A DNA stretch of 62,843 nt, taken from positions 64,001 to 126,843 of the IMG/VR virus record IMGVR_UViG_3300021963_000042; one strand, given 5' to 3'. The position numbers and the translations under genes are program-made. Below the pieces are notes generated by a model that was not told the DNA's origin, did not search any database, and was given only the letters and a program-made list of their open reading frames with translations. Of this stretch, positions 1 to 62,843 are shown one piece after another. The stretch is from a virus (lineage: Duplodnaviria > Heunggongvirae > Uroviricota > Caudoviricetes). Positions within the stretch are counted from its first letter, which is position 1. Each line of letters begins with the position of its first letter.

Positions 1-784
1 GTCCGTTACCGTTGGTAACAACGATTCTACCTGTAGTTCCAGCAATAGTTCTGGCAGTAACACCAGCATCTCCATTCTTGACGATCATACCACGACTTGC
101 AGTCGTTAAACCAGAAACAGAAGATAGAATGGAAGCCTGAGGTTGAACGTCAGTACCGATAACTACACCGAGTGTAGAACGACCAGCAGCTGCATCTGCA
201 TCATCTATTAAGCTGCGACCGAATGCTGTAAATGTTGCAAGCGCAGCAGTAGCAGATCCAGTGAAATATGGTAATCTATCAGCAGCAGAAGTAAGACCAG
301 CCAAAGCTGCCAATTCAGCATCATATGCTTGAACGTCAGTACCAATAGCCAAACCTAAGTTAGTTCTCGCTCCAGTAGCTGTAGTAGAACCAGTACCACC
401 AGCTGCAATGGGAATAGATCCGCCAGCGATAGTAATAGAACCAACAGAAACAGCGCCACTGAAAGTTGCAGAAGTTCCAGCTAATGCGCCAGAAAGTATA
501 AGCGAGTTTAGAGCAGTGTTACCAGAGGCATCACGTGTAACTACTGAACTCTTATCTGCAACAGAAGGTAGAGTAGCAGAAGTATTCAGTCCATCCAGCA
601 AGTCAGCATCTAGACCAGAAGCAGCACCATCAACAGTGATGAGTTTTGCTAAAACGTCCGCTGCATTGTAGCTCGTTGCTGTTAACTTTGTTCCCAACTC
701 GGTATTCAAGTTGGTAAAGTTTGCATCAACTTCGGTGTTTGTAAGGGGAGAACCCTTGGATTGTCTTAAAACGAGTGTCGCCAT
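1..784 (-). CDS. Tail fibre / virion structural protein (5' part; runs off left edge)
   Basis: Hand-translated open frame from ATG at 784: MATLVLRQSKGSPLTNTEVDANFTNLNTEL...GLDADLLDG...RTNLGLAIGTDVQAYDAELAALAG. The GLDADLLDG motif and Gly/Ala/Thr repeats are typical of phage fibres. Absent from the ORF track because it is incomplete. Confidence 0.75.
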   Translation of the reverse strand, partial: MATLVLRQSKGSPLTNTEVDANFTNLNTELGTKLTATSYNAADVLAKLITVDGAASGLDADLLDGLNTSATLPSVADKSSVVTRDASGNTALNSLILSGALAGTSATFSGAVSVGSITIAGGSIPIAAGGTGSTTATGARTNLGLAIGTDVQAYDAELAALAGLTSAADRLPYFTGSATAALATFTAFGRSLIDDADAAAGRSTLGVVIGTDVQPQASILSSVSGLTTASRGMIVKNGDAGVTARTIAGTTGRIVVTNGNG

Positions 785-800
785 TATTTTCCCTTAGTTA

Positions 801-1025
801 TCAGCGATCTTTTATTAGCAAAGCTAACATCTGTTTGATCTCAGATATTTCTGATTTTAAATTATTTAGTTCTTGTCTTTGCGTAGACATTTCTTCTTTT
901 TCAGCCAAAACCGCATTTCTACGAGCCATATATTCCTGGTATTCGGTCATGCTGGTATTGATGACAGCCTTGCTAGAAGAGTCTCTAACCAAACTGTCAT
1001 GTCCCTGAACTTTTAAATATTCCAT
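801..1025 (-). CDS. Conserved hypothetical protein, C-terminal coiled coil
   Basis: MEYLKVQGHDSLVRDSSSKAVIN; start overlaps upstream stop (TAATG). Confidence 0.7.
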   Translation of the reverse strand: MEYLKVQGHDSLVRDSSSKAVINTSMTEYQEYMARRNAVLAEKEEMSTQRQELNNLKSEISEIKQMLALLIKDR

Positions 1026-4000
1026 TATGCGCAAGCAATAATTCTTAGATCTTTGATTCTTGGAATCGCAGAACTGTTAGTAGATTTCATAGCCAACTTA
1101 ATCTGAAGAGAATCAAACGGACTCAATCCTGTGATTGAATAGTCTACATCATAAAACTTCTCATCGCCGACCTCTGTTTTTACAACAGTTCCAGTTGGTG
1201 TAGCTAGAGTATATTTAGTTTTATCCAGATTACCAGTCCCCAAAGTAGTCTTATAATATACCTCAACATCAGCTGCCGAAGGAATATTTGCAGAATAGCG
1301 AACCTTAATGAATGTAGAAGGTAAGGCTAACTTAATCGCTTTGGTAACATATTTTGACGATGTAGAAGAACCCAATGGGGAAATATCGTCAGTGAATAGG
1401 TTAATTGTAGAGAAAGTTTGAGCACTAGTGCTTGTAGTTTCTGCTGTTGGGAATGTTCCAGATACAGTCAAAGTACAAGTAGTTCCATCGTCTACAACGC
1501 TGGTAACCAGATATGAACCGCTATTTCCAGTTCCACCCATAACTACCTGGATCCACTGACCAACCGCAACTGTTTGCATCAGAGTGCGGACTGTAGAGTT
1601 TGTAGAAGTTATTGTAGAACCACCAGCCGTAACAGACCAAGCACCAGTAGCTCCTGTGAACAGAGTCACATAATCTACAGGAGTGACGTCCATATTAGCG
1701 TGGCTAGGCTTATTGATTCTATTGTTAATAGCAACTAAACTGACACGGCTTGTATCAATAACTGGCGATAGGGAAGAGTTTGTAGAAGACAAGTTAACAG
1801 ACATAGTCAACGACTTATTTCCCGAAAGAAGGAAGTTCTCGTTTGTCTCAGAGCAAATTACTCTTGGAGTACCCCAGTTGTTGTTTTCGTTGCCTAAGCA
1901 ACTCACAAAACTAACATCCTGAATGTATGGAACTTCTACGCCATCAATAGACTTACCTGTAGTGCTCTTAACTGAGAACGTAGTATTAGTGTCAGAGAAA
2001 TTCTGAACTTGAGCAATTGGGTTGAACAGATCATACATAATCTGTCCAGTAGCTCTTACTGTAGTTCCACCGAAGTATCCAGTAGAAGTTGCGTTAGACG
2101 TAGAAGTGATGGTATAAGAATCCAAGTCTACGTTTGAAACAACTTTAGTTCCATTAATCTGAGTGGCAGCAATACCTGCAATAGTAGAAGCAACCCCAGT
2201 GATTGTAACTTTAGAACCTTCTGTTAAGCCATGGTTTGTATGCCAAACACGAATAATGTTAGAACCAGTTGTAACCTGTAGTGGATTATTTTCCAGAGTT
2301 GTATATGGCAGAACGTCATTAACGAACTGAACAGTACCAACACCAGAGATATCGAACTCGGCACGATAGATCTTGAACATCAAGTCCTGAGTTTGGTCAG
2401 TAGTCCAAGTAGATGCGTTCTGAGACTTGAACAGAGAACCAAGATAAGGTTGTTCAGAAATAGTACGAGTTGTTCCTGGGATCATATCACCCATCTGAGA
2501 AATCCAACACTTATAGTTGTTAGAGTCAGAAATCAAAACGATACAGTATTCAGATGCGTCCTGAACATATACAGGAGAAGGGAATGTAAATGACGTTGGT
2601 GTATCATACTTTGCTGTAGTTACGCCATCCAAATCAACAGTATTATTTGAAATGTTAACTTGACTTGGGTTCAACGTCACACGTGAGAATGGTAGAACAC
2701 GTTTACCTGGATATCCGTTAACAACGTCACGGATCTCAAGGGTAACTGGGATACGGTCGTCTTTAGTTGCAAAGAAAATGTCAACCTTAGTTAAGAACGC
2801 ACCACCCTTGTTATCAACCAAGAATGTCTGAGCAAGTGGATCGTACCAACCACTATCTGCAATTACACGATTGCTAGTTTCAATAATAGTTCGGCTATCT
2901 CCAACAACCTCTTGTACCAACTCAGCGTTTCTAACCGCATTAACTGTTGCTTGTTTAGTTTCAACAATACCTTCTGCACGATAAGAAGCACGACCACGAG
3001 AAGTGTATTCACCAGTGGCAGTAACAGAGTCAATCAATTTGAACTCACGAGTTCCAGTACGGAAACGAACCGCATCAGTATTTGGAATGTTAAAGATTAA
3101 ATCAACATTACCGTTCTTGTTTGTAACGATATCGCTACCAACAGTCTTCAAAGAAATTGATGTAACAGTTCCAGTAGCATTACTTGTAGAACCAGTAATC
3201 TGTTCGTTAGCTTGGAATGTTCCAATTACGTTAGCCACGTACATGGCTTTAATGCCAGTATCTGGATCAGTTTCTAGACCAGTAACAACTGCCGTCGCAC
3301 CAGAAGTAACACCCGTGATAACATCACCACGAGTCAAACAGCTCTGGGAGTCACCATTAATACGGCGAGCGTTTTCAGAAGAAAGACCGCCAACGATATT
3401 TTCCCAGAAGAAAGTTCCAGATCCAGCAGTATAAGTTATCTTAGATGTTGGAGTGATATAAGAACCAATGCTTACATCATCAAAGTATGCATAGAATTTA
3501 GTTGATGGTTTTAAACCACGAACTTGAACTAAGATATTTCTAGAACGAATGTATGGAATGATTGCAGTAGAAACAACACGATCAGAAATAGTCTGACGAT
3601 CAATCTTCTGAACTAAGTTGGTTTTAATACCAGTTCTTGCTTGTCCAAAAGTTTGAGCAGTTTGTTCATATGTTACAGTTCTACGTGGACCGCCACCTTG
3701 GGTTTCAGACCATGCACCTCTAGATACTGGTGTTCCTGCCCACTGTGTTTGCCAAGCATTCCAAACAGTACCCAGCGCATTAGCTCTTTGCGCTAATGTA
3801 GAAATAGTTGTGAAGTTACCTTCAACATTATTGACAATATCTGGTCTGCGTTCAGTCTCGAACCACTCATCGCTAGCAGGGGTAAGTTTAACGTCGCCAA
3901 TGAAAGTGAATACTGCGAATGGATTGATGTTTTCTAAACGAGAACCGAACTCTTGTTTAACCAATGGTACGTGACTCAAAATAGGTAGAGTGATGACATC

Positions 4001-7000
4001 ACCACTAACTTTATACATTGAAGCGCTACGTTGAGAATCGTTAATATTCTTCTCAATCATATTCACGTTCTTCATTGAGAAATATGGACGCAACTCGCCA
4101 TTTTCCATATCAACAGAACACATGTAATCTGGAGAAGAAACTCCACCTACCGCATGTCCTGCAAAGTTGTCAACAATGAAACCATTCTTCAAACGATCAA
4201 GACCGCTAGAATCTGTAATCTTCATAGTCTCAGTAGACTGTTCTAACAGAGACAATGTAGTATAGTATTCTAGGTTGTCAATACGTTTTTCCAACTTACC
4301 AATGTCACGCATTGTGTAACGCTTATTGTCTTGCTTCTCGGCTTGCACAGAGTTTGTAGCAGGAGTATATGCGTCTAGAGATAATTTGTAAAGAACGATA
4401 CCTGTAGATGGGTCAGCAGGATCACCTGGAGTTAGAGATGAAGATCCTGAAATGCTGAAGAAGTTACCGTTAATGTCAACAGCAATTTTCTCTTTTCGTG
4501 GCAAATAATATGTGAAGTCTGCAGTTACGTTTGAACCACGTTTAGGTAAGTTAGTTGGTGTAAGTGTAATACCATCATCATTCATTCTTGGACGGAAATC
4601 TAAACCATCTCTTAATGTAGCTGGGATTTCAGTATATGCAACTGTTGAAGGGTATGAACTTACAGAACAGTAATCGCCGTTAGAATGGTTGAAATATTCA
4701 AACTCGACTATAATTGGAGCAGATGGTGGAATGTAACCATCTCTCAATACAATAGAACACAAATCATAGTGAGTGTTACGCTGTCCATTGTCGAAGTCAT
4801 AACGATCAGAGATATCGATAGTATATGTTCCAGTTGGAGAAGAGAAAGAACCTGTGTCCATCTTCACGCTGGTCAATTTCCATCCATCAGCTTTACCAAG
4901 GTATAATCTTGTTGGGCTTGCAGTAGCCAAAGTTGTAAATGTCTTTGTTGCGCCAGTTACAAGAGTTTTAGTTTTCTCAGTAGAAAGAGAACCAGTCTTG
5001 TTAACAGCTGCTACAACAGTAATAGTTTGTCCGTTGTAAGCAGTGCTGATAGTAATAGAACAGCTTGTGCCGTTGTTAGCTACAGCAGTTGGTAGAATAA
5101 CATCACCATTGCTATTGCTTGTTAGAATATAGTTTCCAGTTACAGCGCCAGAAGCGAAAGAACCAGAAGAAGTAGAGATCTGAACCACACCAGCTGTACA
5201 AGTGGCAGAGAACACACCCATAACAGTATATGCAGTGTCATTAGTTCCAGTAGAACCTCTTAAACTGCGAACAGTTGGATAAGGTAATTTAAAGATAAGA
5301 GTATCTTTATCAGAGTCTACAATTTTACTCTTGATTAAAGAGTATGCAGAACCAGTTGCAGTTAAACTAGTTCCAAGTGTTAAAGATGTTTGTGAAGCGA
5401 TAGAAGCAACACGGTAACCAGAACCACCAACATAAATGTAGTCACCAGCCACCAAATCAGTCAAGAAAGAAGTACCAGTACCTGTTACAGTAGTACCTGC
5501 TGCAGTAACAGAACCGATTAAAGGTGTTGTGATTGGGCTAACGTCTGCAGTGAAGCCCCAGCTAGTCAATTCAAGTTGTTTAACGTGTCTGTTAAATTCC
5601 TTACCAGCATTCATTGTAATATTGTACAAGAATATTTTGTAAGTCGCTGCAACTGAACCGATGGTTCCATTATCCCACTCGATAGCACGAACACGAGCAG
5701 TACCAATAATATTACCTGCTGCAACATCACGTGTTACAGTTAACTGATCACGCAAGTTAATCAAACCATTAGTGGTGATAGGTGGCGTGCCGTACAGGTT
5801 TGTTATTACAACATAACTACCCATTTCAGGATACAAATATGCATTATCTGCTTGAGAGTACTCACGTGCTTTAGACACTGCTACATACTCAGTTCCTGTT
5901 TTTTCAACTTCATAGCCACGAACGTATGCTTTACCTGGCTCGAGACCAATTGCAAGTTTACTTTCATCACCATTAATGTAGATACCACGATTGTAGTAAG
6001 GTGAAGTAGTATACTGCCAATTGATACCAGTATTACCTGGACCGTCATATGCGGAGCTAGAAGTGTGAGTCGGAGCAGTAGAAGCTGTTGTGCCACTGTT
6101 TTTAGCAACATATGTATTGCTACCATTGGTAACTACGTCGCCGATAAGAACTGCTGTGTTGGCAGTCCACGCACCTCGTTTATTATTTCTGTGCTCACGA
6201 ATGTCGATACCGAAGTCACGAACAGTATAGTCGCCAGATTCATCATAAGTACGACGAGCAAGAGTTTTTTCTAGTTCTGCATACTCAGTTTTGTTAACAA
6301 TTTTCTGATTAACACCCTCATCAGTTCTCAATAATTCGATAAAGTCTTTATCTGCAATATCAGTTAATGAAAGTTTGGTTAGTGTTAAATCGATATAATA
6401 ACGATGTGCACCTGGAGCAGCAAAGTTATAGCTGTTCTGTGCGTTGTCTAGAAGTTGTTCGTTGTCTTCTGGAGTTACAATAGATTCAGTAACTTTCAAA
6501 CCAACACGGTAAGAAGGGGCTACGCTATATTTCTCAAGAATGATAGATTGTTGTGCACAAAGAACGAAGAATCCGTTAACGAAATAAACACCTCGTTCAA
6601 TTGTACAGATAGAACCTTGTCCTGTTGCAGAATCTGCTACAGCTTGGAAAGAGTACAAACCATCTTCAGTGGTAATTACTTCTCCATTAGCGAATCTCTT
6701 TGTTGTTCCATTGTTACCTGAGTTTACATAGCGAACATAAAGAGTTGTTGGATCTGTTGGGCTAGAACTCTGAGTCTTGATGACAGTAGCCTTTAGCGAC
6801 TGAGCCTGTCCAACAATAGTTGCGTTTTCCAACTGATTGATGAAGGTTTCAACAGCTACACCATTATACAGAGGTACAAGTTTAATATACTCAGCATTCA
6901 AATCTAAAGAGATTTGTCCAGGAATAACCATCGCACCTTGTTTAAACAGATGGTTACCTGTTCGTGCGATTTGCTGTTGTAAAATTGTTTGTAGTTGGGT

Positions 7001-7105
7001 TAACTCACGAGCCTGAACAGCGAATGAAGGACGAAACAAAATTCGATAGAATTTATCATCCTCAGCGTAGTCATCATTATATGGTTCGGTATTGAAATCG
7101 ATCAT
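1025..7105 (-). CDS. Large virion structural protein, DUF4815/VrlC-like (baseplate/tail)
   Basis: 2026 aa; N-terminal PYNDDY...FYRILFRP..AVQARELTQLQTILQ motif typical of T4-like aquatic myophages; YDPLAQTF motif. Confidence 0.85.
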   Translation of the reverse strand: MIDFNTEPYNDDYAEDDKFYRILFRPSFAVQARELTQLQTILQQQIARTGNHLFKQGAMVIPGQISLDLNAEYIKLVPLYNGVAVETFINQLENATIVGQAQSLKATVIKTQSSSPTDPTTLYVRYVNSGNNGTTKRFANGEVITTEDGLYSFQAVADSATGQGSICTIERGVYFVNGFFVLCAQQSIILEKYSVAPSYRVGLKVTESIVTPEDNEQLLDNAQNSYNFAAPGAHRYYIDLTLTKLSLTDIADKDFIELLRTDEGVNQKIVNKTEYAELEKTLARRTYDESGDYTVRDFGIDIREHRNNKRGAWTANTAVLIGDVVTNGSNTYVAKNSGTTASTAPTHTSSSAYDGPGNTGINWQYTTSPYYNRGIYINGDESKLAIGLEPGKAYVRGYEVEKTGTEYVAVSKAREYSQADNAYLYPEMGSYVVITNLYGTPPITTNGLINLRDQLTVTRDVAAGNIIGTARVRAIEWDNGTIGSVAATYKIFLYNITMNAGKEFNRHVKQLELTSWGFTADVSPITTPLIGSVTAAGTTVTGTGTSFLTDLVAGDYIYVGGSGYRVASIASQTSLTLGTSLTATGSAYSLIKSKIVDSDKDTLIFKLPYPTVRSLRGSTGTNDTAYTVMGVFSATCTAGVVQISTSSGSFASGAVTGNYILTSNSNGDVILPTAVANNGTSCSITISTAYNGQTITVVAAVNKTGSLSTEKTKTLVTGATKTFTTLATASPTRLYLGKADGWKLTSVKMDTGSFSSPTGTYTIDISDRYDFDNGQRNTHYDLCSIVLRDGYIPPSAPIIVEFEYFNHSNGDYCSVSSYPSTVAYTEIPATLRDGLDFRPRMNDDGITLTPTNLPKRGSNVTADFTYYLPRKEKIAVDINGNFFSISGSSSLTPGDPADPSTGIVLYKLSLDAYTPATNSVQAEKQDNKRYTMRDIGKLEKRIDNLEYYTTLSLLEQSTETMKITDSSGLDRLKNGFIVDNFAGHAVGGVSSPDYMCSVDMENGELRPYFSMKNVNMIEKNINDSQRSASMYKVSGDVITLPILSHVPLVKQEFGSRLENINPFAVFTFIGDVKLTPASDEWFETERRPDIVNNVEGNFTTISTLAQRANALGTVWNAWQTQWAGTPVSRGAWSETQGGGPRRTVTYEQTAQTFGQARTGIKTNLVQKIDRQTISDRVVSTAIIPYIRSRNILVQVRGLKPSTKFYAYFDDVSIGSYITPTSKITYTAGSGTFFWENIVGGLSSENARRINGDSQSCLTRGDVITGVTSGATAVVTGLETDPDTGIKAMYVANVIGTFQANEQITGSTSNATGTVTSISLKTVGSDIVTNKNGNVDLIFNIPNTDAVRFRTGTREFKLIDSVTATGEYTSRGRASYRAEGIVETKQATVNAVRNAELVQEVVGDSRTIIETSNRVIADSGWYDPLAQTFLVDNKGGAFLTKVDIFFATKDDRIPVTLEIRDVVNGYPGKRVLPFSRVTLNPSQVNISNNTVDLDGVTTAKYDTPTSFTFPSPVYVQDASEYCIVLISDSNNYKCWISQMGDMIPGTTRTISEQPYLGSLFKSQNASTWTTDQTQDLMFKIYRAEFDISGVGTVQFVNDVLPYTTLENNPLQVTTGSNIIRVWHTNHGLTEGSKVTITGVASTIAGIAATQINGTKVVSNVDLDSYTITSTSNATSTGYFGGTTVRATGQIMYDLFNPIAQVQNFSDTNTTFSVKSTTGKSIDGVEVPYIQDVSFVSCLGNENNNWGTPRVICSETNENFLLSGNKSLTMSVNLSSTNSSLSPVIDTSRVSLVAINNRINKPSHANMDVTPVDYVTLFTGATGAWSVTAGGSTITSTNSTVRTLMQTVAVGQWIQVVMGGTGNSGSYLVTSVVDDGTTCTLTVSGTFPTAETTSTSAQTFSTINLFTDDISPLGSSTSSKYVTKAIKLALPSTFIKVRYSANIPSAADVEVYYKTTLGTGNLDKTKYTLATPTGTVVKTEVGDEKFYDVDYSITGLSPFDSLQIKLAMKSTNSSAIPRIKDLRIIACA

Positions 7106-7137
7106 CGTTTACTCTATCTTTAAAGATTAATTGCTAA

Positions 7138-7144
7138 TATTTAT
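7138..7144 (-). promoter_or_regulatory. T4-type late promoter (ATAAATA)
   Basis: ATAAATA on minus strand about 35 nt upstream of the 7105 start. Confidence 0.55.
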
Positions 7145-9717
7145 TAGAATTTTATAACAGTTCTAAGAGTAACTGTTTGGTCAGCCGTCGGGGTGAATGC
7201 TTGCTTGTTGTCTATAAACAGAAGCTCACCCGAATATTTATCAACTGTTGGAGGCGTCACTCCAGCAACACTGAATGTATTTGAAGAATCATTAGTGAAA
7301 ACAGAACCAACAGTTGGCACAGCATTATCTAGCGATTGAACTAAAGCAGAAGTAGAACTCAAGTTAACGATTCTAAATCTTCTATTAGTTGGAGCCAAGT
7401 AGATAATCTGGTCTTGAGCGAATTGAGCTAAGTTAATAGCACCATTCACAACCCAGCAACCAGAAAGTGCAGCTGCTTCCGTATTATACGTTGAAGCATA
7501 CTTACGTGGATTCTTGATAATACCAACTTGACGGAAGTCGTTATTAACTGAGAATCCTTGGTTAAGGTCTTTGGAGATGTTAGTGTAGAACATCAAAGAT
7601 CGTGCATAAAGACCTGCAATAGAATTTTTACCATGGCCACCAAAGTCTGTCATAATAGCACGAGCCTTAGCACCAAAGCCACCGCCACTAATTGTAACTT
7701 TAGCCCAACGATATCCTTGACCGTAGCTGGTCATTGTAATTTTAGTAACTTTACCGTTGACAACAGTTGCAGTAGCAGCAGCACCAGTGCCATCACCATC
7801 GATAGTCACTGTAGCACCAGAATATCCAAAGCCACCAGAAGTGACTCTGCATGACATAATTCTTCCATCAACAGTTAACAATTCTGTGTTAGCTTGTAAT
7901 GTAGAAACATCGCCTGGAGATAAATCTGCAGAAAGGGCTGCATCAGTGCCATCACCAGTTACTGATAGGTTAGCATATGTGTATCCAACACCACCATTTT
8001 CAATCTGAATCCCAACCAATGCGCCACCACTTAAAATTGGCAATAGTTTCGCTTCAGATTTAGTTCCAGATAGATAAGCCGCAGCACCAGTGCCTGCAGA
8101 TACAGGAGCAATAGTTACTGTTGGTAGAGAAGAATAACCAGCACCGTATCTCATGATTACAGTACCAGTCGCTGGAGAACCAGCATATGTTAATGTTGCA
8201 GTACCATTAGCAACAGCGCCAGTAGTATGAGTCGGCGCAGTAGAACTAGTAGTACCTGCAGTAGTTACAGTGTATAAACGACTTGAATAAAAAATCTGAG
8301 TTCCAACTGTATACGCAGTATTAGCTGCCCACTGTGTACCAAAAACTACTGATGGGATGCTTGTGAAATTGTCACCAGCGTCGCTGATAACTACATAAGA
8401 CACAGAAGTGCCAGATGTTACTGCATTAGCAATAACTCCACTACCACCGCCACCTGTGATTGTTACAGCTGGAGCAGAAGTATATCCAGAACCACCTGAG
8501 TTTAAGCTAATCTCACGAACAGAACCAATAAGGTTAAGAGCAGTTACTACACCACCTGTTACAGTAGCAGTAGCTTTTGCTGTTGTTCCAATATATTTTA
8601 AAGCAGCTGTTCCGTTTGCAACGATGCCAGACTTATGAGTTGGAGCTGGAGTGTCCAAAACACCAGTAATAGCAACTTCATAGATGTTACCATTATACTT
8701 AACCTTCTGACCAAGCAATACAGAAACACCAGATACCCATGTATTAGCTGAGAACGGATCGCTAAATGTTACAGTTGCGCCAGAAGTATATCCAGAACCA
8801 CCTGAAGTTATTTGATAGCCAGTTAAGAATAGAGGATCGCTCTCACGTGATCCGTCTCCGTTAACAGTAATGTTAGCGTATGTATAATTCTTACCTTGTC
8901 TATCAATCTTAATGGCACTTAATGCACCATTTGAATAGAACTGTCCACGTAGAGCAGTTACAACTGGCATGTAGACGTCAGTAAAGAATTTATTGCGAAG
9001 AGCAATAGGAATACTATACATATACTTCCACATATAACCATCGGGCATAGTTACTGGGTCTACAGTAGTTCCAACTGGTTTATATGTTGAAGCAGAATCA
9101 TTGTTGTTATCTAAACATTTGTATACGTTGTACTCATCTGTGACAACGTAAAACTTGGCGGACTCCATTGTCTTTGCGCCAGTATAAGACTTATTAACAC
9201 GAGCAGAAGCTAATGCGCCTTCACCACCACCGCCAGTTAAAGTTACTGTTGGGTTTGATGTATAACCACGACCATAATTAGTCATAGTGATATCGATTAC
9301 AATACCGTTGGCGATACTTGCCACTGCTGTTGCACCAGTACCTCCACCGCCAGTAATTGTAACTGTTGGTGGATCCGCATAACCGTATCCCCCAGATAGC
9401 AGATTAATGCCATCCAGAGTATCGCTATAATTGTCATCATACATATCATATACTGTGCCAGAAACCCAGTTGATGCGATCGATTACATATGCAACGTCAG
9501 TAGATTTAATTTCCTTCATCGTAATAATTTCATTACGAGTGTCGAAAGTATAATCCGTAGAATCAATTGGATATGGTGGGTTGAGTTCATCATCCCAGGA
9601 CAAAGTTTTGCCCAAGAAGTAATAATAACGAGATTGACGTGTCTGAATCTCGTTATATAAACCTTCAGAGATGGATGTGTGTAACTCTGACTTCAGTAGT
9701 GAGGATGTACTAGACAT
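7144..9717 (-). CDS. gp8: Baseplate wedge subunit gp8-like, with inserted Gly-rich and carbohydrate-binding-like repeats
   Basis: [44 protein letters not shown] motifs of T4 gp8; position in baseplate cluster. Confidence 0.85.
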
Positions 9718-9735
9718 TTACGCTCTTTTAAAAGA

Positions 9736-10176
9736 TTAGCTTACAGTAACAACCCAAGTAATAGCAATAGTGTCGCTTGCTTGTTTAGTAACAGTTGGGA
9801 AAGTAGTGCGGCACAACATTGTACCAGCAGAGCTTGCATTGAAAATACCAGCTTCAACGATAGCGCCAGTACCAACACCAGCGTTAAATGTAGCTGTATA
9901 AGTAACTTGGTTGTTTGTTGTAGAACCAGTACAAGTAGCACGACCTGCTTCGATAGTTAAAGTGGTGTCAGCAACAGCTGGAGTGGCATTACTCGTGCCG
10001 ATAGCCATGTGAGACATTGGGTTTAAAGTAGTACCAGTCATGCGTGACGCAATAAAGTTCTTACCTGCAGTAACAACTAGGTTTGGTACGTGAATAGAAT
10101 TTTTGATGTTTCCATCAACATCACGGTGAACGATTGTCAATTCACCTTTCATTTTTAAGCCTTCATTTAGATCCAT
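9736..10176 (-). CDS. Putative virion structural protein
   Basis: 146 aa, Thr/Gly/Ala-rich, NLVVTAGKNFIASRM...EAGIFNASSAGTMLCR; good RBS; inside structural operon. Confidence 0.65.
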   Translation of the reverse strand: MDLNEGLKMKGELTIVHRDVDGNIKNSIHVPNLVVTAGKNFIASRMTGTTLNPMSHMAIGTSNATPAVADTTLTIEAGRATCTGSTTNNQVTYTATFNAGVGTGAIVEAGIFNASSAGTMLCRTTFPTVTKQASDTIAITWVVTVS

Positions 10177-10188
10177 AAGTATCTCCTA

Positions 10189-12030
10189 TTAGAAATTGAT
10201 TGGGGTGCCGACGTATTGTTCTCCGAACCAACCTGCCTCGGCATATGGGTTTATAAGCATAAAACCACCAGTATCCTGCATAGTTGCGAAATCAACAGTG
10301 CTGTCCATATATTTAGTCAATGTATAGGCAGGTTGATCCGTAATAACTGAGGTATCGTCTAGTCGTTTAGTGATATCAAATTTAGAAATAACATCCGATG
10401 GTGCTGGGAAGTCTTCCAGATATTTACCAAACCCTTTAGTGGAAATGGCGTCAGTTGGGGTAGTGCTCTCTGTATCTAGAGTAGTACCATCGTATAATGT
10501 ATGATTGTAGGCTAAAACCTTACTGAAAGTTTTATCCGTAATAGAATCAGTTGGAGTGCTGATAGAATCAGTCAAACTCTTACCGAAACCTAGAGTGCTA
10601 ATAGCGTCTGTCGCATATCCAATATCCTCAAACCCTTTAGTTAAGTATATGTATGGAATGCCGTGGCCAATAGTCACTGAGTCTTTAGCGCTTAGAGCCA
10701 TAATCTTGATCATAGATTCTAGCTCAATTGAGATGTCAAATTCGTTTCTGACGTCATATTCACCGAACACAGCCATACCAGCTGGGTGAACCAATGCTTT
10801 AACTACAGACTTATAAGTGTCTAGACGTTCATCGATTTTAATGACGTAAGAATACGCTTGATAATAACGGCTATCTTGAATGAAAATAGCGTCGTTCAAG
10901 AAACCATCGTTGTTAACGTAATATCCTGGATACTTACCGAGAGGTCCAAGAGCTACTCTAATAACAGCTGGGTCATATGGGCTGCTGAATCCTGCTACGT
11001 CTCCGCCGAACTCACGAACAACCTCACCAGCATATGTACCATCAATAGCAGTACCAACAGCATAGTCAGCTTTGTTGATATAACCACTTTCTTGGAAACC
11101 ATCAGTAGATTCTGTTATGTTTACATTGGTTCCAATAATAGAAAGGGAAGACCCACCAGTTCCTGCAGCATCTTGACCAAGATCCGCATAGATTGTTGAA
11201 GTGAAGTCTGTTGTATATCCAACGCCAAACTTAATAAACTCGGCTGCAAGAATACCACCAGTTGTATTAACTCGGGTAACCTTCATAATAGAACCAGTAC
11301 CCTTACCGTTTCTAATATTGTAAAGCTGACCAACCTTAAAGCCAGTTCCTGGCTGTTGCACTTCTAATTTTGCTGTCGTAGCTTGGATCTCAGCTGTAAA
11401 GTAAACACCAGCAGCATCATTTTTATAACGCATCTTATCGCCGATGTTGATATTACCGAAGAATCTGCGATCGATGTAAAATTCATAAATGTCGTCTGCG
11501 ATTTGAACGACACGTTCTACTTCAATTTCAATGTACTGACGACGATCGATAAGAACTCGAATAACCTTCGTTGGAGTTACGATGTCAACCATCTTACCAA
11601 CGATTTGATCTGGGTGTCCAGCAGTTACTTTAGCTAAAACAGAAACGTCTTGATTCCACTTTCCGTCCGACGCACGCAACATCTGTTTGCCTGGATAATC
11701 AATCGAAACGTCTTTATTAAAAAGTAATCTAAACAATAACTTGAACGATGGCTCAGAACCCTTAGCCAAATATTGATCTTTGATATGTTGCAGCAAAAAT
11801 CTTTCATTATTAAAGACGTGCGGCATATTAACTGCAAATTCATTCTTAAAGTGTTTAATGAATGAATCTAATGTCGTGTCCAGATCTCTGACTGTTTTCA
11901 GATCTGGGTTGTTCTGTTCCAAATAAGCATAATATGCTTGAAGGAATGCAACGAATGTTGGGTAATCTTCCCTAACGAACTCAGGTAACTGAGAAGCTAC
12001 TAGGGAAGATACACTTGGTTTGGTGATCAT
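10189..12030 (-). CDS. gp7: Baseplate wedge initiator gp7-like
   Basis: SQLPEFVREDYPTFVAFLQAYY, IQDSRYYQAYSYVIK, LVHPAG motifs; adjacent to gp6. Confidence 0.75.
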   Translation of the reverse strand: MITKPSVSSLVASQLPEFVREDYPTFVAFLQAYYAYLEQNNPDLKTVRDLDTTLDSFIKHFKNEFAVNMPHVFNNERFLLQHIKDQYLAKGSEPSFKLLFRLLFNKDVSIDYPGKQMLRASDGKWNQDVSVLAKVTAGHPDQIVGKMVDIVTPTKVIRVLIDRRQYIEIEVERVVQIADDIYEFYIDRRFFGNINIGDKMRYKNDAAGVYFTAEIQATTAKLEVQQPGTGFKVGQLYNIRNGKGTGSIMKVTRVNTTGGILAAEFIKFGVGYTTDFTSTIYADLGQDAAGTGGSSLSIIGTNVNITESTDGFQESGYINKADYAVGTAIDGTYAGEVVREFGGDVAGFSSPYDPAVIRVALGPLGKYPGYYVNNDGFLNDAIFIQDSRYYQAYSYVIKIDERLDTYKSVVKALVHPAGMAVFGEYDVRNEFDISIELESMIKIMALSAKDSVTIGHGIPYIYLTKGFEDIGYATDAISTLGFGKSLTDSISTPTDSITDKTFSKVLAYNHTLYDGTTLDTESTTPTDAISTKGFGKYLEDFPAPSDVISKFDITKRLDDTSVITDQPAYTLTKYMDSTVDFATMQDTGGFMLINPYAEAGWFGEQYVGTPINF

Positions 12031-13853
12031 GATTGACTAGCAGTAAATACGTAATTATATCCAGCACGCAAATCGCCATTAGCAGATTTATCTGGGATTG
12101 CTGTAACAGTTAAATGGTCTTCTGCAATTTGTGCGATTTGATGTAAAGCAGAAACAACATCGTTTGATTGCGGCTTAATAGAAATCTCAAAGTCCACGTC
12201 GGCTAATGCAGTGATATGGAGGTTTCTAATATCTAGGATACCCTTAGCGTGGTCTATTGTTCCGATCGCATCATTAACAATAATCTTGGTAGCATTGTCT
12301 CCGTATCTAAACAATCTTAAATTTGTTTGATAATCATCAAGATAATGTAATTCGTTACTGCCGTAAATATAAAAACCAGTAGTACTTACTGATCCACCAG
12401 CAATATCAGAATAGAAAATTGGGTTAATGATACTTAACAAATATTGAGCAGAAACATTATAACGAGGTACTAACTTTCTGCGAAGAGAAACTGTAGTGAT
12501 GTTATTAATAATACCTTGCTCAGCTGTATCAACGATTTTAGATAATTTAGAGAATCTGAACATACCATCAAATCTCTGCAACTCGTTATCATTATAATCT
12601 AAAATTGCTTCTCTAACTAAAGTTGCAATCTCTGGAGCAGTTCGTGTAGTTTCACGTTCATTATAATAAACAGTTACACCCAAAGCAATATTGATATATT
12701 CTGGATCAACAATTTCTGGCGTAATAGAAACCACACTTTTACTAGCAAGAATCGTTGAAATGATATTAGACTTTTGCTGGTTCGTTAATTTAGTTGCGTC
12801 TGATGGTTTAACACAAATAAAGGTTTTACCGTAACTTGGTGGAACATTATCTTCACCACCCCAGACGTTAATTGTTTTAGCTTCTGGTAATGCTGCATAA
12901 ATGATTGCTTTATAATCATCTGGAGTTACAGCACGATTCTGTGCCGTATAATTTCGTGGAGCATTAAAACGAACACTCTCAATATCTTCTGCAGCTCCAC
13001 CACCTGTGGCTGCGGTAACTGTGGAAACAGAAACTGTCGAACTACCAATAATAGTTCCACCAGTATAATTAAAGAATTTAGCTCCGTTCGGTGCAGATAA
13101 ACTCGATACCATATATTGGATGTTGATAACATTACCAACATCAAGAGCAGCGCCAATAACACCATCGCCGAAAGTCAACTCGTAATAACCATTCTCAACT
13201 TCTTTAATAAAGAATACATTTGTAGTTGAATTTGCAGTAGTTATATCTGTCGAGCGAGTAAATGTTACAAAGTTAGAAGACGTAGCGCTTTCTTGTACTT
13301 TAACCTTTAGTGTGCTGAGGTCGACATTAGGGTTTTGAATTATGTATCTTGAGCCTGGAGCAACAACATATCTGAAGGACATTGGTGTGCCTTCAATAAT
13401 TTTAACATTACTGAACGTATATTGAGAACCAGCACCACTGATAGTATAAGACTCAGTTGTTTGGAAAGTATAAACTTCTCCATCAATGTTTGTACTAAAT
13501 GTTGAATATGCAGGAAGAGTTACGCTGCTTGGACCGATACCAATAGTAGATAGTGTTAAGTTAATAACAGCCTTTGCACATGACGCTGAACGAGGTACAT
13601 ATCCAAGCATTTTAGCAATGGAAACCACGCTATCTCGTTTGCTTGCAGAATCAAGAAACATCTCATTGATTGCCAAGTTATTATACAAAGCATTGTAATG
13701 AGTATTATATGCTAAAACATCTAACAAGATCGCCAAGCCAGAACCTTCAAAATCGTAATCTTGAAATTCGTCTTGTCCTTGTAAAAATGCTTTTAAATTT
13801 GCTTTGATGTTATCAAAGTCTAATTCTGTTACATTGATTTTTCTGTTTGCCAT
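12027..13853 (-). CDS. gp6: Baseplate wedge subunit gp6
   Basis: ELDFDNIKANLKAFL..Q.EF.DYDFEGSGLAILLDVLAYNTHY; QNRAVT.DDY. Confidence 0.92.
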   Translation of the reverse strand: MANRKINVTELDFDNIKANLKAFLQGQDEFQDYDFEGSGLAILLDVLAYNTHYNALYNNLAINEMFLDSASKRDSVVSIAKMLGYVPRSASCAKAVINLTLSTIGIGPSSVTLPAYSTFSTNIDGEVYTFQTTESYTISGAGSQYTFSNVKIIEGTPMSFRYVVAPGSRYIIQNPNVDLSTLKVKVQESATSSNFVTFTRSTDITTANSTTNVFFIKEVENGYYELTFGDGVIGAALDVGNVINIQYMVSSLSAPNGAKFFNYTGGTIIGSSTVSVSTVTAATGGGAAEDIESVRFNAPRNYTAQNRAVTPDDYKAIIYAALPEAKTINVWGGEDNVPPSYGKTFICVKPSDATKLTNQQKSNIISTILASKSVVSITPEIVDPEYINIALGVTVYYNERETTRTAPEIATLVREAILDYNDNELQRFDGMFRFSKLSKIVDTAEQGIINNITTVSLRRKLVPRYNVSAQYLLSIINPIFYSDIAGGSVSTTGFYIYGSNELHYLDDYQTNLRLFRYGDNATKIIVNDAIGTIDHAKGILDIRNLHITALADVDFEISIKPQSNDVVSALHQIAQIAEDHLTVTAIPDKSANGDLRAGYNYVFTASQS

Positions 13854-14245
13854 TATCGTGATCTCTTAAGAATTAAGTCTAGAGTTAAAGGTCTTTCCGT
13901 ATTGACTATCATAAACTCTATTGTGCAATTGAAAGCATTTGCGTCTGAATCGTCAGTAACACTAACATTTACTAATTGGACACGAGGTTCAAAATTATTA
14001 ATGGCGTCAGTAATCGCTCTCTCAATTAATCGGGAAGTCATTGGAGTAGCTAGATCAAACAATAAACGTCTGATAGGTGTACCAATTTCGCTATGAAATG
14101 GTCTTTCATAGTTGCTTGTTAGAATTAGATTCTTCAATGCGCTTTTAATCGCATTTTCATCGTATCTACGTGATACGTCCCCACTCACTGGGTGAGCAGT
14201 GAAGTTTAAATCTAAATCAGAGAATGTTCTTGTATTGCGTGCCAT
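13853..14245 (-). CDS. gp25: Baseplate wedge subunit gp25
   Basis: FSDLDLNF..HPVSGD...AIKSALKNLILT...ERPF.SEIG...FEPRV; start trimmed to ATG 14245. Confidence 0.9.
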   Translation of the reverse strand: MARNTRTFSDLDLNFTAHPVSGDVSRRYDENAIKSALKNLILTSNYERPFHSEIGTPIRRLLFDLATPMTSRLIERAITDAINNFEPRVQLVNVSVTDDSDANAFNCTIEFMIVNTERPLTLDLILKRSR

Positions 14246-14250
14246 TGTAT

Positions 14251-14257
14251 TATTTAT
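14251..14257 (-). promoter_or_regulatory. T4-type late promoter (ATAAATA)
   Basis: ATAAATA just upstream of gp25 start. Confidence 0.5.
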
Positions 14258-14556
14258 TAACCTGCAAATGAGTCTGTAGAACCTTGACCACATTTATCAC
14301 CATCGGCGATAGGATCATTCGTTCTTGCAACAGCTTTACCTTCGAAAAACATAGTCGAAGATCCAGAAGTTATTTGTCTTTGAGCGAGTTGGTGAGTCTG
14401 TCTACCAACAGTATGGGCTTCATGCTGATCTCCAACCAGAGCAACTAACTGTCCATTGAAGTAACTTTTAGTCGCTTGATTTAAAGCAGTCAGAGCAGTA
14501 GGTGCGCCACCATCTGCTCCAGCCGAAACGTCGCCTTTTCGATATATGTTTCCCAT
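14257..14556 (-). CDS. PAAR-repeat spike tip protein (gp5.4-like)
   Basis: MGNIYRKGDVSAG...GQLVALVGD..EAH...GSSTMFFEGKAVARTNDPIADGD; directly downstream of gp5. Confidence 0.85.
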   Translation of the reverse strand: MGNIYRKGDVSAGADGGAPTALTALNQATKSYFNGQLVALVGDQHEAHTVGRQTHQLAQRQITSGSSTMFFEGKAVARTNDPIADGDKCGQGSTDSFAG

Positions 14557-14557
14557 A

Positions 14558-17359
14558 TTATGTCTTAGCTGGTCTCCAGATACCCACGATTTTACCTTGA
14601 GCAGCAGTCCAACCACTTGGCCAGCTGATCGAAACATCACCATCGTCTGGGTTGTTGGTTTTTGCCTTTGGAGTTTGGTTACCACCAACGAAAGTTAATC
14701 TACCTTTGTCAGCAGTATAAACAAAGTTTACGTGACCATAATCCCAAAGAACGATATCTCCTGGCTCAGCCTGAGCGATTGGAACTTGTGTTGCTCCAAA
14801 TTTAGCAGTTTTATCTTGGATATCTCTAGCCCAACCTGTTTGGACATAACGATATCCACATTGTTTTAGACTCCAGTTAACGAAGCCCATACACCATGCG
14901 GTTTGGTCAGTCTCCCATACTTTACCTTTAAACCCAAGGTCTGCCCAAATACGTGTGATGTTTGGATTGCTTGGAGCACCCTTCTGACCAGTTTCTCTCC
15001 AGAAACCAGTTTCCGCAAGTTTAAGTTGTTTTTGCAAGAACTGGAATAGATCTGATGGGTTGCTTCCAGAAATCAAACTCTGACCAGAACCATCGCTCTT
15101 TGGTGTTCCTGCATAGTTTTCTTTCACGCCACCCTCAGCTGCAGCAGGATTTTTATACTTACTTGGGTTAGCGATGTAATCTTCAACGAGAGCTTCGTTT
15201 TCATCAGCTACCGCAAAATTTTCACTAACTGGTGGAGATGGGCGAACTGGAGCCAATAATGGAGTTGGGAATTGATCCTCTCTACCGCTCTGGAAGTCTG
15301 GAGCCTGAAGATTAGTTTCAACTGCTGGAGCAGAACTGGCTGCGCCTTCTTGACCACGGAACTCTGCGCCATCGACATTAAGATTCCCAGAAGCAGCAAG
15401 ATGCATATCACCATCAGCACCTAAGAATAACTCAGCGCCAGATTTAATGCTTGCTTCTGTTCCAGACTGCACAGCAAATTTATCTCCAGCAGAAAGATTA
15501 AATGCGCCACCTGCTTGGACATTGATGTCGCCACCGACAGCAAGATTTAAGTCACCACCAACACCGATATCTGCGTTATTGTTTAGATTGATAGTTGCAG
15601 CGCCATCAACTTGAATGTCTGCAGTACCCTGCACATAAATGTTTATACCATTACCTACTGTTACGTTAGCTTTACCAGCGATAGAAATAGCACCATTTCT
15701 ATCGATAATTGTATATCCGTCGCCGATAATTTTATTTACCTGAGTGCCGTTAGCATCGATGTCAATAAAAGAACCTGTGCGATGATATAAACTTACATAT
15801 TCATTAGCTGGAGAATCATCGAGAATGAACAAATGTCCAGACTCAGACTCGAATACTTTAACGTATGGATAAACGCCACCGAATGGTGCTAGTGGTTGCT
15901 CCCAAGAATTAGCGCCATTGGCAGCTGCGATACCTTTAGAACGGATAGAGTCTTTAGATTCAATAGCAGTCTCTTTAATAACACCACGTGCTAAACGATT
16001 TGTATCTGGCTCGTCAACCAAATTTCTTAGTGGATATTTACCAGAAGGATCTCTAAACCCAAGAACTACAGAATCAGAACGATCTTCAGTTAACGCTGCT
16101 TGTTTGGCAGGAGGAAGACCTTTCACATCATCTTTTGTATATGTTGGTTGAACGTCTGCCTGTGGTTTGTTAGTTGATTCTACAGTAACAGCCGAACCGA
16201 GGAAATACTCATAGTATTTCTTTTTCTTTGGATAGCCAGTACCATTAGCATCAGCCCCTGTTCTTTTTAATGCTGCCATAAAATAACCAGGATCGTTCTG
16301 GTCATGTTTAACATATAAAGCGTAGAAAGCAGCAGTTGCAAGAGCAGCAACATCAGGATCGTCAACCAAAGATTTTGGATTGTTCAGAAAATCAACAGTA
16401 ATGTTGCGGTTTTTCTTTAGCCAGTCTTGCAGTGCTTTATATAATGCCTTACCTGTAATCTGGTTAAACCCACGACCAAAATACTTTGCACCATCATCTG
16501 GGTCTTTATGCCCAACTAAACGTCCGTTACCTTGTGGCGAATAAATTTTGCGGAAGAATTCTTCACGTGTTCCTTGCCATCTTACGTATGGTTCAGCTGA
16601 CTCAACTGTTGGGAATGTATATCCAAAGATAGACTTTAGAGATTCAGCTTTAGTGTAATAATAACCTTCTTCTAGTAGTTGCCATCCAGACTCACCACCG
16701 CAAATACCAAGAATCGCACACTTAGCATACTTGCTAGTCAAACCAACAGAGTCACACGCTTTAATTAGTGCTTTGATGTGTAACTCAGCTTTAGCTGGAT
16801 CTGATGTTGATTTTGGTGGTGGTGTAGTTGGTATTGATTGTTTCAGAACATCATCTGAAGGTTTATTTGGAACAGGTTGATCTGTTTGCTTAACAGGTGG
16901 TGCTTCTGAAGCACTCGGAGCTGTTGGAGGAGGATTCTTCATCGACTCGGCAGTACCAACTTGAATTGGGTTTCCAGAACCATCCTTAACAGGTTCACCA
17001 GTTGTGTCTGTTAGAATACCACCATTCGTTACAACGATTGCGCCTTCAGATTCATCTTTGACCAATTCAGCTGCTTTACTTTGAGGGATACCACCGATAG
17101 TACCCATCATTACAGGCTGCTGTTCATCCTGATCACGATAGAAAATAATAACCCATGTTCCAGGGACTGGTCCAACTGGTGTCCAACCGATACCATTCAT
17201 CGATGCTGAAGTAACAGGTTGCATTGGAACTGCCCAAGGCAAATCTTCTGTTGGGAGAACTGTTTTATTTTCTGTATGAAGACCAACTACTCTAACTTTA
17301 CAACGACCAAGTTTAAGTGGGTCGTTTCGGTCTTCAACTACACCTGTGTAAAATTCCAT
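14558..17359 (-). CDS. gp5: Baseplate hub/spike gp5 with GH19-like and C-terminal CHAP/NlpC-like cell-wall hydrolase domains
   Basis: N-terminal FYTGVVEDRNDPLKLGRCKVRVVGLH OB fold; central ESG...YFGRGFNQITGK (GH19-like); beta-helix repeats; C-terminal TAWCMGFVNW...GDIVLWDYGHVNFV...GGNQ. Confidence 0.9.
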   Translation of the reverse strand: MEFYTGVVEDRNDPLKLGRCKVRVVGLHTENKTVLPTEDLPWAVPMQPVTSASMNGIGWTPVGPVPGTWVIIFYRDQDEQQPVMMGTIGGIPQSKAAELVKDESEGAIVVTNGGILTDTTGEPVKDGSGNPIQVGTAESMKNPPPTAPSASEAPPVKQTDQPVPNKPSDDVLKQSIPTTPPPKSTSDPAKAELHIKALIKACDSVGLTSKYAKCAILGICGGESGWQLLEEGYYYTKAESLKSIFGYTFPTVESAEPYVRWQGTREEFFRKIYSPQGNGRLVGHKDPDDGAKYFGRGFNQITGKALYKALQDWLKKNRNITVDFLNNPKSLVDDPDVAALATAAFYALYVKHDQNDPGYFMAALKRTGADANGTGYPKKKKYYEYFLGSAVTVESTNKPQADVQPTYTKDDVKGLPPAKQAALTEDRSDSVVLGFRDPSGKYPLRNLVDEPDTNRLARGVIKETAIESKDSIRSKGIAAANGANSWEQPLAPFGGVYPYVKVFESESGHLFILDDSPANEYVSLYHRTGSFIDIDANGTQVNKIIGDGYTIIDRNGAISIAGKANVTVGNGINIYVQGTADIQVDGAATINLNNNADIGVGGDLNLAVGGDINVQAGGAFNLSAGDKFAVQSGTEASIKSGAELFLGADGDMHLAASGNLNVDGAEFRGQEGAASSAPAVETNLQAPDFQSGREDQFPTPLLAPVRPSPPVSENFAVADENEALVEDYIANPSKYKNPAAAEGGVKENYAGTPKSDGSGQSLISGSNPSDLFQFLQKQLKLAETGFWRETGQKGAPSNPNITRIWADLGFKGKVWETDQTAWCMGFVNWSLKQCGYRYVQTGWARDIQDKTAKFGATQVPIAQAEPGDIVLWDYGHVNFVYTADKGRLTFVGGNQTPKAKTNNPDDGDVSISWPSGWTAAQGKIVGIWRPAKT

Positions 17360-18633
17360 TACTTAACATCCTCATAATTAACATTTGTAGAGTCTCTAAC
17401 TAATTCCATAATGGAAACGTGTCTTTCTCTATCAATATAATGATTAATAGCTGCGATTAGGTAATCTCCGCTATATGTTTTATCTTGTGTATCCGTATCA
17501 CTTTTACTTATTGGTGAAATGCGTGGCATATTCAATTTTACCTTTTTACCAACAGTATAATCTAATCTACCTGGAACTGTAATTTCTAATCTTGTAGATT
17601 CAATCTGTTTGAATACTGACATTCTTTCTTGCATCATAGCAGCATTTGATGTGTCAGAATAACCATAAAAACTGTTATTCATTTTAGGCACAACATCTAT
17701 CTTTGTGTTGTAGCGATAAATTGTTTTCTTTGAAGCCAGAGGATACTTATTCAAATGATTTCGTTTATCATATGTTTTAAGTAGATCGAAATTTCTACTT
17801 CCAATTCTCTTGCCAGTATAATCAACATAATACTGCTTAGAACCAAACATACCACTTCTAACTCTTGACAAATAATCAAACGCTGTAGGTACAGTTATAG
17901 TTTCGATTCTCTGATAATCTTTTTGCAAATCTTTTACAGAGCCACCTGAACTTAACTCGTCACGAATATAATTGTCTTTGGTAAACTCTTGTAAAACATC
18001 CTGCTTAAAAAGAGATTCTAGTGAAACGAAATTATACCCCTCACGATTCTCAAAGAACAGGTATGTTGGAGATTTATTTTTATTGGTAGCAATCTCAACC
18101 AAATGATATAAATTCTTTATTGGTGACCAGAAGTTAGAAACATACTTTAAATTATTAGCAGTCTCTTCAACATTGATTGGTTTCTTAACTTGTAAACCCC
18201 AGTTAATATCTGTAAGAATAGTTTTGGCTATATCCGAAACTTTCCCAGCAAATGCTCTGCTGATGGCTTTGTTTATATCGATAATAGAATCTGTGGATGT
18301 AAAATGTAATTCATACGCAACAACTCTATCGCCCATCATATCTCTATTAGTCATTTTGAAGATATAAAAGGTGGCATTAATTTTAGAATTATCTAGAGAT
18401 GGTGTCGATAACTGTAGTTCTAAAGTTTCTTCTCCCACGAATGGAAACAAGTTAATTAAGTCTAGCGATTCTCTCACAACCATTTTACCTGTTATGAATG
18501 GAGAGAACATATCCTCAAAAATTTGTATTGAGAGGACTTGTGCCGTTATGTCTTGATATAAACCATTCGCTGAGATGACATTAACTTTTTCAATAGTTAT
18601 GTCACCCGCAAATCGTAATTTTTGCGTTTCCAT
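17359..18633 (-). CDS. Putative baseplate hub protein (gp27-like position)
   Basis: 424 aa between gp53 and gp5; IFEDMFSPFITG, YLFFENREGYNFVSLESL, SGDYLIAAINH. Confidence 0.6.
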   Translation of the reverse strand: METQKLRFAGDITIEKVNVISANGLYQDITAQVLSIQIFEDMFSPFITGKMVVRESLDLINLFPFVGEETLELQLSTPSLDNSKINATFYIFKMTNRDMMGDRVVAYELHFTSTDSIIDINKAISRAFAGKVSDIAKTILTDINWGLQVKKPINVEETANNLKYVSNFWSPIKNLYHLVEIATNKNKSPTYLFFENREGYNFVSLESLFKQDVLQEFTKDNYIRDELSSGGSVKDLQKDYQRIETITVPTAFDYLSRVRSGMFGSKQYYVDYTGKRIGSRNFDLLKTYDKRNHLNKYPLASKKTIYRYNTKIDVVPKMNNSFYGYSDTSNAAMMQERMSVFKQIESTRLEITVPGRLDYTVGKKVKLNMPRISPISKSDTDTQDKTYSGDYLIAAINHYIDRERHVSIMELVRDSTNVNYEDVK

Positions 18634-18635
18634 TA

Positions 18636-19124
18636 TTAAATTAGATCTTTAAAGTTTTTCAGAATAGCCGAAATAATGGCAGGTGATACTATCTTAATTC
18701 TTCTCTTGCTTTCATTAACACTATCTTCATACATACGATTAGATATCGGTGTCGCTAAAGGATAATCAGAATTTACAACAAGACCATTCTCATTTTCATA
18801 ATGATGAATTGCATCTGGGTTTGTATATTTTTCTTCGATGTAAGAATTTAGTTGAGTTGATGTTAGTGGGAAATCATTTCTGTAATCGAATCTTTCGTTA
18901 CACAACATAATTATCCAGTGATACTCAGCATTACCATAAAACTTTTCTGCTATAATTTCTGGAGTATCACCTTCCTCAACATCATAATAATCATATGTTG
19001 TGATATTTGCAAGAACATCTCTGCGGAAACGAACATTTCGTGTAATGTCCGTAACGATCTTAACTTCTCGCTTGCCTTTAATTTCAAAGTCGTATAAAAA
19101 ATTGTTGAAATCTTTGAAATACAT
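18636..19124 (-). CDS. gp53: Baseplate wedge subunit gp53
   Basis: YFKDF...YDVEEGDTPEIIAEKFYGNAEYHWIIMLCN (LysM-like), HHYE, NESKRRIKI. Confidence 0.9.
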   Translation of the reverse strand: MYFKDFNNFLYDFEIKGKREVKIVTDITRNVRFRRDVLANITTYDYYDVEEGDTPEIIAEKFYGNAEYHWIIMLCNERFDYRNDFPLTSTQLNSYIEEKYTNPDAIHHYENENGLVVNSDYPLATPISNRMYEDSVNESKRRIKIVSPAIISAILKNFKDLI

Positions 19125-20320
19125 TATAGACCCTCTGCAATAAGTTCTTTGGTAATAATACCGAGTTCTTTGAAACTCAATGTTATATTAATTTGCGTCG
19201 GCATACCATTAGCGAATGTATTAAAGTTACCGTTCGGTGTGTAGTTAACATTCATCTCAGTTAATACACAGGATGTGTGGCGATTAATATATTTGTTTTC
19301 TGAATCGCCAGTGAAGTATGTGATATCAAATTCAGAAGGATAGATAAACAGATAACCAGTGGCATCTTTATATTCTGGATGCATGTGATACTTAAACTCA
19401 TAAATGATGTTCATTACATTTTGAGCCTCTGTTTCATTTCTTGGGAAGAACTGATATTCGAACTGGAATGTTCTAAAATCCACGTTCTTGAATACTTGTT
19501 CTTTCTTTGGGTTTGGTGCAAGACCAGTTACAGCTGAAACTGCGTTACCTCCAGGCACTTTACTCATCGCCACGTTTGCAGTTACAGTCGCAGCTGGTCC
19601 TGAAGCAAGTTCTTTACCAGCAGCTACTGGTCCACCGCCAGGAGACATAGATTTGCTACCAGCACTTCCAACAGCCTTAACGATATCTTCAGCTGCTTGG
19701 AATCCCAATGTTTCTTCAGCGTCCCAAGAAGCAGAATAACGAGTGCTTAATTGGTTTGGAATGTGTAGAGCAATCGCAGACTTTAGACGCTTCTGTGCAC
19801 GTGTAGCACTAGCAGCTTGGCTAGCAACTGAACCAGTTAAAATGGCCATACCACCAGCAGCTTTACCTGCATCACCAAGAGCACCCTCATTAGAAGAACC
19901 ACCAACTTTAGAAACAATACCAGCGACTGTGCCAGCCCCAACCGACTGAGAAGCAACCATCCCAGTTTTCGTTCTATCTTTGGCTAGAAGTGGACCTCTT
20001 CTTCTCTCAGGAACGTCTTCAACGAAAAAATTCTTATTGTCTTTATTGTCTTTGGCTAACTTAGAATCTATGTTTACGTTGATGTAAAACATAACATAGT
20101 TGCTGCCATACTCTTTAGACATGATATCTGAGGGGTAGCTGAGAGACGTATAGGCGTACTGATCAACACCCCTAGATTTGGATATTTTTGCGGAATTATC
20201 CGCTTTTGATGGTTCTGCTTTCGGCTTTTGTTGTGGTGCTGCACCTTTAGTTGGTGTGTTTGATGGTCCAGCATCATAATTGCCTATCACATTACCTTGT
20301 TGGTCGTATTGAAGTGCCAT
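19124..20320 (-). CDS. gp48: Baseplate tail-tube cap gp48
   Basis: IALHIPNQL, NPKKEQVFKNVDFRTFQFEYQFFPRN, CVLTEMNVNYTPNG. Confidence 0.85.
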   Translation of the reverse strand: MALQYDQQGNVIGNYDAGPSNTPTKGAAPQQKPKAEPSKADNSAKISKSRGVDQYAYTSLSYPSDIMSKEYGSNYVMFYINVNIDSKLAKDNKDNKNFFVEDVPERRRGPLLAKDRTKTGMVASQSVGAGTVAGIVSKVGGSSNEGALGDAGKAAGGMAILTGSVASQAASATRAQKRLKSAIALHIPNQLSTRYSASWDAEETLGFQAAEDIVKAVGSAGSKSMSPGGGPVAAGKELASGPAATVTANVAMSKVPGGNAVSAVTGLAPNPKKEQVFKNVDFRTFQFEYQFFPRNETEAQNVMNIIYEFKYHMHPEYKDATGYLFIYPSEFDITYFTGDSENKYINRHTSCVLTEMNVNYTPNGNFNTFANGMPTQINITLSFKELGIITKELIAEGL

Positions 20321-20327
20321 ATCTTCT

Positions 20328-20362
20328 CTAAATAAGTTGTGGAGAGTCCCATCATTATTTAG
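20328..20362. promoter_or_regulatory. Pair of oppositely oriented late promoters (CTAAATA at 20328-34 on +, 20356-62 on -)
   Basis: Late-promoter-like heptamers in the 44-nt gap between divergent gp48 and gp4. Confidence 0.55.
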
Positions 20363-20364
20363 CC

Positions 20365-20802
20365 ATGTTTCACAAAAGATTATTTAAACCTATGTTTCCA
20401 GAGAAGTACTCTGGCGATCCAACGAACATCATCATGCGTTCTAGTTGGGAAACACGATTCGCCAGCTGGTGCGATAAAAACCCAGCAGTCATTAAATGGA
20501 AATCCGAGGAAACAGTCGTACCTTATCGCTGCCCCACCGATGATAGAATACATCGCTACTTTGTAGACTTTCAAATTCAAGTCAGAAACAAAGATGGTGG
20601 GTTGAAAACATATTTAGTTGAAGTAAAACCATTCAAACAAACCCTACCTCCAGAGTATCCAGGTAGACAAACCAAAAGGTACATAACCGAGTCTATGACT
20701 TTTATCAAAAATCAGGCTAAATGGAAGGCTGCTACGGAATATGCTAAAGATCGAGGATGGCAATTCAAGATAATTACCGAGCATGAACTTGGGTTAAAGT
20801 GA
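20365..20802 (+). CDS. gp4: Head completion nuclease gp4
   Basis: KYSGDPTNIIMRSSWE..F..WCD.NP....W.SEE..VPY...HRYFVDF...VEVKP..QT; AKW.AA..YA. Confidence 0.9.
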   Translation: MFHKRLFKPMFPEKYSGDPTNIIMRSSWETRFASWCDKNPAVIKWKSEETVVPYRCPTDDRIHRYFVDFQIQVRNKDGGLKTYLVEVKPFKQTLPPEYPGRQTKRYITESMTFIKNQAKWKAATEYAKDRGWQFKIITEHELGLK

Positions 20803-20815
20803 CCTAAATAATTGT

Positions 20816-21430
20816 ATGGCTAACACAACCCCACCTAAAAACCCTTCTTCGCTCAAAGACGTGTTCGAGAAGAACAAGTATTCTCTCGCCGATGCGGCAA
20901 AAAGATCACGCTCTTGGTTCGATCAACAAGCTCTGCTATTAACGAAGCAGGGAATAACACCACCTAAGGTTATGAAGGGTGACGCTTCAGCACTAAAGAG
21001 TACTGTGAGTCCAGGTAAACTCTACATGTACTATTATGACCCTAAGTTAAAGGCTGAGTTACCATATTATGACAAATTCCCTTTGGTGTTTCCATTCAGA
21101 AAACTTGAGGGTGGGTTTCTCGGTTTAAACATGCACTATTTACCGTATGTATTGAGAATTCGCTTGCTGGACAAACTTATGAACTTTGCCAGCAACAAAA
21201 AGATGAACGAAAACACCAGACTCAGATATTCGTGGGCGCTAATTGATGGGGTTTCCAGATATAACGCTGCTATCCCTTGCGTCAAACACTATTTGCTAGA
21301 TCACGTAAAAACTCCCTTCAGAGAAATCCCATCATATGACTGGGCTACAGCAATGTTGCTTCCCGTAGAAAGATTTTCTGGCGCAACTAAAGAAGTTGTT
21401 TGGGCTGAATCAAGAAGAAAAATGGGCTAA
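20816..21430 (+). CDS. gp2: DNA end protector protein gp2
   Basis: GKLYMYYYDPKLK..LPYYDKFPLVFP...GFLGLNMHYLP...CVKHYL; preceded by CTAAATA at 20804-10. Confidence 0.88.
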   Translation: MANTTPPKNPSSLKDVFEKNKYSLADAAKRSRSWFDQQALLLTKQGITPPKVMKGDASALKSTVSPGKLYMYYYDPKLKAELPYYDKFPLVFPFRKLEGGFLGLNMHYLPYVLRIRLLDKLMNFASNKKMNENTRLRYSWALIDGVSRYNAAIPCVKHYLLDHVKTPFREIPSYDWATAMLLPVERFSGATKEVVWAESRRKMG

Positions 21431-21431
21431 T

Positions 21432-21977
21432 ATGGCATCAATATCAAATTTCATTTCAACTGTTAAAAGCGAAGGTCTTGCAAGAACTTCCAGATATACA
21501 GTAAACATAACACAACCAGCATCATTCTCTTATGGAAGTTTAGACCTGAGAGTCGTTACAATGTATTGTTCTGATGTGACTCTTCCAGGAATGACGCTGA
21601 CGACAGCTCAGCTAAGAACTTTCGGTGAATTGAGAGAAACACCATACGATAGAGTTTACGATAATGTCAACATGACGTTTTATGTAGACACTCATATGAC
21701 AGTAAAAGAATATTTTGATAAGTGGATAAATTCCATTCAAGATATTAAAACACGAACTTTCGCTTATTATGAGAAATATACTACACCGATTATTATTGAT
21801 GTTGAAGATATCAATGACATGACAAGATATAGAGTTAAGTTACATGAGTGTTATCCTAAAAATATAGGATCTATTCAGCTGGCGCACGATCAAAAAGATG
21901 TAATGAAACTTCAAGTTTCTATGAATTATAAGTGGTGGGAATTCGAAAGAACAGAAGAAACAGAAGAAGAACAATAA
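21432..21977 (+). CDS. gp54: Baseplate tail-tube initiator gp54 (tail-tube fold)
   Basis: GLARTSRYTV, C.DVTLPG, MTFYVD...YFDKW, L.ECYPKNIGSIQL. Confidence 0.75.
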   Translation: MASISNFISTVKSEGLARTSRYTVNITQPASFSYGSLDLRVVTMYCSDVTLPGMTLTTAQLRTFGELRETPYDRVYDNVNMTFYVDTHMTVKEYFDKWINSIQDIKTRTFAYYEKYTTPIIIDVEDINDMTRYRVKLHECYPKNIGSIQLAHDQKDVMKLQVSMNYKWWEFERTEETEEEQ

Positions 21978-21988
21978 GGAGAAGTAAG

Positions 21989-22426
21989 ATGGCAGAAGAA
22001 GAAGTAAAAGTAGAACCGAAAAAAGACGAAGACTGGATGCAGAAGAAGTGGCGTCCAGCTATGGGCTGGATGTACATGGTTGTTTGTTTCTGTGACATGG
22101 TTCTATTCCCAGTAGCTTGGAGTATTCTACAAGCTGTACTGAAGCAACCAGTAACACAATGGAATCCATTAACTTTACAGGGTGCTGGATTATTCCACCT
22201 TGCAATGGGTGCTGTTCTGGGTATCGCTGCATGGGGTCGCACTCAAGAGAAAGTTGCTGGCGCTGCAAGTAACGCTCCAGTACCAGGAACACCACCTGCT
22301 CCAATGGCACCTACCACGACAGCAATAAATACAACACCAGCACCAGTTCCTCCACGTCCATTACCAACAAGAATGGACAACGATACTGCTGGTGACCCAC
22401 CAACACGAAACACTCGAAACGATTAA
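21989..22426 (+). CDS. Putative holin (GTA 3-TM holin-like)
   Basis: WMQKKWRPAMGWMYMVVC..DMVLFP...GAGLFHLAMGAVLGIAAWGRTQEK; hydrophobic segments plus Pro-rich tail. Confidence 0.6.
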   Translation: MAEEEVKVEPKKDEDWMQKKWRPAMGWMYMVVCFCDMVLFPVAWSILQAVLKQPVTQWNPLTLQGAGLFHLAMGAVLGIAAWGRTQEKVAGAASNAPVPGTPPAPMAPTTTAINTTPAPVPPRPLPTRMDNDTAGDPPTRNTRND

Positions 22427-22427
22427 G

Positions 22428-22847
22428 ATGAAAATTGATGATAGATTATCAGAAGTCTTTGATGTTCCTACTATAACTAAGACCGAAGGTGAAGTGATAG
22501 ATGCGTCTACTGGCGAGATTATTCAAAAACCAGTAGAAAAAATCGAAGATGATTATGACAGAACACGAAATAACTTACACGAGTTACTTGTGAAAGGGCA
22601 GGAAGCTCTGAATCATGCACTAGAAGTTGCAAAACAATCAGAGCATCCTCGTGCGTTTGAGGTAGTTGGAAATTTGATGAAGCAGTTAGCTGACGTGAAT
22701 CAGCAATTGATGGACATTCATCAACAGAAAGCCAAACTTGATGGTCCAGGAAAAGCGGACAAGCAAGTTACAAATAATAACGCTATCTTTGTTGGTAGCA
22801 CAGCTGAGTTGAATAAACTTATTAAAAATATGACTAAAGGAGATTGA
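22428..22847 (+). CDS. gp16: Terminase small subunit gp16-like
   Basis: DYDRTRNNL..L..KG.EAL..AL.VA..SEHPRAFEV...L; NNAIFVGSTAEL. Confidence 0.65.
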   Translation: MKIDDRLSEVFDVPTITKTEGEVIDASTGEIIQKPVEKIEDDYDRTRNNLHELLVKGQEALNHALEVAKQSEHPRAFEVVGNLMKQLADVNQQLMDIHQQKAKLDGPGKADKQVTNNNAIFVGSTAELNKLIKNMTKGD

Positions 22848-22848
22848 T

Positions 22849-23568
22849 GTGGCTTTACCTGTGAATACATCACCAGTATATTCGATGGTTATTCCATCTA
22901 CTGGACAAGAAGTGAAATTTAGACCATTCCTAGTGAAAGACGAGAAAGCTCTGTTGATTGCTCAACAAAGCGAAGACCCAGAAGTAATGGCAGAGACATT
23001 AAAAAATGTTATCAGTTCTTGCATCACGACGCAAATTGATGTTGACAAATTAGCAACATTCGATTTGGAATACATCTTTACGCAAATGCGTGCAAAGTCT
23101 GTAGGTGAAAATGTGGATCTGATGTTCCCATGCGATATCTGCCCAACGGACGATGAGAAAGCTCGTGTTAAAATTAGTTTTGATCTAACTAAAATCAAAG
23201 TCGAGAAAGACGCAGATCATACGAATAAAATTCATCTATTCAATGACGTTGGTGTGGTGATGAAGTACCCAACTATCCAATCAATGAATAGATTTAAAGA
23301 ACTTAACGCTGACAATCTAGACGACTTATTCAAACTTATCGCAGAGTGTGTTGATTACATTTATGATGGCGATGAGATTCACTATGCAAAAGAACAAGCA
23401 TTCAATGACGTTCTTGAGTTTATGAACAACCTGACTTCTGATCAATTCAAGAGTGTTCAAAAATTCTTTGAGACTATGCCGAAATTAAAACAAAATGTGC
23501 AGTACACTTGCCCAGTTTGTCAACATCAACACAATAAAACTCTGGAGGGACTCCAAAGTTTTTTTTAG
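22849..23568 (+). CDS. gp26: Baseplate hub assembly protein gp26
   Basis: LP....P.Y...IPSTGQEVKFRPFLVKDEKALLIA, LATFDLEYIF..MRAKSVGE, FFETMPKL...CPVC..LEGLQSFF. Confidence 0.88.
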   Translation: MALPVNTSPVYSMVIPSTGQEVKFRPFLVKDEKALLIAQQSEDPEVMAETLKNVISSCITTQIDVDKLATFDLEYIFTQMRAKSVGENVDLMFPCDICPTDDEKARVKISFDLTKIKVEKDADHTNKIHLFNDVGVVMKYPTIQSMNRFKELNADNLDDLFKLIAECVDYIYDGDEIHYAKEQAFNDVLEFMNNLTSDQFKSVQKFFETMPKLKQNVQYTCPVCQHQHNKTLEGLQSFF

Positions 23569-23762
23569 TAAACCTTTGTCACGATAGCTTGTTCAATCAT
23601 TATAAAACAAACTTTGCAATGATGCAATATCACAAATACTCTCTCGCAGAACTAGACAATATGATACCATTTGAGAGAGAAGTTTATATTGCCATGTTAG
23701 TGAAGTATCTTGAAGAGGAAAGACAAAGGTTAGAATCATCAAAATCAAGAGGTAGAATGTAA
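23562..23762 (+). CDS. gp51: gp51-like baseplate hub assembly chaperone (missing from ORF track; first ATG 23619, frame open from the gp26 slippery site)
   Basis: Hand translation: FLVNLCHDSLFNHYKTNFAMMQYHKYSLAELDNMIPFEREVYIAMLVKYLEEERQRLES; stop 23760-62 abuts next ATG. Confidence 0.8.
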   Translation, partial: FLVNLCHDSLFNHYKTNFAMMQYHKYSLAELDNMIPFEREVYIAMLVKYLEEERQRLESSKSRGRM

Positions 23763-23763
23763 G

Positions 23764-25854
23764 ATGGCACGACAAGACTATATCGTTCACGTTAGCTCTA
23801 GCGAAATGAAGAAGCTGCTGGAAGTGCAGCAACAGGCGCTGGGTTCTCTAGAATCTATGAGAACGACTCTAGAGAAAGCACAAGAACACGCTGTTGTTAA
23901 TGCTGAACGAATAGAACAGTTTGATAATAGATCTACCAAATTACAAGAAGAGTCTAACGATTTAACTAAGGATCTGTTAAAAACTTCTGAGAAAAGTTTA
24001 GAACAGCGAGGAAGAGAACTAGAAGCTATTACGCAGATGAGTGAATCTGTAAAGACCTTCGACAGCTTCGCCGATAAATTCGATAATTTCACAGACAAAC
24101 TTAAAACGAATTTAGACCCGTCTAACCTTAAAGAGACGATGCTAAAGAAATTTAACTTTGGTGGCGTATTCGACAAGAAGATTGAAGAAGGTAAGTTCAT
24201 CAAGCAGCAAAAAGCATTGGGTAGTGAAAAATCAGATAAAGAACTAAAAGCTGATTTTGAAGAAAGAAATACAGCTGCCAAAGCTATCAAGAAGAATGAA
24301 GCTAAGATTAGCAGCCTTAAAGAATCAACTGGGCTGTCAGAAGAACAACTGAAGAATGCTCCACCAGAATCTGCTGCTGGAAAACTATTTGCTGAAAGAG
24401 CGCAGTTGGCTCAGAAGGTTGAGAAGACTGATATTAGAAGTTCATATGTAACTAACAATACAGAAAAGTCTAATACTGAGAAAGTCAAAGAATCTGAAGT
24501 AATAACAAAGACAACAACACCAGCTGAACCTGTTAAGATTGCTGAAGTTATTAAACCTATTCCAGTTACATTCGCCACACCAGATACTGCTGACCAAAAC
24601 AAACAGCTAAACGTATCTGAAGATGAGATGGAAGCTGCTCGCATGCAGGAAGACCATCTTGATGTTCTTAAGGCGATTGAAAAGAACACACGAACTGGTG
24701 TAACTCCAGGCGCACCAGCCCCAGCTACTTCTAGTAGTGGTGGTGGTTTAATGGGTGGTATTGGATCTGGTCTCAAATCACTTGGTGGTGGTTTGGCTGG
24801 ACTAGGTAAAGGTATCGGTAAAGGTGTTGAAGGATTATTGAAGGGTATCGCTGAAGGTATTAAATCTTTCGGTAACAGTGATGTACTTAAAGGTGCAGCA
24901 ACGATGACAATCCTTGCAACTGCTTTATGGATTACTGGAAAGGCAGTACAAGAGTTCGTTGAAGTTGAGTGGGAAGATATGGCAAAGGCTGGCGTAGCAT
25001 TACTTGGTCTTGCTGGTGTAGCAAAGTTAATGTCTGCAGGTTCAACTGAAATGATAAAGGGAGCAGCTGCTATTGCTGTTCTTGGTGGTGCTCTTTGGGT
25101 TGCTGGTAAAGGATTTGAAGTTTTCGGTGAGATGGATTGGTCAGCTATCGGTAAAGGTTTTGTGGCATTACTAGGACTTGGTGCGGTAGCTGCTGTTCTT
25201 GGTTTAGCTTTACCATTCATTATCCCTGGAGCTATCGCAATCGCTGCATTGGGTGCTGCTCTGATTCCATTTGGTATAGCGTTTAATCTGGCAGGTCCAG
25301 CTATGGAGTCATTCGCTAAAGCCATGACATCATTGTCCGAGCTAGATGGATCTAATTTATTGAAAGTCGGTCCAGCCCTATTAGCTATTGCTGCTGGTAT
25401 GACTGCAATGGGTGCTGCTCAGGCAGCAGCTGGTGTAGGAAACCTTGTTGGTAAATTCTTGTCTTTCGTTTCTGGTCAGAAAACACCAGTTGAACAGATT
25501 ATCGAATTAGGTAAGAATGGTAATAATATTGCTGCAGCTGGAAGTGGTGTTGAGGGTATCGGTAAAGGTTTGATGCAGTTGTCTCAAGTAGACGCTGATA
25601 AAATCAAAGCTATTGCTGCATTACCAACTGAAAAGATCGCAGCGATGGGAGCAGCAATGAGAAGCGCTGGTCCAGTGTACGATCAATCTGGAAAGAATGC
25701 TGGCGCTGCAATCCCAGTACAAGGTGGTGCGCAAGTCATCGCTCCAGTTCAAAACAACGTGTCTGTAAATCAGAATCAAAATCAGATTATCAAATCACCT
25801 GTTCGAAACCAAGACGGAACTGTCGGCGACTATCTAAAAAGTCGTTACGCATAA
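23764..25854 (+). CDS. Tape-measure / baseplate hub gp29-like protein
   Basis: 696 aa; N-terminal coiled coils, Gly/Ala-rich hydrophobic repeats; follows gp26/gp51. Confidence 0.6.
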   Translation: MARQDYIVHVSSSEMKKLLEVQQQALGSLESMRTTLEKAQEHAVVNAERIEQFDNRSTKLQEESNDLTKDLLKTSEKSLEQRGRELEAITQMSESVKTFDSFADKFDNFTDKLKTNLDPSNLKETMLKKFNFGGVFDKKIEEGKFIKQQKALGSEKSDKELKADFEERNTAAKAIKKNEAKISSLKESTGLSEEQLKNAPPESAAGKLFAERAQLAQKVEKTDIRSSYVTNNTEKSNTEKVKESEVITKTTTPAEPVKIAEVIKPIPVTFATPDTADQNKQLNVSEDEMEAARMQEDHLDVLKAIEKNTRTGVTPGAPAPATSSSGGGLMGGIGSGLKSLGGGLAGLGKGIGKGVEGLLKGIAEGIKSFGNSDVLKGAATMTILATALWITGKAVQEFVEVEWEDMAKAGVALLGLAGVAKLMSAGSTEMIKGAAAIAVLGGALWVAGKGFEVFGEMDWSAIGKGFVALLGLGAVAAVLGLALPFIIPGAIAIAALGAALIPFGIAFNLAGPAMESFAKAMTSLSELDGSNLLKVGPALLAIAAGMTAMGAAQAAAGVGNLVGKFLSFVSGQKTPVEQIIELGKNGNNIAAAGSGVEGIGKGLMQLSQVDADKIKAIAALPTEKIAAMGAAMRSAGPVYDQSGKNAGAAIPVQGGAQVIAPVQNNVSVNQNQNQIIKSPVRNQDGTVGDYLKSRYA

Positions 25855-25856
25855 TG

Positions 25857-25883
25857 TGAAAAAGGGGATCTTTCGATCCCCTT
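25857..25883 (-). terminator. Intrinsic terminator between convergent genes
   Basis: 9-bp stem AAGGGGATC/GATCCCCTT, GAAA loop on minus strand, followed by a U run. Confidence 0.8.
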
Positions 25884-25906
25884 AAAACTTCCTGGACAGT
25901 TAGTTT

Positions 25907-26824
25907 TTAATCTTCTTTAGCAATCTTCTCGAAGTATGACATGACATCTTCGTCATCGTCATCCATCTTACTTACTGCTGGCGCTGGTGCAGGTTTAGAA
26001 GGCATCTTAGGTGCAGCAGCAACAGGACGATCTTCTTCTTCAGCAATCTCAGCAGCAGACTTGCTGGCAAAAGAATCACCAGACAATACTTGCTCAAGTT
26101 TCTGCTTCAACTCATCATAAGACTTGAAGTTCTTACGATCCAAGAACTCAGAAAGTTTGTGTTGAGCATTCGCAACACGCAAGATTTCTTCTTCATCACC
26201 ATTAGCGATAGGAGAAGGATCACCGAATGCAGACTCATCATAATTGGTGTAACCATCTTTCTTACGCATACGCAGTTTGAAGTTAGCACCTTCCCAGAAG
26301 TCAAACACGTTGACTGGCTTTTCATCTTCAAAAGTAGGACGTGCTTTGTCCATAATCTTATCAAAGATTTTCTTACCAAACTTAAACAAGAATACCTTGC
26401 CTTCGTTCTCTGGATGTTTTGGGTCAGACACAACAAGAATGTTGGCAGTGAAACTTAGCTTACGCTTTTGTTTACGTGCAATTTCTTTGTTGGCTTCAGA
26501 ACCACTGTTCCACAACTTAGTATTCAACTCACCAACAGGATCGTTTTCACCAAGAGTAGTCAAAGAGTTTTCAATATACCACTTACCAGTAGGTCCTTGA
26601 AAACCATGAGAGAAGATACGAACCCAAGGTAGTTCGTCGCCTTCAACACGTGGGAGGAATCGAATCGTAGCAGTGCCGTTGCCTGCCTTGTCGCCTTCTA
26701 GTTTCCAAAAGCGAGTGTCATTGTATGACTTAGATTCTGATTGGGGATTTGCGATCTTATCAAATTCTCCAGCGATTTTGCCGAAGTCTTGATTGCGCAT
26801 TTTACGGAGTGTTTGAATGTCCAT
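25907..26824 (-). CDS. gp32: Single-stranded DNA-binding protein gp32
   Basis: DTRFWKL..DKAGNG.A.IRFLP...LPWVRIFSHGFQGPTGKWYIENSLTTL; FDFWEGANFKL; acidic C-terminus. Confidence 0.95.
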   Translation of the reverse strand: MDIQTLRKMRNQDFGKIAGEFDKIANPQSESKSYNDTRFWKLEGDKAGNGTATIRFLPRVEGDELPWVRIFSHGFQGPTGKWYIENSLTTLGENDPVGELNTKLWNSGSEANKEIARKQKRKLSFTANILVVSDPKHPENEGKVFLFKFGKKIFDKIMDKARPTFEDEKPVNVFDFWEGANFKLRMRKKDGYTNYDESAFGDPSPIANGDEEEILRVANAQHKLSEFLDRKNFKSYDELKQKLEQVLSGDSFASKSAAEIAEEEDRPVAAAPKMPSKPAPAPAVSKMDDDDEDVMSYFEKIAKED

Positions 26825-26842
26825 TTTGTGTTTCCTTTATAT

Positions 26843-27058
26843 TTACGGAGTATCGTTTGTATTTTTAATATGTTGTATGAAGATTTCATCATGAATCCCA
26901 ACTTCATCATCATAAGGATCATCATATTCTTCTTCAACATATGTATTTAGCGTTTTCATACCGCCAGTTTTTTTACCGTTGGCATGTTTTGCATGTTTAC
27001 CAGATCGCCCACTGGTATCTTCGTCGAAACGAGGATTCTTCTTATAGGTCTTACCCAT
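26843..27058 (-). CDS. Hypothetical protein
   Basis: 71 aa ORF in operon, basic N-terminus and acidic C-terminus. Confidence 0.6.
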   Translation of the reverse strand: MGKTYKKNPRFDEDTSGRSGKHAKHANGKKTGGMKTLNTYVEEEYDDPYDDEVGIHDEIFIQHIKNTNDTP

Positions 27059-27059
27059 T

Positions 27060-27674
27060 TTATAACTCTTTTACTTCTTCCTGAAAAGTGTTAAAGACTT
27101 TCGTCACTTTATCTTTGTCATACTTAACAAAACCCTTCGATTTTTCAATACGACGAATTTCGTTTTCCCACAATAAAAGCATTGATGAATTTTGCTTCCA
27201 GTTTTCAACCACAGGATATAGATCGTCAATGATTCTTACCGTCTCAAGTGTTATCTGTTTCCCGAGGAATAATTTAAGTATACTACAGTAGCCCTTATTT
27301 GTCAAGTCAAAAATACTATCTTCTTTCAACTTATTTTTGCAGGCATCAAGAAGAATTTTATTGCAATCATCGTCAAACACTTTAGTGATGCTTTGCTTCC
27401 TGCGATTCCATTCAAGTAAATTCGTTTCAGCTTCTTCATAAGAATAAACTGCAGCATCATTACCATATGCAAAGGATGCAACGTAGAACTGAATAAGGTC
27501 TTTATCAACAGGATACTTTCGTGCTAACTTCTCAAACATATAGCGATCGTTCCTTGCATAGAACGCTTCACGTGTTCCTTTGATATTTCCTCTATTCTTA
27601 AATACGTCAAAATTGTCTTTGGTGAAATGCAGTTTGATTGCTATGTAATATTTGTATGCTTTAAATCCGTCCAC
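27060..27674 (-). CDS. gp59: Helicase loader gp59
   Basis: FKAYKYYIAIKLHF...FDVFK.RG....F..RND...FEKLARKY; I.LET. Confidence 0.85.
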   Translation of the reverse strand: MDGFKAYKYYIAIKLHFTKDNFDVFKNRGNIKGTREAFYARNDRYMFEKLARKYPVDKDLIQFYVASFAYGNDAAVYSYEEAETNLLEWNRRKQSITKVFDDDCNKILLDACKNKLKEDSIFDLTNKGYCSILKLFLGKQITLETVRIIDDLYPVVENWKQNSSMLLLWENEIRRIEKSKGFVKYDKDKVTKVFNTFQEEVKEL

Positions 27675-27849
27675 TTCGTGCTTTCCTACAGAGTTCTCTC
27701 ATCTCAGTTGTAAAGTCTGGCGATATTTCTGCCCAAGTGCAGTCGATTCGAACAGTTCTTCTTTCTTGTTTAGCAACAACATAAAAGAGAGAACCCATCA
27801 TAATAATATAAACTATCACTGGTAATATCAACCAGAAATTCTTAGACAT
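27661..27849 (-). CDS. Hypothetical membrane protein
   Basis: N-terminal TM helix; overlapping starts/stops. Confidence 0.55.
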   Translation of the reverse strand: MSKNFWLILPVIVYIIMMGSLFYVVAKQERRTVRIDCTWAEISPDFTTEMRELCRKARSGRI

Positions 27850-28057
27850 CTAGTTGTGCTTTCTTCGGTAGATAGTTTAGCTCTTGCATGTTTAGTGCAA
27901 TCTTTTCTTTAAGAGACTTATTGACCAACTTAGCTACGTCGTCTGGCTCAAGAAAGTTTTCTTGACAATAACTCAGTACGGCATCCATGTGGCTCATTTT
28001 CTTTTCATTAACAATCTGCTCTATGTATAGAGAAAATTCGTTTGACGTTTTAAACAT
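27842..28057 (-). CDS. gp33: Late transcription coactivator gp33
   Basis: F...IEQIV.EK.MSHMDAVL.YC.EN.LEPDDVAKLV.KSLKEKI...A..LNYLPK; adjacent to gp59/gp32. Confidence 0.85.
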   Translation of the reverse strand: MFKTSNEFSLYIEQIVNEKKMSHMDAVLSYCQENFLEPDDVAKLVNKSLKEKIALNMQELNYLPKKAQLDV

Positions 28058-28322
28058 AACTGGTGTTTTTCTTTAGGAAATATTCGGCAGCTTTAAGTGC
28101 CTGATTGATATCTGCATACTCTTTAGATTTGGATCGATACAATTTCCAAATCGGTGTATCTGTCTTCTCAGAATCCATTTTTCCACCACACTTCTCAAGA
28201 AACATGCTGAAGAATTTATCCAACTTCATCTTTTCTTTCATGAGGTCAAATAGAATTCCTTGCAGTAAAGCAACATCTCGATTACCACTGGCTTCAACAA
28301 TTTTAGAATATGACGTGTGCAT
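28050..28322 (-). CDS. Hypothetical protein
   Basis: 90 aa ORF in operon. Confidence 0.6.
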   Translation of the reverse strand: MHTSYSKIVEASGNRDVALLQGILFDLMKEKMKLDKFFSMFLEKCGGKMDSEKTDTPIWKLYRSKSKEYADINQALKAAEYFLKKNTSYV

Positions 28323-28330
28323 AATAATAA

Positions 28331-28684
28331 TTAACCTCTTCGCATTTTAGCAATATCAACTGCTTGTTCATCAGAAAATACAGGTACAGCATTCGACTTG
28401 TGCATCGTAGCAATACCCTTGATCAAAGTGCCAGTATAAATTGGTGATTCCTTCTTAGTGCACTGGCCACCACTAAAAGGAAGACTTGGAATCTTAGGCG
28501 TCTCACGACGAGCAGGTCTCCCAAGCGAGTACACATCCTTCAATTCCTGCTTCTCAGTGTTCTTCACAGGACTTTTCGGTGCATACTTCTTAAGCAAGTC
28601 TTGCCAAGACGCATCCAACTCACGTTGCTTGGCATTAGGTTTGCGCTTCTTCGCTTTTTTGAAGGACGTATGAATCATCTGCAT
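28331..28684 (-). CDS. Conserved hypothetical protein of T4-like phages
   Basis: C-terminal YTGTLIKGIATMHKSNAVPVF...A.DIAKMRR. Confidence 0.7.
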   Translation of the reverse strand: MQMIHTSFKKAKKRKPNAKQRELDASWQDLLKKYAPKSPVKNTEKQELKDVYSLGRPARRETPKIPSLPFSGGQCTKKESPIYTGTLIKGIATMHKSNAVPVFSDEQAVDIAKMRRG

Positions 28685-28690
28685 AATATA

Positions 28691-28719
28691 ATTATACCTC
28701 AAAGATGAATTAAAGTAAA
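28691..28719 (-). promoter_or_regulatory. Sigma70-type early promoter
   Basis: TTTACT-17bp-TATAAT; ATG 6 nt downstream of -10. Confidence 0.7.
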
Positions 28720-28720
28720 G

Positions 28721-29050
28721 TTATTTGTAGTAGCAGTAAGTAATTTGACGATGATTGCCGAACTGGTCGACTACTGCAGGGGACTCGCAATATTGTTGAG
28801 GTTGGTATACATTAGCCTGAGGTTGAACAACGACAGGTGGGTTCACATATACAGGCTGGGGTTGCTGAATATAAACAGGCGCAGGTTGTTGATAAACTGC
28901 GACTGGAGGTTTAGATAATTGTTGATATACCCAAAGACCTGCGATGCCAGTCAACGCACCTTGCTCTCGTGCGCCCCAAGCATAAGCAGCAGGTGCATAC
29001 GTACATGATGCTGCAACAAATAAAGACACTAATGCAAGAATTTTTCTCAT
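28721..29050 (-). CDS. Secreted Pro/Gln-rich hypothetical protein
   Basis: Signal-peptide-like MRKILALVSLFVAAS; repeated P.VYxQ.P motifs. Confidence 0.6.
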   Translation of the reverse strand: MRKILALVSLFVAASCTYAPAAYAWGAREQGALTGIAGLWVYQQLSKPPVAVYQQPAPVYIQQPQPVYVNPPVVVQPQANVYQPQQYCESPAVVDQFGNHRQITYCYYK

Positions 29051-29063
29051 TTCGTTCTCCTGA

Positions 29064-29528
29064 TTACCAGCTTGATTGATAGTAAAAATCACACTTCGTA
29101 AACGCTGGATCGTTTAGAATCTTATTTAGACGTTCAGCTGTATGTTTCGCTTCTTGAATATACCAGTCATCATAATTGGTAGAGCCAAAGAAGAAACCAC
29201 CCTGTGTAGGAAGCAACTCTGCGCCCAACTTAGGTTTAGCAACGATCTGTTCGCACAGTTCCATCAGAGACTTCAGCTGTTCACGTCCAACATGATACTC
29301 ACCACAGTCATCAGTACCATCTTGCACGTTATCAACGAACCATTGATGGATAGCATTGGCTTTGCGCCAGTAAGCAACTCGGAAGGTAACTTCCTGAGCA
29401 CCATAGTCGCCATCTTCATCACCTTCGATACCAAACAACTCATTGATGCTTGCAATCTTTTCGCTATCAGCAGCGTCAAAATACTTACTCATGTATTTCT
29501 TAGCCGACAAGTACATATCCAAACCCAT
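29064..29528 (-). CDS. Conserved phage hypothetical protein
   Basis: MGLDMYL...VAYWRKANAIHQWF...LLPTQGGFFFGSTNYD. Confidence 0.75.
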   Translation of the reverse strand: MGLDMYLSAKKYMSKYFDAADSEKIASINELFGIEGDEDGDYGAQEVTFRVAYWRKANAIHQWFVDNVQDGTDDCGEYHVGREQLKSLMELCEQIVAKPKLGAELLPTQGGFFFGSTNYDDWYIQEAKHTAERLNKILNDPAFTKCDFYYQSSW

Positions 29529-29539
29529 AATATATCTCC

Positions 29540-30235
29540 TTAAATTACAAAACCAGAAGTATCTTTCTTCGCTTTACCCTTAGCCTTCAAGCCAACGATA
29601 ACACCCTTTGGATCCAAGAAACGCAAATCGGTTTCATCGCCATTGATAACTGGACGACCGAGATAAGTTTCTGGGACTTTGTGAAACACAGCTGCAACAT
29701 TCATACCATTAGACAGTGCGATGCGAACATCCATGTCATTACCGTCAGCCTTAGAGAAGGTTAGGTGATAGTTAGCGATGTGTGACACTTTACGATTGTT
29801 AACTTTGGTGTAGTCATAAAATTGCACATCAGGGAACATTTGGAAAATGTTCTTACCATTCGCAACTTCATACTTTTCCCAAGCAAGGTCTGAAGTGCCA
29901 TTCAGACGAAACACTGGAATCAACCCCTGCTTTTCAGCCTTCGTTTTAGTTTTGATAATTTCAACAACTAACTCATTCAAGAATGCCTGACGATCCGCAA
30001 AGAATTGTTTGGTTTTACGGATTCGTGCTTGCTGAATCACGTTAGTGGTCTCACCCTTCTTGAAAATGCCACCACGACCAGCAAGGTTCAGACACGCATC
30101 GGTGCAACCCTTAGTTCGTTTAGGGCAAACTTCCTTACCAGACAAATCGGCTGGTGCAAGGTGAAGTACGGAGGACAGATATCCTTTAGATTGACCCTTC
30201 AACAACTTAGGGTTACCAACAGTCAACAATGTCAT
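29540..30235 (-). CDS. Gp88-family protein (Cys-motif, possible Fe-S protein)
   Basis: CPKRTKGCTDACL, FRLNGTSDLAWE, FYDYTK, YHLTFS, DGDETDLRFLD. Confidence 0.7.
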   Translation of the reverse strand: MTLLTVGNPKLLKGQSKGYLSSVLHLAPADLSGKEVCPKRTKGCTDACLNLAGRGGIFKKGETTNVIQQARIRKTKQFFADRQAFLNELVVEIIKTKTKAEKQGLIPVFRLNGTSDLAWEKYEVANGKNIFQMFPDVQFYDYTKVNNRKVSHIANYHLTFSKADGNDMDVRIALSNGMNVAAVFHKVPETYLGRPVINGDETDLRFLDPKGVIVGLKAKGKAKKDTSGFVI

Positions 30236-30267
30236 AATCAGGTTTCCTTTTCGACTAACTTAGAGTT

Positions 30268-30348
30268 ATTATACTCCAAACCTGAATTATTGTAAAGCAC
30301 TTTTTCAGATAACCCTACAGAGGGGAGGGTTATCCTAAGTCGTTGATT
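30268..30348 (-). promoter_or_regulatory. Early promoter cassette: TTTACA-17-TATAAT + hairpin + IHF-like box
   Basis: -10 at 30268-73, -35 at 30291-96, 9-bp stem 30308-30334, AATCAACGACTTA at 30336-48. Confidence 0.75.
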
Positions 30349-30377
30349 TTAAAGGGTTTTTTCAGAAAACCAAAGGT

Positions 30378-30641
30378 TTACTTTTTGGGGCTGGGTAGAT
30401 CGAACGATTTTCCATGAGCCATCGCCCACGCCAGACACATTTGGTCGTTTGAAGACGAATAGGCGCATCGAACTGAAACTGGGTCAATACCCTTCACGAT
30501 CGCAGATTCAATGTTAGACTTCATACTTTGGTTTTGGTGATAATTGTAAAAAGTCAAGCAACTAATTGCAGTTACGAGAACTAGTACAATACCAACAACA
30601 AACGCTACAGATTCCTTCTTCATTTCAATCTCCTTTACCAT
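30378..30641 (-). CDS. Hypothetical membrane protein
   Basis: N-terminal TM helix; IVKGIDPVSVRCAY. Confidence 0.6.
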   Translation of the reverse strand: MVKEIEMKKESVAFVVGIVLVLVTAISCLTFYNYHQNQSMKSNIESAIVKGIDPVSVRCAYSSSNDQMCLAWAMAHGKSFDLPSPKK

Positions 30642-30826
30642 GATCCATCATCACAAACTAATCTGACCCAAACAGGTCCAGTAGACAAATAGCACCCACG
30701 CATCTTTGGGTTTAATTCGTCTGGGTGTAAAAATTCAAATGATAGTCTCCAGTGGCATGGGTTAAGCACAAAGCCAACCCAAGCACCAGAGTATCTAATG
30801 TAATTAAGATAAGTCTTTAACTTCAT
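30635..30826 (-). CDS. Hypothetical protein
   Basis: 63 aa ORF in operon. Confidence 0.55.
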   Translation of the reverse strand: MKLKTYLNYIRYSGAWVGFVLNPCHWRLSFEFLHPDELNPKMRGCYLSTGPVWVRLVCDDGSW

Positions 30827-31361
30827 CGCACAGTCCTAATTTTTTCGCTTCTTGTGGGCTGAGCCACATATCTTGCGGTGGTAGTAAAATTTCACGAATC
30901 TTTGCTTCTGATAAACCAGTACACTTTTTATAGTGCGCAATCATTTTCTTAGTCGTCAAATCAAATTCTTTAACAGTAGCAAAGAGTTCGTGTTCCTTAC
31001 CAAATGCACCCCATGAATATTGGTGTGACAAGATCGATGTATTTGGCGTCAAGATTCTATGTCCCTTATCACCTGCGATAAAAATCATAAGACCAGCTGA
31101 AGCAATTTGTCCAAGACCAATTGTTCTAACTGGAACCGCAGATCCTCGCATTACATCAATCAAAGCAAATGCTGCATTCAAATCGCCACCTGGAGAGGTG
31201 ATAATCAAATTTAACATATCGGGACGTTCTTCTGCGAAGTTCGCTTCGAACATCCACTCAGTTGCTTGTTTGATAGATGTAAGGGAAATTTCCTCCATTA
31301 ACAAGAAGAACGAGTGTTTAGATTGCTCTTCCTTTAATTGCAGATTCAGTTTTGACATCAT
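30804..31361 (-). CDS. clpP: ClpP-family protease
   Basis: LIITSPGGD..A.FALID.M, T.GLGQIASAG (catalytic Ser), R..TPNTSILSHQ (catalytic His), D.WLS..EA...GL.D. Confidence 0.9.
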   Translation of the reverse strand: MMSKLNLQLKEEQSKHSFFLLMEEISLTSIKQATEWMFEANFAEERPDMLNLIITSPGGDLNAAFALIDVMRGSAVPVRTIGLGQIASAGLMIFIAGDKGHRILTPNTSILSHQYSWGAFGKEHELFATVKEFDLTTKKMIAHYKKCTGLSEAKIREILLPPQDMWLSPQEAKKLGLCDEVKDLS

Positions 31362-31873
31362 TAATCTTTTTCCTTATAAAAAATATGTCTACCAATTTTA
31401 GTAGTCTTCTCGAGGTTGCGCCAATGTGGGTTTACATAATCCGCATGATAATACTTAGCGCCTTTAGTCAAATCTGAAAGATTTTCATAATTAGCATAAA
31501 CGTATACAGCAACTTCTAAGTTGTCGTTGTACACCTTCTCATTCACGTGCTTTCTTGGTTCGCAAAACCATGAAAACTGACATACGGAAGTAGTCTTCTG
31601 CTTAACTACTCCACAAATATCTTTTGGGAATCTTGGGTCTTGTACTCTATTCATTGTTACAAGAGCAACTGCTACTTGACCATCTTTTGGTTCATAGCCA
31701 GCTTCATAGTAAATGTTTTCAGCCAGACACTTTATTTGTTTTTGTGTATCTTTACTGAACTCTGACATCTTCAGTTCTAACATTCCAAGTGGTTGTGTAC
31801 CGTAGAATGCTGAAACGACAGTCAGTGCTATCATTGATATTACTAAAATGAATATACCTTTGTATACTCGCAT
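31361..31873 (-). CDS. Cell wall hydrolase, SleB/Hydrolase_2 family
   Basis: CLAENIYYEAG.EP..GQVAVALVTMNRV...FP..IC.VV.Q...CQFSWFC; GA.YYHADYV.P.W. Confidence 0.9.
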   Translation of the reverse strand: MRVYKGIFILVISMIALTVVSAFYGTQPLGMLELKMSEFSKDTQKQIKCLAENIYYEAGYEPKDGQVAVALVTMNRVQDPRFPKDICGVVKQKTTSVCQFSWFCEPRKHVNEKVYNDNLEVAVYVYANYENLSDLTKGAKYYHADYVNPHWRNLEKTTKIGRHIFYKEKD

Positions 31874-31893
31874 ATAAATCTCCTTGTGTTAAA

Positions 31894-31915
31894 GAGAGGT
31901 GTGTGAACACCTCTC
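31894..31915 (-). terminator. Hairpin / probable terminator
   Basis: 9-bp stem GAGAGGTGT/ACACCTCTC with 4-nt loop right after stop of 31924 gene. Confidence 0.55.
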
Positions 31916-31923
31916 GTCCCGCA

Positions 31924-32199
31924 TCAGGTGGACTTTTTGCTAGTCTTTATTGTATCTTGTGGGATGTTTGAAACGAAACCATTCAAGGCAGTTGCCTTTG
32001 CAATGATATCAGCTTCTGATGGGTAAGCAGGGAATCCTGGATGATCAGGGATCGTGCCACCATTGATTTTAGCAGAATCGACTTTCGTGGTCCAGTCGTT
32101 GCTAATTTGTTCACGTTTGCCATAGTACTCATCGCTGAGCATGTCCTTGGCCATTTTCAAAAGTTCGAGACGAATCTCAAAAGGTGTCATGTTTGACAT
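31924..32199 (-). CDS. Conserved hypothetical protein of T4-like phages
   Basis: MTPFEIRLELLKMAKDML...YPSEADIIAKATALNGFVS; strong GGAG RBS; CTAAATA late promoter at 32269-75. Confidence 0.8.
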   Translation of the reverse strand: MSNMTPFEIRLELLKMAKDMLSDEYYGKREQISNDWTTKVDSAKINGGTIPDHPGFPAYPSEADIIAKATALNGFVSNIPQDTIKTSKKST

Positions 32200-32281
32200 A
32201 AAATACTCCTTGTGTTGTGTTTTTGTGTAATGAAGGTTTTATTGGGATCCTTCAACCCACTGTATAATTATTTAGGTATAA

Positions 32282-32545
32282 TTATTTCTTTGCTGATGCT
32301 GCTGGCGCAGGGGCAGATGCTGCCTCAGCTTTTTTCTCTACAGGTTTCTTAGGTGTAGGCTTCTCAGACTTAGGAGCAGGTGGGCAATTACCTTTCTTGT
32401 CTTTAGTGACGCAATTAGTTTCTTGCTTCTTCTCAGCTTCTTTCTTAGCAGATGCTGCCATCTTCTCAGGGTCGGGTTGCTTTGCTGCTTGAGCCATAAC
32501 ACCAGTAGCAACAGTCAGTGCCAAAATTGCGATAAGCGATTTCAT
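32282..32545 (-). CDS. Secreted Lys/Ala/Pro-rich hypothetical protein
   Basis: Signal peptide MKSLIAILALTVATGVMA; two Cys. Confidence 0.65.
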   Translation of the reverse strand: MKSLIAILALTVATGVMAQAAKQPDPEKMAASAKKEAEKKQETNCVTKDKKGNCPPAPKSEKPTPKKPVEKKAEAASAPAPAASAKK

Positions 32546-32659
32546 AAAAATTCCTTTAAATTAAAAGTTAAACAGTCGCATATTAATGTCGTCACTTTAG
32601 TCAGTACAAGAGCCACAGGGCATCGGTTGCTAACATCGAGCAAAGACTTCACTAATTCG

Positions 32660-32977
32660 TGGTAGGTTATTCTGTTACGAGGAAACCTACCGAAACCCTA
32701 AGCAGCGTTTAGGCTGCTAATGCGTAGACAGAGTCGTTTGCATTTACTTTGTTTGCTTCTTCGACCGAGTTACCCCAATCCTAAAGGCTTTCGCATTGCC
32801 TAGTTGTCCACTTCTGTACTTGTTGCCCTGTCGAAACCTAGTCACCCCCATCAGAAACATACTATTCTTGATTTAATCAAGTGCCTTCGTTAGGGTCTGC
32901 AATAGTATGCTTTTGGTGGAGGTGGGGAGAATCGAACTCCCGTCCAGAACACTTTTCTAGTTGCTTCATACAACCAT
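32660..32977 (-). ncRNA. ssrA: Circularly permuted (two-piece) tmRNA, tag ANDSVYALAA*
   Basis: Minus strand order: acceptor piece with T-arm GGGAG-TTCGATT-CTCCC and CACCTCC-A-CCA (ends 32914); 64-nt intervening hairpin; GGGGGTG-ACTAGGTTTCGAC (starts 32849); tag 32741-32709. The acceptor stem contains G3:U70. The 3' end of the coding piece is approximate. Confidence 0.9.
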
Positions 32978-32983
32978 AAACTT

Positions 32984-33012
32984 ATTATACGCTAACAGTA
33001 TTTATATGTCAA
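32984..33012 (-). promoter_or_regulatory. Composite promoter for tmRNA: perfect TTGACA-17-TATAAT with T4 late TATAAATA in the spacer
   Basis: -35 at 33007-12, -10 at 32984-89, TATAAATA at 32999-33006. Confidence 0.8.
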
Positions 33013-33662
33013 ATACCTTTTTTAATCTTGTACTCAAGTCTCAACTTTTGGAATTCTCCGATCCAACTATCTCTCTTCTCGATAAACAACAAAGGGTCTT
33101 CATTGTCAACACCCATAATAATTACAAGTCTACTAACAGGAATGCCAGTTCGTTCCTCAAAAGCAACTGCGTATGCAGAACATTGCATAAAGTATCCATG
33201 AATATCATCACGAGACTTTAATCTTGCAGATGTCTTGAAGTCAATTACAGATAGCTTACCTCTGAATTCACCAATACAGTCTACAGTTCCTGCGACTTCC
33301 AAGTGATCTGAATAGAGTGGAGTTTCAAGAGCATGAACATTATCTATTTCTCCGAGGATGGGTGATATGCTGTTAAATAATTCTCTATCGAAGATGTCAA
33401 CGTCGTATTCTTCATTGCGGAGATATGATTCGCATAATGAGTGGATTCGTGTCCCTCTCGCTGCAGCTCTACCTGAGATTCTGTTGGCTTCTTCGTTTCC
33501 AACTCTTGCTCTCCACTGTGCGATTGATTTTGCTGAGTGCAGTCCTGTGACTGTTGTGACGCTTGGATAGGCTCGACCCGATGGCGTTTGATATAATCTC
33601 GAACCATCGGTATTTGTGACACGTTCCAATTTGGGAATATCATGATGTATAAAATTTGCCAT
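33009..33662 (-). CDS. PD-(D/E)XK exonuclease (T4-like cyanophage 'exonuclease A' type)
   Basis: YPSVTTV...RGTRIHSLCE.YL...LE..LYS...AGTVDCI......VIDFKTS...Y..QC.AYA. Confidence 0.85.
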   Translation of the reverse strand: MANFIHHDIPKLERVTNTDGSRLYQTPSGRAYPSVTTVTGLHSAKSIAQWRARVGNEEANRISGRAAARGTRIHSLCESYLRNEEYDVDIFDRELFNSISPILGEIDNVHALETPLYSDHLEVAGTVDCIGEFRGKLSVIDFKTSARLKSRDDIHGYFMQCSAYAVAFEERTGIPVSRLVIIMGVDNEDPLLFIEKRDSWIGEFQKLRLEYKIKKGI

Positions 33663-34282
33663 TATGTAAGTAAGTGAATAGCCTCGTTGTAATGTTTAAT
33701 TCGATCTTCAAGCCCGATGTATCCACCATTGATCTTGCGAGTCATTGTTTTGATGTCACCGATATCTGCTTCGTGGTTTAGCTTGTTTTTATTCCAGAAC
33801 CAGATAGCAGACATAAGCGCAAAGTCACGATCTGCAGTTACCCAGTCTGGATTCTGAACTACGTTTTCCCAGTCCTCAAACATTTCCTTAGCGAATGCTG
33901 TATAGTTTGCACGTCCTGTTAACTGAATTGGACCACGCCCACGGAAAAGCCAACCATCACCAGATTCTGGAGATCCGTTACCCATACGGTTAGCATAGAT
34001 CTTGTTCGCAATCATTTCTGGTTTGCGAGCATATGGCTGAGCAGACTCAACAGTTGGGAAGTACTTCTTAAAAATACTATTCAACCCTTGCGCTGAATAA
34101 TTTAAGTTTTCTTCGAATACTGTCCAACCACCAGACTCATGTCCACATTGAGCAAGGAAAGCTGCTACACGTTGTGGTGTATTAATCTCATATGTTGGGA
34201 AGACGCCATTCATAGACTCAGCCCATGATGCTGGGTCTTGCGCTCTTGGGAATAAATGTTGGAATTGTTCTGCTGTAATCAT
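33662..34282 (-). CDS. GH19 chitinase-like endolysin
   Basis: RVAAFLAQCGHESGG...EENLNYS...IANKIYANRMGNG..SGDGW.FRGRGPIQLTGRANY; TRKINGG.IGL.DR. Confidence 0.92.
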   Translation of the reverse strand: MITAEQFQHLFPRAQDPASWAESMNGVFPTYEINTPQRVAAFLAQCGHESGGWTVFEENLNYSAQGLNSIFKKYFPTVESAQPYARKPEMIANKIYANRMGNGSPESGDGWLFRGRGPIQLTGRANYTAFAKEMFEDWENVVQNPDWVTADRDFALMSAIWFWNKNKLNHEADIGDIKTMTRKINGGYIGLEDRIKHYNEAIHLLT

Positions 34283-35049
34283 TTTCCGCTAGGTCTTTCG
34301 TTGTAATCCTCATATTTAAGTTTCGCCAAAATATAGTCTTTCACGAGAGAACTTCTCACAATGTCATCAACAGTAAACTCAATACGAGTAAATGCGCTCA
34401 TGTGCTGGGCGATGTCAAAGAATTTCAAAATTCCTGTAACATCATTTTTCCTCTTATTCAAATCAGTCTGACGATAGTCGCCACACCAAATAATTTTAGA
34501 TCGATAACCGACACGAGTCATAACAGTATCAATCTCTTCATATGTCAAGTTTTGCATTTCATCAACAATGATGATAGCATCATCAAAAGACATACCACGA
34601 ATGAAGGACGTGGAAATAAAAGTAATATGTCCTTGTTCCTCTAATCTATCCCATGCGTCTTTGCGACCGAATAAGGTTTCGCAGATCTGACGATATGGTT
34701 GCTCATAAATTTCCATCTTCTCATTTACGTCGCCTGGAAGATGCCCGATCTCACGAGATTGAACCGCAGAACGAACTACGATAATCTTATTGAACGGATT
34801 ATTCTTATCTAGTACTTCCTCAATCGCTTTGTATAAAGCACAGAAAGTTTTTCCTGTTCCTGCAACACCATGTAGTGCTACGAAATAGTCTCCTCTTTTG
34901 TAAGCATCAAAAAATAATTTTTGATTATCTGTCAATGGCTGAAATGTCTTTAAATTGTCTAAACGGATCTTAAGCTGATTGCTGTGGATTGGTTTCGACT
35001 CACGTTCTTCATTATCTACAATCTTCTTTACTGCTGCTGAACGAGCCAT
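34279..35049 (-). CDS. phoH: PhoH-like ATPase
   Basis: LHGVAGTGKT, SFIRGMSFDDAIIIVDEMQN, CGDYRQTDL, DIVRS. Confidence 0.93.
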   Translation of the reverse strand: MARSAAVKKIVDNEERESKPIHSNQLKIRLDNLKTFQPLTDNQKLFFDAYKRGDYFVALHGVAGTGKTFCALYKAIEEVLDKNNPFNKIIVVRSAVQSREIGHLPGDVNEKMEIYEQPYRQICETLFGRKDAWDRLEEQGHITFISTSFIRGMSFDDAIIIVDEMQNLTYEEIDTVMTRVGYRSKIIWCGDYRQTDLNKRKNDVTGILKFFDIAQHMSAFTRIEFTVDDIVRSSLVKDYILAKLKYEDYNERPSGK

Positions 35050-35058
35050 TAAATTTCC

Positions 35059-35304
35059 TTATAGTTGTTTCGATGTTTTCCTTAAATCATTTAGTGGATT
35101 TCTTTCGTTTACTTTTTGTAACACCTCCTTGAATCCTGAGTCCATTTTAGTTATACCTAATCGAACAGAGTCACCGAATGCTACTGCTTGAATTACGGTT
35201 TCTAGGTGGGGATTATCGGCTCTGAATGAGTCGAGTTCAGATATCTTCATCGCTTGTTCGAACTGTTCTCCAGTTTCTTTATTACGAAATACATAGGTTG
35301 GCAT
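35059..35304 (-). CDS. FmdB-like small regulatory protein
   Basis: MPTYVFRNKETGE.FE..M.ISE.D.F...NP.L; ATAAATA late promoter at 35322-28. Confidence 0.65.
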   Translation of the reverse strand: MPTYVFRNKETGEQFEQAMKISELDSFRADNPHLETVIQAVAFGDSVRLGITKMDSGFKEVLQKVNERNPLNDLRKTSKQL

Positions 35305-35327
35305 AATATCTCCTTCACCTGTATTTA

Positions 35328-35858
35328 TCAAACCCAAGTTGGGGTTGGACGATTTTTCCAGGAAAACATGCGTGTTTTATCACCAAGGTAATAATTTTTA
35401 TAGGATTGAATAGAGTCGCCAGCCACCTTATAGTGGTCTGGCATTGCTGGAGTGGGTTCAGTAAAATTTCCTCGTGGAATATTATTTGGTCGAACTTCTA
35501 GCGCCCAAAGAAGTTTTTCGCAAGCATGATGCTTACCATAACGATATGTGTATTCTTCAAGAAGTGCTTGAAACATGTCAAACAACCAAGAATAATTTTT
35601 ATCTGATTGCCTTACCCAAATTGCAGAAGGATGATTAATATGAGTTGCAGAGTACAAGATATCGTTACGATTATCGTTGAGAACGTAGGATGTTTTTTTG
35701 CGTCCAGAGTCAGATAGACCAACGACAATGTCACCATCGAGAACACGATGAGCGGTAGAAAGTAATTGTGCATATTCTAGAATCATTTTAACGCAGTGTT
35801 TGTCAACGTGCATCTCTGCGCAAGTTTTAGGATCGTTGTCAAGATAAAAGATATTCAT
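35328..35858 (-). CDS. Pyrimidine-dimer DNA glycosylase-like protein (DenV-related)
   Basis: MNIFYLD.DP..CA.MH.DKH.VKMILEYAQLLSTAHR, THINHPSAIW, YT.RYGK.H, QAMPD-like PAMPD. Confidence 0.75.
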   Translation of the reverse strand: MNIFYLDNDPKTCAEMHVDKHCVKMILEYAQLLSTAHRVLDGDIVVGLSDSGRKKTSYVLNDNRNDILYSATHINHPSAIWVRQSDKNYSWLFDMFQALLEEYTYRYGKHHACEKLLWALEVRPNNIPRGNFTEPTPAMPDHYKVAGDSIQSYKNYYLGDKTRMFSWKNRPTPTWV

Positions 35859-35861
35859 AAG

Positions 35862-36011
35862 TCACCAATGGCGGATAACGCCAGCAATAATAAAGAAATT
35901 TGTAATAACATAGCAAGCAACAATAGCAGTGCGAATGATAGCAATTCTATCTGCCTCACGATCGTTGCTGCCAGCTTTTTCACCTAGTGCTTTAGCCCAC
36001 AAGCGCCACAT
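35862..36011 (-). CDS. Small conserved membrane protein (49 aa; not in ORF track)
   Basis: MWRLWAKALGEKAGSNDREADRIAIIRTAIVACYVITNFFIIAGVIRHW*. Confidence 0.7.
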   Translation of the reverse strand: MWRLWAKALGEKAGSNDREADRIAIIRTAIVACYVITNFFIIAGVIRHW

Positions 36012-36012
36012 A

Positions 36013-36282
36013 TCAACTAATAACGAGAGTACCGTTATGCATCTTTACACGAGGAACATCAGACCAGTATTGTTTAACATTACCAGAACCGTATTCATCA
36101 TGTTCCCATACTTGAACCTGCAAAGCAACTTTTTCAATTTTACCCTCAGCATCTACATGTTCAACGACACGAAAATCATATGACAGAGGTTTTACAAATT
36201 GAACAGGAATTGCTGGCGCAGGTGCAGGAATTGCTGGCGCAGGTGGTGTTACATAAATTTGTTTTGTAGATAATGTAGTCAT
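36013..36282 (-). CDS. Hypothetical protein
   Basis: 89 aa ORF in operon. Confidence 0.6.
   Translation of the reverse strand: MTTLSTKQIYVTPPAPAIPAPAPAIPVQFVKPLSYDFRVVEHVDAEGKIEKVALQVQVWEHDEYGSGNVKQYWSDVPRVKMHNGTLVIS
36204..36245. repeat. 21-bp perfect tandem duplication
   Basis: CAGGAATTGCTGGCGCAGGTG x2, in frame (PAPAIPA repeat). Confidence 0.85.
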
Positions 36283-36569
36283 TATGTTAACATCCTAATC
36301 AATCCAATAAAATCAATCGTCACTAAGAGCATGTAATTAGCAAGCATTCCAAATGATTTCCTGGTATAAGCAGCCCAAGCATACATAGCGCAACCAGCAA
36401 TCCAAATAGGATAAAGCGTAAGAAGCGGTGGGTTCGGGACAGTCGTAGCCATAGTGATGCTACACCCAATGCTAATAGCCCAAGCAAGCAACTCAATAAC
36501 AAATCTAAAGGGGTTAGATGCCCAATCATCACGAATCCATTCAAAGGTGGGTTTAAATAAATCAATCAT
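36282..36569 (-). CDS. Conserved small membrane protein
   Basis: Three hydrophobic segments; FRFVIELLAW...LYPIWIAGC. Confidence 0.7.
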   Translation of the reverse strand: MIDLFKPTFEWIRDDWASNPFRFVIELLAWAISIGCSITMATTVPNPPLLTLYPIWIAGCAMYAWAAYTRKSFGMLANYMLLVTIDFIGLIRMLT

Positions 36570-37063
36570 GAGCGTAGGGCATCCAGTGCACGAATTTGTA
36601 AAATAGTTGAGTCTAAAATTTTAATTGTGTCTTTAGAGTTCTTGTGCAGAATACCATGACCACCTGCAGTATTGAACGGATCAATACATCCAGCGGAGTC
36701 GTCAATTAAAATTGATGTTTTGTTTGCGAAGTGCGACTTCTCTTGCTTATTCCGAACAAAGTTTGGTTTGTACGGAATGTTGTGTTTGTTTAACCAATGC
36801 ATCTTTTGCATCTTAGCCTCAGTTCCCTGAATAGGGTCGTGAGTGCCCATAGAAGTTAGAATTTGAACATCTACTCCATGCAGTCTAGAAACGTGGTTTA
36901 ACAACTCTCTGGCGTCTGGCATAAATTCCAGATCTTCAAAGATTTTATGAATAAAGACCGCATCACGAAATTTCTTTCGATCGGCTTTATCTGGGTCAAT
37001 TGCTCTGTATGCTTTGTCAAAGTTGCAAAGCACGCCATCCATGTCTAGGTATAGTGTAATCAT
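36566..37063 (-). CDS. 5'(3')-deoxyribonucleotidase, HAD/NT5C family
   Basis: LYLDMDGVLCNF, ILTS, K..WL, ILIDD. Confidence 0.8.
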   Translation of the reverse strand: MITLYLDMDGVLCNFDKAYRAIDPDKADRKKFRDAVFIHKIFEDLEFMPDARELLNHVSRLHGVDVQILTSMGTHDPIQGTEAKMQKMHWLNKHNIPYKPNFVRNKQEKSHFANKTSILIDDSAGCIDPFNTAGGHGILHKNSKDTIKILDSTILQIRALDALRS

Positions 37064-37069
37064 AGTATA

Positions 37070-37098
37070 ATTATACTCCAAATGTGAATAAATGTCAA
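37070..37098 (-). promoter_or_regulatory. Sigma70-type early promoter
   Basis: TTGACA-17bp-TATAAT; ATG 6 nt downstream of -10. Confidence 0.8.
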
Positions 37099-37105
37099 GT
37101 TATAT

Positions 37106-37834
37106 TTACCAATACATGTAACTAGCCGAACCCTTTGTTACAATATGTCCTTGTATTGTTATTCGGCTATCGTTAAAATAAGAAGACTTTCCAACTCTAT
37201 GTAAATATCTACCATCAGCAAGAATCATATCGCCCAAAGAATATTTTATTGTAGAATATTCCTTTAAATTGCAATCGCATTCATCGTTACGGAGACCATG
37301 ATGTTTTCTGCAATAATACTCGGGCTGGTCTTTATATTCAGATTTGGTTTCAGTATAGTAGTCATATGTAAAGTCACCTTCACTTAGCATTATAGTGAAA
37401 GTAACCCAACGATCAAAGTATTTTGTATTGTTGTAATCAGGGAATGCTAATTTATATGGATAACGCAATTTCTCGTCATCATAATGCCATACTCTCGGAG
37501 TTTCCTGTTCAACAATCTGGAATCCAGGAATAGAAAACCCTTTGATATATTTAATTCCATCAAAGACTAATGATAGCTTCTGAATTAAAAATTCTTTGTA
37601 ATAATCAGAAGATATGTCTTCCGTACTATTATACAATTTTAATGCAGCGTTAAGATTAAAATTTGTAGAAATTAAATGTCTAAAATAACTATTACCATAA
37701 ACCTTTATAGCTGATGTGGAAGGAACATCTTTAAAATCAGGATATTCTTTCCACTTATCCGTATTAGATAGTGCCAAGTTTTTTAGACTATCACATTCTT
37801 CTAAACTTAAAAAGTTTCTATAAAGGGTAATCAT
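37106..37834 (-). CDS. Putative 2OG-Fe(II) oxygenase
   Basis: WHYD...TFTIML...GDMILADGRYLHRV...RITIQGH (HxD...H...R). Confidence 0.6.
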   Translation of the reverse strand: MITLYRNFLSLEECDSLKNLALSNTDKWKEYPDFKDVPSTSAIKVYGNSYFRHLISTNFNLNAALKLYNSTEDISSDYYKEFLIQKLSLVFDGIKYIKGFSIPGFQIVEQETPRVWHYDDEKLRYPYKLAFPDYNNTKYFDRWVTFTIMLSEGDFTYDYYTETKSEYKDQPEYYCRKHHGLRNDECDCNLKEYSTIKYSLGDMILADGRYLHRVGKSSYFNDSRITIQGHIVTKGSASYMYW

Positions 37835-37836
37835 TA

Positions 37837-38193
37837 TTATTTGATGTATTTACTCATATCGGGTGGTTGCCAACCCTCAGGTTTCAAAATTTTACCATCT
37901 TCACGACGACGAACCTTGCCAGTAACAGGGTCTACCTTCGCCATGTTTGTTTTAACAACTTCGTCCCATGCACCAGCGACATTATATCCTTTCATGTGAC
38001 AGAATCCAAGGATAACCCAAATCATGTCCATGCACGCATCGAGAGATTCGACCTCATCCATAGCTGCACGAGCATCACGAAATTCGTTGTACTCTTCAAT
38101 AATAAGATTATGATAAAGTGTAGCATTAGACTCAGAAGGTTTCTGGTCGCATGCTTGCTGAAACAAAAGTACGTCTAGTGGCATTCCCATCAT
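37837..38193 (-). CDS. MazG-like NTP pyrophosphohydrolase (PRA-PH-like)
   Basis: LIIEEYNEF, DACMDMIWV, AWDEVVKTNMAK, REDGKILKPEGW. Confidence 0.82.
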   Translation of the reverse strand: MMGMPLDVLLFQQACDQKPSESNATLYHNLIIEEYNEFRDARAAMDEVESLDACMDMIWVILGFCHMKGYNVAGAWDEVVKTNMAKVDPVTGKVRRREDGKILKPEGWQPPDMSKYIK

Positions 38194-38447
38194 TTGTTCC
38201 TCTCAGTGTCAAAGTAAGATTCGTGGTGTTGTAAATCTAGTCCATCGAAGTTTACGTCTGGTGTCCAAGGTTCATCACTAACAAACTCTAAGTTCCCATC
38301 AGTAACAAATCCTGTTCCACGCAAAAATAATTCCAAGTGTTCAAGAATCTCTGGCAAGTAATCGCAGTAGAATTCATAATTAACTTTAGTTCCGTCGGGG
38401 TTGCCTTGCAAATCAGTATGCTCAGCGATAAGTGTAAATTTCGGCAT
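38190..38447 (-). CDS. Hypothetical protein
   Basis: ORF in operon; FLRGTGF motif. Confidence 0.6.
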   Translation of the reverse strand: MPKFTLIAEHTDLQGNPDGTKVNYEFYCDYLPEILEHLELFLRGTGFVTDGNLEFVSDEPWTPDVNFDGLDLQHHESYFDTERNK

Positions 38448-38626
38448 TAGTCTTGCTCCTGTAATGTCAATTTAAGTTTTTCAATCTTTTCCCTAAGCTG
38501 CCAGTTTTCTTCTTCTAATTTCATAACTTGTCCAAAAAGGAAAGCCACTGCTTCTTCGATTTCATCTGGACAAATTTTATTCTTAATGTCTTCAACTCTG
38601 CTTTGCATTTTCTGATGTGTCAGCAT
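38447..38626 (-). CDS. Hypothetical coiled-coil protein (59 aa; not in ORF track)
   Basis: MLTHQKMQSRVEDIKNKICPDEIEEAVAFLFGQVMKLEEENWQLREKIEKLKLTLQEQD*; fills operon gap. Confidence 0.55.
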   Translation of the reverse strand: MLTHQKMQSRVEDIKNKICPDEIEEAVAFLFGQVMKLEEENWQLREKIEKLKLTLQEQD

Positions 38627-38795
38627 CTTTTTTCCTTAAAGTCCAAGAACCATTTTTGTTGTCAATCCATTCAAGGACGTCACCATTCTTCCAGCCAGCA
38701 GATTCTAAAATTTCATCAGTGAATGGCAGAACCAGATCACCACTACCATCATCTGCTTCCTCAAGTGTGATAATCCAACTTTTGTTTTCAGTCAT
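38592..38795 (-). CDS. AbrB/SpoVT-like small DNA-binding protein
   Basis: ITLEE.DDG.GDLVLPFTDEILE..GW..GD.LEW. Confidence 0.6.
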   Translation of the reverse strand: MTENKSWIITLEEADDGSGDLVLPFTDEILESAGWKNGDVLEWIDNKNGSWTLRKKDADTSENAKQS

Positions 38796-39129
38796 AATTT
38801 ATCTCCAACCAATTAGTGTCTTGCGGTAGAATTTCAATAGTGATGCCATGTTGCTTTGATCGTTCAATCATACCATCAAGAACACCACCACCATACATGT
38901 TGGTGCCATAACAGTCTTTATGACATTCATAAACAGAACCAGAACTACCCTCGAAGGAATAAACGAATCCCTCGAGAGTAGCCTTAGTGATACCACTGTT
39001 TAATTTCCAAGAATCAGAACCTGCATAACCACCATACCAGCAAGCAAAAATTTTGTATACTGGTGTGGGATGATCTTTGTAGCCACTAATCTTGACACCT
39101 ACCCATTTATCTGGACGATACATACTCAT
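38788..39129 (-). CDS. Conserved phage hypothetical protein
   Basis: PDKWV.VKI...YKIFA.WYGGYAGSDSWKLNSGI. Confidence 0.7.
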   Translation of the reverse strand: MSMYRPDKWVGVKISGYKDHPTPVYKIFACWYGGYAGSDSWKLNSGITKATLEGFVYSFEGSSGSVYECHKDCYGTNMYGGGVLDGMIERSKQHGITIEILPQDTNWLEINYD

Positions 39130-39989
39130 AATTCAATCACCTTCAATGTAAAGTTATCCGCAATGTCTTCGTGACCATCGTAACCACGTGGATTGCAAAC
39201 GACACGAGTACTACCAATCATATAATCAAACAACTCATGAGTATGGCCATGTGTCCACAGTTTAATTCCTGGTCGTTCCAAAATAAACTCAGTAAGGTCG
39301 CTGTGATATCCACCATTCATAATTTGGTCATCTTTGTAACGAGGATGACACGAAACATGAGAAGGTGTATGGTGACCAACAACTACTACGCTCTTCCAAG
39401 GTGGCGTATCAGCGTAAACTGTCTTGATATAATCCAGACATTTCTTGTGTTCTTCAACAGCGTCTTCAGGGCAGAAGATTGCTTCACGTGTATGAAACTT
39501 ACCTTCGGTATCTCTGAAGTTTACCACACGATTAGAGTTCTTGACGATACGGAAGTCGTTCATCATACGCTTCATCGCATGCAACGTAATTGGGTCTTCT
39601 TTGTTCATATCAGTCCACAAAGTAGAACCAATAAACCGAACATCGCCAAGATCAAACACTTCACGATCGAGGATGTGAAGGTTTTCGTGATGCGCAAGTT
39701 TACGCTTCAATTCATTGAGTGTGTGCGCAAAGTCACCATGGTAATGCTCATGATTACCAGCAACGTAAATTACGTGGGGAAATTGAAAACAAACACGATT
39801 GAAGAAGTCGTGAAAACGCTGTGAACGAGCACGTGCGAAACCCAGTTCTTCTTGACGACGATCGTACATATCCAAGTCACGTTCGACAAGGATGTCACCT
39901 GACAAAATCAACACATCGATGTTGTCTTCGTTTTTTATAAACAGATCCCCAAACTCTAAGTGGAGGTCTGAACAGATTGCAATCTTCAT
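39126..39989 (-). CDS. Calcineurin-like metallophosphoesterase
   Basis: SDLHLEF, GDI, AGNHEHY, VVGHHTPS, WTHGHTH, CNPRGY. Confidence 0.9.
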   Translation of the reverse strand: MKIAICSDLHLEFGDLFIKNEDNIDVLILSGDILVERDLDMYDRRQEELGFARARSQRFHDFFNRVCFQFPHVIYVAGNHEHYHGDFAHTLNELKRKLAHHENLHILDREVFDLGDVRFIGSTLWTDMNKEDPITLHAMKRMMNDFRIVKNSNRVVNFRDTEGKFHTREAIFCPEDAVEEHKKCLDYIKTVYADTPPWKSVVVVGHHTPSHVSCHPRYKDDQIMNGGYHSDLTEFILERPGIKLWTHGHTHELFDYMIGSTRVVCNPRGYDGHEDIADNFTLKVIEL

Positions 39990-40018
39990 AGGTATTCTCT
40001 CAAATTTTTTATAATACA

Positions 40019-40047
40019 ATTATACCTGAAAACAAGATTAATGTCAA
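40019..40047 (-). promoter_or_regulatory. Sigma70-type early promoter
   Basis: TTGACA-17bp-TATAAT. Confidence 0.8.
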
Positions 40048-40268
40048 GCCTTATTCAACATATATTTCTGCAAAACTATTTTTGCAATTTCATAATCTTT
40101 AGTTTTCTCTAAATGCTCATCGATGTAAGTGTCAAGTAATTCTTGAAGAGCAACCTTGTGTGTATACATCGCTGCCAGTTTTTCTGGCGTCAACTCGATA
40201 AAGGGTTCAACTGAAATTGGTTCCCACTGTCCAGTTACACGATTGTATTTAAATTTGTAGATGTTCAT
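40044..40268 (-). CDS. Hypothetical protein
   Basis: 74 aa ORF in operon. Confidence 0.5.
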   Translation of the reverse strand: MNIYKFKYNRVTGQWEPISVEPFIELTPEKLAAMYTHKVALQELLDTYIDEHLEKTKDYEIAKIVLQKYMLNKA

Positions 40269-40582
40269 GGCATATAGATCTTTCCATCGTTATGTTCAAC
40301 TTCGATACCACGAACAATCATATCTGGCGTGTCGTCAATCCAAACATGAATGTTAATGTTATTAGCGTACATATATGCACGTTTACCTTGCATGGCAGTG
40401 AAGTAGCAGTTACCCACACCAACAACTTTACCGATAGAATCTAAAACTTCTGGATCGTAGCTATGTGAACGTGCTGTGACACAATACACCTTGTGACCAC
40501 TTAGTTGAGCCAGACGAATAAACTTGTCCCACATCTGCGGATCACGTGTATATGTGTCATCAAAATCAATTGCTATGTTCAT
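40265..40582 (-). CDS. HAD-like hydrolase
   Basis: IAIDFDDTYT (DxD), CVTAR, VWIDD. Confidence 0.72.
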   Translation of the reverse strand: MNIAIDFDDTYTRDPQMWDKFIRLAQLSGHKVYCVTARSHSYDPEVLDSIGKVVGVGNCYFTAMQGKRAYMYANNINIHVWIDDTPDMIVRGIEVEHNDGKIYMP

Positions 40583-40700
40583 TTTTAATCGCTTTCTGTT
40601 GCGCTTTACGCTCTTTCTTCCAGAAGATTCTCTTCCAGTCTTTTAGATGTTTCCACCATTGAGGACTCTTAGTCAGATTCCCTTGTTTTACGTTCGCCAT
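40566..40700 (-). CDS. Small basic protein (44 aa; not in ORF track)
   Basis: MANVKQGNLTKSPQWWKHLKDWKRIFWKKERKAQQKAIKNEHSN*. Confidence 0.55.
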   Translation of the reverse strand: MANVKQGNLTKSPQWWKHLKDWKRIFWKKERKAQQKAIKNEHSN

Positions 40701-40917
40701 ATAGTTCTCCACCAAAATCTTCTAAAACTTTATTCAGTCGTTTAACACGTACAATGTTACCTGCAACGTCTTCAGGATGTAACCAATAACCATCGGGATT
40801 ATCATCGCTCTTTGGATTAGCAGTCCACTGATCCAGCTCAGACTGCAGATAATCTCGATACTCAGTCAAAGTCAACCGAGTGATGTTGTTACATGTATCC
40901 ATATCTAAAGTAATCAT
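40669..40917 (-). CDS. Hypothetical protein
   Basis: 82 aa ORF in operon. Confidence 0.55.
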   Translation of the reverse strand: MITLDMDTCNNITRLTLTEYRDYLQSELDQWTANPKSDDNPDGYWLHPEDVAGNIVRVKRLNKVLEDFGGELYGERKTRESD

Positions 40918-41255
40918 CGTGACACCCTCAATTCTGCATCTGGATTATCCCAGCATGCGTTACGATATTTGTAAACAAAATTTACTAACCCATCATACGA
41001 ACCCCAACCATTCTCGGGATTATACTGTTTCAATCTTTCTGGTTCAGCCAGCAGAATATTAAACCCAAGATCAAGATACTCAGAGATATCCTTGGCAAAT
41101 TTAAAACCACATTCTTCTGGACGCCACATAACATCATACAAAGTTAAGTGTCCACCAAAATTAACTTCTCGAGCCATGGTGGTAAGATTGTGAGTAATGT
41201 TACCACTATAAACAGACACTGGTTGGGTCACCATTAAATCAACATCTAAACTCAT
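40914..41255 (-). CDS. Conserved phage hypothetical protein
   Basis: MSLDVDL...NITHNL..MA...LY.VMWRP...NPENGWGSYDGL. Confidence 0.7.
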   Translation of the reverse strand: MSLDVDLMVTQPVSVYSGNITHNLTTMAREVNFGGHLTLYDVMWRPEECGFKFAKDISEYLDLGFNILLAEPERLKQYNPENGWGSYDGLVNFVYKYRNACWDNPDAELRVSR

Positions 41256-41256
41256 A

Positions 41257-41880
41257 TTATACTCCTGAAGCCAACACAATCTTACATATATGCTCAAGTC
41301 GTTCAATATGCTCATAAGCACGCCATGGCGAGGTATCAATAGCCACTACTCCGTGTCCTTTAATTCCAACAATATCGTACGCAATATTACCGTGTTCATC
41401 TAGTTCTAGATTTCTAAAGCAACTATCTGCCAATTCCTGAGAGATAGGCGGAACATCACCAACATTGGGTGCTACCCGAGTATAACGATTTAGTTCTGGG
41501 AACGCATCACTAATGGTTGAGAGATCGATGCCCCGATGCATTGCTGCAATACAGTAAGTGGGGTGAACATGAACCACCACTCGAACATCATTACTATGTT
41601 GCCCCATGTTTCTCTGTAGACCAAAGTGTAAGGGGATCTCTCCGCTGGGCTTTAGATTCTTACTGATGTCAGTATATGGTAAGTCCAACCAATTGTCATT
41701 GACCTTGGAAAATGCAATCTTTTTAAACTGATCGGGTTGTAGAGTCTGCTTACGCACACCACTGGGTGTGATATAAAAGTGATCTCGATCGTGGTGACGA
41801 ATACTTACGTTACCATCACGAGAGGTGATCCAGTTACGCTTGTATGCATCTTCCAGCACTTCACAAATAGTTTCTAACAT
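41257..41880 (-). CDS. Class II aldolase/adducin family protein
   Basis: DGNVSIR, FYITPSG..K, PSGEIPLH, VVVHVHPTY, GHGVVA, EHIERLEH. Confidence 0.88.
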   Translation of the reverse strand: MLETICEVLEDAYKRNWITSRDGNVSIRHHDRDHFYITPSGVRKQTLQPDQFKKIAFSKVNDNWLDLPYTDISKNLKPSGEIPLHFGLQRNMGQHSNDVRVVVHVHPTYCIAAMHRGIDLSTISDAFPELNRYTRVAPNVGDVPPISQELADSCFRNLELDEHGNIAYDIVGIKGHGVVAIDTSPWRAYEHIERLEHICKIVLASGV

Positions 41881-41935
41881 TTACGTTTAATCCTTAATAC
41901 TAATCCAACCATCAATACAATAAAAAGTAGTGTAA

Positions 41936-42349
41936 TCATTCTAAGTCCCTGCCTTCAAAAATATAGTGTCCGCCACGTCGACTCTGCACCCAAGTGATAC
42001 TCCAGATCATCCAGTTTTCCTGCATGGCTCGAATGATACTTTCGTTGCCAGACCAACCTGCAGTGGAGATATCATAGCGATAAACCTTCTTATCCTTGTC
42101 CCATTCATGGTCTTCCTCACCCTCATGCCATCCCCAAGAACGTAGATGCCAAATGCTGTTGATAAACTTAAACCAACCCTCAATATCGCTCCAGTGCCAC
42201 TTCTCAATGATCTCCAGAGCAGCGTCGGTGGGGTAGCCGTCGTCATCTAAAAAGTCACCTTCCTCCAGAAGCGAAGCGACTCGCTGTGCATTCTGCATAT
42301 CCTCAGCAGCCACACGGGCACGCACCTGCTCCATATCAATTTTCGTCAT
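41936..42349 (-). CDS. Conserved phage hypothetical protein
   Basis: STAGWSGNESII.AM...W...RRGGHY.F. Confidence 0.7.
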   Translation of the reverse strand: MTKIDMEQVRARVAAEDMQNAQRVASLLEEGDFLDDDGYPTDAALEIIEKWHWSDIEGWFKFINSIWHLRSWGWHEGEEDHEWDKDKKVYRYDISTAGWSGNESIIRAMQENWMIWSITWVQSRRGGHYIFEGRDLE

Positions 42350-42521
42350 CTTCTCTCTCCACGAAGTGGATTTCGGCGAGGAGAGTTACGTCGTACAACT
42401 CCAGCAAATCCAGATCACTCAGGTTTTCCATTTCCTCGAAAGTCATCGAGTGAATTTCCAGCAGACTTTCCTCATCATAAGCAAAGCACAGATATTCAAT
42501 AATCAATTCACGTAAAGTCAT
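42336..42521 (-). CDS. Acidic hypothetical protein
   Basis: MTLRELIIEYLCFAYDEE...; ATGA-coupled to upstream small ORF. Confidence 0.5.
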   Translation of the reverse strand: MTLRELIIEYLCFAYDEESLLEIHSMTFEEMENLSDLDLLELYDVTLLAEIHFVEREDDEN

Positions 42522-42619
42522 TCTACAATCCAAAGTATAATATTTGCAATAATGCTGAGAGCAATCGTAAGGAACACTCCAAACCAAATCGCACTCCAAA
42601 GTCTGCTCAAAATCGTCAC
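42518..42619 (-). CDS. Micro membrane protein (33 aa)
   Basis: GTG start; VTILSRLWSAIWFGVFLTIALSIIANIILWIVE*; GTGA/ATGA coupling at both ends. Confidence 0.5.
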   Translation of the reverse strand: MTILSRLWSAIWFGVFLTIALSIIANIILWIVE

Positions 42620-42753
42620 GAAGCCACCTGCTTAATAAACTCAATTATCATCTGCACATCTGACGGATCCAAGTGTAACCTGTGAGCAATCTCGATAAAA
42701 TCCAGATGTCGATCCATCAACTCTTTTACTTGCAAAACCCAATATCTGTTCAT
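42616..42753 (-). CDS. Small protein (45 aa), possibly HTH-like
   Basis: MNRYWVLQVKELMDRHLDFIEIAHRLHLDPSDVQMIIEFIKQVAS*; GGGGG RBS. Confidence 0.5.
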   Translation of the reverse strand: MNRYWVLQVKELMDRHLDFIEIAHRLHLDPSDVQMIIEFIKQVAS

Positions 42754-42802
42754 AGTAATTTCCCCCTATACAACTAAAACGTCTGAGGAGTCCCTACAGT
42801 TG

Positions 42803-42907
42803 TCACTTAAAACAATTATACACGAAAAACCCAATAAAGGCAAATTCCAGGAGTCCCGCTACAACCATTACTGCAATGTTCTGCCAAGTCCAATCAGTGT
42901 AAATCAT
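42803..42907 (-). CDS. Micro membrane protein (34 aa)
   Basis: MIYTDWTWQNIAVMVVAGLLEFAFIGFFVYNCFK*. Confidence 0.5.
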   Translation of the reverse strand: MIYTDWTWQNIAVMVVAGLLEFAFIGFFVYNCFK

Positions 42908-42919
42908 AGCGGAGTCCCG

Positions 42920-43018
42920 TTAAACCACCAATAAAAACAGTAAAAATGCCAGAATAGGATGACCAGTCATTATTAGGAATAATGCCACAATACACCCAAA
43001 GAATGCTCGATCATCCAT
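42920..43018 (-). CDS. Micro membrane protein (32 aa)
   Basis: MDDRAFFGCIVALFLIMTGHPILAFLLFLLVV*. Confidence 0.5.
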   Translation of the reverse strand: MDDRAFFGCIVALFLIMTGHPILAFLLFLLVV

Positions 43019-43027
43019 AGGAGTCCC

Positions 43028-43183
43028 TTACTTAAATGATGCCATCCACTCTAAAAGAATAGCCTTAGCTTCTTGTCGAGAAAGACTGAAAGATTGCTGC
43101 AGGTAAGGCGATGCGCCAAACATGTTGGTTACGCCAGAGTCCCGAAGGGCATTTAGAAATTGAAAATAAACTTGCTTATTCAT
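43028..43183 (-). CDS. Small conserved phage protein (51 aa)
   Basis: MNKQVYFQFLNALRDSGVTNMFGASPYLQQSFSLSRQEAKAILLEWMASFK*; LRDSG.TNMFGA.PYL motif. Confidence 0.7.
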   Translation of the reverse strand: MNKQVYFQFLNALRDSGVTNMFGASPYLQQSFSLSRQEAKAILLEWMASFK

Positions 43184-43380
43184 GATAGGAGTCCCTTAAA
43201 AAGATGTTAGTGAGAAAAACGGAGTCCCGTGGTGAAACGGAGTCCCTTAAATGCGGACGGAGTCCCTTAGTTTAAATGATGATGGTGGTTTATAAGTCTG
43301 AGCCATACAGGCGAAAAGGGGACCCATGAATTTTAGTCACGTTTTAGAACCCCTACCCCCTAGTCACACTTGGCTCATAC

Positions 43381-43593
43381 TCAGTACATACTCAGCACCT
43401 CAGCTGCTTCTGCGAAACCTTCGTTCTCTACAATTTCATCAATCTCTGCAATTGCAATCATTGATTCCAGCAATTCAATTTCCTGCTGATTCTGTGTACT
43501 CTTCCATTCCATGTACTCAGCATATCCATCTATTGCCCACATTGTATCCAGCAATTCCACCTGTCGAGGTGTCAGTCCATCAATTGTAATCAT
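43381..43593 (-). CDS. Hypothetical protein
   Basis: IDGLT..QVELLDTMWAI. Confidence 0.6.
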   Translation of the reverse strand: MITIDGLTPRQVELLDTMWAIDGYAEYMEWKSTQNQQEIELLESMIAIAEIDEIVENEGFAEAAEVLSMY

Positions 43594-43808
43594 AGTGATT
43601 CTCCATAGTGTATAGCATCGGCATCTGCAGACTCATCTGCATAGGTGTGTTGTTGGATGATTTTATTCCATCGTTCTTCCACCACATAGTTCACATAGTC
43701 CACTGGACAGTCCAATGTGGTTGCAATAGATGCACAGTCCATAGTGGTGTTATCCAACATCCTCTCTATGTATGGTATCAGCATGTGTATCTCAGACATT
43801 TTACTCAT
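43590..43808 (-). CDS. Hypothetical protein
   Basis: 72 aa, ATGA-coupled. Confidence 0.55.
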   Translation of the reverse strand: MSKMSEIHMLIPYIERMLDNTTMDCASIATTLDCPVDYVNYVVEERWNKIIQQHTYADESADADAIHYGESL

Positions 43809-43859
43809 TGTTCACTCTCTCTATACAGGGGTAGTGGAGGAGACCCCCCCCCTTAGGGT

Positions 43860-44798
43860 TTAGGCTGTAAGCATGTAGGTGGCGAGGTCTTTCCAGTCGC
43901 TGTTAGAAGCACGAACCTTGGATACAGAGATCAGGGTACGCAGAGACAGTTCTTTGCAGTCATCCTTGATTTCACGAATCAGAGCCAGTGCATCTGCAAT
44001 AATAGCCTTGTCATACTCAGGCATGAATTCAGGTGAATTTGCAATAGTCTCCATACGGTCGATTTTCTGATCCGTATTCATGGACAGGTCGATCATCATA
44101 GAACGACTACGAATGGCTTGGTCAATACGACCCTCATCCATGTTAGAGATGAAAATCACACGACCTTCGAAGTTGAACGAACGAGGCAGATCGTCGTCAC
44201 GCATATCAGCATTCCAGCTAATGATACGCTTACCGTAGCTGTCCAGAGCACCCTTCAACAGATTGAGGGCAACTGGGTCACGCAACACAGCGTCGCAGTC
44301 ATCGAACACCACGATGGATTTGTTGTTTTCGAACAGAGTACGGTACAGACCCTTAGCCGTAGAGAAACCCTTCACCATGGTGAAACACTTGCTCTTACGG
44401 ACAACAGTGCCGACTTGAAAGTCAGCCAGATCAGAGATGTCGGTATAGCCGTTGTTTTCCAAGGTTTTGGTCACAGTGTAAGTCTTACCCAGACCACCAG
44501 CACCAGTGATGACGGCAGAGGGCTGAACACCAGCAGCAACCATGGAAACCAACTTTTCCACGAACGAGAAACGCTGATTGATATTGAATTTCTCAGACTT
44601 GCTAGGCTCGATGGCAGCAGCAGAGCCCATGATCTTAGCGAAGTCAACTTTCTTACCAGTCAACTTCTTGTAGTGGAATTCAACGACTTCCTCAAGACCA
44701 CGACCAGACTTGCCAGTGGTCACTTTCTTGTCACCAAACATGATGACAGACTTACCAGAGACTTTGTCAGTATCGATCGTGATTTTCAGTTCGTTCAT
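43860..44798 (-). CDS. AAA+/P-loop NTPase-like early protein
   Basis: Walker A GAGGLGKT, Walker B IVVFDDCD, LLKGALD, VIFISN, AIRSRS (Arg finger). Confidence 0.8.
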   Translation of the reverse strand: MNELKITIDTDKVSGKSVIMFGDKKVTTGKSGRGLEEVVEFHYKKLTGKKVDFAKIMGSAAAIEPSKSEKFNINQRFSFVEKLVSMVAAGVQPSAVITGAGGLGKTYTVTKTLENNGYTDISDLADFQVGTVVRKSKCFTMVKGFSTAKGLYRTLFENNKSIVVFDDCDAVLRDPVALNLLKGALDSYGKRIISWNADMRDDDLPRSFNFEGRVIFISNMDEGRIDQAIRSRSMMIDLSMNTDQKIDRMETIANSPEFMPEYDKAIIADALALIREIKDDCKELSLRTLISVSKVRASNSDWKDLATYMLTA

Positions 44799-44828
44799 TT
44801 TCAGGTCCTTTTCTCAATTCGTTACACT

Positions 44829-44889
44829 ATTATACGTCGATTGCAATTTATTGTAAAGGACTTTGTACGACTACCGTAACTCGTTGATT
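44829..44889 (-). promoter_or_regulatory. Early promoter cassette: TTTACA-17-TATAAT + IHF-like box
   Basis: -10 at 44829-34, -35 at 44852-57, AATCAACGAGTTA at 44877-89. Confidence 0.75.
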
Positions 44890-44902
44890 TTAAAGGAGAA
44901 AA

Positions 44903-45052
44903 TTACCCTACAAAGTCGAGGGTTATTCCGTATAGAGGGGTTTCAGAGTGCCATTTCAGCCACTTTTGGACGATTTTTAGGGCTTCAGACTCATCTTTAG
45001 CCATAAATTCATAGACTTGGCTCAGTTCAGTAGTAATTTTTACAGACCACAT
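44903..45052 (-). CDS. Small protein (49 aa; not in ORF track)
   Basis: AGGAG RBS; MWSVKITTELSQVYEFMAKDESEALKIVQKWLKWHSETPLYGITLDFVG*. Confidence 0.55.
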   Translation of the reverse strand: MWSVKITTELSQVYEFMAKDESEALKIVQKWLKWHSETPLYGITLDFVG

Positions 45053-45076
45053 CAGGGTTTCTCCTAAAAGAGGTCT

Positions 45077-45105
45077 ATTTTACAGGAATTCAGTATTTTT
45101 GTAAA
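45077..45105 (-). promoter_or_regulatory. Sigma70-type early promoter
   Basis: TTTACA-17bp-TAAAAT. Confidence 0.65.
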
Positions 45106-45140
45106 GGACTAATTCACTCTCGATCAACCCTTACACCGTA

Positions 45141-45169
45141 ATTCTACCTGATTGTAAAATAAATTTCAA
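45141..45169 (-). promoter_or_regulatory. Sigma70-type early promoter
   Basis: TTGAAA-17bp-TAGAAT. Confidence 0.5.
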
Positions 45170-45195
45170 ATATTTCGGAGTTCAAACCCTTGCAA

Positions 45196-45534
45196 TCAGT
45201 CCACCTCTCGCCACAAGTCACCACCAGCCACGAAAGTTCCGTCTGGCTGGTCACTTTTCATTGGAGGCAAGTACAAATCCTCTGGGTCGACTACTTGTTC
45301 CTCAGGTATATCAGCCAGTTTCGCCTTCTCACGTAGCTTGAAACCCTCAGCATTCTTCCAGTTCGTCTCGGTGCGCTTACCCAGTAGATGTGTGGCACTC
45401 TGAGAGTGACTCATCTTCGCTCTTGTCGTGTCCGTGACCACACGTGCCTTGTTCGAGCATACCTTTGAGCAGTAAGGTCCACGCTTTTTATGGATGTCTG
45501 AGCAGACTGGACAGGTTTTTTGTTTGTATGTCAT
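45196..45534 (-). CDS. Hypothetical protein with CxxC...CxxxC zinc-finger-like N-terminus
   Basis: CPVC..HKKRGPYCSKVCSN. Confidence 0.6.
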   Translation of the reverse strand: MTYKQKTCPVCSDIHKKRGPYCSKVCSNKARVVTDTTRAKMSHSQSATHLLGKRTETNWKNAEGFKLREKAKLADIPEEQVVDPEDLYLPPMKSDQPDGTFVAGGDLWREVD

Positions 45535-45593
45535 ACGAAAGATGAGTAGACGAACAACACATTACTTTTTCGGCACATCCGTTCACTCCCTCA

Positions 45594-45806
45594 CTAAATA
45601 GGCACACAGCGTAGCCATAGTTCTCTCTCCACTATCCTTACACGTTTATCTTTCAGACCACTGGACGAGAGAGCATACCAATCTTCTCCTCGCTCTATCC
45701 ATAACTCTTCGTCCCACTCTTCAGCGGTATCATCTATCTTACCGTTACACCAGACTTTCACTGGAATATTCTTTGTAACTCCAAAGATTGTATATGGCTT
45801 TTTCAT
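45594..45806 (-). CDS. Hypothetical protein
   Basis: ORF in operon. Confidence 0.5.
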   Translation of the reverse strand: MKKPYTIFGVTKNIPVKVWCNGKIDDTAEEWDEELWIERGEDWYALSSSGLKDKRVRIVERELWLRCVPI

Positions 45807-46003
45807 CTCAGATCTGGTTCTTTCTCATAGCAGCTAAGACACACGGCATCATACCTTGGTCCACTATTAGGACTGATCGCTCCATTGCAGTACTTACAGA
45901 GAATAAACGCATGGGTTACGATAGATCCTTTTGGAGCACTGTACATTGGATAGAAACCTTCTTCTCTCTCTGTATAGCCTATAAGAGTTCTTTCTGTAAT
46001 CAT
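45803..46003 (-). CDS. Hypothetical protein (CxxC...CxxC)
   Basis: LCKYC...AVCLSC. Confidence 0.55.
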   Translation of the reverse strand: MITERTLIGYTEREEGFYPMYSAPKGSIVTHAFILCKYCNGAISPNSGPRYDAVCLSCYEKEPDLR

Positions 46004-46374
46004 CTTGTTGCCTTTGCTCTTGCCTCAATCATTGATTCCATCTCACCCTTGATAACTACATTGGTATAGGTATCTTGCAAACCACTCGCATGGTCTGTCA
46101 CTCGATTGTCTGGCTCATGGTATGTTCGAATACGTTCTGTACCTGCCAGGAATCGTTCCTTGTCCTTTGTAAATTTTGCAACCACACGGGACAGGCAGGT
46201 AACATAGGCGACTTTCTTATTATCCTCACGACTACGACTGGTCTGACCAGTGGCTATGATTCCAGTTGGCTCATGGATACAACGGCAGCAGTTCTGGTGT
46301 TTGTTGCGATGTTGACCACCTCCACCAGTTCCACTGAACCATTCATATCTAAATTGATCTTCGGTTACTTTCAT
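46000..46374 (-). CDS. Peptide chain release factor-like GGQ protein (RF-1 catalytic domain only)
   Basis: SGTGGGGQHRNK..N..R..H.PTGI......RSR..N; RIRTY...RVTDH; 124 aa. Confidence 0.85.
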   Translation of the reverse strand: MKVTEDQFRYEWFSGTGGGGQHRNKHQNCCRCIHEPTGIIATGQTSRSREDNKKVAYVTCLSRVVAKFTKDKERFLAGTERIRTYHEPDNRVTDHASGLQDTYTNVVIKGEMESMIEARAKATR

Positions 46375-46637
46375 TGTAGCAGCGCTTTCATTGCATTTTC
46401 TATACGTTCATGACACATTCTTGCAGCGTGTAGAGGGGTTGGTTGATTGAATTCAGATGCTACGTCGAATTGTGTTCCCTTGGTGTTTGTGTTCATTTCA
46501 ACTTTGCAATACCAGCCACCATCATGCAGTGACAGTCTTGGTCTGCCGTAACGAATCATATGTAGTAACAGCTCTTCCAGATTCATGTTCTCCAGCCGAG
46601 TTGCCTCATCGGTTTCAGGTTTCTTCACAAGCCACAT
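46371..46637 (-). CDS. Hypothetical protein
   Basis: ORF in operon. Confidence 0.55.
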   Translation of the reverse strand: MWLVKKPETDEATRLENMNLEELLLHMIRYGRPRLSLHDGGWYCKVEMNTNTKGTQFDVASEFNQPTPLHAARMCHERIENAMKALLQ

Positions 46638-46858
46638 TCTGTTTTCCTCTTTCCAAATTCGTCAGTTTCTTCCGCCCAGTGAATGGTGCACCAGTCGTCT
46701 ATGCAATCTTGGAATGTATGAACCTCTGGGTCTTTTCCAGCCTTGTACATTCTGTCACACCAGTAATCCCAGTACGCTTCCAGGATTTGCTCAGTGCTCC
46801 AGGTTTCTTGCACGTGCTGACCAAACTCACCTGGGAATACGATGGTGTAATACTTCAT
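46625..46858 (-). CDS. Hypothetical protein
   Basis: YWDYW..RM...CIDDWCTIHWA. Confidence 0.6.
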   Translation of the reverse strand: MKYYTIVFPGEFGQHVQETWSTEQILEAYWDYWCDRMYKAGKDPEVHTFQDCIDDWCTIHWAEETDEFGKRKTECGL

Positions 46859-47139
46859 ACCTTTGACTTCAGATCCTTGTAGATTTTACCCAGCGCAGGG
46901 TTGACGTTCACGCTTGCCAGCATCAGTGCTTCCACTATTTGTAGAATGTCTGGTCTGCCCATCCAGTTACCACAGAACACACCATGCGGATCTCGGTGAC
47001 CACGCAACACATCAGGGTGAGACACGTAAACATAGTCAGACATGCTCAGGCTGGTGTTGCTTGGGTACTTTTTACCCAGATCGTTGATGATCCAGTAGTT
47101 GGCTTCGTGTGAAGTTCCTGCAACAACAAATGTTTTCAT
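46855..47139 (-). CDS. Hypothetical protein
   Basis: ORF in operon. Confidence 0.55.
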   Translation of the reverse strand: MKTFVVAGTSHEANYWIINDLGKKYPSNTSLSMSDYVYVSHPDVLRGHRDPHGVFCGNWMGRPDILQIVEALMLASVNVNPALGKIYKDLKSKV

Positions 47140-47308
47140 ATCAGTATGGCTGGGGTTTGACTTCTTGTTGCTGCTCCAGCAGTTGTACCAAACGATTGAC
47201 TCTTTGCAATAATTCGATTTGCGCCTGCAGCACCATCAGTTCCAGCTGTTCCTTTGGTATGGTTACTTCATCTTCCATTTTTACACCACTGTGTTTTCAG
47301 TGAACGCA

Positions 47309-47617
47309 TCATATATTCCCCAATCCTATACGGCTATATCCAAGTTTGCTCTTAATGTCTTTGTGGTCTCTATTCTTTTCTGGCTTCCATGATCTGGGGT
47401 CAACTGTTTCGCCAGTAAGCACATATCGAAAGTCAGGATCATAGACCATACGACCTCCCATATTCCACAGGGGTTCACCATTGTATGGAAATATACAACC
47501 ACGGCACATGCACCAACTCCAACCTCGATCAGTCATCACATTACCATTGACTGTACCAACGTATTTGACCACATTACCTTTATGCATTTCTCTGATAGCT
47601 TCGTGATAGTCAATCAT
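47309..47617 (-). CDS. Hypothetical protein
   Basis: ORF in operon, ATGA-coupled. Confidence 0.55.
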   Translation of the reverse strand: MIDYHEAIREMHKGNVVKYVGTVNGNVMTDRGWSWCMCRGCIFPYNGEPLWNMGGRMVYDPDFRYVLTGETVDPRSWKPEKNRDHKDIKSKLGYSRIGLGNI

Positions 47618-47904
47618 AGACCACTCACTTTCTTCACCTGCCATGAGTGGCTAGTTCCACGAATTCCATCATCATATTGTAACACCAAGTTTCCCCAGAA
47701 CGACTCGGGATAATCAAATTGTAGAGTCTGACGAATCACAGTTGCTTCTTGTCGCATGGGATGTACATAGACTCGATCTCCAGTATGAAACTCTGGACCA
47801 CGACCATCGCTGTCAATCTCGCAAATGCAAGCATCAAACTCTGGATCGTCTTGGTCGATCTCCATAAAATCCCACTCTTTGCAAAAATGTCTGTAGTTCA
47901 TCAC
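47614..47904 (-). CDS. Hypothetical protein
   Basis: ORF in operon. Confidence 0.55.
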   Translation of the reverse strand: MMNYRHFCKEWDFMEIDQDDPEFDACICEIDSDGRGPEFHTGDRVYVHPMRQEATVIRQTLQFDYPESFWGNLVLQYDDGIRGTSHSWQVKKVSGL

Positions 47905-48311
47905 CAGTGCTCGTATTTCTCCAATGCGTTAATCACATCAGTTAATGCTTTCCGATCAAACGTAAGGTAGATACCACGATCGAACATGTTATCATACTTG
48001 TGTAAACGCAGTTTAATCAGTTCACCATCAGCAATCACAGACAAGTAAGGTTTGCCACTTGGACCATTGATAGTGGTCATCGGGATCTCACGATATTCTT
48101 CAGTGTCGTCCTCTTGTTGTTCAGCGCCAGCAATGATGTTACGTAGCGTCTCTTGACGATCTGCCTTGCGAGTCCAGAAGGTACAAGAATCGTCAACAAA
48201 ATAATCTTCCTGCTCCATACCGTGCTCATCACAATATGGATGATTACCAGCAAACTGCGTGTGTCGAGTACACGTTGCTGGCTTATCACATTCAATACAT
48301 GTTTCTATCAT
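47901..48311 (-). CDS. Hypothetical protein (N-terminal CxxC..C..H)
   Basis: CIECDKPATC.RHTQFAG.HPYCDEH. Confidence 0.55.
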   Translation of the reverse strand: MIETCIECDKPATCTRHTQFAGNHPYCDEHGMEQEDYFVDDSCTFWTRKADRQETLRNIIAGAEQQEDDTEEYREIPMTTINGPSGKPYLSVIADGELIKLRLHKYDNMFDRGIYLTFDRKALTDVINALEKYEHW

Positions 48312-48502
48312 TTTGTGCTACCACCATAGACTTGTGATTCCAACTGACGTATTCGTTCGTGAGCCAGCGCCAGCTGAATCTCGAGTTCTTGCAGCGACCT
48401 TGCCATGTGTAGGATCGCTTCGTTTTCTTGTTGCTCCACTGTCTTGTAAGTCTGGAATGCGTAGTTACGCTTATCAGACATATTCATCGATGTTTTGTCC
48501 AT
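48308..48502 (-). CDS. Hypothetical coiled-coil protein
   Basis: ORF in operon. Confidence 0.5.
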   Translation of the reverse strand: MDKTSMNMSDKRNYAFQTYKTVEQQENEAILHMARSLQELEIQLALAHERIRQLESQVYGGSTK

Positions 48503-48665
48503 TTGTATTCAACTCCCTGTTACGTTCAATTCGTTTCAATCTTTCCATCTCAACTCGCTCTCTTGCAAGTCGTTCATCGTTTAGTCGTGCCTCATGCATT
48601 CTATCAACACGACGATGATAAAGCACCTCAAAGTATTCGTGCATACGTTTGATAGCTGGTATCAT
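48474..48665 (-). CDS. Hypothetical protein
   Basis: ORF in operon. Confidence 0.5.
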   Translation of the reverse strand: MIPAIKRMHEYFEVLYHRRVDRMHEARLNDERLARERVEMERLKRIERNRELNTNGQNIDEYV

Positions 48666-48874
48666 GACATATCCCTAACAGGTTTCCAGTTATCCCACTC
48701 GCACGCTTTCATGTGGCTCAACCAATCGTACGCAGATCCTTCGTTAGTGAAAGTTGGACCTATCTGAACCTCATCGATGTTTACCCAGAAGTAAATGTAA
48801 TCTTTCATGTGCGCATCTCTATACTGAATCAGTTTCATAGGTCGTCCCTGTTCGAAATTGCCCACAGCAACCAC
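48662..48874 (-). CDS. Hypothetical protein
   Basis: ORF in operon; start uncertain. Confidence 0.45.
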   Translation of the reverse strand: MVAVGNFEQGRPMKLIQYRDAHMKDYIYFWVNIDEVQIGPTFTNEGSAYDWLSHMKACEWDNWKPVRDMS

Positions 48875-48911
48875 ACGAATAAAACGAACAGTATAAAGAT
48901 GGCGATGTAAG

Positions 48912-49187
48912 TCATTCTGCTACTAGTCCATTGCTATGTTTGTCTCTGGTTGTTTCCATGTCTTGGAAGTTCTTTTGCTCTTGGAATGTAAGTTCCTTAA
49001 ACGTCTTACGAGGGTTGCCACACATAACACACTTGGGATTGCCACAAGAAACTGGACTTACCTTTGCCAGTCGATGCTCATCCTTAATCTTCTGCCCTGT
49101 AGATTTTGCGATTCGTGCCTTTCGTTTGATGGTCACTTCCTTCTGCTGGATACGCTTGCTGTGCTTCTCTTTGCTTTCCTGATCCAT
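48912..49187 (-). CDS. Conserved basic hypothetical protein (CxxxxCxxC)
   Basis: CGNPKCVMCGNPRK. Confidence 0.65.
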   Translation of the reverse strand: MDQESKEKHSKRIQQKEVTIKRKARIAKSTGQKIKDEHRLAKVSPVSCGNPKCVMCGNPRKTFKELTFQEQKNFQDMETTRDKHSNGLVAE

Positions 49188-49362
49188 GTTCCCTCCAAAC
49201 TTTGTAAGTAATAACAGGATGACGTACGATCATCCATAAACAGATGAATGGTGCTACCATCATCGCAGCGATCATAATAAATTTGGGATTGTCCAGAATG
49301 CTTGTCCTATGGGGACAGTCTCTTCCCTGACGACAATTTCCTGAACAATCACGACAAGTCAT
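49084..49362 (-). CDS. Hypothetical membrane protein
   Basis: C..C.GNC.QGRDCP N-terminus and a TM helix. Confidence 0.45.
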   Translation of the reverse strand: MTCRDCSGNCRQGRDCPHRTSILDNPKFIMIAAMMVAPFICLWMIVRHPVITYKVWREHGSGKQREAQQAYPAEGSDHQTKGTNRKIYRAED

Positions 49363-49856
49363 TTTTTATTCTCTGGTGTAAACTGTGGATCCAGCGGAGA
49401 CACAGTGAGTTTATCGAAAACCAATTCAAACTGAGGAATTGGCAGTGAGTGTGGATCAACATCATACTCAATGTTATATGCCAGAGTAACGTGGGCTTTG
49501 TAATCTGTATAGTCAGACGTAGCACCTTCTTTACCCAGCTGAGTATTCAAAGCGATTGCAGTGGGACAAGTGACTCGCAGCACTAGACACTTACCATTAT
49601 CTTTGGTTGGGAATACCTCATACTCTGTTGCTCGAGCAGTTGCTGTCCAATCTTTGGGTAGTCGTTCAGCTGTCGGCACAGGTGTCCTGCTGTAAATAAC
49701 AGTGATGTGGTATGTGCTCGGGTCAACTCTTTCTTGCAAACCCAAATTCATCTCAACGAAGTGATCCAGCATTTCTTGCGAGTGCTTCGCCATTTCCATC
49801 GCTACATAAGTTCCGTCCTTATGCTTGGCATACTCAGACAGTGATACAATATCCAT
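49359..49856 (-). CDS. acb1: 2H phosphoesterase, T4 gp57B/Acb1-like (anti-CBASS nuclease)
   Basis: Two HxT motifs (YHITVIYSR..VP; Y.AHVTLAYN) plus G.YVA, EV..T.D...LVL and GAT.D..DY segments matching T4 gp57B/Acb1 as recalled. Confidence 0.75.
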   Translation of the reverse strand: MDIVSLSEYAKHKDGTYVAMEMAKHSQEMLDHFVEMNLGLQERVDPSTYHITVIYSRTPVPTAERLPKDWTATARATEYEVFPTKDNGKCLVLRVTCPTAIALNTQLGKEGATSDYTDYKAHVTLAYNIEYDVDPHSLPIPQFELVFDKLTVSPLDPQFTPENKK

Positions 49857-50101
49857 TACATTTCCTTCAATCGTTTAACTCTTTTCTCGGGCACGATGAA
49901 GATACTTCTACCAAGCCCACCTACCATCACAGGCAAGTCAGCATGTATAACAACATACTTGTCTTCACCCTCACGAATAACCATTCCCACGATCGGCACA
50001 CCTTCCAGTGTTTCTTTTACGAAAACCCGATCTCCGTATTTGTACTTAGGTTCAGGAATATGCTTGTCTCGCTCAGCGAAATACTCAGCCAGCGATGCCA
50101 T
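49856..50101 (-). CDS. Hypothetical protein (SH3-like)
   Basis: KYKYGDRVF. Confidence 0.55.
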   Translation of the reverse strand: MASLAEYFAERDKHIPEPKYKYGDRVFVKETLEGVPIVGMVIREGEDKYVVIHADLPVMVGGLGRSIFIVPEKRVKRLKEM

Positions 50102-50102
50102 A

Positions 50103-50336
50103 TCAAATTCCAGTTCTACTCAGTTGAACATCAAAACTTTGCTTGGTCATCTTGTAATCATACAGATGAATCGTAGTTGCCAACCCTGCAACATTCTCAG
50201 CAAGCATTCGATCGTATACCTGACGCACAGCAATGTTCACACCACTGAAGTCACCAACGCCACGGATGATTTGTGCGCTGTTTGTATAGAACGAAACACC
50301 ATTGACCACTGCACGTACTTTCATAATCAACCCCAA
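50103..50336 (-). CDS. Hypothetical protein
   Basis: ORF in early operon. Confidence 0.55.
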   Translation of the reverse strand: MGLIMKVRAVVNGVSFYTNSAQIIRGVGDFSGVNIAVRQVYDRMLAENVAGLATTIHLYDYKMTKQSFDVQLSRTGI

Positions 50337-50554
50337 TCTTTCTTGTTTCCAGATTCTTCGTTGTAGTCGTAGCCAGCGTTATACGCTTCAATATCTTCTG
50401 CGGTTACTGCTTCGATCCTAGGACCAGAGTCTCCACCAACACCACCACGATGTGGGTTTCGGACACGACCGTAGTAAGAATCAGCAGAGCCACGATCGAA
50501 ATAGCTACCATGGCTACTTTCGTATGACTTACCTTTATAGTTACCGTACATCAT
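50327..50554 (-). CDS. Conserved phage hypothetical protein
   Basis: HGS.FDRGSADSYYGR..PH...Y.AGY..NE..G..KDW. Confidence 0.7.
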   Translation of the reverse strand: MMYGNYKGKSYESSHGSYFDRGSADSYYGRVRNPHRGGVGGDSGPRIEAVTAEDIEAYNAGYDYNEESGNKKDWG

Positions 50555-50739
50555 TCACCCTCACTAACAAAACTATAACCGATCAAACCAGTCACGATAG
50601 ACATCATGACAACCAAACCAGCCATCACAAAATCTTTGGTAGACTGAATCGTTTCGTTCTCAAGACCACCGACAACTCCATAGAAGCCCATGAAGGCGCA
50701 GAACATCAAACCAAAACCGATCGCATTAGAGTATTTCAT
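50551..50739 (-). CDS. Small membrane protein
   Basis: Two TM helices; first gene after promoter cassette. Confidence 0.6.
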   Translation of the reverse strand: MKYSNAIGFGLMFCAFMGFYGVVGGLENETIQSTKDFVMAGLVVMMSIVTGLIGYSFVSEGE

Positions 50740-50770
50740 AACAAGTTCCTTTTTCGACTAACTTACAGTT

Positions 50771-50850
50771 ATTATACTCCAAACCTGAATTATTGTAAAG
50801 CCCCTTGTGAAAAACCCTACAAAAAGTAGGGTTATCGTAAGTCATTGATT
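50771..50850 (-). promoter_or_regulatory. Early promoter cassette: TTTACA-17-TATAAT + hairpin + IHF-like box (34 bp identical to the 30265 copy)
   Basis: -10 at 50771-76, -35 at 50794-99, 8-bp stem 50813-33, AATCAATGACTTA at 50838-50. Confidence 0.78.
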
Positions 50851-51150
50851 TTAAAGGGTTTTTAGGCTCCGAAGGATCTTCACCTGAGAGTCTGGGGCTA
50901 TGTACGCTCTGGCTGCTACTCGAGTGGTGTAGTTGATCGGATCCTGCATCTGCATAATTTCCACTAAGTTCTGGCTGAGCATTTCCGATGCAAGTTCCTC
51001 AACCAACCTTCTGCGCACAGCGTCACGTTGTAGGCTGTCCATGTTTATCATGTCTAGTTGACTGAACGATACAGCTGCTGTTACTAACTTGCCACCGATC
51101 GCATACTCTTTGATATCAAGAGATACATCATCAAATGGAGAGAACATCAT
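50851..51150 (-). CDS. Hypothetical protein
   Basis: ORF in operon. Confidence 0.55.
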   Translation of the reverse strand: MMFSPFDDVSLDIKEYAIGGKLVTAAVSFSQLDMINMDSLQRDAVRRRLVEELASEMLSQNLVEIMQMQDPINYTTRVAARAYIAPDSQVKILRSLKTL

Positions 51151-51329
51151 CCACCTCTGTTGGCTGCTCGACGTTCTGGCTTACTGAGAATATTTTTCAC
51201 AGCATTCTTCACCAACTTACTGGCTTGAGATTTGCTGTAGCCTTGCTTCATCGCATTGTTACGTGCTTTCTTCTTGGCTTTCTTTAAGATCTTCTTGGCT
51301 TCCCACTGTTCTTTGAACGAAATACTCAT
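51147..51329 (-). CDS. Small basic protein (60 aa)
   Basis: MSISFKEQWEAKKILKKAKKKARNNAMKQG. Confidence 0.5.
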   Translation of the reverse strand: MSISFKEQWEAKKILKKAKKKARNNAMKQGYSKSQASKLVKNAVKNILSKPERRAANRGG

Positions 51330-51747
51330 AGTTATCACTCTCCTCATTCTGTGCGATTTGTTTGGCACCATTGCCTGTATGAAAACGATATGCCATAGGT
51401 GTCTTTGGCGATAGCGTGACGAAACGATTGATTGTCTGACGATTACGCAGCATGTGATCAACCACACCAAAAATAATCTTGCGACCACTGCCGACGTAGT
51501 ATGACCAAACAGTGTAGAAGATAGCATGTGTTGCTTCTTCGTGTGGTACTGAGTACTCGTCAAGTTCCTTTACGGTAGTAGGTACTTTGTTGGTGTATGC
51601 AACACAGATAACAGCAGTAAGAAAATCCTGATTCAACAACGTGTAGACTTCACGACCTTTGCTGGTCCTGAATTCCATTGTGAGTTCTGGACGTACTGGA
51701 TCGTCTTTGACTTGTTCGAAATTTAAATCAGTTTGTAACTGCAACAT
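51259..51747 (-). CDS. Conserved phage hypothetical protein (possible GNAT-like fold)
   Basis: DDPVRPEL, AVICVAY...P, AIFYTVWSY..G.GR, VTLSPKT.MA..FH..NGA. Confidence 0.65.
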   Translation of the reverse strand: MLQLQTDLNFEQVKDDPVRPELTMEFRTSKGREVYTLLNQDFLTAVICVAYTNKVPTTVKELDEYSVPHEEATHAIFYTVWSYYVGSGRKIIFGVVDHMLRNRQTINRFVTLSPKTPMAYRFHTGNGAKQIAQNEESDNYEYFVQRTVGSQEDLKESQEEST

Positions 51748-51748
51748 T

Positions 51749-52204
51749 TTAGTAACTTATGTTAAATGCGATAGAAATTCTATCATGGTTCGATTCATTT
51801 TCATTCACCCAGTGAATGATGCCAGCATCCCAGTAGAACAGATCACCTGCATTTGGCATAATGCTCTCACCAGTTTCAAACTCTATTTTACCTGAATCAT
51901 CAGGCACTGTCAAATAAAAACAACCAGCGATTGTTGCACCAACATGATTGTGCGGTCCATTGATACATCCAGGTGGGGAATAATTTACCCAGATATCGGA
52001 GATACGAAACTTATTGCTGTGTTGTCTTGCAATAAGTTCTATCATGTTAACAAGTGGTCTGAAGATAGGATTGTTTGTGCTTATTGTATACTGAGCACCC
52101 TTTGGATTACCAGATCCTCTACCTCTTGCATTGACTTCTCTCTGCTTTGCAATCCACTCAAGCATGAGAGTTGTATCAGCTTCAATTCTTTCTATGTTCA
52201 CCAT
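51749..52204 (-). CDS. 2OG-Fe(II) oxygenase (TIGR02466-like)
   Basis: WVNYSPPG..N.PHNH...GCFYL...G.I.F...HWV..N....RISIAFN. Confidence 0.8.
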   Translation of the reverse strand: MVNIERIEADTTLMLEWIAKQREVNARGRGSGNPKGAQYTISTNNPIFRPLVNMIELIARQHSNKFRISDIWVNYSPPGCINGPHNHVGATIAGCFYLTVPDDSGKIEFETGESIMPNAGDLFYWDAGIIHWVNENESNHDRISIAFNISY

Positions 52205-52971
52205 ACAAATCCAAACGTGTAAGTCTCATCAGAGTTGAATATGGCTTCTACGACGTTCATAAATTCATCGTAAGTATATCTAGTCTGTTTCACTCCTGAT
52301 GGAGATAGAGATACCGTAATAATTTCTTTAGGCTCAAGATATGTTACAACACTTTCCAGATCAACATTGTATCCATGCTGTAGGCACGAGAATATAGCGA
52401 TTTTACTTTTATCTATCGTTGGGTTTTTACCCATGATGAAATCATCATAGTATGCTCTGACCACACAATCACCACCGATGGCATCAGCAGCGATTTGCGC
52501 TGAGGATTTTGTATCTACCACTTTCATATCTGTATATACAGAGCATAGAATTTTGGTGATAGCATCATCAAAGTAAGGACTGCCTGGAGTGAACATCACA
52601 ACAGTATCAAATCTTTCTCTCTCATGAAAGTTTCGAACGATTTGCATCAAATTGCGTGCAGTAATCATTGGGTCACGACTTCCCCAAAGGTTACCGAATG
52701 TTCCAATGATTTTGTTAGCGCCAGTCAGATCGTTCTTAGCGAACGTGAATCCTCTGTCTAGCAGTATATCATAGCCAGCTGGTGCGTTGTGCTGGTCTAT
52801 TCTTTTGATTGTGTTTGTTGTATCATAGTCGCACAGTGTAAGTGCAACCCATTTATCGTTTCGTTCAAGTTCATCAACTACATCAAGAAATTCTTGACTG
52901 ACTGTATCATTTGTAATTGGCAAACCAACACGGATGATATCATAAGTCGATCTTCTTGAGTATTGGGTCAT
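52198..52971 (-). CDS. Tetrapyrrole-methylase-fold (class III) SAM methyltransferase-like protein
   Basis: IRVGL, VMFTPGSPYFDD..TKIL, V...SSAQIAADAIG resemble the TP_methylase/YabN N-terminal pattern. Confidence 0.5.
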   Translation of the reverse strand: MTQYSRRSTYDIIRVGLPITNDTVSQEFLDVVDELERNDKWVALTLCDYDTTNTIKRIDQHNAPAGYDILLDRGFTFAKNDLTGANKIIGTFGNLWGSRDPMITARNLMQIVRNFHERERFDTVVMFTPGSPYFDDAITKILCSVYTDMKVVDTKSSAQIAADAIGGDCVVRAYYDDFIMGKNPTIDKSKIAIFSCLQHGYNVDLESVVTYLEPKEIITVSLSPSGVKQTRYTYDEFMNVVEAIFNSDETYTFGFVW

Positions 52972-53194
52972 CAGGATGTTGTTCTTTCATAACTTTTAAA
53001 AAATTAACCATCTTTTCTAGCACACTAAATCCGACGAGTTGTGGAACAAACGCATGAACAATCATAGCGAATCCCCACACAAACAAAGTAAGTGCAAACT
53101 TCAGCGCCCACCACATGTGTAGGAAATAGAACCACTTACTCTCAGATAAACGAGAGTACGTTCTGGCTTCATTCAGATGGTTTGGATGGAGCAT
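52940..53194 (-). CDS. Small membrane protein (DUF6356-like)
   Basis: HL.E....Y..HM..A.....L......IVHAFVP. Confidence 0.5.
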   Translation of the reverse strand: MLHPNHLNEARTYSRLSESKWFYFLHMWWALKFALTLFVWGFAMIVHAFVPQLVGFSVLEKMVNFLKVMKEQHPDDPILKKIDL

Positions 53195-53738
53195 AGTCTT
53201 TATCAAAATAATATAAGATGATGGATGTTGCATAGCACGCAGGTTTCTTTTTGTCTTGTATCTGCAGTACTTGGTCCCACCAAATTTTAACACCCAGTTT
53301 CTTCTCGGGATCTTCTTCGTCTAATATCCATTCCCACTTTTTGATGCTCACCAGTGCACGCACTTTTGAATCCACTGGCACAGGATTCGTGAACCTGACA
53401 TAATCTAGTCCGTAATTGATAACTAACTTAACGAACCTCATGTTGACAGCTCTACCGAGCAAAGATCCAAACATAGCAAGGCTGTAATAACCATGTGCGA
53501 TACTTCTATCGAAAGGATCTTCGCCGAACCCATGAGAAACCATTCCCATTCTGGATCTTATCTCTTCATCATCAGCTGTGTGAATCCACTGAGTGTCACC
53601 AGTGGCTTCGGCAAAGTGAACGATCTTAGGTTTGTCTATTGTGAAGAAATCGCTAACCCACTTGCGTCCAGATTTCATGTGAACATCTAGATCTTCTGGT
53701 TTCTCCACCACATAAACTTTTCTTCGCTGGCTATTCAT
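53169..53738 (-). CDS. MaoC-family dehydratase / (R)-enoyl-CoA hydratase
   Basis: FAEATGDTQWIH, IAHGYYSL, INYGLDYVRF.NPVPV.S.VRA. Confidence 0.88.
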   Translation of the reverse strand: MNSQRRKVYVVEKPEDLDVHMKSGRKWVSDFFTIDKPKIVHFAEATGDTQWIHTADDEEIRSRMGMVSHGFGEDPFDRSIAHGYYSLAMFGSLLGRAVNMRFVKLVINYGLDYVRFTNPVPVDSKVRALVSIKKWEWILDEEDPEKKLGVKIWWDQVLQIQDKKKPACYATSIILYYFDKDYAPSKPSE

Positions 53739-55186
53739 GTTTTCTCGCAGTAGAATGTTACAAATCCAAACTTGCTGTTGATAATTTGTACGTTGCTGAA
53801 TCCAACTTCCTTCAATGTATCCAAGTACCAGTCGATTGGTAGCAGATTCATGTATCCTTGAAGTTTCTTTTCTTTCTCATAGATGTATTCATCAGTGATA
53901 CCATTCGCTCTCTTAAAATCATAGTAGAGTTCTTTTACAGTTTCACTTTGCGGAGTCTTATCACTCAGAATGAAAGTTCCATTCAACGAGAGAGAGTTGT
54001 ATATATCTTGTATGTATTGCTTACGTTCGTTAACGAAATGTAACGTCCAGTTAGCCATCACAAAATCAGGTGTTATTCCTTCTGGGAATGTTTCTGACAG
54101 CGTTACGCAGCTGGAGTAGGCAGAGTTCTCTATCATCGCCTTGCTTGATTCTACACCATACACGTTGATGAAACCAGAGTCAACGAATCGTTCGATAGTA
54201 TGACCAAGAGCAGAACCAACATCGATAATGTGTGACTCAGGGTCGTGACGTCTCTTAGCAATCTGTATACACAGATCAATCACACGATCGTAGTCAGGTA
54301 TATTCGTAGTTGCTTCATCTTGAAAACGCTTAGCTACCGAAGTGTCAAACTCCCACTTGGGTGTTTTAATGACAGTAGACTTATTAGCATGCACATACGC
54401 AGGATTTTCTCTCTGAACATTATGATGCACGTTGTATTGTAGGGATGATGTAATCTTCTTACGTGTCCTACGATAGCGAACCATATATCGCTTAGGTGCA
54501 GCATAAACCTCAGAAACATTTATCTCAATGTCATCGTTGTAAGCATCATGGCTGCTCTCAATCTTTTGAGGATAGATTCTATCTCCATGCAACTCAAAAC
54601 CATTCTCTCCCATCACAGCACGCATCGCATTATATCCAACAGCTGATGACCAACCAGCGTATGGCTTACCGATTGTATCTGAAACCATGTTGAATATTTT
54701 GAACTGAACCGTAGGTATACCTGCAGATTCATCAGCTTCGTGCGTCTCAATAATAACAAACTCTTTCGTCACACGACTCATCTGCTCAACGAAACCGATG
54801 GCATTAACATAACAGTGAATGATGCCAGAAGCAATCACGATGTCATACGTCTGGTCTGGTGTGTCTTTTAGATACTCGAGTGTTTCAGCTTGTTCAATTC
54901 TGAAGTCTGCGTCAGACCAGTGCTCAGATAAAAGTTCCTTCGACTTATCGCAGAAACTCTTTTGAATATCGATGCCTGTGTAATGCTTGGCACCATTGGC
55001 TAGCGCCCAATGACCAAACGCACCTAAGCAATGTCCGAGGTCCAGAATAGTTTTACCTTCAACTAACCACTTAGGTAGCAGTGCTTCGCATCGTCTGGTT
55101 AAAGACTCAGCGTTTACCTGTGTTGTTCCTCTGGACTTTCTAACATCGTTAGTCACAAACTCATCATATTCTTCAAAGAACATCAT
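53735..55186 (-). CDS. Two-domain SAM methyltransferase; C-terminal domain CmoA-like
   Basis: N-terminal ILDLGHCLG...YTGIDI; C-terminal WEFDTSVA.RF...IPDY, IIDVGSALG, NWTLHF, ILSDK, DFKRANG. Confidence 0.8.
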   Translation of the reverse strand: MMFFEEYDEFVTNDVRKSRGTTQVNAESLTRRCEALLPKWLVEGKTILDLGHCLGAFGHWALANGAKHYTGIDIQKSFCDKSKELLSEHWSDADFRIEQAETLEYLKDTPDQTYDIVIASGIIHCYVNAIGFVEQMSRVTKEFVIIETHEADESAGIPTVQFKIFNMVSDTIGKPYAGWSSAVGYNAMRAVMGENGFELHGDRIYPQKIESSHDAYNDDIEINVSEVYAAPKRYMVRYRRTRKKITSSLQYNVHHNVQRENPAYVHANKSTVIKTPKWEFDTSVAKRFQDEATTNIPDYDRVIDLCIQIAKRRHDPESHIIDVGSALGHTIERFVDSGFINVYGVESSKAMIENSAYSSCVTLSETFPEGITPDFVMANWTLHFVNERKQYIQDIYNSLSLNGTFILSDKTPQSETVKELYYDFKRANGITDEYIYEKEKKLQGYMNLLPIDWYLDTLKEVGFSNVQIINSKFGFVTFYCEKT

Positions 55187-55863
55187 AGTTCTATGCTACC
55201 CATGTTGTATAGAAGTTCTTCATTCTTAGCTAACTCTTTGATGAAGTCAGAGTGCTTCCAATGAATGTTTGAGATGATGGCTAGTCGATAATCAAAGCGA
55301 GCACAGTTATAGTCTGTCGGCTCAACAAAGTGTGTGACGTATCCTGGATGGATAACCATCAGACCACGCTCGACTGCAACACGTTTAAATGGAGTAAACT
55401 GATTGTGCCACAGAACGCCACCACGTGGATCTAGCAACATCAAATTGCCAGCATTGCGATCGGGTACATCGATGTAGATAATACCAACACCGAGTGTTTG
55501 AGCATGCTTGTGTGGCGAGATGCGATAGATGGAGTTTTGTTTTACTTCACGGAAATAACCTTTGCTACCAAACAAAGGTGGTAGTGGCATTTCGGTTAGT
55601 GGGCGATAGTAGTGGTCAGTCAACTCAACCATTTTATCTCTCACCTGAATCATGGTGTCAGGTAGATCAGGAAGTTCCCATAGATTGGTTTGGTTGAGAG
55701 TCCCAGGTGCTCCAGGCTTGAGAAGATACTTGACGTCTTCGCACAGCTTGTCTAGGAATTCATCATCAAATGGTTTAGCAGTGACGATGGGTGTATGCCA
55801 AAGGTTATGAACTTTGTGGGCATAATCTTTGTCATGTTCAAGGTAGGTAATTTTCTTTTCCAT
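55183..55863 (-). CDS. 2OG-Fe(II) oxygenase (TIGR02466-like)
   Basis: PHKH...GIIYI...GNL.L.DPR...G.M..HPGY..H.V...RLAI.SN. Confidence 0.78.
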   Translation of the reverse strand: MEKKITYLEHDKDYAHKVHNLWHTPIVTAKPFDDEFLDKLCEDVKYLLKPGAPGTLNQTNLWELPDLPDTMIQVRDKMVELTDHYYRPLTEMPLPPLFGSKGYFREVKQNSIYRISPHKHAQTLGVGIIYIDVPDRNAGNLMLLDPRGGVLWHNQFTPFKRVAVERGLMVIHPGYVTHFVEPTDYNCARFDYRLAIISNIHWKHSDFIKELAKNEELLYNMGSIEL

Positions 55864-55890
55864 AGTATATCTCAGTTAAGTTACACTTGA

Positions 55891-55898
55891 TATTTATA
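55891..55898 (-). promoter_or_regulatory. T4 late promoter TATAAATA
   Basis: Perfect consensus 28 nt upstream of the 55863 start, directly after a terminator. Confidence 0.75.
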
Positions 55899-55902
55899 CA
55901 TC

Positions 55903-55933
55903 AAAAAAAGAGCAGTGGGTTTAGGCACTGCTC
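55903..55933 (-). terminator. Intrinsic terminator
   Basis: 8-bp stem GAGCAGTG/CACTGCTC followed by U7. Confidence 0.8.
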
Positions 55934-56176
55934 TATAAAATGCATTTCTGCATGATCCCAGTCTAGCTGGTGAACTATTTAGTAACTTCGCACTTCCTTT
56001 CGGTAATTTTCTGGGTCGTCAATCATTCTGTACTTAGAAGATGTATCAAGGAATTCTCTGATAAAATCAGCTTTTCCTTGCTGCAGTAGTTGATACGCTT
56101 GCGCATAGTTGATTTCCTCTTTGTTATTATTATTATTGGGAACCAGCCCTCTGTGGAGCCGTAGAATTATTTAGAC

Positions 56177-56208
56177 AAAAAAAATCCCTGGAACCGAAAT
56201 TCCAGGGA
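56177..56208 (-). terminator. Intrinsic terminator
   Basis: 9-bp stem TCCCTGGAA/TTCCAGGGA followed by U8. Confidence 0.85.
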
Positions 56209-56219
56209 AATTTTTATTT

Positions 56220-56849
56220 TTATTTTATAAAGGTAAACAGAGACTCTAGAGGTTGCCTAACTTTCTTTTCATTAACCATCCAATCATTTTCTACATCTCT
56301 ATAACCTAAAGGAAGTAGTAAGACGACTTTACAATCATTCAAGTTCAAAATGCGTTCTACGTCTTGTACCTCAAAACCTTCTATCGGTGTGGCGTCTACA
56401 CCTTCCATCGCAGCAGCAATTAATGCCGTGCCGATGGCGATATATGTTTGCCTAGATGTATGTGTACTCTGAACATGTGGAGGCATAAGTGGCAATCTTC
56501 TCTTTAGACTTTCTCTATACTTCTCCAATTCAGGTCGAACGTAACCTCTCTCTTTATGAATTAGATCGTAAGCATTGTCTATCTTACCACCAGTATATCT
56601 GCCCCAAGCAGCAAATACAAGTAGATGAGAACAGTCTACAACTTGCGACTGGTTTCTTGCACTACTCATAATCTTTGCTTGTAACTCTTTGTCAGTTATA
56701 ACAAAGATATGATAAGGTTGAAGACCACTAGAAGATGGAGTTAGTCGTATCGCTTCCAAGATCCTGTCGATCTTTTCTTGATCGACAGGTTTGTTTTGGT
56801 CCATCTTCTTGGTGGCATAACGCCACCTCATCGCCTCAAGCAGATTCAT
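56220..56849 (-). CDS. Nitroreductase (NfsB-like NAD(P)H:FMN oxidoreductase)
   Basis: WRYATKKMD, IRLTPSSSGLQPY, NQSQV.DCSHLLVF, YIAIG..L.AAA..GVDATPIEGF, K.R.P. Confidence 0.9.
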   Translation of the reverse strand: MNLLEAMRWRYATKKMDQNKPVDQEKIDRILEAIRLTPSSSGLQPYHIFVITDKELQAKIMSSARNQSQVVDCSHLLVFAAWGRYTGGKIDNAYDLIHKERGYVRPELEKYRESLKRRLPLMPPHVQSTHTSRQTYIAIGTALIAAAMEGVDATPIEGFEVQDVERILNLNDCKVVLLLPLGYRDVENDWMVNEKKVRQPLESLFTFIK

Positions 56850-56850
56850 C

Positions 56851-57324
56851 TTATGCTGCTCGCATGTATGACTTGTACCTGTCTGCAGCATAACTTGCAG
56901 CGAATGCCTTTGGTTTAACCATAGGCACCACGTTGCACATACCACGAATGTAGCCAGTCGCTTCGTTGATAACACAAGAGCTGCCATGCATTTCGTTAGG
57001 GTTGATGTCCAAGTGAACTTCAACTTCTCTATCTTCTAACACATCGTGCAACTTCTGATACAACTCTGCAATCTTGTAAACTTCGTTCATTAGACGCATA
57101 CGTGGTCTGTCTCGTTTCTGATCCCAGTCACGTTCACGAACTACTTCACCGAAGATTTTACAGCCATTGTTACCATTGATATGAACAACAACAACCATAA
57201 TGTAATCTGCGTACCAATCATTTCCTATATTAAATCTTTCGGAATCCCCACCAATATAAATTTTAGTCTCTGGGGTTTGAGCCTCGATAAATGCTTTCAC
57301 TTCTTCAATATCGATTTTACGCAT
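56851..57324 (-). CDS. RNase H-like YkuK family protein
   Basis: KIYIGGDS, VVVH..G.NG.KIF, RL.NEV, EVHLDINP...GS. Confidence 0.75.
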   Translation of the reverse strand: MRKIDIEEVKAFIEAQTPETKIYIGGDSERFNIGNDWYADYIMVVVVHINGNNGCKIFGEVVRERDWDQKRDRPRMRLMNEVYKIAELYQKLHDVLEDREVEVHLDINPNEMHGSSCVINEATGYIRGMCNVVPMVKPKAFAASYAADRYKSYMRAA

Positions 57325-57353
57325 ATTACACCTGTCTTTCTCCTGTTAAAAAT

Positions 57354-57427
57354 TGGAGCGGATAGAGGGAATCGAACCCTACTCTGCGCAGCTTGGAAGG
57401 CTGGCGACACACCTCGTGCTTACCCGC
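57354..57427 (-). tRNA. tRNA-Gly(TCC)
   Basis: Cloverleaf, loop CT-TCC-AA, GGTTCGATTCC T arm, CCA encoded. Confidence 0.9.
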
Positions 57428-57893
57428 AATTATTTGTTGTATACCTTAGTACAACTGATAGTCTCCTACCTTGTTTAACTAAATTCACTGAATGTGTATA
57501 CTTTCTCGTATCATTACCTGCAGGGAACAGAACGAATGTACCCTTTGGGCATTTTAATTGCATATTAAATGCATTAAAAACTAACTCACCACCATCATAC
57601 TCAGATGGGTCGTTCATGAATAAAATTCCTGTTTGCTTCCACTTGTAATCACCATCAAATGATAGACCATCAAAATGTGGAGTCATAGCAGAACCAACAT
57701 TGTATGTTAGAAACTCAAAACTGGATATTTCTCCAAACTTGACAGCTTCTTTATATACAGGTGGATAGGAGATACCACTAACTGTCTTCACATTCTGCTG
57801 GTTTGGGTAATCCTTCGCTTTAGAAATATCGATACTCGCAATGAGTTTATCGATGACTTCCTCACTCACCAGATTTGGAATTATCTTTATCAT
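57420..57893 (-). CDS. 2OG-Fe(II) oxygenase (prolyl-4-hydroxylase-like)
   Basis: Y.VG....PHFD...T.ILFMN....Y.GGEL.F...G..VLFP....H.V..V..G.R. Confidence 0.85.
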   Translation of the reverse strand: MIKIIPNLVSEEVIDKLIASIDISKAKDYPNQQNVKTVSGISYPPVYKEAVKFGEISSFEFLTYNVGSAMTPHFDGLSFDGDYKWKQTGILFMNDPSEYDGGELVFNAFNMQLKCPKGTFVLFPAGNDTRKYTHSVNLVKQGRRLSVVLRYTTNNCG

Positions 57894-58053
57894 CTTCTTT
57901 AAAAATAAGTTTAGCCGAACCAATAGTTCCTGGCATATCTAGCACCTGTTCTGATTTTTTATTCTTACCGAAGATCGTTTCCCAGCGATTGTCGAATTCA
58001 TCCTTACTCACTGCTAATGGTCTTGGTTTATCACCTTTACCGCCATCTGACAT
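57862..58053 (-). CDS. Small conserved phage protein
   Basis: MSDGGKGDKPRP...F..RW..IF. Confidence 0.65.
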   Translation of the reverse strand: MSDGGKGDKPRPLAVSKDEFDNRWETIFGKNKKSEQVLDMPGTIGSAKLIFKEDDKDNSKSGE

Positions 58054-58063
58054 ATAGTTCCTC

Positions 58064-58960
58064 TTATCTTTTTAAGTCGTATATTTCTCGTGCTTCATCA
58101 TAGTTGGCAATTTCACCGCCAAGATCTTTGATGATGCGAACTGCTTTCTGCACTAACTGAGCATTGGTCTCTGCCAACACACCCTTCTCAAGATATACAT
58201 TGTCTTCAATACCTACACGAACATGACCACCATACAACCATGTAGTTGCAACCATTGGCATTTCTTCTCTGCCGATACCGAATGCCGACCACAGAGCATC
58301 ATCTGGTAGCATGCTTTGATAGTAAGATATTGCTTGTGGTGTCGGCATAATACCATACTTAACACCAGTAGCAAATTGCCACAGAGGTTTACCAACAGTA
58401 AACAATCCCTGTGCTTCAAATTCTTTTGCCAGGAAGAAATCTCCAGAACCGAAAATCTCTAACTCAGGTTTGGTTCCAACTGACTGGATCATCTTCAACA
58501 TATCCTTAACTACATAAGGCATATTCATTCGGATGCGTTTTTGATCACCCTCGTTCATTGTGTTGAAGTCGATTGAACAGATGTCAGGTTTAATTTCCAT
58601 AACATGTCTAACTCTAGTTCTAGCATTTAACATGGTAGAGTTAGAAGTACCAGACATCATCCTAACAGATTCTGGGATAAACTTAGCACCTGGACCTGTA
58701 GTAAGGTTGATAATTAGTTTATCGTTCTGTTTTCTAATTAAGTTAACAGTTTCTTTATACAGTTCCAGATCAAAGCTGGAAGCACCAGTTGCAGGATCTC
58801 TAACGTGTAAGTGAACTACAGCAGCGCCAGCATCAGCAGATTCTAATGCAGATGTTGCGATCTGTTCTGGTGTAATCGGCAGATACGGAGTTTGTTCTTT
58901 CGTTGTAACACCACCAGTAATTGCGCAGGTTAAAACTGTTTTCTGTTTTCGTGTAATCAT
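58064..58960 (-). CDS. Beta-keto acid cleavage enzyme (BKACE/Kce, DUF849)
   Basis: LTCAITG...TPYLPITPEQIA..A.E...AGAAVVHLHVRDP, NLTTG, PDICSID..TMN, KPELEIF, GHVRVGIEDNVY. Confidence 0.93.
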   Translation of the reverse strand: MITRKQKTVLTCAITGGVTTKEQTPYLPITPEQIATSALESADAGAAVVHLHVRDPATGASSFDLELYKETVNLIRKQNDKLIINLTTGPGAKFIPESVRMMSGTSNSTMLNARTRVRHVMEIKPDICSIDFNTMNEGDQKRIRMNMPYVVKDMLKMIQSVGTKPELEIFGSGDFFLAKEFEAQGLFTVGKPLWQFATGVKYGIMPTPQAISYYQSMLPDDALWSAFGIGREEMPMVATTWLYGGHVRVGIEDNVYLEKGVLAETNAQLVQKAVRIIKDLGGEIANYDEAREIYDLKR

Positions 58961-59700
58961 ACTAAACCTCTTCCACCATCAATGGCGACAGTAATACCAG
59001 TTGTAAATCTGACTGTTGTTGCATATGCTTCGATCGCATTAGCAACATCTTCAGTGTTAGAACCACGACGTAAAGGAATCTTCATACCAGATTTAATCTT
59101 GTGGTCTTGAGAGAATCCTGAGAAGTTAGAATCTGTAACCACAGGTGGTGCGATTGCGATAACTCTAATCTTCGGAGCAAGTGCTCTTGCCAGATCTTTA
59201 GTCATACCATTGATGGCAGACTTAGATGCAGCATACATAATGTTACTACCATATCCCTTACCCTCTGCAGCACCTGATGATATATTAATCACCAATGCAT
59301 GATTGCTCTTTTTAAGTAGGGGAAGAAATGCTCTAGTGGTTGTGAACTGAGACTTTAGATTGACGCTAAGAATTTTATCAATCAACTCATCAGTCATTGC
59401 ATCTAGATTATGATGTTCAATGATTGTTGTCCAACCAGCATTATTAATCAGAATGTCACACTGTTCAATTTTACTTGCAACAGTGTTAATAGCAGAAGTA
59501 TCTGTAACATCTGCGATATACAGATGTCCCTTTATCGACTGATAGAAACTTCTAACAGAATCTTCATCTGTTCTGGCAATTCCGATAATATGTGCGCCCA
59601 GCTTATGTAGTCGCTTGGCAGTTGCTCTAGCAATTGCACCATTGGCACCAGTAATAACCACTGCTTGTCCAGACAGAGAACTCAATTTCTCAAATGACAT
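58957..59700 (-). CDS. Short-chain dehydrogenase/reductase (SDR)
   Basis: TGANGAIA, LINNAG, INISS, YAASK, IRV.AIAP, TG..VAIDGG. Confidence 0.93.
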   Translation of the reverse strand: MSFEKLSSLSGQAVVITGANGAIARATAKRLHKLGAHIIGIARTDEDSVRSFYQSIKGHLYIADVTDTSAINTVASKIEQCDILINNAGWTTIIEHHNLDAMTDELIDKILSVNLKSQFTTTRAFLPLLKKSNHALVINISSGAAEGKGYGSNIMYAASKSAINGMTKDLARALAPKIRVIAIAPPVVTDSNFSGFSQDHKIKSGMKIPLRRGSNTEDVANAIEAYATTVRFTTGITVAIDGGRGLV

Positions 59701-61126
59701 AACGATCCTTATAATATTGTTTCAAGACAACTTTATCTATTTTACCGCTACCAGTAGTTGGCATCTCATCAAGAAAAATAATTTTTCTTGGATGCTTATA
59801 AGCAGCAGTCTTACTTAGTATATATTCCTTTAACTGTTGTTCATCAACATCAGATGCAACAACAAATGCTACTGGGATAAAAGACTTTATCTCGTCTTCA
59901 ACTGCAATAACTGCAGAATGTTTAACACCTGCAACTTCTTCTAAGAGAGTTTCAATTTCAAATGGGTAAACGATGTTACCGCCAGATTTGAACATTTCAT
60001 CTGCTCTTCCTAAGCAGTAGTAGAATCCATTTTTGTCGACAGTAAATATATCTTTCGTATTATACCATCCATCATCAGAAACAACTTCATTAAACAATTC
60101 TTGTTTATTGTTGTATCCTTTCATGATAGAAGGTACTTTTATGTGAAGAACACTATCTACAAGTTTATATTCAACTCCTGATAACGGATACCCAACGCTA
60201 GTTGTTGGGATTGCTATCTTCTTTGGGTGAGAACCAAACATTCCTGGACCAGTTTCTGTAGTCCCATATGTTACAATAACTCTTGAATTTTTGAAGTAAC
60301 TTTTTATCTTATTGATTATAGATTCTGTAGTGATAGAACTGCCGATTCGAATTAGTCGCACAGAAGATAGATCTCTGTTTTCTATCGAAGAATCATTAAC
60401 CAATAAAGCCATTGCCGTGGTAATGGTTGGAATCAAATTGATTTTGTATTGATCAATCGCATCCAGTGCAAGTTTAGTGTTGAACTTATTTAATAGAACT
60501 ACAAGATTACCACGCTTTAATTGGATTTCAATATTGGCTAAAGCATTCAAGTGATAGAGTGGCGTCATCACCAACACTTTATCTTTCTTGAACGGATCAC
60601 CACCAGCATTAACGTGCATGTCAATAATCCAGTAATGATTTTTATGGGAGTATGCTACACCTTTGGGTACGCCAGTAGAACCTGATGTATACAGATATAC
60701 AGCAAGATCTGGATCTTGCACCATGTCAAAGTCACCAGCATCATAGAAAGAATCTATGTCTGACAGATTGACTGTGTTTACGTTGAACTTTTTATGGGAG
60801 GTTGTGAACAGTAGTTGTGATTTGCTGTCTGATAAAACATATTCAATCTGCTCATCAGTCATCTTGTCGTTGACCAATACAGCAATAACACCAGCCTTCA
60901 ATGCGCCATAATATGCAACTATGTAATTGAAACTATTTTCTGATAGTATAGCAATACATTGCTGTTGCTTTACACCAGCCTTAATTAAACCACGTGCGAA
61001 CCATGAAGACTTCTCATCTAAATCTCTATACGTATAGGTTTTATGTGGTGCGTTATCGCACACCTCAACGAGAAATTGTTTGTTCGCAAAGTTTTTATTG
61101 ATTACTGATGCTAAATTCATAGACAT
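59690..61126 (-). CDS. AMP-dependent acyl-CoA synthetase (class I adenylate-forming enzyme)
   Basis: YTSGSTGVPKG, PLYHLNA, YGTTETGP, GWYNTKD, GRADE.FKSGG..VYP.EIE, P.T..GKIDK. Confidence 0.93.
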   Translation of the reverse strand: MSMNLASVINKNFANKQFLVEVCDNAPHKTYTYRDLDEKSSWFARGLIKAGVKQQQCIAILSENSFNYIVAYYGALKAGVIAVLVNDKMTDEQIEYVLSDSKSQLLFTTSHKKFNVNTVNLSDIDSFYDAGDFDMVQDPDLAVYLYTSGSTGVPKGVAYSHKNHYWIIDMHVNAGGDPFKKDKVLVMTPLYHLNALANIEIQLKRGNLVVLLNKFNTKLALDAIDQYKINLIPTITTAMALLVNDSSIENRDLSSVRLIRIGSSITTESIINKIKSYFKNSRVIVTYGTTETGPGMFGSHPKKIAIPTTSVGYPLSGVEYKLVDSVLHIKVPSIMKGYNNKQELFNEVVSDDGWYNTKDIFTVDKNGFYYCLGRADEMFKSGGNIVYPFEIETLLEEVAGVKHSAVIAVEDEIKSFIPVAFVVASDVDEQQLKEYILSKTAAYKHPRKIIFLDEMPTTGSGKIDKVVLKQYYKDRYVI

Positions 61127-61131
61127 TCAAT

Positions 61132-61207
61132 TGGTGCCCCAAGAGAGACTCGAACTCCCGACCTTCGCATTACTAATGCGCTGCTCTACCAACTGAGCTA
61201 TTAGGGC
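61132..61207 (-). tRNA. tRNA-Thr(AGT)
   Basis: 76-nt cloverleaf; G1-C72, C2-G71; loop TT-AGT-AA; CCA encoded. Confidence 0.85.
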
Positions 61208-61209
61208 AT

Positions 61210-61719
61210 TTAATATTCACTTATTTTAACGTCTTTCAATGCTGCTACAGTTTCATCGTAAGATGCTTCTTTAACACAAAGACTTAAAATTATTCTTTCC
61301 TGATTAGACATGTTCATAACACAATGCTCATGTTTAACATTAAGAATAGTGGGTTTGTATAGTATATATTTCACTTCATCAAGTGTATAGTACAAAGATT
61401 TGTTTTCAACATCATCATAAAGTTTGGATCTATAAAAAGCACGTCCACCTGTATCATTGATTGGAAAATTTATAGAGCACTGTCTGACGTTTTTGTCAAT
61501 GTGCCAGTCATACAATGAGTTTGGTGGATTCTTAATCCATAACGCACTTACGTCGCCGATTAAATTCTTCAGCGACCTAATAAAATTAGAATTGTTAAAC
61601 ATAGTTCCCGCACGATAATCGTTTGGTGATACGTTTAATTTATAGGTAGCATTCATCCCTTCTTTGATGTATCGTGAAGATAGATCAGGAAAATGCTCTA
61701 AGCAATAATAATTTTTCAT
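61210..61719 (-). CDS. Putative 2OG-Fe(II) oxygenase / cupin-like protein
   Basis: YDWHID...SINFP...PTILNV...H.V.N.S...R.ILS; start trimmed to 61719 because the longer ORF overlaps tRNA-Ala. Confidence 0.65.
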   Translation of the reverse strand: MKNYYCLEHFPDLSSRYIKEGMNATYKLNVSPNDYRAGTMFNNSNFIRSLKNLIGDVSALWIKNPPNSLYDWHIDKNVRQCSINFPINDTGGRAFYRSKLYDDVENKSLYYTLDEVKYILYKPTILNVKHEHCVMNMSNQERIILSLCVKEASYDETVAALKDVKISEY

Positions 61720-61727
61720 TTTATCCT

Positions 61728-61802
61728 TGGTGGACCGTAAGAGAATCGAACTCTTACCTCTGACGTGCAAAGCCAGCGTGCTCCCATTATCACTAACAGC
61801 CC
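61728..61802 (-). tRNA. tRNA-Ala(TGC)
   Basis: G3:U70, loop TT-TGC-AC, CCA. Confidence 0.92.
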
Positions 61803-61807
61803 AAGTA

Positions 61808-61882
61808 TGGCTCCACAGGCAGGGATCGAACCTACGACCAATTGATTAACAGTCAACTGCACTACCGCTGTGCTACTGTGGA
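61808..61882 (-). tRNA. tRNA-Asn(GTT)
   Basis: Loop CT-GTT-AA, G73, CCA. Confidence 0.92.
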
Positions 61883-61906
61883 ATATAACTATCTATTCTA
61901 AAATTT

Positions 61907-61980
61907 TGGTGCCCCATGACAGAATCGAACTGCCATCCTCGGATTACAAAACCGATGTTCTACCATTTAACTAATGGGGC
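61907..61980 (-). tRNA. tRNA-Thr(TGT)
   Basis: Loop TT-TGT-AA, CCA. Confidence 0.9.
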
Positions 61981-61984
61981 GAAT

Positions 61985-62061
<77 letters not shown>

Positions 62062-62068
62062 ATAAAAC

Positions 62069-62143
62069 TGGTGGTGATGGTTGGATTCGAGCCAACGACC
62101 TGCTCCGTATGAAGGAGATGCACTACCGCTGTGCTACATCACC
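62069..62143 (-). tRNA. tRNA with CAT anticodon (Met or Ile2)
   Basis: Loop TT-CAT-AC; T loop CTCGAAT (C at position 54); CCA. Confidence 0.82.
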
Positions 62144-62242
62144 ATAAAGGGTTATACTGGCAGGTGCGGTATCTGGTCTCGACTTTAGGATGTCTCAACT
62201 TGCCCATGCTCCTTTTTCTTTCCTTACCAATACAACTTTTTA

Positions 62243-62317
62243 TGGTACCTTGTGACGGGATCGAACCGCCGACCTTCTCCTTGTAAGGGAGACACTCTAC
62301 CGCTGAGTTAACAAGGC
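62243..62317 (-). tRNA. tRNA-Val(TAC)
   Basis: Loop CT-TAC-AA, A73, CCA. Confidence 0.9.
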
Positions 62318-62324
62318 AAATAAC

Positions 62325-62401
62325 TGGTGCCCACGCAGAGACTCGAACTCTGAAAATTTGGCTTCTAAGACCAACACGTATACCAATTCCGTCACATGGG
62401 C
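62325..62401 (-). tRNA. tRNA-Leu(TAG), short variable region
   Basis: Leu-type D arm (A15), A73, loop CT-TAG-AA, 5-nt variable loop. Confidence 0.85.
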
Positions 62402-62402
62402 G

Positions 62403-62843
62403 CAAAAACATTTTTGAGAGTACTGTTATGTGTTTAGTTGGCAGCTTTAAAATCCTGCCACCAGTACCTCAAGCATTTCAATCTATGATGGGTAGTCATA
62501 AATTCTCTCCGAATAAAGGACGCTTTTTTGTCTGGCGATTATCTTCCCTAACAGTTGGGATGCCCAATCTTTTGCTCACACTCTCAAAAATGCTTCCTCT
62601 CTGCGGTGGTAATTATAGCACATCAACATAGATTAATCCTTATTCCAACTCAACTAAGGTTGGGGATTCTATATATCACGCATGCCTTCCACCCACTTCC
62701 CGACCAGAAAGAACTGTCGTGTTGCCAACGCTGGTTAGGTAGACCCATGATTTTACTCATGCCCTATTCAAAGGGAGAACCATCCTACTGATCGTCAGTC
62801 AGTTTCTCTCGTGCGGATCACACTAGCAGTGATTAGCTGCGGG
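62403..62843 (-). ncRNA. Candidate large structured ncRNA in tRNA array (truncated by window edge)
   Basis: No credible ORF; 13-bp long-range stem 62409-21/62580-92 and many nested hairpins. Confidence 0.55.

Follow-up and report, generated by a model that had tools for sequence, protein, structure and literature searches.

Organisation of the gp26 locus

The DNA analysed here (the window) is a stretch of 62,843 nucleotides from an uncultured T4-like phage of the Caudoviricetes, spanning positions 64,001 to 126,843 of the IMG/VR record IMGVR_UViG_3300021963_000042, and the locus considered is the gp26-like gene, the short open frame that overlaps its end, and the gene that follows (Table 1). 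The gp26 product matches the family profiles PF12322 (T4_baseplate; E 2.1e-64, profile positions 2-218 of 219) and phrog_150 (E 4.6e-70) and is the single PF12322 protein encoded in the 126.8-kb virus record, which is estimated to be 72% complete. The overlapping frame, shifted by -1 relative to gp26, encodes a short product that matches phrog_634, ‘baseplate hub assembly catalyst’ (E 1.4e-25), and also positions 233-279 of the 282-position gp26 family profile phrog_150. As this profile spans both the gp26 part and the module, some members of the family hold the two in one chain. The module of this type is recognised by the motif NF..MQ.HKYSL…M.PFER.

The gp26/extension pair lies immediately upstream of a tape-measure-like gene. 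The sequence-only reading had described this gene as looking like a tape measure, and the identification stands in a modest form: the match to the ‘tail length tape measure protein’ profile phrog_4372 is itself modest, and the gene in the same position in Caulobacter phage Cr30 is annotated as a tape measure, whereas BLASTP of the 696-aa protein against T4 gp29 gave no significant similarity.

On the other side of gp26 is a terminase small-subunit gene (22392-22847, plus strand; phrog_445 E 9e-38, PF11053), whose TGA ends at 22847, the gp26 GTG starting 2 nt on, at 22849. It is itself preceded by a tail-tube-like gene (21396-21977, plus strand), one of three phrog_45 paralogues, the others being L093:1411-2004 (minus strand) and L094:1447-2001 (minus strand). 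The first of these two adjoins the sheath gene and is likely to be of the gp19 type; of the remaining pair, one is found beside the major head protein gene and the one in the window upstream of the terminase small subunit and gp26. A 164-aa open reading frame (21932-22426, plus strand) overlaps the ends of the tube-like and terminase genes, its true start probably lying further in; its product has a basic N-terminus, hydrophobic segments and a Pro/Thr-rich tail, and carries no family assignment. By annotation, the gene directly upstream of gp26 encodes a tail tube protein in phages S-SRM01 and phiN3 and a hypothetical protein in S-CAM9 and S-PRM1.

Table 1. Features of the gp26 locus, with positions numbered from the first letter of the window.
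Feature	Position	Strand	Description
gp26-like gene, short form (TAC-N)	22849..23568	+	239 aa; GTG start after AAAGGAG; stop TAG
Small hairpin TGGAG-GGA-CTCCA	23543..23555	+	5 bp; 3 nt before the T run; with the run, resembles an intrinsic terminator
GGAGG, Shine-Dalgarno-like, candidate frameshift stimulator	23544..23548	+	10 nt upstream of the heptamer
Slippery heptamer T TTT TTT	23559..23565	+	gp26 frame, codons AGT TTT TTT; putative -1 slip site
gp51-like C-terminal module (TAC-C)	23565..23762	+	-1 frame, 65 codons + stop
Short-form stop TAG	23566..23568	+	directly 3' of the heptamer
Tape-measure-like gene, presumed chaperone client	23764..25854	+	696 aa; phrog_4372 ‘tail length tape measure protein’ E 2e-12

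A slippery heptamer at the end of gp26

The 3' region of gp26 reads CTG GAG GGA CTC CAA AGT TTT TTT TAG TAA ACC, with a run of exactly eight T residues at 23559-23566, and an X XXY YYZ heptamer is thereby placed in the zero frame where the two frames overlap. From 23538 onwards the -1 frame stays open, across the heptamer, as far as a TAA at 23760-23762. The codon that follows a -1 slip is TTA at 23565, after which the frame reads LVNLCHDSLFNHYKTNFAMMQYHKYSL, and such a slip adds 65 residues to give a fusion of 304 aa, with the predicted junction ...GLQSFF-LVNLCHDSL... and the junction peptide GLQSFFLVNLCHD. The gene end with its in-frame heptamer had been described in the sequence-only reading, and its coordinates match base for base; so does its account of a -1 slip entering a gp51 frame that stays open to 23762.

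This arrangement, together with the comparative evidence set out below, makes it likely that a programmed -1 ribosomal frameshift yields a 304-aa long chaperone form (TAC-NC) beside the short gp26. A minority of ribosomes would slip back one base on U UUU UUU (23559-23565), by tandem slippage of tRNA-Phe, bypass the TAG, and read the -1 frame to 23762, so that the last 65 residues of the long form would be the ‘gp51’ module. If lambda G/GT and T4 gp26/gp51 are a guide, the short and the long form would both help the tape-measure protein to be assembled into the baseplate hub and tail tube. We infer the ribosomal nature of the shift, its efficiency and the chaperone function itself, and found no experimental report of a trans-frame protein in this phage or its relatives in the literature.

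Conservation of the junction

We compared 80 IMG/VR loci containing gp26 relatives (41-88% identity), which present 61 distinct junction sequences. At all 80 loci gp26 ends in xxT TTT TTT or xxT TTT TTC and the module lies in the -1 frame, open across the heptamer; in all of them, as in more distant isolates, the gp26 stop comes at once or one to two codons after the heptamer. It follows directly in 44 of the 61 junctions and one codon later in the other 17, and three different stop codons are in use. The pattern extends well beyond these loci. The T4-like cyanophages S-CAM9, S-PRM1 and S-SRM01 read AGT TTT TTC GCT stop, and heptamer and frame are kept in Sinorhizobium phage phiN3, Caulobacter phage Cr30, Vibrio phage VH7D, Stenotrophomonas phage Yut2, Desulfovibrio phage 7757 and Aeromonas phage AS-szw. 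A comparison of gp26 3' ends across T4-like phages, proposed earlier (as an alignment) as a check on the frameshift, finds the heptamer and a -1-frame gp51 conserved, at 80 of 80 loci and in distant lineages. In Klebsiella phage May (Ackermannviridae, L088) the -1 frame likewise encodes a gp51-like module, but the gene end reads GAG ATT TTC ATT TAA, with no canonical heptamer, which suggests a single-tRNA slip or some other route in the Ackermannviridae.

Eight-base homopolymers are common error sites, and the interrupted frame might in principle be a sequencing or assembly error in a continuous gene, or a decaying pseudogene. However, 80 metagenome assemblies of independent origin, with runs of 6, 7 or 8, have the same frame relation, as do many sequenced isolates, and both frames show purifying selection. 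The comparative data effectively refute this explanation.

A point against frameshifting is that the Phe-Phe dipeptide is itself conserved, and part of the conservation of the heptamer could be protein constraint. The in-phase conservation of the heptamer nevertheless exceeds what the protein sequence calls for. All 61 of 61 junctions have TTT as their first Phe codon, as against 64% TTT for Phe elsewhere in the genes, although the junction sequences are related and counts such as this are not of independent events. The codon before Phe-Phe is AGT, AAT, TCT or GGT, specifying Ser, Asn or Gly, and always ends in T (60% T elsewhere), i.e. the wobble T is kept across four codons. The run itself varies in length, with T8 in 40 junctions, T7 in 3 and T6 in 18, while its phase is fixed. 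That the pattern has been kept through several independent changes is, even so, shown by the amino-acid replacements at the codon before Phe-Phe and by the use of three stop codons. In 10 of the 61 junctions a -1-frame stop abuts the heptamer, with the 0-frame stop within 0-3 nt, so there the two frames can be joined only on the T run; and -1-frame stops are never found between heptamer and module.

Coding signature of the -1 extension

The first in-frame ATG of the extension is at 23619, and the sole start-type codon before it is a TTG at 23589. The observation that gp51-like residues precede this ATG, with no other ATG in front of them, was made in the sequence-only reading and is confirmed. 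Amino-acid conservation of the -1 module in fact begins at the heptamer. Over -1 codons 2-14 the pairwise differences at codon positions 1, 2 and 3 number 3331, 2534 and 5272, and the conserved residues use several synonymous codons, Leu9 for example being encoded by TTG, TTA, CTT, CTA and CTG. Residues N11 and F17 are invariant, and L4, H6, L9, Y13 and N16 nearly so, all of them preceding any start codon that is conserved. By such customary comparative measures, the segment from the heptamer to the first ATG is translated. Among relatives, the first codon of start type may be any from codon 1 to codon 20 of the extension, and the only nearly universal Met is that in column 20, within the conserved motif. 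As this codon varies in position and conserved residues lie before it, an independent start would remove conserved residues.

These data bear on a second explanation, that gp51 is a separate small protein made from TTG 23589 or ATG 23619, perhaps by re-initiation, the T run representing Phe-Phe codons only. Database annotations do name the open reading frame as a separate ‘baseplate hub assembly catalyst’, and in cyanophages and several distant lineages an ATG is found at or just after the gp26 stop (TGATG, TAATG, TGAGTATG), in the first two of these forms overlapping it; this is a classic coupling arrangement, and one that also requires the -1 frame. In the distant TGATG/TAATG lineages the module may, besides frameshifting, also undergo independent, coupled translation. 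In the window this is unlikely. Here, and in the clade to which the window belongs, no start codon precedes the conserved L4, H6, L9, N11 and Y13, and neither TTG 23589 nor ATG 23619 has a Shine-Dalgarno sequence before it, whereas gp26 has AAAGGAG and the next gene GAGGT. The invariable T at the end of the codon before Phe-Phe, across four codons, and the placing of -1-frame stops, which abut the heptamer and never separate it from the module, likewise speak against a separate gp51, as does the covalent joining of the module to a gp26-like body in T4 (see below). We regard a separate small protein as improbable here, and the ‘gp51’ mini-ORF of this phage is most likely the C-terminal part of a fusion and no separate gene.

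The T4 proteins offer a natural comparison. Residues 1-201 of T4 gp51 (249 aa) belong to PF12322 (E 4e-52), and its tail, residues 207-249, aligns with the -1 product of the window (BLASTP E 4e-6). Profile comparison by hhalign of A1 and A2 (A2 being the 65-aa module) with the single T4 gp51 sequence was weak, with a probability of about 31%, and the homology to T4 gp51 is carried by the family HMM matches, not by hhalign. T4 gp51 consists of a gp26-like domain plus the module, which indicates that the module works covalently attached to a gp26-like body. Genes 26 and 51 of T4 are separate and divergent, and T4 thus encodes the short form (gp26) and the long form (gp51) as two paralogous genes, in a hard-wired manner, with no frameshift, where the present phage has one gene and a -1 extension.

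Ribosomal versus transcriptional slippage

The main rival to ribosomal frameshifting is slippage of the RNA polymerase, which would add one U on the T8 run (U9), normal translation then running from gp26 into the module. It would give the same short and long proteins, and it could act together with ribosomal slippage. Runs of about nine A or T serve transcriptional slippage in Thermus dnaX and Shigella mxiE, and T8 is present in 40 of the 61 distinct junctions; in the window, moreover, the small hairpin followed by the T run resembles a site of intrinsic termination or pausing. Inclusion of the AAAA upstream of it (23536-23539) can lengthen this hairpin to an 11-pair stem, which would sequester the first slippery U residues. 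However, the hairpin is not conserved: 18 of the 61 junctions fold to about 0 kcal/mol there, and we therefore rejected hairpin and T run as a conserved element for termination or slippage. Hairpin-driven slippage of the known kind also deletes a base, and would lead into the +1 frame, which is open for only about 19 nt. Run length is a further difficulty. A run of only T6, with a C after it, is present in 18 of the 61 junctions and in all of the cyanophages and distant isolates that were examined; phase and frame relation are the same there, yet T6 is as a rule too short for appreciable polymerase slippage. The common denominator is an in-phase X XXY YYZ, not the length of the run, which points to tandem tRNA-Phe slippage on the ribosome. 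Transcriptional slippage is for these reasons an unlikely source of the long form.

Ribosomal frameshifting at this site may be aided by the upstream GGAGG. GGAGG or GAGG is found exactly 10 nt upstream of the heptamer in 48 of the 61 junctions, and some purine-rich, Shine-Dalgarno-like motif 8-10 nt upstream in 60 of them. The Glu codon at this position is mostly GAG (29% GAG elsewhere in the gene), although the motif overlaps conserved Glu-Gly codons and may be partly a coding by-product. The E. coli dnaX frameshift site reportedly has a Shine-Dalgarno-like stimulator at the same spacing, 10 nt upstream of its own homopolymeric heptamer (Larsen et al. 1994). The stop codon directly after the heptamer is a second candidate, as slow termination could favour a slip in the P site. 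On the 3' side the search for a stimulator was negative: folding of 23530-23660 gave a z of -1.8, and in 25 diverse relatives the 60 nt that follow the heptamer yielded weak, non-homologous folds with no conserved hairpin or pseudoknot. In this respect the site differs from dnaX, which has a strong downstream hairpin. It differs also in outcome, as the dnaX frameshift truncates the product and the shift here would extend it.

In the clade of the window the heptamer has lengthened to a U8 run, which abuts the stop codon and is preceded by the small hairpin and GGAGG. On this basis one might imagine recoding at two levels, combining a P-site slip stimulated by the stop and Shine-Dalgarno-like element, with no downstream structure, and polymerase insertion of a U at the terminator-like pause. 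We think this unlikely; if true, it would be a kind of recoding site not described for tail chaperone genes.

A T4 late promoter in the overlap was considered and rejected, as TATAAATA is found in the window only at 32999 and 55891, with none near the site, and sigma-70-like matches were at chance level. ARAGORN identified a permuted tmRNA with the tag ANDSVYALAA and a tRNA cluster in the window, at 32618-33006 and 61132-62401, both on the minus strand. The cluster comprises eight genes (Thr x2, Ala, Asn, Pro, Met, Val and Leu). The cluster has no gene for tRNA-Phe, so that the host would supply the slipping tRNA.

Proposed chaperone character of gp26

We modelled gp26 with AlphaFold on the basis of a 25-sequence alignment (pLDDT 86, pTM 0.80) and searched the model against all PDB cluster representatives. 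With VIA-align the N-terminal residues 1-90 gave as top row 3fgx_B (Z 7.8), followed by the HK97 tail assembly chaperone 2ob9_B (Z 7.3, rmsd 4.5 Å over 84 aligned residues) and B. subtilis YqbN (3klu_A, Z 7.0), which we take to be an XkdN-type prophage tail chaperone; unrelated structures reached Z values of 4.2 at most. Foldseek matched the model to 2ob9_B with a probability of 0.77 over 59 columns. In the model, then, the N-terminal 90 residues of gp26 resemble the tail assembly chaperone fold, the matches being coherent, although Z values below 8 are no proof. A sequence search of solved structures with the gp26 profile gave nothing relevant, and no similarity to G/GT-type chaperones.

PF12322 possibly contains an internal duplication, as residues 1-94 and about 121-233 of the gp26 model (m048147bf5eed) form similar halves, each a helix plus hairpin. 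In the same sense, hhalign pairs the second Cys-pair region of gp26 (199-233) with the first Cys-pair region of T4 gp51 (63-97).

Comparison with known tail assembly chaperones

In chaperones of the lambda G/GT type the tape measure is the partner of the short form, and the tail tube protein that of the C-terminal part of the long form. A -1 frameshift in tail assembly chaperone genes is reported to be conserved among long-tailed phages (Xu, Hendrix and Duda 2004), and is reported also for the E/E+E' genes of P2. With the G/GT class the gp26 N-terminal 90 residues share, in the model, an HK97 chaperone-like fold. There is, however, no sequence similarity between gp26 and chaperones of the G/GT type; gp26 is larger (239 aa) and has two Cys pairs, the extension is of only 65 residues, and the heptamer is U UUU UUU/C here where that of lambda is G GGA AAG. 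A complex prediction of the 65-aa module with the gp19-type tail tube protein (L093:1411-2004) scored 0.00, which is evidence neither way. The proposal of a programmed -1 frameshift producing a G/GT-type pair, put forward in the sequence-only reading, is thus supported by the conservation of the in-phase heptamer, the coding signature of the -1 frame, the fusion in T4 gp51 and the chaperone-like N-terminal fold.

The likeness to T4-like gp26/gp51 is closer, the families being the same (PF12322, phrog_150 and phrog_634) and the logic of short and long forms likewise. To our knowledge, it is only through genetic work on T4 that the function in baseplate hub assembly is known; reviews of T4 describe gp26 and gp51 as hub assembly chaperones (PMC3004832). 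To judge from a later paper that cites them (PMC12846349), Vladimirov, Gautam and Davidson 2022 (Virology 566:9-15, doi 10.1016/j.virol.2021.11.003) identify gp26/gp51 as the tail assembly chaperones of T4-like phages, and the citing paper also refers to their study for -1 frameshift signals of the poly-T kind in TAC-N genes of these phages; the PRFect paper (PMC10274946), citing Vladimirov et al., mentions T4-like phages in which a short gene and a fused long one take the place of frameshifting. It had been supposed in the sequence-only reading that a frameshift of the G/GT type was undescribed for T4-type gp26/gp51. The two citing papers point instead to a description in 2022 and, by their account, the present site is one more, unannotated, member of a published T4-like gp26/gp51 recoding class that has been in print since that year.

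Implications

No new principle emerges from this site. Its practical bearing is on annotation: in this phage, as in hundreds of genomes of T4-like cyanophages, rhizobiophages, vibriophages and uncultured aquatic phages, the mini-ORF named ‘baseplate hub assembly catalyst’ most likely encodes the C-terminal part of a frameshifted protein and does not constitute a separate gene. The site also speaks for the T4 lineage conforming to the rule of short and long tail assembly chaperones in long-tailed phages.

Follow-up and report, generated by a model that had tools for sequence, protein, structure and literature searches.

A circularly permuted two-piece tmRNA gene in an uncultured T4-like phage, with a late-promoter-like core in its sigma-70 promoter

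Introduction

Does a permuted ssrA-like sequence lying among the genes of an uncultured T4-like phage specify a working two-piece tmRNA, and at what stage of infection would such an RNA be made? The locus belongs to the record IMGVR_UViG_3300021963_000042, which holds 126,843 bases at a CheckV completeness of 72%. Its second half, a stretch of 62,843 nucleotides, is the DNA analysed here and is called the window; all coordinates refer to it. Phage two-piece tmRNAs have already been published, and the present gene is a further member. A two-piece ssrA gene is located after an early promoter in the Methylophilales phage Melnitz (Buchholz et al. 2022, PMC9004378), and 53 distinct two-piece tmRNAs are known among 402 tmRNA-bearing phage genomes, mostly aquatic (PMC9004378). 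The gene adds a well-documented example to the published large aquatic phages with their own two-piece tmRNA. With a probability of about 0.85, the locus is a functional ssrA gene that a lytic T4-like phage carries in permuted form and that yields a two-piece tmRNA, where the timing of transcription and the processing, charging and tagging activities of the RNA are predictions. The composite promoter described below is the only feature of the gene for which no description was found.

Identity and Layout of the Gene

The feature is a circularly permuted (two-piece) tmRNA gene of a T4-like phage, encoded on the minus strand. At its default settings, ARAGORN calls a permuted tmRNA at 32618-33006(-) with the tag ANDSVYALAA*. 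The Rfam model RF04321 (tmRNA_permuted) matches the locus with 122.8 bits against a gathering score of 47 (E 1.7e-23). The model RF01850 (beta_tmRNA) matches with 100.5 bits against a gathering score of 84 (E 2.2e-29) and is the top model of the tRNA/tmRNA clan. Scans of the whole record agree with both assignments. ARAGORN and Infernal-type models, which the initial annotation had named as checks, thus both call a permuted tmRNA above threshold. Its warning that standard tRNA/tmRNA callers can miss the gene did not hold, as ARAGORN defaults and Rfam both detect it readily.

The permuted order is read directly from the DNA. The CCA-ended 3' tRNA-like half lies upstream and ends at 32914; it is followed by a 64-nt segment, and then by GGGGGUG from 32849 and the tag frame. 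The acceptor piece of 62 nt (32914..32975, minus strand) is delimited by the Rfam alignment and by compensatory pairs across 46 relatives. The intervening segment of 64 nt (32850..32913, minus strand) is defined by the folding of the relatives and by compensatory changes, and it would be absent from the mature RNA. The coding piece of ~191 nt (32659..32849, minus strand) is supported by the Rfam alignment, the alignment of the relatives and pair counts. The initial annotation had proposed this arrangement, with the 3' tRNA-like half first, then a 64-nt segment that folds back, and then the 5' half. All of the elements that it listed were recovered by script and by reading, its coordinates match, and the RNA sense is the minus strand.

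Structure of the Acceptor Piece, Spacer and Coding Piece

The two pieces would pair in an acceptor stem and be held together by helix P2. The 5' strand of the acceptor stem, GGGGGUG (32849-32843, minus strand), is the start of the coding piece. The 3' strand, CACCUCC (32924-32918, minus strand), is followed by the discriminator A at 32917 and the encoded CCA at 32916-32914. The reassembled stem has 7 bp, and G32847 stands opposite U32920 in it, which bears out the earlier claim of a G3:U70 alanine determinant. The acceptor stem does not vary among the relatives, but this results solely from the search pattern, which required it.

For this comparison, 47 distinct copies of the gene were aligned with MAFFT. 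RNAalifold and pair counts identified compensatory changes in P2 (32975-32970/32802-32807), P2b (32951-32945/32824-32830), the T-arm, the spacer closing stem, helix 5 and the 3' hairpin. The 3' strands of P2 are located within the acceptor piece (32975-32970 and 32951-32945, minus strand), and the 5' strands in the coding piece (32830-32824 and 32807-32802, minus strand). Exchanges in P2 and P2b include UA, CG, GC and AU, and the pairs are canonical in 41-46 of 46 sequences, depending on the position. The T-arm lies within 32945-32925 of the acceptor piece, with a stem of 32941-32938 paired with 32928-32925 (minus strand), and its pairs vary among GC, AU, CG and UA in the relatives.

The spacer also has a structure of its own. 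Its arms, CAUACUAUU (32909-32901) and AAUAGUAUG (32866-32858), face each other on the minus strand. The closing stem (32912-32905 with 32855-32862, minus strand) stacks on the acceptor stem, shows compensatory changes and folds in every relative. A 4-nt leader, UGAU, lies between this closing stem and G1.

The coding piece contains two further hairpins, one at 32801-32785 and a lineage-variable one at 32780-32763 (minus strand). The stem of the former covaries by eye (AGGC/GCCU, CGAC/GUCG, CAUC/GAUG), and gaps in the MAFFT alignment make pair counts unreliable for it. In the region where a pseudoknot PK1 would lie upstream of the resume codon, the hairpin 32801-32785 is seen and the MAFFT alignment is poor across the region.

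Tag Reading Frame and Probable Trans-Translation

The tag frame GCA AAC GAC TCT GTC TAC GCA TTA GCA GCC TAA is located at 32709..32741 on the minus strand and encodes ANDSVYALAA*. Its stop codon falls in the loop of helix 5 (32718-32714 with 32705-32701, minus strand). ARAGORN calls a tag in 57 of the 65 relative contigs, almost always of the form ANDxx[F/Y]ALAA, and most of the relatives with no tag call are cut by the contig end. Codons vary synonymously among the relatives at the tag residues N, D, A, L, A and A. Positions 4-5 of the tag vary freely and position 6 stays aromatic, and AND and ALAA are fixed. Variation of this kind is expected for a degradation tag of the ClpX type that is under selection. 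The tag had been read by the initial annotation, which regarded a frame lacking conservation as a refutation of the gene; the frame is kept through synonymous changes.

The most likely activity of the RNA is ordinary trans-translation run from a phage gene, where the structural steps are read from the sequence and covariation, and the biochemical steps are drawn by analogy with other two-piece tmRNAs. Folding of the precursor would bring the first piece, with its 3' CCA end, and the second, with GGGGG at its 5' end, together into the 7-bp acceptor stem with G3:U70, and the closing stem of the 64-nt spacer would extend this stem. Host tRNA-processing enzymes would then remove the spacer, with RNase P cutting at G1 and 3' trimming exposing the CCA. 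The products would be the 62-nt acceptor piece and the ~191-nt coding piece, joined by helix P2. The host AlaRS would add alanine, and the host SmpB would deliver the RNA to stalled ribosomes. Translation would resume at GCA and add ANDSVYALAA, and the ALAA end would direct the product to ClpXP-type proteases. The biochemical steps are those established for two-piece tmRNAs by Keiler et al. (2000) and by Sharkady and Williams (2004), as cited in PMC9004378 and PMC11915505. A likely benefit for the phage is that ribosomes stay free during the destruction of host messages and the shutdown of the host ssrA. Excision of the spacer is itself suggested by what is known of two-piece tmRNAs (PMC11915505).

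The partners of the RNA appear to be supplied by the host. SmpB (PF01668) is absent from the whole 126,843-base record and from four relatives that are 100% complete, which extends the earlier remark that the window has no smpB, and no ClpX was found either. As a result, the RNA must presumably work with the SmpB, AlaRS, RNase P and unfoldases of the host. The phage lacks the dedicated SmpB that defines a self-contained tmRNA-SmpB system, which has no bearing on the membership of the RNA in its family. No phage smpB has been reported for Melnitz and the pelagimyophages either. Reliance on host SmpB is also found in the one-piece tmRNAs of mycobacteriophage cluster C and of DS6A (PMC11915505). 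The mycobacteriophage tmRNAs have the standard unpermuted order, and that of DS6A has no tag frame, whereas the present gene is permuted and has a selected tag.

Dependence on the host also gives room to a different role, which is interference with host trans-translation. The phage RNA would compete for SmpB and ribosomes, and the phage tag would replace the host tag, perhaps with a change in adaptor recognition. Having no SmpB of its own, the phage depends on the supply of the host. The middle of the tag is compatible with such a role, as positions 4-5 are free between the fixed AND and ALAA, and positions 4-6 differ from those of bacterial tags (ANDERFALAA, ANDEQFAIAA). A tag-less mycobacteriophage tmRNA is reported to inhibit the host tmRNA (PMC11915505), which provides a precedent. 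However, a complete and selected tag that ends in ALAA is what ordinary trans-translation needs, and the sequence has no part that is antisense to a host tmRNA or specific for one. Interference overlaps with ordinary trans-translation more than it excludes it, and as the main role of the gene it is improbable.

Early and Putative Late Promoter Elements

A consensus sigma-70 promoter precedes the gene. The -35 hexamer TTGACA (33007..33012, minus strand) and the -10 hexamer TATAAT (32984..32989, minus strand) are separated by a 17-nt spacer and match the consensus at 12 of 12 positions, so that the perfect TTGACA-17-TATAAT promoter of the initial annotation is real by sequence. The TGA stop (33009-33011) of the upstream exonuclease gene (ORF 33009-33662) falls inside the -35 hexamer. 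The window contains three perfect TTGACA-17-TATAAT sites, all on the coding strand, one of which is the tmRNA promoter. Sigma-70 sites with at most one mismatch number 9 in the window against 0.96 expected, and GTATAAT is overrepresented in front of ORFs. Host RNA polymerase with sigma-70 is expected to start at ~32977-32975, as predicted from the spacing. This predicted position is where base pairing begins, both in the acceptor piece and in P2, and the acceptor piece would therefore need no 5' processing.

The promoter spacer holds a second element. Its first 8 bases (32999..33006, minus strand) are TATAAATA, a T4-type late-promoter-like core with a predicted function. According to Geiduschek and Kassavetis (2010), as cited in PMC9004378, T4 late promoters (TATAAATA) are recognised by gp55, which acts together with gp33 and the sliding clamp. 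The initial annotation had taken this octamer as a late element and had concluded that the gene is expressed throughout infection. The exact octamer is not enriched in the phage: it occurs 2 times in the window against 3.2 expected, and 4 times in the 126.8-kb record against 5 for a reversed control. A first reading that the late promoter is unsupported was based on this count, and was dropped after tests with shorter cores and the match to gp55. CTAAATA, TAAATAT and TAAATAA are 7-8 fold enriched within 70 nt upstream of ORFs. The NTAAATA core precedes the sheath, scaffold, baseplate tube-cap, head-closure, DNA end-protector and fibre genes, and the record encodes a gp55 homologue with 42% identity (E 6e-19).

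The same association recurs across the clade. TAAATA lies in the spacer of 10 of 15 distinct clade tmRNA promoters, compared with 10 of 286 other sigma-70-like sites in the same DNA (Fisher 3e-10, with kinship among the contigs ignored). It is found at differing offsets and in differing flanks among these promoters. The claim of a late core in the spacer is thus upheld as to the octamer itself, the marking of late genes by NTAAATA, the gp55 homologue and the recurrence in the clade, and it fails as to any enrichment of the exact TATAAATA. Late activity of the promoter, as predicted from sequence, is supported computationally. The element resembles the T4 late promoters in having the exact octamer, and the phage has both a homologue of gp55 and the related NTAAATA before structural genes. 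It differs from them in its position inside the spacer of a perfect sigma-70 promoter. Moreover, the commoner late form in the present phage is CTAAATA, and exact TATAAATA is rare.

Through the core in the spacer, polymerase directed by gp55 can probably also start on the gene late in infection, with a leader ~17 nt longer. Whether the site acts as a true dual early and late promoter is close to an even bet on this evidence. A wider proposal can be made tentatively, and it is somewhat doubtful. The clade would keep its tmRNA under a composite promoter, a gp55-type core inside a consensus sigma-70 spacer, in at least 9 sequence arrangements; the phage would then supply the rescue RNA throughout infection, and the ClpP encoded downstream would be the protease core for the tagged products. 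The promoter seems suited to early and late expression, and if this is true, ribosome rescue matters all through infection and not only during take-over. This reading of the promoter can be tested in cultured relatives, namely the Synechococcus phage BUCT-ZZ01 and the Stenotrophomonas Menderavirus phages.

The 3' End and Downstream Genes

The coding piece ends with a hairpin formed by GGUAGGUU and AACCUACC (32661..32691, minus strand), which has a conserved loop and is supported by compensatory pairs and by its fold. Sequence conservation among the relatives ends just past 32661, after this hairpin. A terminator-like T-run follows the hairpin in 26 of 46 relatives and is missing in the present copy, and no terminator-like site was called on the minus strand after the 3' hairpin. 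Transcription may continue into the gene for a small exported protein (32545-32282), or the transcript may end by processing.

Such read-through raises the possibility that the RNA mainly serves the genes downstream of it (the exported protein 32282-32545, p91, the cell-wall hydrolase and ClpP), as a stabiliser or as a 5' leader that is processed, and that the tmRNA fold is its processing signal. Read-through is likely for the present copy in view of its 3' end, and most relatives have small ORFs, each with a ribosome-binding site, behind the tmRNA. However, the T-runs in 26 of the 46 relatives argue against such a role, and p91 has its own late-type core upstream. Nor would a leader role maintain G3:U70, an encoded CCA and a tag frame that is kept despite synonymous changes. 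We consider this role very unlikely.

Phage Clade and Gene Order

The neighbours of the tmRNA gene on the same strand encode a PD-(D/E)XK exonuclease, a GH19 lysin, PhoH, a cell-wall hydrolase, a ClpP-family protease and a GP88-family protein. The record also encodes tail sheath, scaffold, baseplate and fibre genes, and it is that of a T4-like myophage. Its nearest cultured relatives by protein are Kyanoviridae, at 45-56% identity. No close cultured relative was found at the DNA level, where the best matches cover 1% of 20 kb.

A search of IMG/VR with a pattern of the CCA end, a gap of 40-70 nt and the 5' half identified 65 contigs that carry the same arrangement. The order PhoH, GH19, exonuclease, tmRNA, p91, cell-wall hydrolase and ClpP is found in nearly all of the 65. 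Four members of the clade are complete genomes of 160-171 kb. From the conserved order it follows that the gene is inherited stably within a T4-like phage genome and is no flanking piece of host DNA, and the 65 contigs form one phage clade. This T4-like clade is uncultured and widespread, and it maintains the gene stably, by inheritance and under selection.

Known Phage tmRNAs and Bacterial Relatives

The gene resembles those of Melnitz and the pelagimyophages in being a complete permuted ssrA of a T4-like myophage, located just downstream of an early sigma-70 promoter. The Melnitz gene is of the alphaproteobacterial type and is associated with a glutamine riboswitch, whereas the present gene is of the beta type, and no riboswitch reaches the Rfam gathering score anywhere in the window. 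Unlike Melnitz, the present phage has a late-type core inside the early promoter.

Permuted tmRNAs of the beta type are also present in the Stenotrophomonas Menderavirus phages, the Xanthomonas phage Rb1 and the freshwater cyanophage BUCT-ZZ01. The Menderavirus phages (Marzo, MZ326868), Rb1 and BUCT-ZZ01 match the same Rfam models, with 103-119 bits for RF04321; RF01850 gives 94.5-94.6 bits for Marzo and BUCT-ZZ01, and Rb1 has no match to it at the gathering score. Marzo, Rb1 and BUCT-ZZ01 share with the present gene a stem-closed spacer that ends in UGAU or a similar leader, and tags of the form AND...AA. Their acceptor stems and tags differ from those of the present gene (VAANDDSYTVRIAA, ANDDNFRPALRLAA, ANDETFSMALAA). 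Their genomic positions differ too, the Marzo gene lying inside a tRNA cluster, and their hosts are Xanthomonadales or a cyanobacterium.

Among bacteria, at least 120 genomes match the acceptor pattern with a gap of 20-50 nt, mainly from Rhodocyclales, Oxalobacteraceae and Cupriavidus. The Rhodocyclales among the matches listed are Azonexus, Dechloromonas, Thauera, Azoarcus and Accumulibacter. The two-piece tmRNA of betaproteobacteria is credited to Sharkady and Williams (2004), as cited in PMC9004378 and PMC11915505. The present gene shares with this type (RF01850) the permuted order, the acceptor stem GGGGGUG/CACCUCC with G3:U70, the GGUUUCGAC box, a tag of the form AND...A[LIV]AA, and a stem-closed spacer with a 4-nt leader before G1. 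It differs in being carried by a T4-like phage with no smpB, in the longer spacer of the phage clade and in the middle of the tag, which is SVY in the present phage as opposed to ERF or EQF in bacteria. The bacterial tags of the beta type, among the matches listed, are ANDERFALAA or ANDEQFAIAA. The spacer has a median of 28 nt in the bacteria, among the matches listed from a search with a 20-50 nt gap, compared with 61 nt (range 53-70) in the phages from a search with a 40-70 nt gap, which makes the comparison approximate.

In a maximum likelihood tree, a branch with support 92/80 separates 47 of 48 distinct viral sequences from 103 bacterial sequences among the matches listed; the tree is unrooted and its bootstrap is not fully settled. 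The viral sequences stand apart from those of Rhodocyclales and Oxalobacteraceae. Assignment of a host from the tmRNA type was considered and rejected, as phages that infect a cyanobacterium or Xanthomonadales also have genes of the beta type. The type therefore moves with the phages and cannot serve to identify their host, and the 'beta' type of a phage tmRNA does not point to a betaproteobacterial host.

It is least probable of all that the gene is a decaying passenger, a copy of a host ssrA gained by recombination and now out of use: loss does occur, as in the relative L046, which has lost the tag region and has a very long branch, but the present gene is complete and 98% identical to the copy in a complete 170.8-kb relative, all of the helices keep their pairing through compensatory changes, the separation of viral from bacterial sequences in the tree points to long residence in phages, and it is flanked by phage genes on a contig of T4-like character.

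Association with a Phage ClpP

On the strand of the tag, 1.35 kb further downstream, lies a gene for a ClpP-family protease with an intact Ser-His-Asp triad. In the clade, the tmRNA lies 0.9-4.0 kb upstream of ClpP on the same strand at 44 of the 47 ClpP loci that have enough upstream DNA. At more distant ClpP loci, a tmRNA is located within 10 kb in only 2 of 80 cases, and Marzo and Rb1 have a tmRNA with no ClpP. A general phage module of tmRNA and ClpP was rejected on these grounds, and the pairing is a lead. A literature search found no description of a link between phage tmRNA and ClpP.

The closest ClpP homologues from cultured phages belong to three phages, each of which also has a permuted tmRNA. 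In BUCT-ZZ01 and the Sinorhizobium phage Phosso, both genes are present and far apart. The paper on the Ralstonia jumbo phage RsoM2USA mentions neither tmRNA nor ClpP, and no relatives of its ClpP were found in IMG/VR. In this phage, an unannotated tmRNA gene is located ~1 kb upstream of ClpP, in the same order as in the present clade. The tmRNA gene was left unannotated in 12 of 17 related GenBank phage records.

A ClpP-family gene beside the tmRNA

The permuted tmRNA gene is accompanied by a gene for a ClpP-family protease (30804-31361, minus strand; PF00574, 104 bits), in which the Ser-His-Asp triad is complete. Both genes are on one strand, the protease gene 1.35 kb downstream of the tag, and the pairing is kept in 44 of 47 loci of the clade. 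The two genes are paired again in the Ralstonia jumbo phage RsoM2USA, with about 1 kb between them. The isolates with the closest ClpP homologues, Synechococcus phage BUCT-ZZ01 and Sinorhizobium phage Phosso, each have a permuted tmRNA elsewhere in the genome. Among more distant ClpP loci, however, a tmRNA is close by in just 2 of 80. A search for ClpX in the phages with both tmRNA and ClpP found none.

The tmRNA of RsoM2USA (RF04321, 96.7 bits) occupies positions 331728-331923 of the record (259-454 of the stretch compared, L201) and sits in an annotation gap of the published 344-kb genome. The genome paper mentions neither a tmRNA nor Clp.

Immediately 3' of the window tmRNA lies an 87-codon ORF with a ribosome-binding site (32282-32545, minus strand). 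Judged by eye, its N-terminus appears hydrophobic and resembles a signal peptide; the ORF matched no family in Pfam or PHROG. Most relatives have a small ORF at this place that starts similarly and is divergent in sequence.

Variation of the tmRNA among relatives

The window tmRNA has an additional hairpin, GAUUG/CGGUC (32763-32780, minus strand), placed after the first hairpin and ahead of the tag. No more than 11 of 46 relatives have it; it shows one compensatory change from AU to GC, and an extra insertion enlarges its loop in two relatives. One IMG/VR relative (L046:7561-7952) retains the acceptor piece, the spacer and the 5' half, with unrelated sequence at the position of the tag frame. 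This copy, which has a very long branch in the tree, looks broken or rearranged.

Promoters, tRNA genes and amber codons

Two further perfect TTGACA-17-TATAAT promoters are present on the coding (minus) strand, at 37070-37098 and 40019-40047. Sites with at most one mismatch occur ninefold above chance expectation, so consensus sigma-70 early promoters are in use in this phage.

Eight tRNA genes (two Thr, Ala, Asn, Pro, Met, Val and Leu) form a cluster at 61132-62401 on the minus strand, far from the tmRNA, whereas in Stenotrophomonas phage Marzo the tmRNA lies within the tRNA cluster. In BUCT-ZZ01, an amber-reading tRNA with a CUA anticodon (L198:2875-2950) is about 1 kb from the tmRNA. The closest complete relative has a gp55 homologue (G001:C1:73085-73432) in which one in-frame TAG is reported; together with the BUCT-ZZ01 tRNA, this TAG may point to amber suppression in the phage group.

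Long-tag tmRNA genes in Oxalobacteraceae

Six stretches from Oxalobacteraceae genomes (L070, L089, L103, L108, L147 and L168) carry beta-type permuted tmRNA genes with long, unusual tags of 21-30 residues and also longer spacers. Two of these genes (L089 and L103) belong to a single Noviherbaspirillum assembly. The long-tag genes may be second copies borne on mobile elements.

Follow-up and report, generated by a model that had tools for sequence, protein, structure and literature searches.

The window analysed here comprises 62,843 nucleotides (positions 64,001 to 126,843) of the viral record IMGVR_UViG_3300021963_000042. With its baseplate genes, gp32, gp59 and PhoH, the record represents a T4-like phage, and its gp23 capsid protein is 66% identical to those of HTVC008M and Melnitz. 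The genes at the locus lie on the minus strand, which is also the strand of all the features described next. Furthest upstream is the gene of an AAA ATPase (43860..44798; phrog_1250), a homologue of T4 NrdC.10 with 30% identity. The original prediction placed it 600 bp upstream; it is indeed upstream, the distance from the gene end to the core being ~540 bp. A motif-like run of eight G with TCTCC (43836-43851) directly follows the ATPase stop codon and varies in length between runs, and similar G-runs stand behind the ATPase gene in several relatives. At 46000-46374 of the window lies a small gene with an RF-1 peptide-release-factor domain.

The best-conserved part of the locus is the core GGGTCCCCT (43325-43317), which we call site 1, together with a G-run GGGGGTAGGGG (43360-43350) ~25 bp before it that is found in about half of the relatives; both were overlooked in the original prediction, and the core lies just outside its eight repeat copies. 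The core follows the consensus GGG[A/T]C[T/C]CCT, and with its upstream flank (43333-43319) 15 bp are identical to cyanophage S-RSM4. A degenerate AAACCCC-type C-run (43284..43292) stands ~35 bp after the core and roughly mirrors the G-run, which gives G-run, core and C-run a roughly dyad arrangement. Site 2, which reads GGGACTCC, is situated 59 bp after site 1 (43259..43266) and is followed by copy 3 (43239..43246, +79) and copy 4 (43221..43228, +97); these three copies are non-coding and spaced by 18 and 20 bp, as had been claimed. Copy 5 (43188..43195, +130) lies 4 nt before the ATG of a 51-aa gene (43028..43183) and may double as its ribosome-binding site. The 51-aa gene belongs to a widespread phage family with weak matches to DUF5049 and phrog_8677 and is an interchangeable neighbour; a 7/8 copy within its codons (43136..43143) is absent from 14 homologues. 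Copy 6 (43020..43027) separates the 51-aa and 32-aa genes and copy 7 (42911..42918) the 32-aa and 34-aa genes, copy 8 (42850..42857) lies within the 34-aa membrane micro-ORF, and the last one, copy 9 (42787..42794, +531), is intergenic. Three copies do stand close before an ATG, with gaps of 4, 1 and 3 nt rather than 2-4 nt. Two had been described as directly following a micro-ORF stop codon, of which one abuts it and the other is 1 nt away.

All eight exact copies of the octamer were found again at their predicted positions and in one orientation, reading GGGACTCC on the minus, coding strand. The window holds nine matches against 0.57 expected, a number that none of 100 shuffled sequences reached. 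The octamer had been thought to have no further exact copy in the window, but a ninth match is located at 23547 on the plus strand, in frame within the last codons of the gp26 baseplate-hub gene, and is taken as a chance coding match. A count over the entire 126,843-bp record confirmed that the octamer is not common genome-wide and that the array is its sole cluster. Since contigs from three runs cross the array, one of them from a diverged strain (X3) of an independent study, it is not an assembly artefact. In strain X3, the segment 41047-41901 with a 207-aa gene (41257-41880) and its neighbour is swapped for 365 other letters. The repeat unit itself is short, with an 8-bp core, at most 13-17 bp of partial identity between copies and irregular spacing.

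A search with the ATPase yielded 77 loci, which together with the window came to 59 distinct ones. Taking the first GGGACTCC or GGGTCCC behind the ATPase as search word, the core was found behind the same ATPase gene in 37 of the 59, and the motif is thus not absent from orthologous loci. In these 37 loci, positions 8-9 of the consensus are invariant, the final T being outside the search word, and the core is conserved while the flanking genes are reshuffled. A variant core in the same frame and between the same flanks occurs in three additional loci, and in two others the core is just beyond the fetched flank. In a subclade (L027, L030 and L031), GGGAGTCTC replaces the core ~3.1-3.4 kb behind the ATPase with the G-run and A-tract box intact, and a further metagenomic family (L342, L351, L376 and L381) has the same core and C-run and a different A/T box. 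Complete relatives contain the motif at this single locus only; two complete relatives are without the exact core. A G-rich run near −27 and a C-run near +35 of the core recur in relatives. The distance between site 1 and site 2 is 56-61 bp in four relatives and 74-164 bp in the other array-bearing ones. Extra copies are all downstream of the core and on the same strand (49 vs 0, which is partly due to construction of the search) and thin out over 0.5-1.6 kb through whatever genes occur there. Relatives differ in the genes that stand behind the core, and where homologues of the window's micro-genes occur elsewhere, array-bearing relatives included, the motif does not flank them. The placement of the copies therefore goes with their distance from the core and not with gene identity.

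Most loci share a second feature at +76 to +280, a box in which two A-tracts enclose a short C/G core. The box is absent from all eight loci with at least three copies and present in 27 of the 29 with fewer (Fisher p 1e-6, uncorrected), while the array state has changed at least four times on the ATPase tree. The swap between A-tract box and spreading array is a clear example of how one DNA feature takes the place of another.

When the A-tract box was used as query, a weak match to Syn1 and S-RIM44 was obtained, and inspection revealed the entire element: GGGACTCCT, GGGTCCC 57 bp on and then an A-tract box. The element is also found, unannotated, in S-PM2, Syn9, S-CAM1, S-H9-2, the ACG-2014 groups and in part in P-SSM2. 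S-RSM4 carries it as well. It is positioned at the end of the small-gene block before gp25, at 62.08 kb in Syn1 and 25.12 kb in S-PM2, and its sites are 57-58 bp apart in Syn1, S-PM2 and S-H9-2. In S-PM2 (L210:8000-11500) and in L206:1-3500, the 3.5 kb upstream of the element are C-rich with 50-60% GC, and the GC content is 36-39% exactly from the element onwards. Searches of HTVC008M, Mosig and Melnitz did not reveal the element; motif-like matches in HTVC008M and Mosig are in coding DNA. The ATPase family is absent from five cyanophages carrying the element, and T4 has the ATPase homologue and no GGGACTCC cluster. The ATPase, suggested earlier as a partner of the array, is thus a neighbour and not an obligate partner; it is a syntenic marker in this clade that is not required for the element.

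Other phages contain similar arrays. When sets of three closely spaced copies of GGGACTCC were searched for, 119 loci were obtained, 58 of them with the non-triplet spacing typical of non-coding DNA, compared with 3 of 118 for the reversed octamer as control. From these viral records, 49 with non-coding arrays were chosen by eye. The large terminase gene terL is present in 33 of them, with the array 0.3-10 kb upstream of it in 32 and on the same strand in 28 of the 33; the control octamer gave terL in 10 of 45 records and a repeat so placed in 3 of 45 (our own count). This contrast is inflated, because one family accounts for about 26 of the 32 terL-adjacent records, the choice was made by eye and the control repeats are coding. 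At least five terL types with mutual identities of 20-30% or less adjoin arrays, and L143 has its array between a TerS-like gene and terL. Few terminases occur in the two ORFs nearest to the arrays, since several other genes usually stand between array and terL. Genomes of the main terL-linked family measure ~112 kb and encode a gp17-like terminase with 31% identity to that of our phage, and their arrays follow the geometry of this window, namely GGGTCCC or GGGACTCC, the next site at ~+55 and then steps of ~19 bp. No match to the arrays of the 112-kb family was found in any cultured phage. In L099 (2515-3567), five 23-bp repeats containing GGGACTCC lie within a 350-aa rep-like gene, like lambda O iterons.

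We propose that array and core are part of the single terminase-recognition (pac-like) locus of the phage, a candidate assignment to which we give a probability of about 0.55 on comparative sequence grounds. This reading is favoured by the uniqueness and conservation of the element, the geometry of its sites, the mutual exclusion of box and array and the linkage to terL in other families. The predicted binding partner is a gp16-type small terminase, whose gene (terS, 22392..22847, plus strand) matches solved gp16-type terminases. It is situated ~20 kb from the array among baseplate genes. Some 40 kb separate it from gp17, which stands immediately behind a gp15-like gene; the corresponding T4 genes 16 and 17 adjoin each other. 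The gp17 gene occupies record positions 45.9-46.6 kb, and the element is 61 kb from terL.

A small-terminase ring of the gp16 type might bind or wrap the element at the core and site 2. Bending would be provided by the intrinsic A-tract box in most relatives and by extra sites in boxless lineages such as this genome, where the added sites would have been written into gaps and codons after loss of the box. The large terminase of the gp17 type would then introduce the first cut close to the element, probably on its upstream side and not at a precise position, and headful packaging from this cut would over-represent the DNA beside the element in virions.

Published data on cyanophage virions concern the same neighbourhood. 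A 2-3-fold read density downstream of the ORFanage in S-PM2 was read as terminal redundancy (Puxty et al., PMC4503421), and double coverage of virion DNA, cause unknown, was reported at 10.5-12 kb in S-PM2d and at 137.8-139 kb in S-RSM4 (Rihtman et al., PMC4893331). The element is at 15.58 kb in S-PM2d (LN828717) and at 136.72 kb in S-RSM4, which places the over-covered regions on the same, upstream side in both phages, at 3.6-5.1 kb and 1.1-2.3 kb respectively, without abutting it. The likeness is thus one of neighbourhood, 1-5 kb upstream of the element; the two reports give no shared sequence or repeat within these regions, and the element beside them is not described there (PMC4503421, PMC4893331). 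A pac phage shows higher coverage next to the place of its first cut (PMC5557969). As both libraries are NexteraXT, a transposase method that loses true ends, and the S-RSM4 region is also GC-rich, library bias is possible, and we regard the published double coverage as supporting, not decisive, for packaging.

Contig depth is flat across the locus in the contigs of four runs, which are assemblies and not raw reads. A pattern scan of metagenomes, mostly unspecific, gave no sharp pile-up of contig ends, and one stretch starts 6 nt before the core. Of the 49 records, 19 have a contig end within 1.1 kb on the upstream side of the array and 4 on the downstream side, with 3.9 expected, an excess that is weak because hypervariable upstream DNA also breaks assemblies. 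The records of S-H9-2 and S-H9-1 begin 1.7 and 2.8 kb, respectively, before the element, which is a weak indication, the S-H9-2 start not being a mapped end; no mapped end was found in the literature on cyanophage termini.

Compared with known packaging sites, the element occurs once per genome and has oriented direct repeats (here) or potentially bendable A-tract DNA (the box of the few-copy relatives), whereas a position in or beside the terminase genes is seen in the 32 of 49 other motif-bearing records and not in this genome. The closest precedent for repeats with bent DNA is the pac site of SPP1 and SF6, which comprises pacL, pacC and pacR with boxes A, B and C and combines direct repeats with bent DNA that the small terminase is proposed to select (PMC4737164). 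The element resembles it in being a unique locus of 100-500 bp with short repeats in the same orientation and A/T-tract DNA that may bend. It differs in position, as the SPP1 site overlaps the promoter and start of terS and in T4-like genomes neither terS nor terL is near the element, and in conservation, as SPP1 boxA is not kept even in SF6 and the motif of our candidate site is common to several families. With the gene-16/gene-19 pac of T4 it shares a GC-rich target proposed for a gp16-type small terminase, and subunits of the gp16 and gp17 types are encoded in this phage; the T4 site is at the 3′ end of gene 16 (PMC10893049), T4 is without a GGGACTCC cluster, and here the GC-rich site is not in the 3′ end of terS. 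The terS gene (22392-22847) contains no motif. The distances of ~20 kb to terS and 61 kb to terL, unlike SPP1 or the T4 gene-16 pac, argue against packaging, as do the negative searches for the element in HTVC008M, Mosig and Melnitz, the iteron-like array in the rep-like gene of L099, and the classification of T4-like phages as headful without a pac site (PMC5557969). Because the element is far from both terminase genes in this genome and the cut is a prediction, we call it pac-like on present evidence and do not file it as SPP1 or T4 gene-16 type.

The main rival is a replication origin, for which the GC skew that flips at the element in cyanophages speaks, but which we consider unlikely, as there is no flip here and no linked initiator. 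Early transcripts would enter the G-run and core and form an R-loop primer, for which T4 oriE and oriF offer a comparison, and the copies would act as iterons for a phage initiator or helicase loader. Consistent with this, there is one locus per genome with G-run and A-tracts, the negative skew switches sign at the element to become positive in Syn1, S-PM2, Syn9 and P-SSM2 and rises downstream of it in 31 of 34 relatives, and the 23-bp array of L099 is within a rep-like gene. However, no skew inversion occurs in the window, and the negative skew of the cyanophages covers only a few kb of early genes. Iteron origins such as T4 oriE, lambda O and those of plasmids have repeats in the same orientation next to AT-rich DNA at a single locus, and the element likewise shows repeats at ~19-bp steps beside AT-rich DNA. 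Unlike these origins, its copies have only 8-9 bp in common, lack the regular 17-22 bp repeats, become irregularly spaced beyond the first ones and fade through genes. There is no adjacent replication gene or initiator, the ATPase is dispensable, the G-run is missing in about half of the loci, and an origin would leave the terL adjacency in other families unexplained. The original prediction of a DNA site for a phage protein is supported in its broad form, although the comparative evidence favours packaging over a replication origin.

Binding of a phage transcription regulator to the array, or a switch between early and late transcription, is a still less probable explanation. The structural operon of the terL-linked family has the array at its head, often with TATA(T)AA-like words behind it, and in cyanophages the element marks the end of the GC-rich early block, with a near match to the T4 late promoter after site 2. 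In the window, however, no late promoter is near the element, and the closest consensus sigma70 promoters lie 1.5 kb away on the upstream and 3.3 kb on the downstream side. The copies extend into coding DNA of unrelated genes, and early genes face the element in cyanophages and point away from it in the 112-kb family. For a regulator, sites at several operons would be expected.

It seems improbable to us that the element is another type of DNA landmark, such as a concatemer-resolution site or a signal for injection stop or end protection at the border of the early region that is injected first. Such a role would fit the sharp composition boundary at the element in cyanophages and the 112-kb family and the roughly dyad order of G-run, core and C-run, but early promoters are present on both sides of the element in this genome, and neither a recombinase nor another dedicated partner gene co-occurs with it. 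Three identical 29-bp early promoters of the sigma70 type were noted, at 50799-50771 and 30296-30268 of the window (minus strand) and at record position 25,999, together with many near copies on the minus strand. In contigs of three runs, position 50800 is joined to 44877, which indicates that the promoter module is repeated in a PeSL-like manner.

It is very unlikely that the element acts at the RNA level, as ribosome-binding site, translational operator or nuclease site of the micro-genes. Three copies here and 12 of 51 in relatives are 1-4 nt before an ATG, 17 of the 51 follow a stop triplet, and the AAGGGA part resembles a Shine-Dalgarno sequence. On the other hand, 35 of the 51 downstream copies in relatives are at least 12 nt from an ATG, homologous genes elsewhere do without the motif, and it is missing from hundreds of other genes of the genome. 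Neither a conserved fold at the element (mean z −0.5) nor an Rfam match was detected, and pairing of G-run and C-run as an RNA stem was rejected. With one locus per genome and most copies far from an ATG, the RNA role proposed earlier is not supported.

Least probable of all are crossover sites of a micro-gene cassette array with integron- or PeSL-like shuffling: although the gene set behind the core varies and several copies are at gene junctions, two copies are inside genes, micro-gene homologues elsewhere are not bounded by the motif, which speaks against the earlier suggestion, most relatives have a single core and yet equally variable genes, and no joint at the motif is among those listed in four runs. 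PeSLs of T4-like phages are many and dispersed and carry a sigma70 promoter and hairpins (PMC4122927). The element shares with them a non-coding location among small genes of hypervariable early regions; unlike PeSLs, it is single and its copies are without promoter or stem-loop, the repeated early promoters being separate in this genome.

In conclusion, we describe a deeply conserved and apparently undescribed cis-element, whatever its role; its description was not found in the open-access literature, where the octamer appeared only in primers. We tentatively suggest, at somewhat less than even odds, that Kyanoviridae, a large freshwater T4-like clade and several families with distant terminases share one ancient, sequence-recognisable packaging signal consisting of GGG[A/T]C[T/C]CC sites ~57 bp apart and an A-tract box or replacement array. 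The usual view is that T4-like phages start packaging at random points, and the double coverage in cyanophages was left unexplained in two papers. If our hypothesis is true, these T4-like phages would have a preferred genome end beside early, hypervariable genes instead of random ends, and in uncultured phages the sequence alone would suffice to call the packaging site, so that genomes could be opened at their true start. A pac function would predict the genes that are first to enter the host and that virions carry in duplicate, would offer a reason for the fast gain and loss of genes in these regions and could provide a cis-element for transduction tools in cyanophages, which lack genetics. 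As the element measures ~100 bp and is present in easily grown, cultured cyanophages, the question of where packaging starts becomes directly testable.

Follow-up and report, generated by a model that had tools for sequence, protein, structure and literature searches.

A predicted acid-CoA ligase, SDR and BKACE cassette recurring in large uncultured phages, and its candidate roles in CoA metabolism

Why should a T4-like phage carry, directly behind a tRNA gene, three genes for enzymes of carboxylic acid and CoA thioester chemistry, and what might these enzymes do during infection? The DNA analysed here (the window) comprises 62,843 nucleotides, positions 64,001 to 126,843 of the IMG/VR virus record IMGVR_UViG_3300021963_000042. 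The source contig is T4-like, 126.8 kb long and approximately 72% complete. The region around the three genes contains the following features:

61210..61722, minus strand: protein of about 170 aa from a virus-only family, with an HxD...H cupin/2OG-oxygenase-like motif
61132..61207, minus strand: tRNA-Thr(AGT) (ARAGORN, Rfam)
59690..61126, minus strand: predicted class I adenylate-forming acid-CoA ligase, 478 aa (AMP-binding and AMP-binding_C, E 3.5e-62)
58957..59700, minus strand: classical SDR, 247 aa (Pfam adh_short, E 1e-37, 130 bits)
58064..58960, minus strand: BKACE, 298 aa (PF05853, full-length, E 1.2e-88, 297.5 bits)
57862..58053, minus strand: ORF of 63 aa directly after BKACE (ORF list; no family match)
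57420..57923, minus strand: small 2OG-Fe(II) oxygenase, 167 aa (PF13640, E 2e-08; phrog_61)
56851..57324, minus strand: RNaseH_like phage protein (PF04308; phrog_11311)
56220..57023, minus strand: nitroreductase-family protein (PF00881, E 2e-21; PRK11053 over residues 59-266; phrog_18935)
56185..56208, minus strand: terminator-like hairpin with a 10-bp stem, followed by T8
55934-55909: second terminator-like hairpin, beyond 56208-56185, between the module and the downstream operon
53169-53738: MaoC-domain protein, R-hydratase-type, 4 kb from the module

All three genes of the trio are intact. Ligase and SDR overlap by 11 nt (59690-59700), SDR and BKACE by 4 nt (58957-58960), and the description in the earlier note of three overlapping genes with complete catalytic motifs is confirmed, as is its stretch 58064-61126, which the trio fills exactly. 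With dN/dS values of approximately 0.03-0.13, each of the three genes appears to be under purifying selection.

The phage character of the surroundings was likewise borne out, as the window also encodes baseplate, tail and gp32-like proteins and the gene of the Gp23 capsid protein lies on the same contig. The GC content of the module (0.36-0.41) is like that of the rest of the phage; the loci of Limnohabitans and Variovorax range from 0.51 to 0.66. The trio had been placed between tRNA-Thr(AGT) and tRNA-Gly. The tRNA-Thr side of this statement stands, while a tRNA-Gly was found neither downstream of the module nor anywhere in the 126.8-kb contig by ARAGORN, Rfam or blastn with the tRNA-Gly of relatives; a tRNA-Gly(GCC) is present only in the relatives L001 and L002. 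The 3′ end of tRNA-Thr(AGT) lies 5 nt from the ATG of the ligase gene, so that any ribosome-binding signal of the ligase would overlap the tRNA 3′ end. The "T4 late promoters" said to flank the module could not be upheld: TATAAATA occurs twice in the window, no more often than by chance, and neither copy is located upstream of the module.

Directly upstream of the ligase, in the window as well as in L001 and L002, lies the cupin-like protein of about 170 aa (cluster 43), of which a longer TTG-started frame reaches 61770 and would overlap tRNA-Ala. This protein (61210..61722) is without a match in Pfam, NCBIfam or PHROG, and the Atlas clusters nearest to it consist of viral proteins (100%); among named families, 2OG-FeII_Oxy_3 and Asp_Arg_Hydrox come closest with scores of only 0.90, and its identity as an oxygenase is hence no more than a lead. 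On the other side of the trio, the 167-aa 2OG-Fe(II) oxygenase (70% identical to its L001 homologue) is a putative member of the same transcription unit on the same strand. The nitroreductase and the MaoC gene mentioned in the earlier note are both present nearby; the true start of the former is probably near 56850, since its family matches begin at about residue 59. A terminator scan of the minus strand from 62400 to 56208 displayed one weak 5-pair site only, and the hairpin at 56185..56208, the first strong terminator-like site downstream of the tRNA array on this strand, likely terminates the transcription unit of the module.

With an incomplete contig that ends 1.7 kb from the module, the question of the module's authenticity is answered by relatives. 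A complete relative (170,832 bp with terminal repeats, rated 100% complete) carries the same trio internally, with homologous genes on both flanks, which indicates that the window is not a chimera. Sequence identity to the counterparts in L001 and L002 amounts to 60% for the ligase, 67% for the SDR and 81% for the BKACE. The trio is also found in Gp23-positive jumbo phages of 206 kb and 345 kb. It thus resides inside a bona fide phage genome, has phage genes on both sides and recurs in related phages, as expected of a phage auxiliary metabolic gene (AMG) set. Host contamination, against which the earlier note had argued from the phage context, is contradicted as well by the complete relative and the phage-like GC content.

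In a quick tree of BKACEs, 31 viral and 2 bacterial sequences form one clade (SH-aLRT 99), the sister of which comprises 76 bacterial sequences from loci where an SDR-BKACE pair stands beside a ring-cleaving dioxygenase. A ligase gene is adjacent in 20 of the 33 phage-clade loci versus none of the 76 bacterial-clade loci; three further phage-clade loci have a divergent ligase nearby, and two more a ligase at a distance of 8-10 kb. In 62 of the 76 bacterial loci the SDR-BKACE pair occurs without any ligase. Conversely, 27 of 28 IMG/VR matches to a ligase profile were located on BKACE contigs (a scan of IMG/VR with the single ligase sequence gave no match, and the profile scan succeeded). In three contigs, a natural 721-aa ligase-SDR fusion precedes BKACE. 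The trio enzymes travel together across divergent phages and form phage-dominated lineages, and judged by sequence the trio is a conserved viral metabolic module that recurs in many large uncultured phages. A virus-only lineage was considered and rejected, as clade member L103 comes from a 504-kb bacterial contig, on which it is surrounded by genes for UvrA, PBP1, Lon and ClpX; with two members in bacterial genomes, one of them in a clearly chromosomal context, the cassette is not exclusive to viruses. The weak points that the earlier note had itself named (a chimeric assembly, inactive enzymes, no co-occurrence in related phages) did not materialize at the sequence level.

The earlier statement that BKACE is not a commonly cited phage AMG is in line with its absence from 50,697 GenBank phage records, from the PHROG families and from the phage descriptions found in the literature. 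Megablast of the region against GenBank phages gave no match either, and tblastn with ligase and SDR gave matches of at most 35% identity; several of these records bear bacterial organism names or host-type annotation, and those matches were left out. Metagenome proteins that are 60-89% identical do exist.

The ligase has both AMP-binding domains and all core motifs of an ANL class I acyl-CoA ligase. The P-loop TSGSTGxPKG, YGxTE, TxD, GRxD and the catalytic C-terminal Lys462 are conserved in 20 phage-clade homologues, in which T147, S148, G149, T151, P154, K155, E291, T357, D359, G373, R374, D376 and K462 are invariant or nearly so. None of the NCBIfam equivalog cut-offs is reached, among them those of MenE (245 bits, cut-off 330), FadD, MatB and benzoate-CoA ligase, the best match being PRK06187 (296.5 bits, cut-off 476) and PRK07514 reaching 205 bits (cut-off 558). 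The nearest Atlas cluster is 93% viral, which places the ligase in a virus-dominated family by sequence. Loading of a carrier protein by the ligase was considered for the T4-like lineage and discarded, as no PP-binding (carrier protein) gene was found in this genome (G000) or in the complete relative (G001); a small gene beside the ligase in some loci encodes, judged by sequence, a membrane protein and not an ACP.

The SDR displays the motifs of classical SDRs (glycine motif TGANGAIA, LINNAG, ISS and YAASK). SDRs of the phage clade have Arg, not Asp, after strand beta2 and are probably of the NADP(H) type. The protein matches the FabG-like family phrog_3142 and remains below the FabG equivalog cut-offs (120 bits vs 298).

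BKACE covers positions 1-274 of the 274 profile positions of PF05853 at a score far above the cut-off (24.8 bits), and lies below all named NCBIfam equivalogs. Its AF2 model (pLDDT 88) is predicted to be a TIM barrel like the solved BKACEs, with Foldseek TM scores of 0.90 to 3C6C and 0.82-0.85 to 8RIO, 8RIP and 2Y7D; by sequence, the closest solved structures are 9ZSC (BsfD, E 8e-80) and 3C6C (E 7e-71). Residues His50, His52, Glu252, Glu166, Glu168, Arg248 and Asp253 are invariant in 118 BKACE homologues. All of these except Asp253 align with the zinc ligands and catalytic residues given for Kce (His46, His48, Glu230, Glu143, Arg226) and PdKce (Glu171, Arg254). An active-site Tyr (Kce Tyr145, PdKce Tyr173) is thought to contact the CoA sulfur, a role that is unsettled in the literature. 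This Tyr is replaced by Phe170 in the phage BKACE, as by Phe166 in BsfD and by Phe in 3C6C. The phage enzyme would most likely convert a 3-keto acid and acetyl-CoA to acetoacetate and acyl-CoA.

The earlier note had proposed the order acid activation, redox step, BKACE. This order appears unlikely, because canonical BKACEs act on free beta-keto acids, with acetyl-CoA as co-substrate (PMC6365646, PMC11961710, PMC10470551). Instead, we hypothesize, with roughly even confidence for and against, a genuine auxiliary metabolic cassette that selection keeps in large aquatic myoviruses and that operates where free carboxylic acids and CoA thioesters meet. In this scheme, the SDR would interconvert a 3-hydroxy acid and the matching 3-keto acid. 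The zinc-dependent BKACE would transfer the C2 (carboxymethyl) unit of the free 3-keto acid to acetyl-CoA, yielding acetoacetate and an acyl-CoA two carbons shorter. The ligase, presumably an addition of the phage lineage to an older SDR-BKACE pair, would activate a free acid at the expense of ATP, the acetoacetate by-product being the most economical candidate. A host thiolase would then regenerate acetyl-CoA; the host is invoked because the phages encode none (no thiolase in G000, G001, G007 or G008). On balance, an organic-acid pool of the host would be converted to CoA thioesters, with a gain of reducing equivalents, in the course of infection. In many jumbo phages a DctP-type carboxylate-binding protein is encoded beside the cassette; among the 33 phage-clade loci, 17 have a DctP-like gene or that of its partner enzyme no more than 8 kb away, and in this genome the pair is at G000:58162-60232.

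This scheme follows the deoxyribonate and phloroglucinol routes, where pairs of dehydrogenase and BKACE oxidise and cleave 3-hydroxy acids and the acetoacetate is re-activated (PMC6365646, PMC10470551). The phage ligase could take the part of the acetoacetate-recycling synthetase, but at equivalog level it matches neither the known acetoacetyl-CoA synthetases nor a named ligase of any other kind. A deoxyribonate pathway proper is rated low, since the context is devoid of its transporter, lactonase and kinase, and host fatty acids or PHA may be tapped, as suggested in the earlier note. Three observations fit the scheme less well. The NADP(H)-type signature of the SDR would be no less compatible with a reductive, biosynthetic direction; BsfD, the closest solved homologue, does not perform the canonical cleavage and shares its Phe with the phage enzyme; and the ligase-SDR fusion suggests that ligase and SDR act on neighbouring steps, unlike in the scheme.

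The first of these observations speaks for a rather unlikely biosynthetic alternative, in which an acyl-CoA supplied by the ligase is condensed with acetoacetate by BKACE, giving acetyl-CoA and a 3-keto acid longer by two carbons, and the NADPH-type SDR reduces this 3-keto acid to a 3-hydroxy acid as phage building block or effector. It would agree with the position of the ligase as first gene and phage-specific addition, with the surroundings of the cassette, which in several phages include further tailoring enzymes, 2OG oxygenases and desaturases (a desaturase is near in 4 loci), and with measurement of the BKACE reaction in reverse (PMC11961710). However, the physiological BKACE routes in the cited literature run towards cleavage, BsfD excepted (PMC6365646, PMC10470551). 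Moreover, the cassette lacks a consistent genomic association with any enzyme that would use the product. There are also enzymes that oxidise 3-hydroxy acids with NADP+, such as E. coli YdfG. It is conceivable, albeit improbable, that cassette, leaderless DctP-type protein and partner enzyme together serve to produce a small molecule in infected cells instead of consuming one, either a 3-hydroxy acid or a BsfD-like beta-diketone, via Claisen-type C2 exchange.

BsfD-like chemistry, in which the DUF849 enzyme C-acetylates a 3-keto acid and decarboxylation leads to a beta-diketone, would give a small bioactive molecule instead of a CoA ester, and we regard it as quite unlikely. Among solved structures 9ZSC matches best, both enzymes have the long beta3 loop and the Phe, and Lys93 of this phage aligns with BsfD Arg91. 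However, Phe170 also occurs throughout the bacterial dioxygenase-linked clade and in 3C6C, and is hence not diagnostic of the BsfD type, and position 93 varies in the phage clade (T, L, V or K). A search of G000, G001 and G008 for PEP mutase gave no match, which argues against a phosphonate pathway.

The fusion would also fit a branch in which BKACE-derived acetoacetate is activated by the ligase to acetoacetyl-CoA and then reduced to 3-hydroxybutyryl-CoA by the SDR as a PhaB-like NADPH reductase, as ligase and SDR would then catalyse consecutive steps. The NADP(H)-type motif, the occurrence of the acetoacetyl-CoA reductase 4KMS among the FabG-like PDB matches of the SDR, and the MaoC gene 4 kb away are in favour of this branch, which nevertheless seems quite unlikely to us: PhaB does not resemble the SDR more than many other FabG-like enzymes do, a MaoC gene is present in no more than 4 of the 33 loci, and the ancestral SDR-BKACE pair, ligase-free in most bacterial loci, suggests that the substrate of BKACE is what the SDR works on.

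The earlier note had further linked the trio, as acyl-donor source, to a "late tailoring operon", so that trio and downstream oxygenase/double-methyltransferase/MaoC genes would form one long pathway. In this phage and in L001-L003 one set lies next to the other, but the two terminator-like hairpins and the downstream operon's own TATAAATA separate them, and a methyltransferase, like MaoC, is found in 4 of the 33 phage-clade loci only, which makes the connection highly unlikely. Host contamination, assembly chimera or a recently captured, decaying moron, to which solely the position near the contig end would lend itself, can practically be dismissed in view of the internal location in the complete relative, the phage-like GC content, the deep viral clade, purifying selection and the retention of all catalytic residues.

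Returning to the preferred reading of a selected auxiliary cassette, BKACEs perform an unusual CoA-dependent exchange of C-C bonds. The phages appear to own a deep, phage-dominated BKACE lineage under purifying selection, with an acquired ligase that is sometimes fused to the SDR, ranging from T4-like phages of about 170 kb to jumbo phages of 345 kb, and the cassette would define a new class of viral metabolic module. Identity of the substrate would reveal which host carbon pool is tapped, or which compound is made, by abundant freshwater-type phages, and might also account for the cytoplasmic DctP-like binding proteins that these phages carry as orphans. If true, the small-molecule-making reading would amount to a phage-encoded biosynthetic route, e.g. 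to an antimetabolite, a signal or a modification precursor.

Like the fatty-acid desaturases of cyanophages and other lipid or carbon AMGs, the cassette consists of host-like enzymes in hypervariable regions of large aquatic myoviruses; unlike these, it comprises three enzymes, one of which exchanges C-C bonds and is without counterpart in PHROG or GenBank phages. Among bacterial systems, Pseudomonas simiae and Paraburkholderia use an SDR and BKACE module in oxidative deoxyribonate degradation (PMC6365646), and phloroglucinol degradation employs a hydroxy-oxohexanoate dehydrogenase and a triacetate acetoacetate-lyase (PMC10470551). In both, as in the phages, a dehydrogenase gene adjoins a DUF849/BKACE gene, and the expected logic is the same (oxidation of a 3-hydroxy acid, cleavage with acetyl-CoA to acetoacetate and acyl-CoA, re-activation of acetoacetate). 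The phage cassette differs in being phage-borne and in having a class I ligase, at times fused to the SDR, and it lacks transporter, lactonase, kinase, CoA-transferase and thiolase.

Fold, zinc site and catalytic Glu and Arg are shared with Kce of lysine fermentation, in contrast to an overall identity of about 32%, Val18 at the position of Kce Glu14 and Phe170 at that of Tyr145. Kce Glu14 binds the 5-amino group of the substrate (PMC10470551), and the score for the Kce equivalog NF052387 is below its cut-off (227.7 bits, cut-off 382). BsfD (PDB 9ZSC), the DUF849 enzyme of flavophos biosynthesis in Burkholderia (bioRxiv 10.64898/2026.01.15.699783), shares with the phage enzyme the zinc ligands, the long loop that follows strand beta3, and the Phe. 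The Arg91 with which BsfD binds the phosphonate lacks conservation among the phage-clade enzymes, the phage enzyme is accompanied by ligase and SDR, and PEP mutase was not found in the three phage records searched. The closest fold, as judged from the model, is RaKce (PDB 3C6C, Reut_C6226; TM 0.90). Likewise comparable are the operons of the bacterial sister clade in Burkholderiales and Bradyrhizobium (LacI / intradiol-dioxygenase / SDR / BKACE / MDR / cupin / TctC), with BKACEs approximately 50-56% identical to those of the phages and sharing SDR-BKACE adjacency and loop length. In these ligase-free ring-cleavage loci Arg93, Asn17, Val144 and Thr195 are invariant, whereas in the pocket of the phage clade the invariant Arg93 has given way to a variable residue, Gln195 has become invariant, and a ligase is present.

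The cassette lies in a linear IMG/VR virus record of 126,843 bp, of which the window forms the last 62.8 kb. The record has a capsid gene of T4 type (Gp23) and a CheckV completeness of ~72%, and the window itself encodes baseplate, tail and gp32-type proteins like those of T4. ORF calling places an acyl-CoA ligase, an SDR and a cleavage enzyme for beta-keto acids (BKACE, DUF849) on the minus strand, in exact agreement with the coordinates of the earlier note. The ORFs of ligase and SDR overlap by 11 nt, those of SDR and BKACE by 4 nt.

Features of the cassette and its surroundings:
59690-61126, minus strand: ligase, 478 aa, AMP-binding and AMP-binding_C domains
58957-59700, minus strand: SDR, 247 aa, adh_short domain
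58064-58960, minus strand: BKACE, 298 aa, full-length match to PF05853 (E 1.2e-88)
61132-61207, minus strand: tRNA-Thr(AGT), CCA encoded, 3' end 5 nt from the ligase ATG
53169-53738: MaoC-domain gene, in the next transcription unit downstream of that of the module
56851-57023, minus strand: 173-nt overlap of the nitroreductase frame (267 aa as listed) with an RNaseH-like gene

A tRNA-Gly, formerly named as the other flank, is found nowhere in the contig; tRNA-Gly(GCC) occurs only in relatives. A Shine-Dalgarno-like GGGG for the ligase, if any, falls within the acceptor stem of tRNA-Thr(AGT) (61127-61207 region), and 3' processing of this tRNA would make the ligase mRNA nearly leaderless; in relatives, the junction upstream of the ligase is without tRNA. 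Since every family match of the nitroreductase begins near residue 59, its true start probably lies ~170 nt downstream of the TTG. [quoted passage not shown]

The same trio in the same order is present in two ~170-kb IMG/VR contigs, with 60% (ligase), 67% (SDR) and 81% (BKACE) identity to the window. Both flanks are homologous there, including a ~170-aa upstream ORF, a 226-aa oxygenase (87–92%) and a 483-aa double methyltransferase (64–65%), and one of these contigs, with direct terminal repeats and a completeness rating of 100%, contains Gp23. An assembly chimera is thus not supported. GC content of the module (0.36–0.41) equals that of the phage, as compared to 0.51 in a Limnohabitans locus and 0.66 in a Variovorax locus. 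A profile scan of IMG/VR yields 50 BKACE loci, ~30 of them with ligase, SDR and BKACE. Trio-bearing records with Gp23 include one of 206 kb and another of 345 kb with a completeness rating of 94%; the remaining ones are fragments, for which CheckV completeness implies genomes of ~170–450 kb. The complete relative and the larger Gp23-positive records bear out the view that the module genuinely resides in phage and recurs in related phages. That BKACE is uncommon as a phage auxiliary gene likewise stands: no match was obtained in 50,697 GenBank phage records, no PHROG family exists for it, and no literature connecting BKACE to phages was found. The cassette is real and conserved in phages, a new phage-specific arrangement of known enzyme families.

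In both ~170-kb relatives the interval from tRNA array to cassette also holds a 490–510-aa DUF2828 and DUF7788 protein (L001:2751-4283, L002:2938-4404), which is absent from the window, whose end falls in the tRNA array. In L002, ARAGORN labels a tRNA with CTA anticodon (1822-1897) as tRNA-Pyl, possibly an amber suppressor inside the array.

All three enzymes are intact. By alignment, BKACE residues His50, His52 and Glu252 are counterparts of the zinc ligands in the solved homologues Kce and BsfD, and Glu166, Glu168 and Arg248 of catalytic residues; all six are invariant among 118 homologues. The AlphaFold model is a TIM barrel (pLDDT 88, TM 0.90 versus 3C6C). The ligase displays P-loop, YGxTE, TxD, GRxD hinge and C-terminal Lys, the SDR displays NNAG and Ser-Tyr-Lys. 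Compared with two close relatives, dN/dS is 0.03–0.13 for all three genes, at dS near saturation.

A quick maximum-likelihood tree of 118 BKACE sequences groups 31 viral and 2 bacterial members into one clade (SH-aLRT 99), the latter refuting a strictly viral clade. Its sister clade comprises 76 bacterial rows (Variovorax, Limnohabitans, Polynucleobacter, Paraburkholderia, Bradyrhizobium; ~50–56% identical), in which SDR and BKACE neighbour a LacI regulator, an intradiol dioxygenase, a zinc-ADH-like reductase, a cupin and TctC. A linked ligase (at least 30% identity, at most 3 kb away) is found in 20 of 33 phage-clade rows versus none of 76 in the bacterial clade; in three further phage rows a divergent ligase lies two genes off, and in two more a ligase lies 8–10 kb distant on the same contig. 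Conversely, 27 of 28 IMG/VR matches to the ligase profile lie on BKACE contigs, and the nearest Atlas cluster of the ligase is 93% viral. Three contigs from different samples (L010:5830-7995, L011, L012) encode a 721-aa ligase-SDR fusion directly upstream of BKACE.

One bacterial member of the phage clade (L103) lies on a 504-kb contig among UvrA, PBP1, Lon, ClpX and GshA genes, the other (L098) stems from a Pseudobdellovibrionaceae MAG. In both bacterial genomes (~37% GC) the cassette holds SDR, ligase, BKACE, a DctP-like protein and its partner. The module may be common to predatory bacteria and phages. In one phage sub-lineage (L027-L031), BKACE has neither SDR nor ligase nearby and is flanked by a ClpP protease gene on one side; on the other comes a truncated DctP-like gene, after which the ~415-aa partner enzyme is encoded in several copies.

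A DctP-type binding protein or the ~415-aa partner enzyme occurs within 8 kb of the cassette in 17 of 33 phage-clade loci, and the genome of the window has such a pair at 58162-60232 of the full record, with the DctP-like protein at 59270-60232, up to 84% identical to a jumbo-phage copy. This recurrence hints at a common carboxylate linking cassette and DctP-type protein. Of the 33 loci, only 4 combine the cassette with methyltransferase and MaoC genes, which are best read as a module apart.

The T4 late promoters formerly thought to flank the module are not recovered: TATAAATA occurs twice in the window, which is not above chance, and neither copy precedes the module. One (55891-55898) belongs to the MaoC unit, which two terminator-like hairpins set apart from the module unit; the other (32999-33006) marks the 5' end of a permuted two-piece tmRNA (32618-33006, minus strand; tag ANDSVYALAA). 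This tmRNA matches the betaproteobacterial model; the match and the affinity of the BKACE relatives to Burkholderiales are hints that the host is a betaproteobacterium. Since scanning the minus strand from the tRNA array reveals no strong terminator before the hairpin at 56208-56185, the module is probably co-transcribed with the tRNAs, the small oxygenase, the RNaseH-like gene and the nitroreductase.

Canonical BKACEs act on a free 3-keto acid and acetyl-CoA (PMC6365646, PMC11961710). The best-supported scheme runs from SDR via BKACE to ligase: the SDR would interconvert a 3-hydroxy and a 3-keto acid, BKACE would yield acetoacetate and an acyl-CoA, and the ligase would activate a free acid. 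The most economical candidate for this acid is acetoacetate, because the phages searched contain no thiolase or CoA-transferase-like recycling and would depend on the host. We keep alive three rivals, namely biosynthesis in the reverse direction, a route to a diketone and a PhaB-like branch, which jointly draw on the kinship with BsfD, the ligase-SDR fusion and an NADP(H)-type cofactor signature (by sequence rule, phage-clade SDRs having Arg, not Asp, after strand beta2). Loading of a carrier protein is less likely than a CoA ligase role, because no carrier protein was found in the full record or the complete relative. The originally proposed order of activation, redox and BKACE step is unlikely, as canonical BKACEs take free 3-keto acids.

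Among solved structures, BsfD (9ZSC, E 8e-80) is the nearest homologue, with 3C6C next. BsfD transfers an acetyl group to a 3-keto phosphonate, and the adduct decarboxylates without cleavage; the enzyme has Phe at the canonical BKACE Tyr site, and its long loop behind strand beta3 contains Arg91. For the phage BKACE a phosphonate route is excluded, as PEP mutase was found neither in the full record nor in the complete relative nor in a further phage record (G008).

Residues of the BKACE phage clade and its bacterial sister clade:
Canonical Tyr site: phage Phe170; bacterial Phe
Loop after beta3, residues between positions 89 and 116: phage 21–28 (27 in 17/33); bacterial 27 in all
Position 93 (BsfD Arg91): phage T, L, V or K (Lys in the window phage); bacterial Arg (78/78)
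Position 195: phage Gln, invariant; bacterial Thr
Position 144: phage Arg or Thr; bacterial Val
Position 17: phage Ala, Gly or Ser; bacterial Asn

Phe170 is not a marker of BsfD-type chemistry, because the bacterial clade and 3C6C have it too. In Kce, Glu14 binds the substrate amino group (PMC10470551), whereas the phage BKACE aligns Val18 to this site. Judged by this replacement and by the differences between the clades, the predicted substrate of the phage BKACE is neither a lysine-pathway amino acid, as in Kce, nor the presumably anionic one of the bacterial clade.
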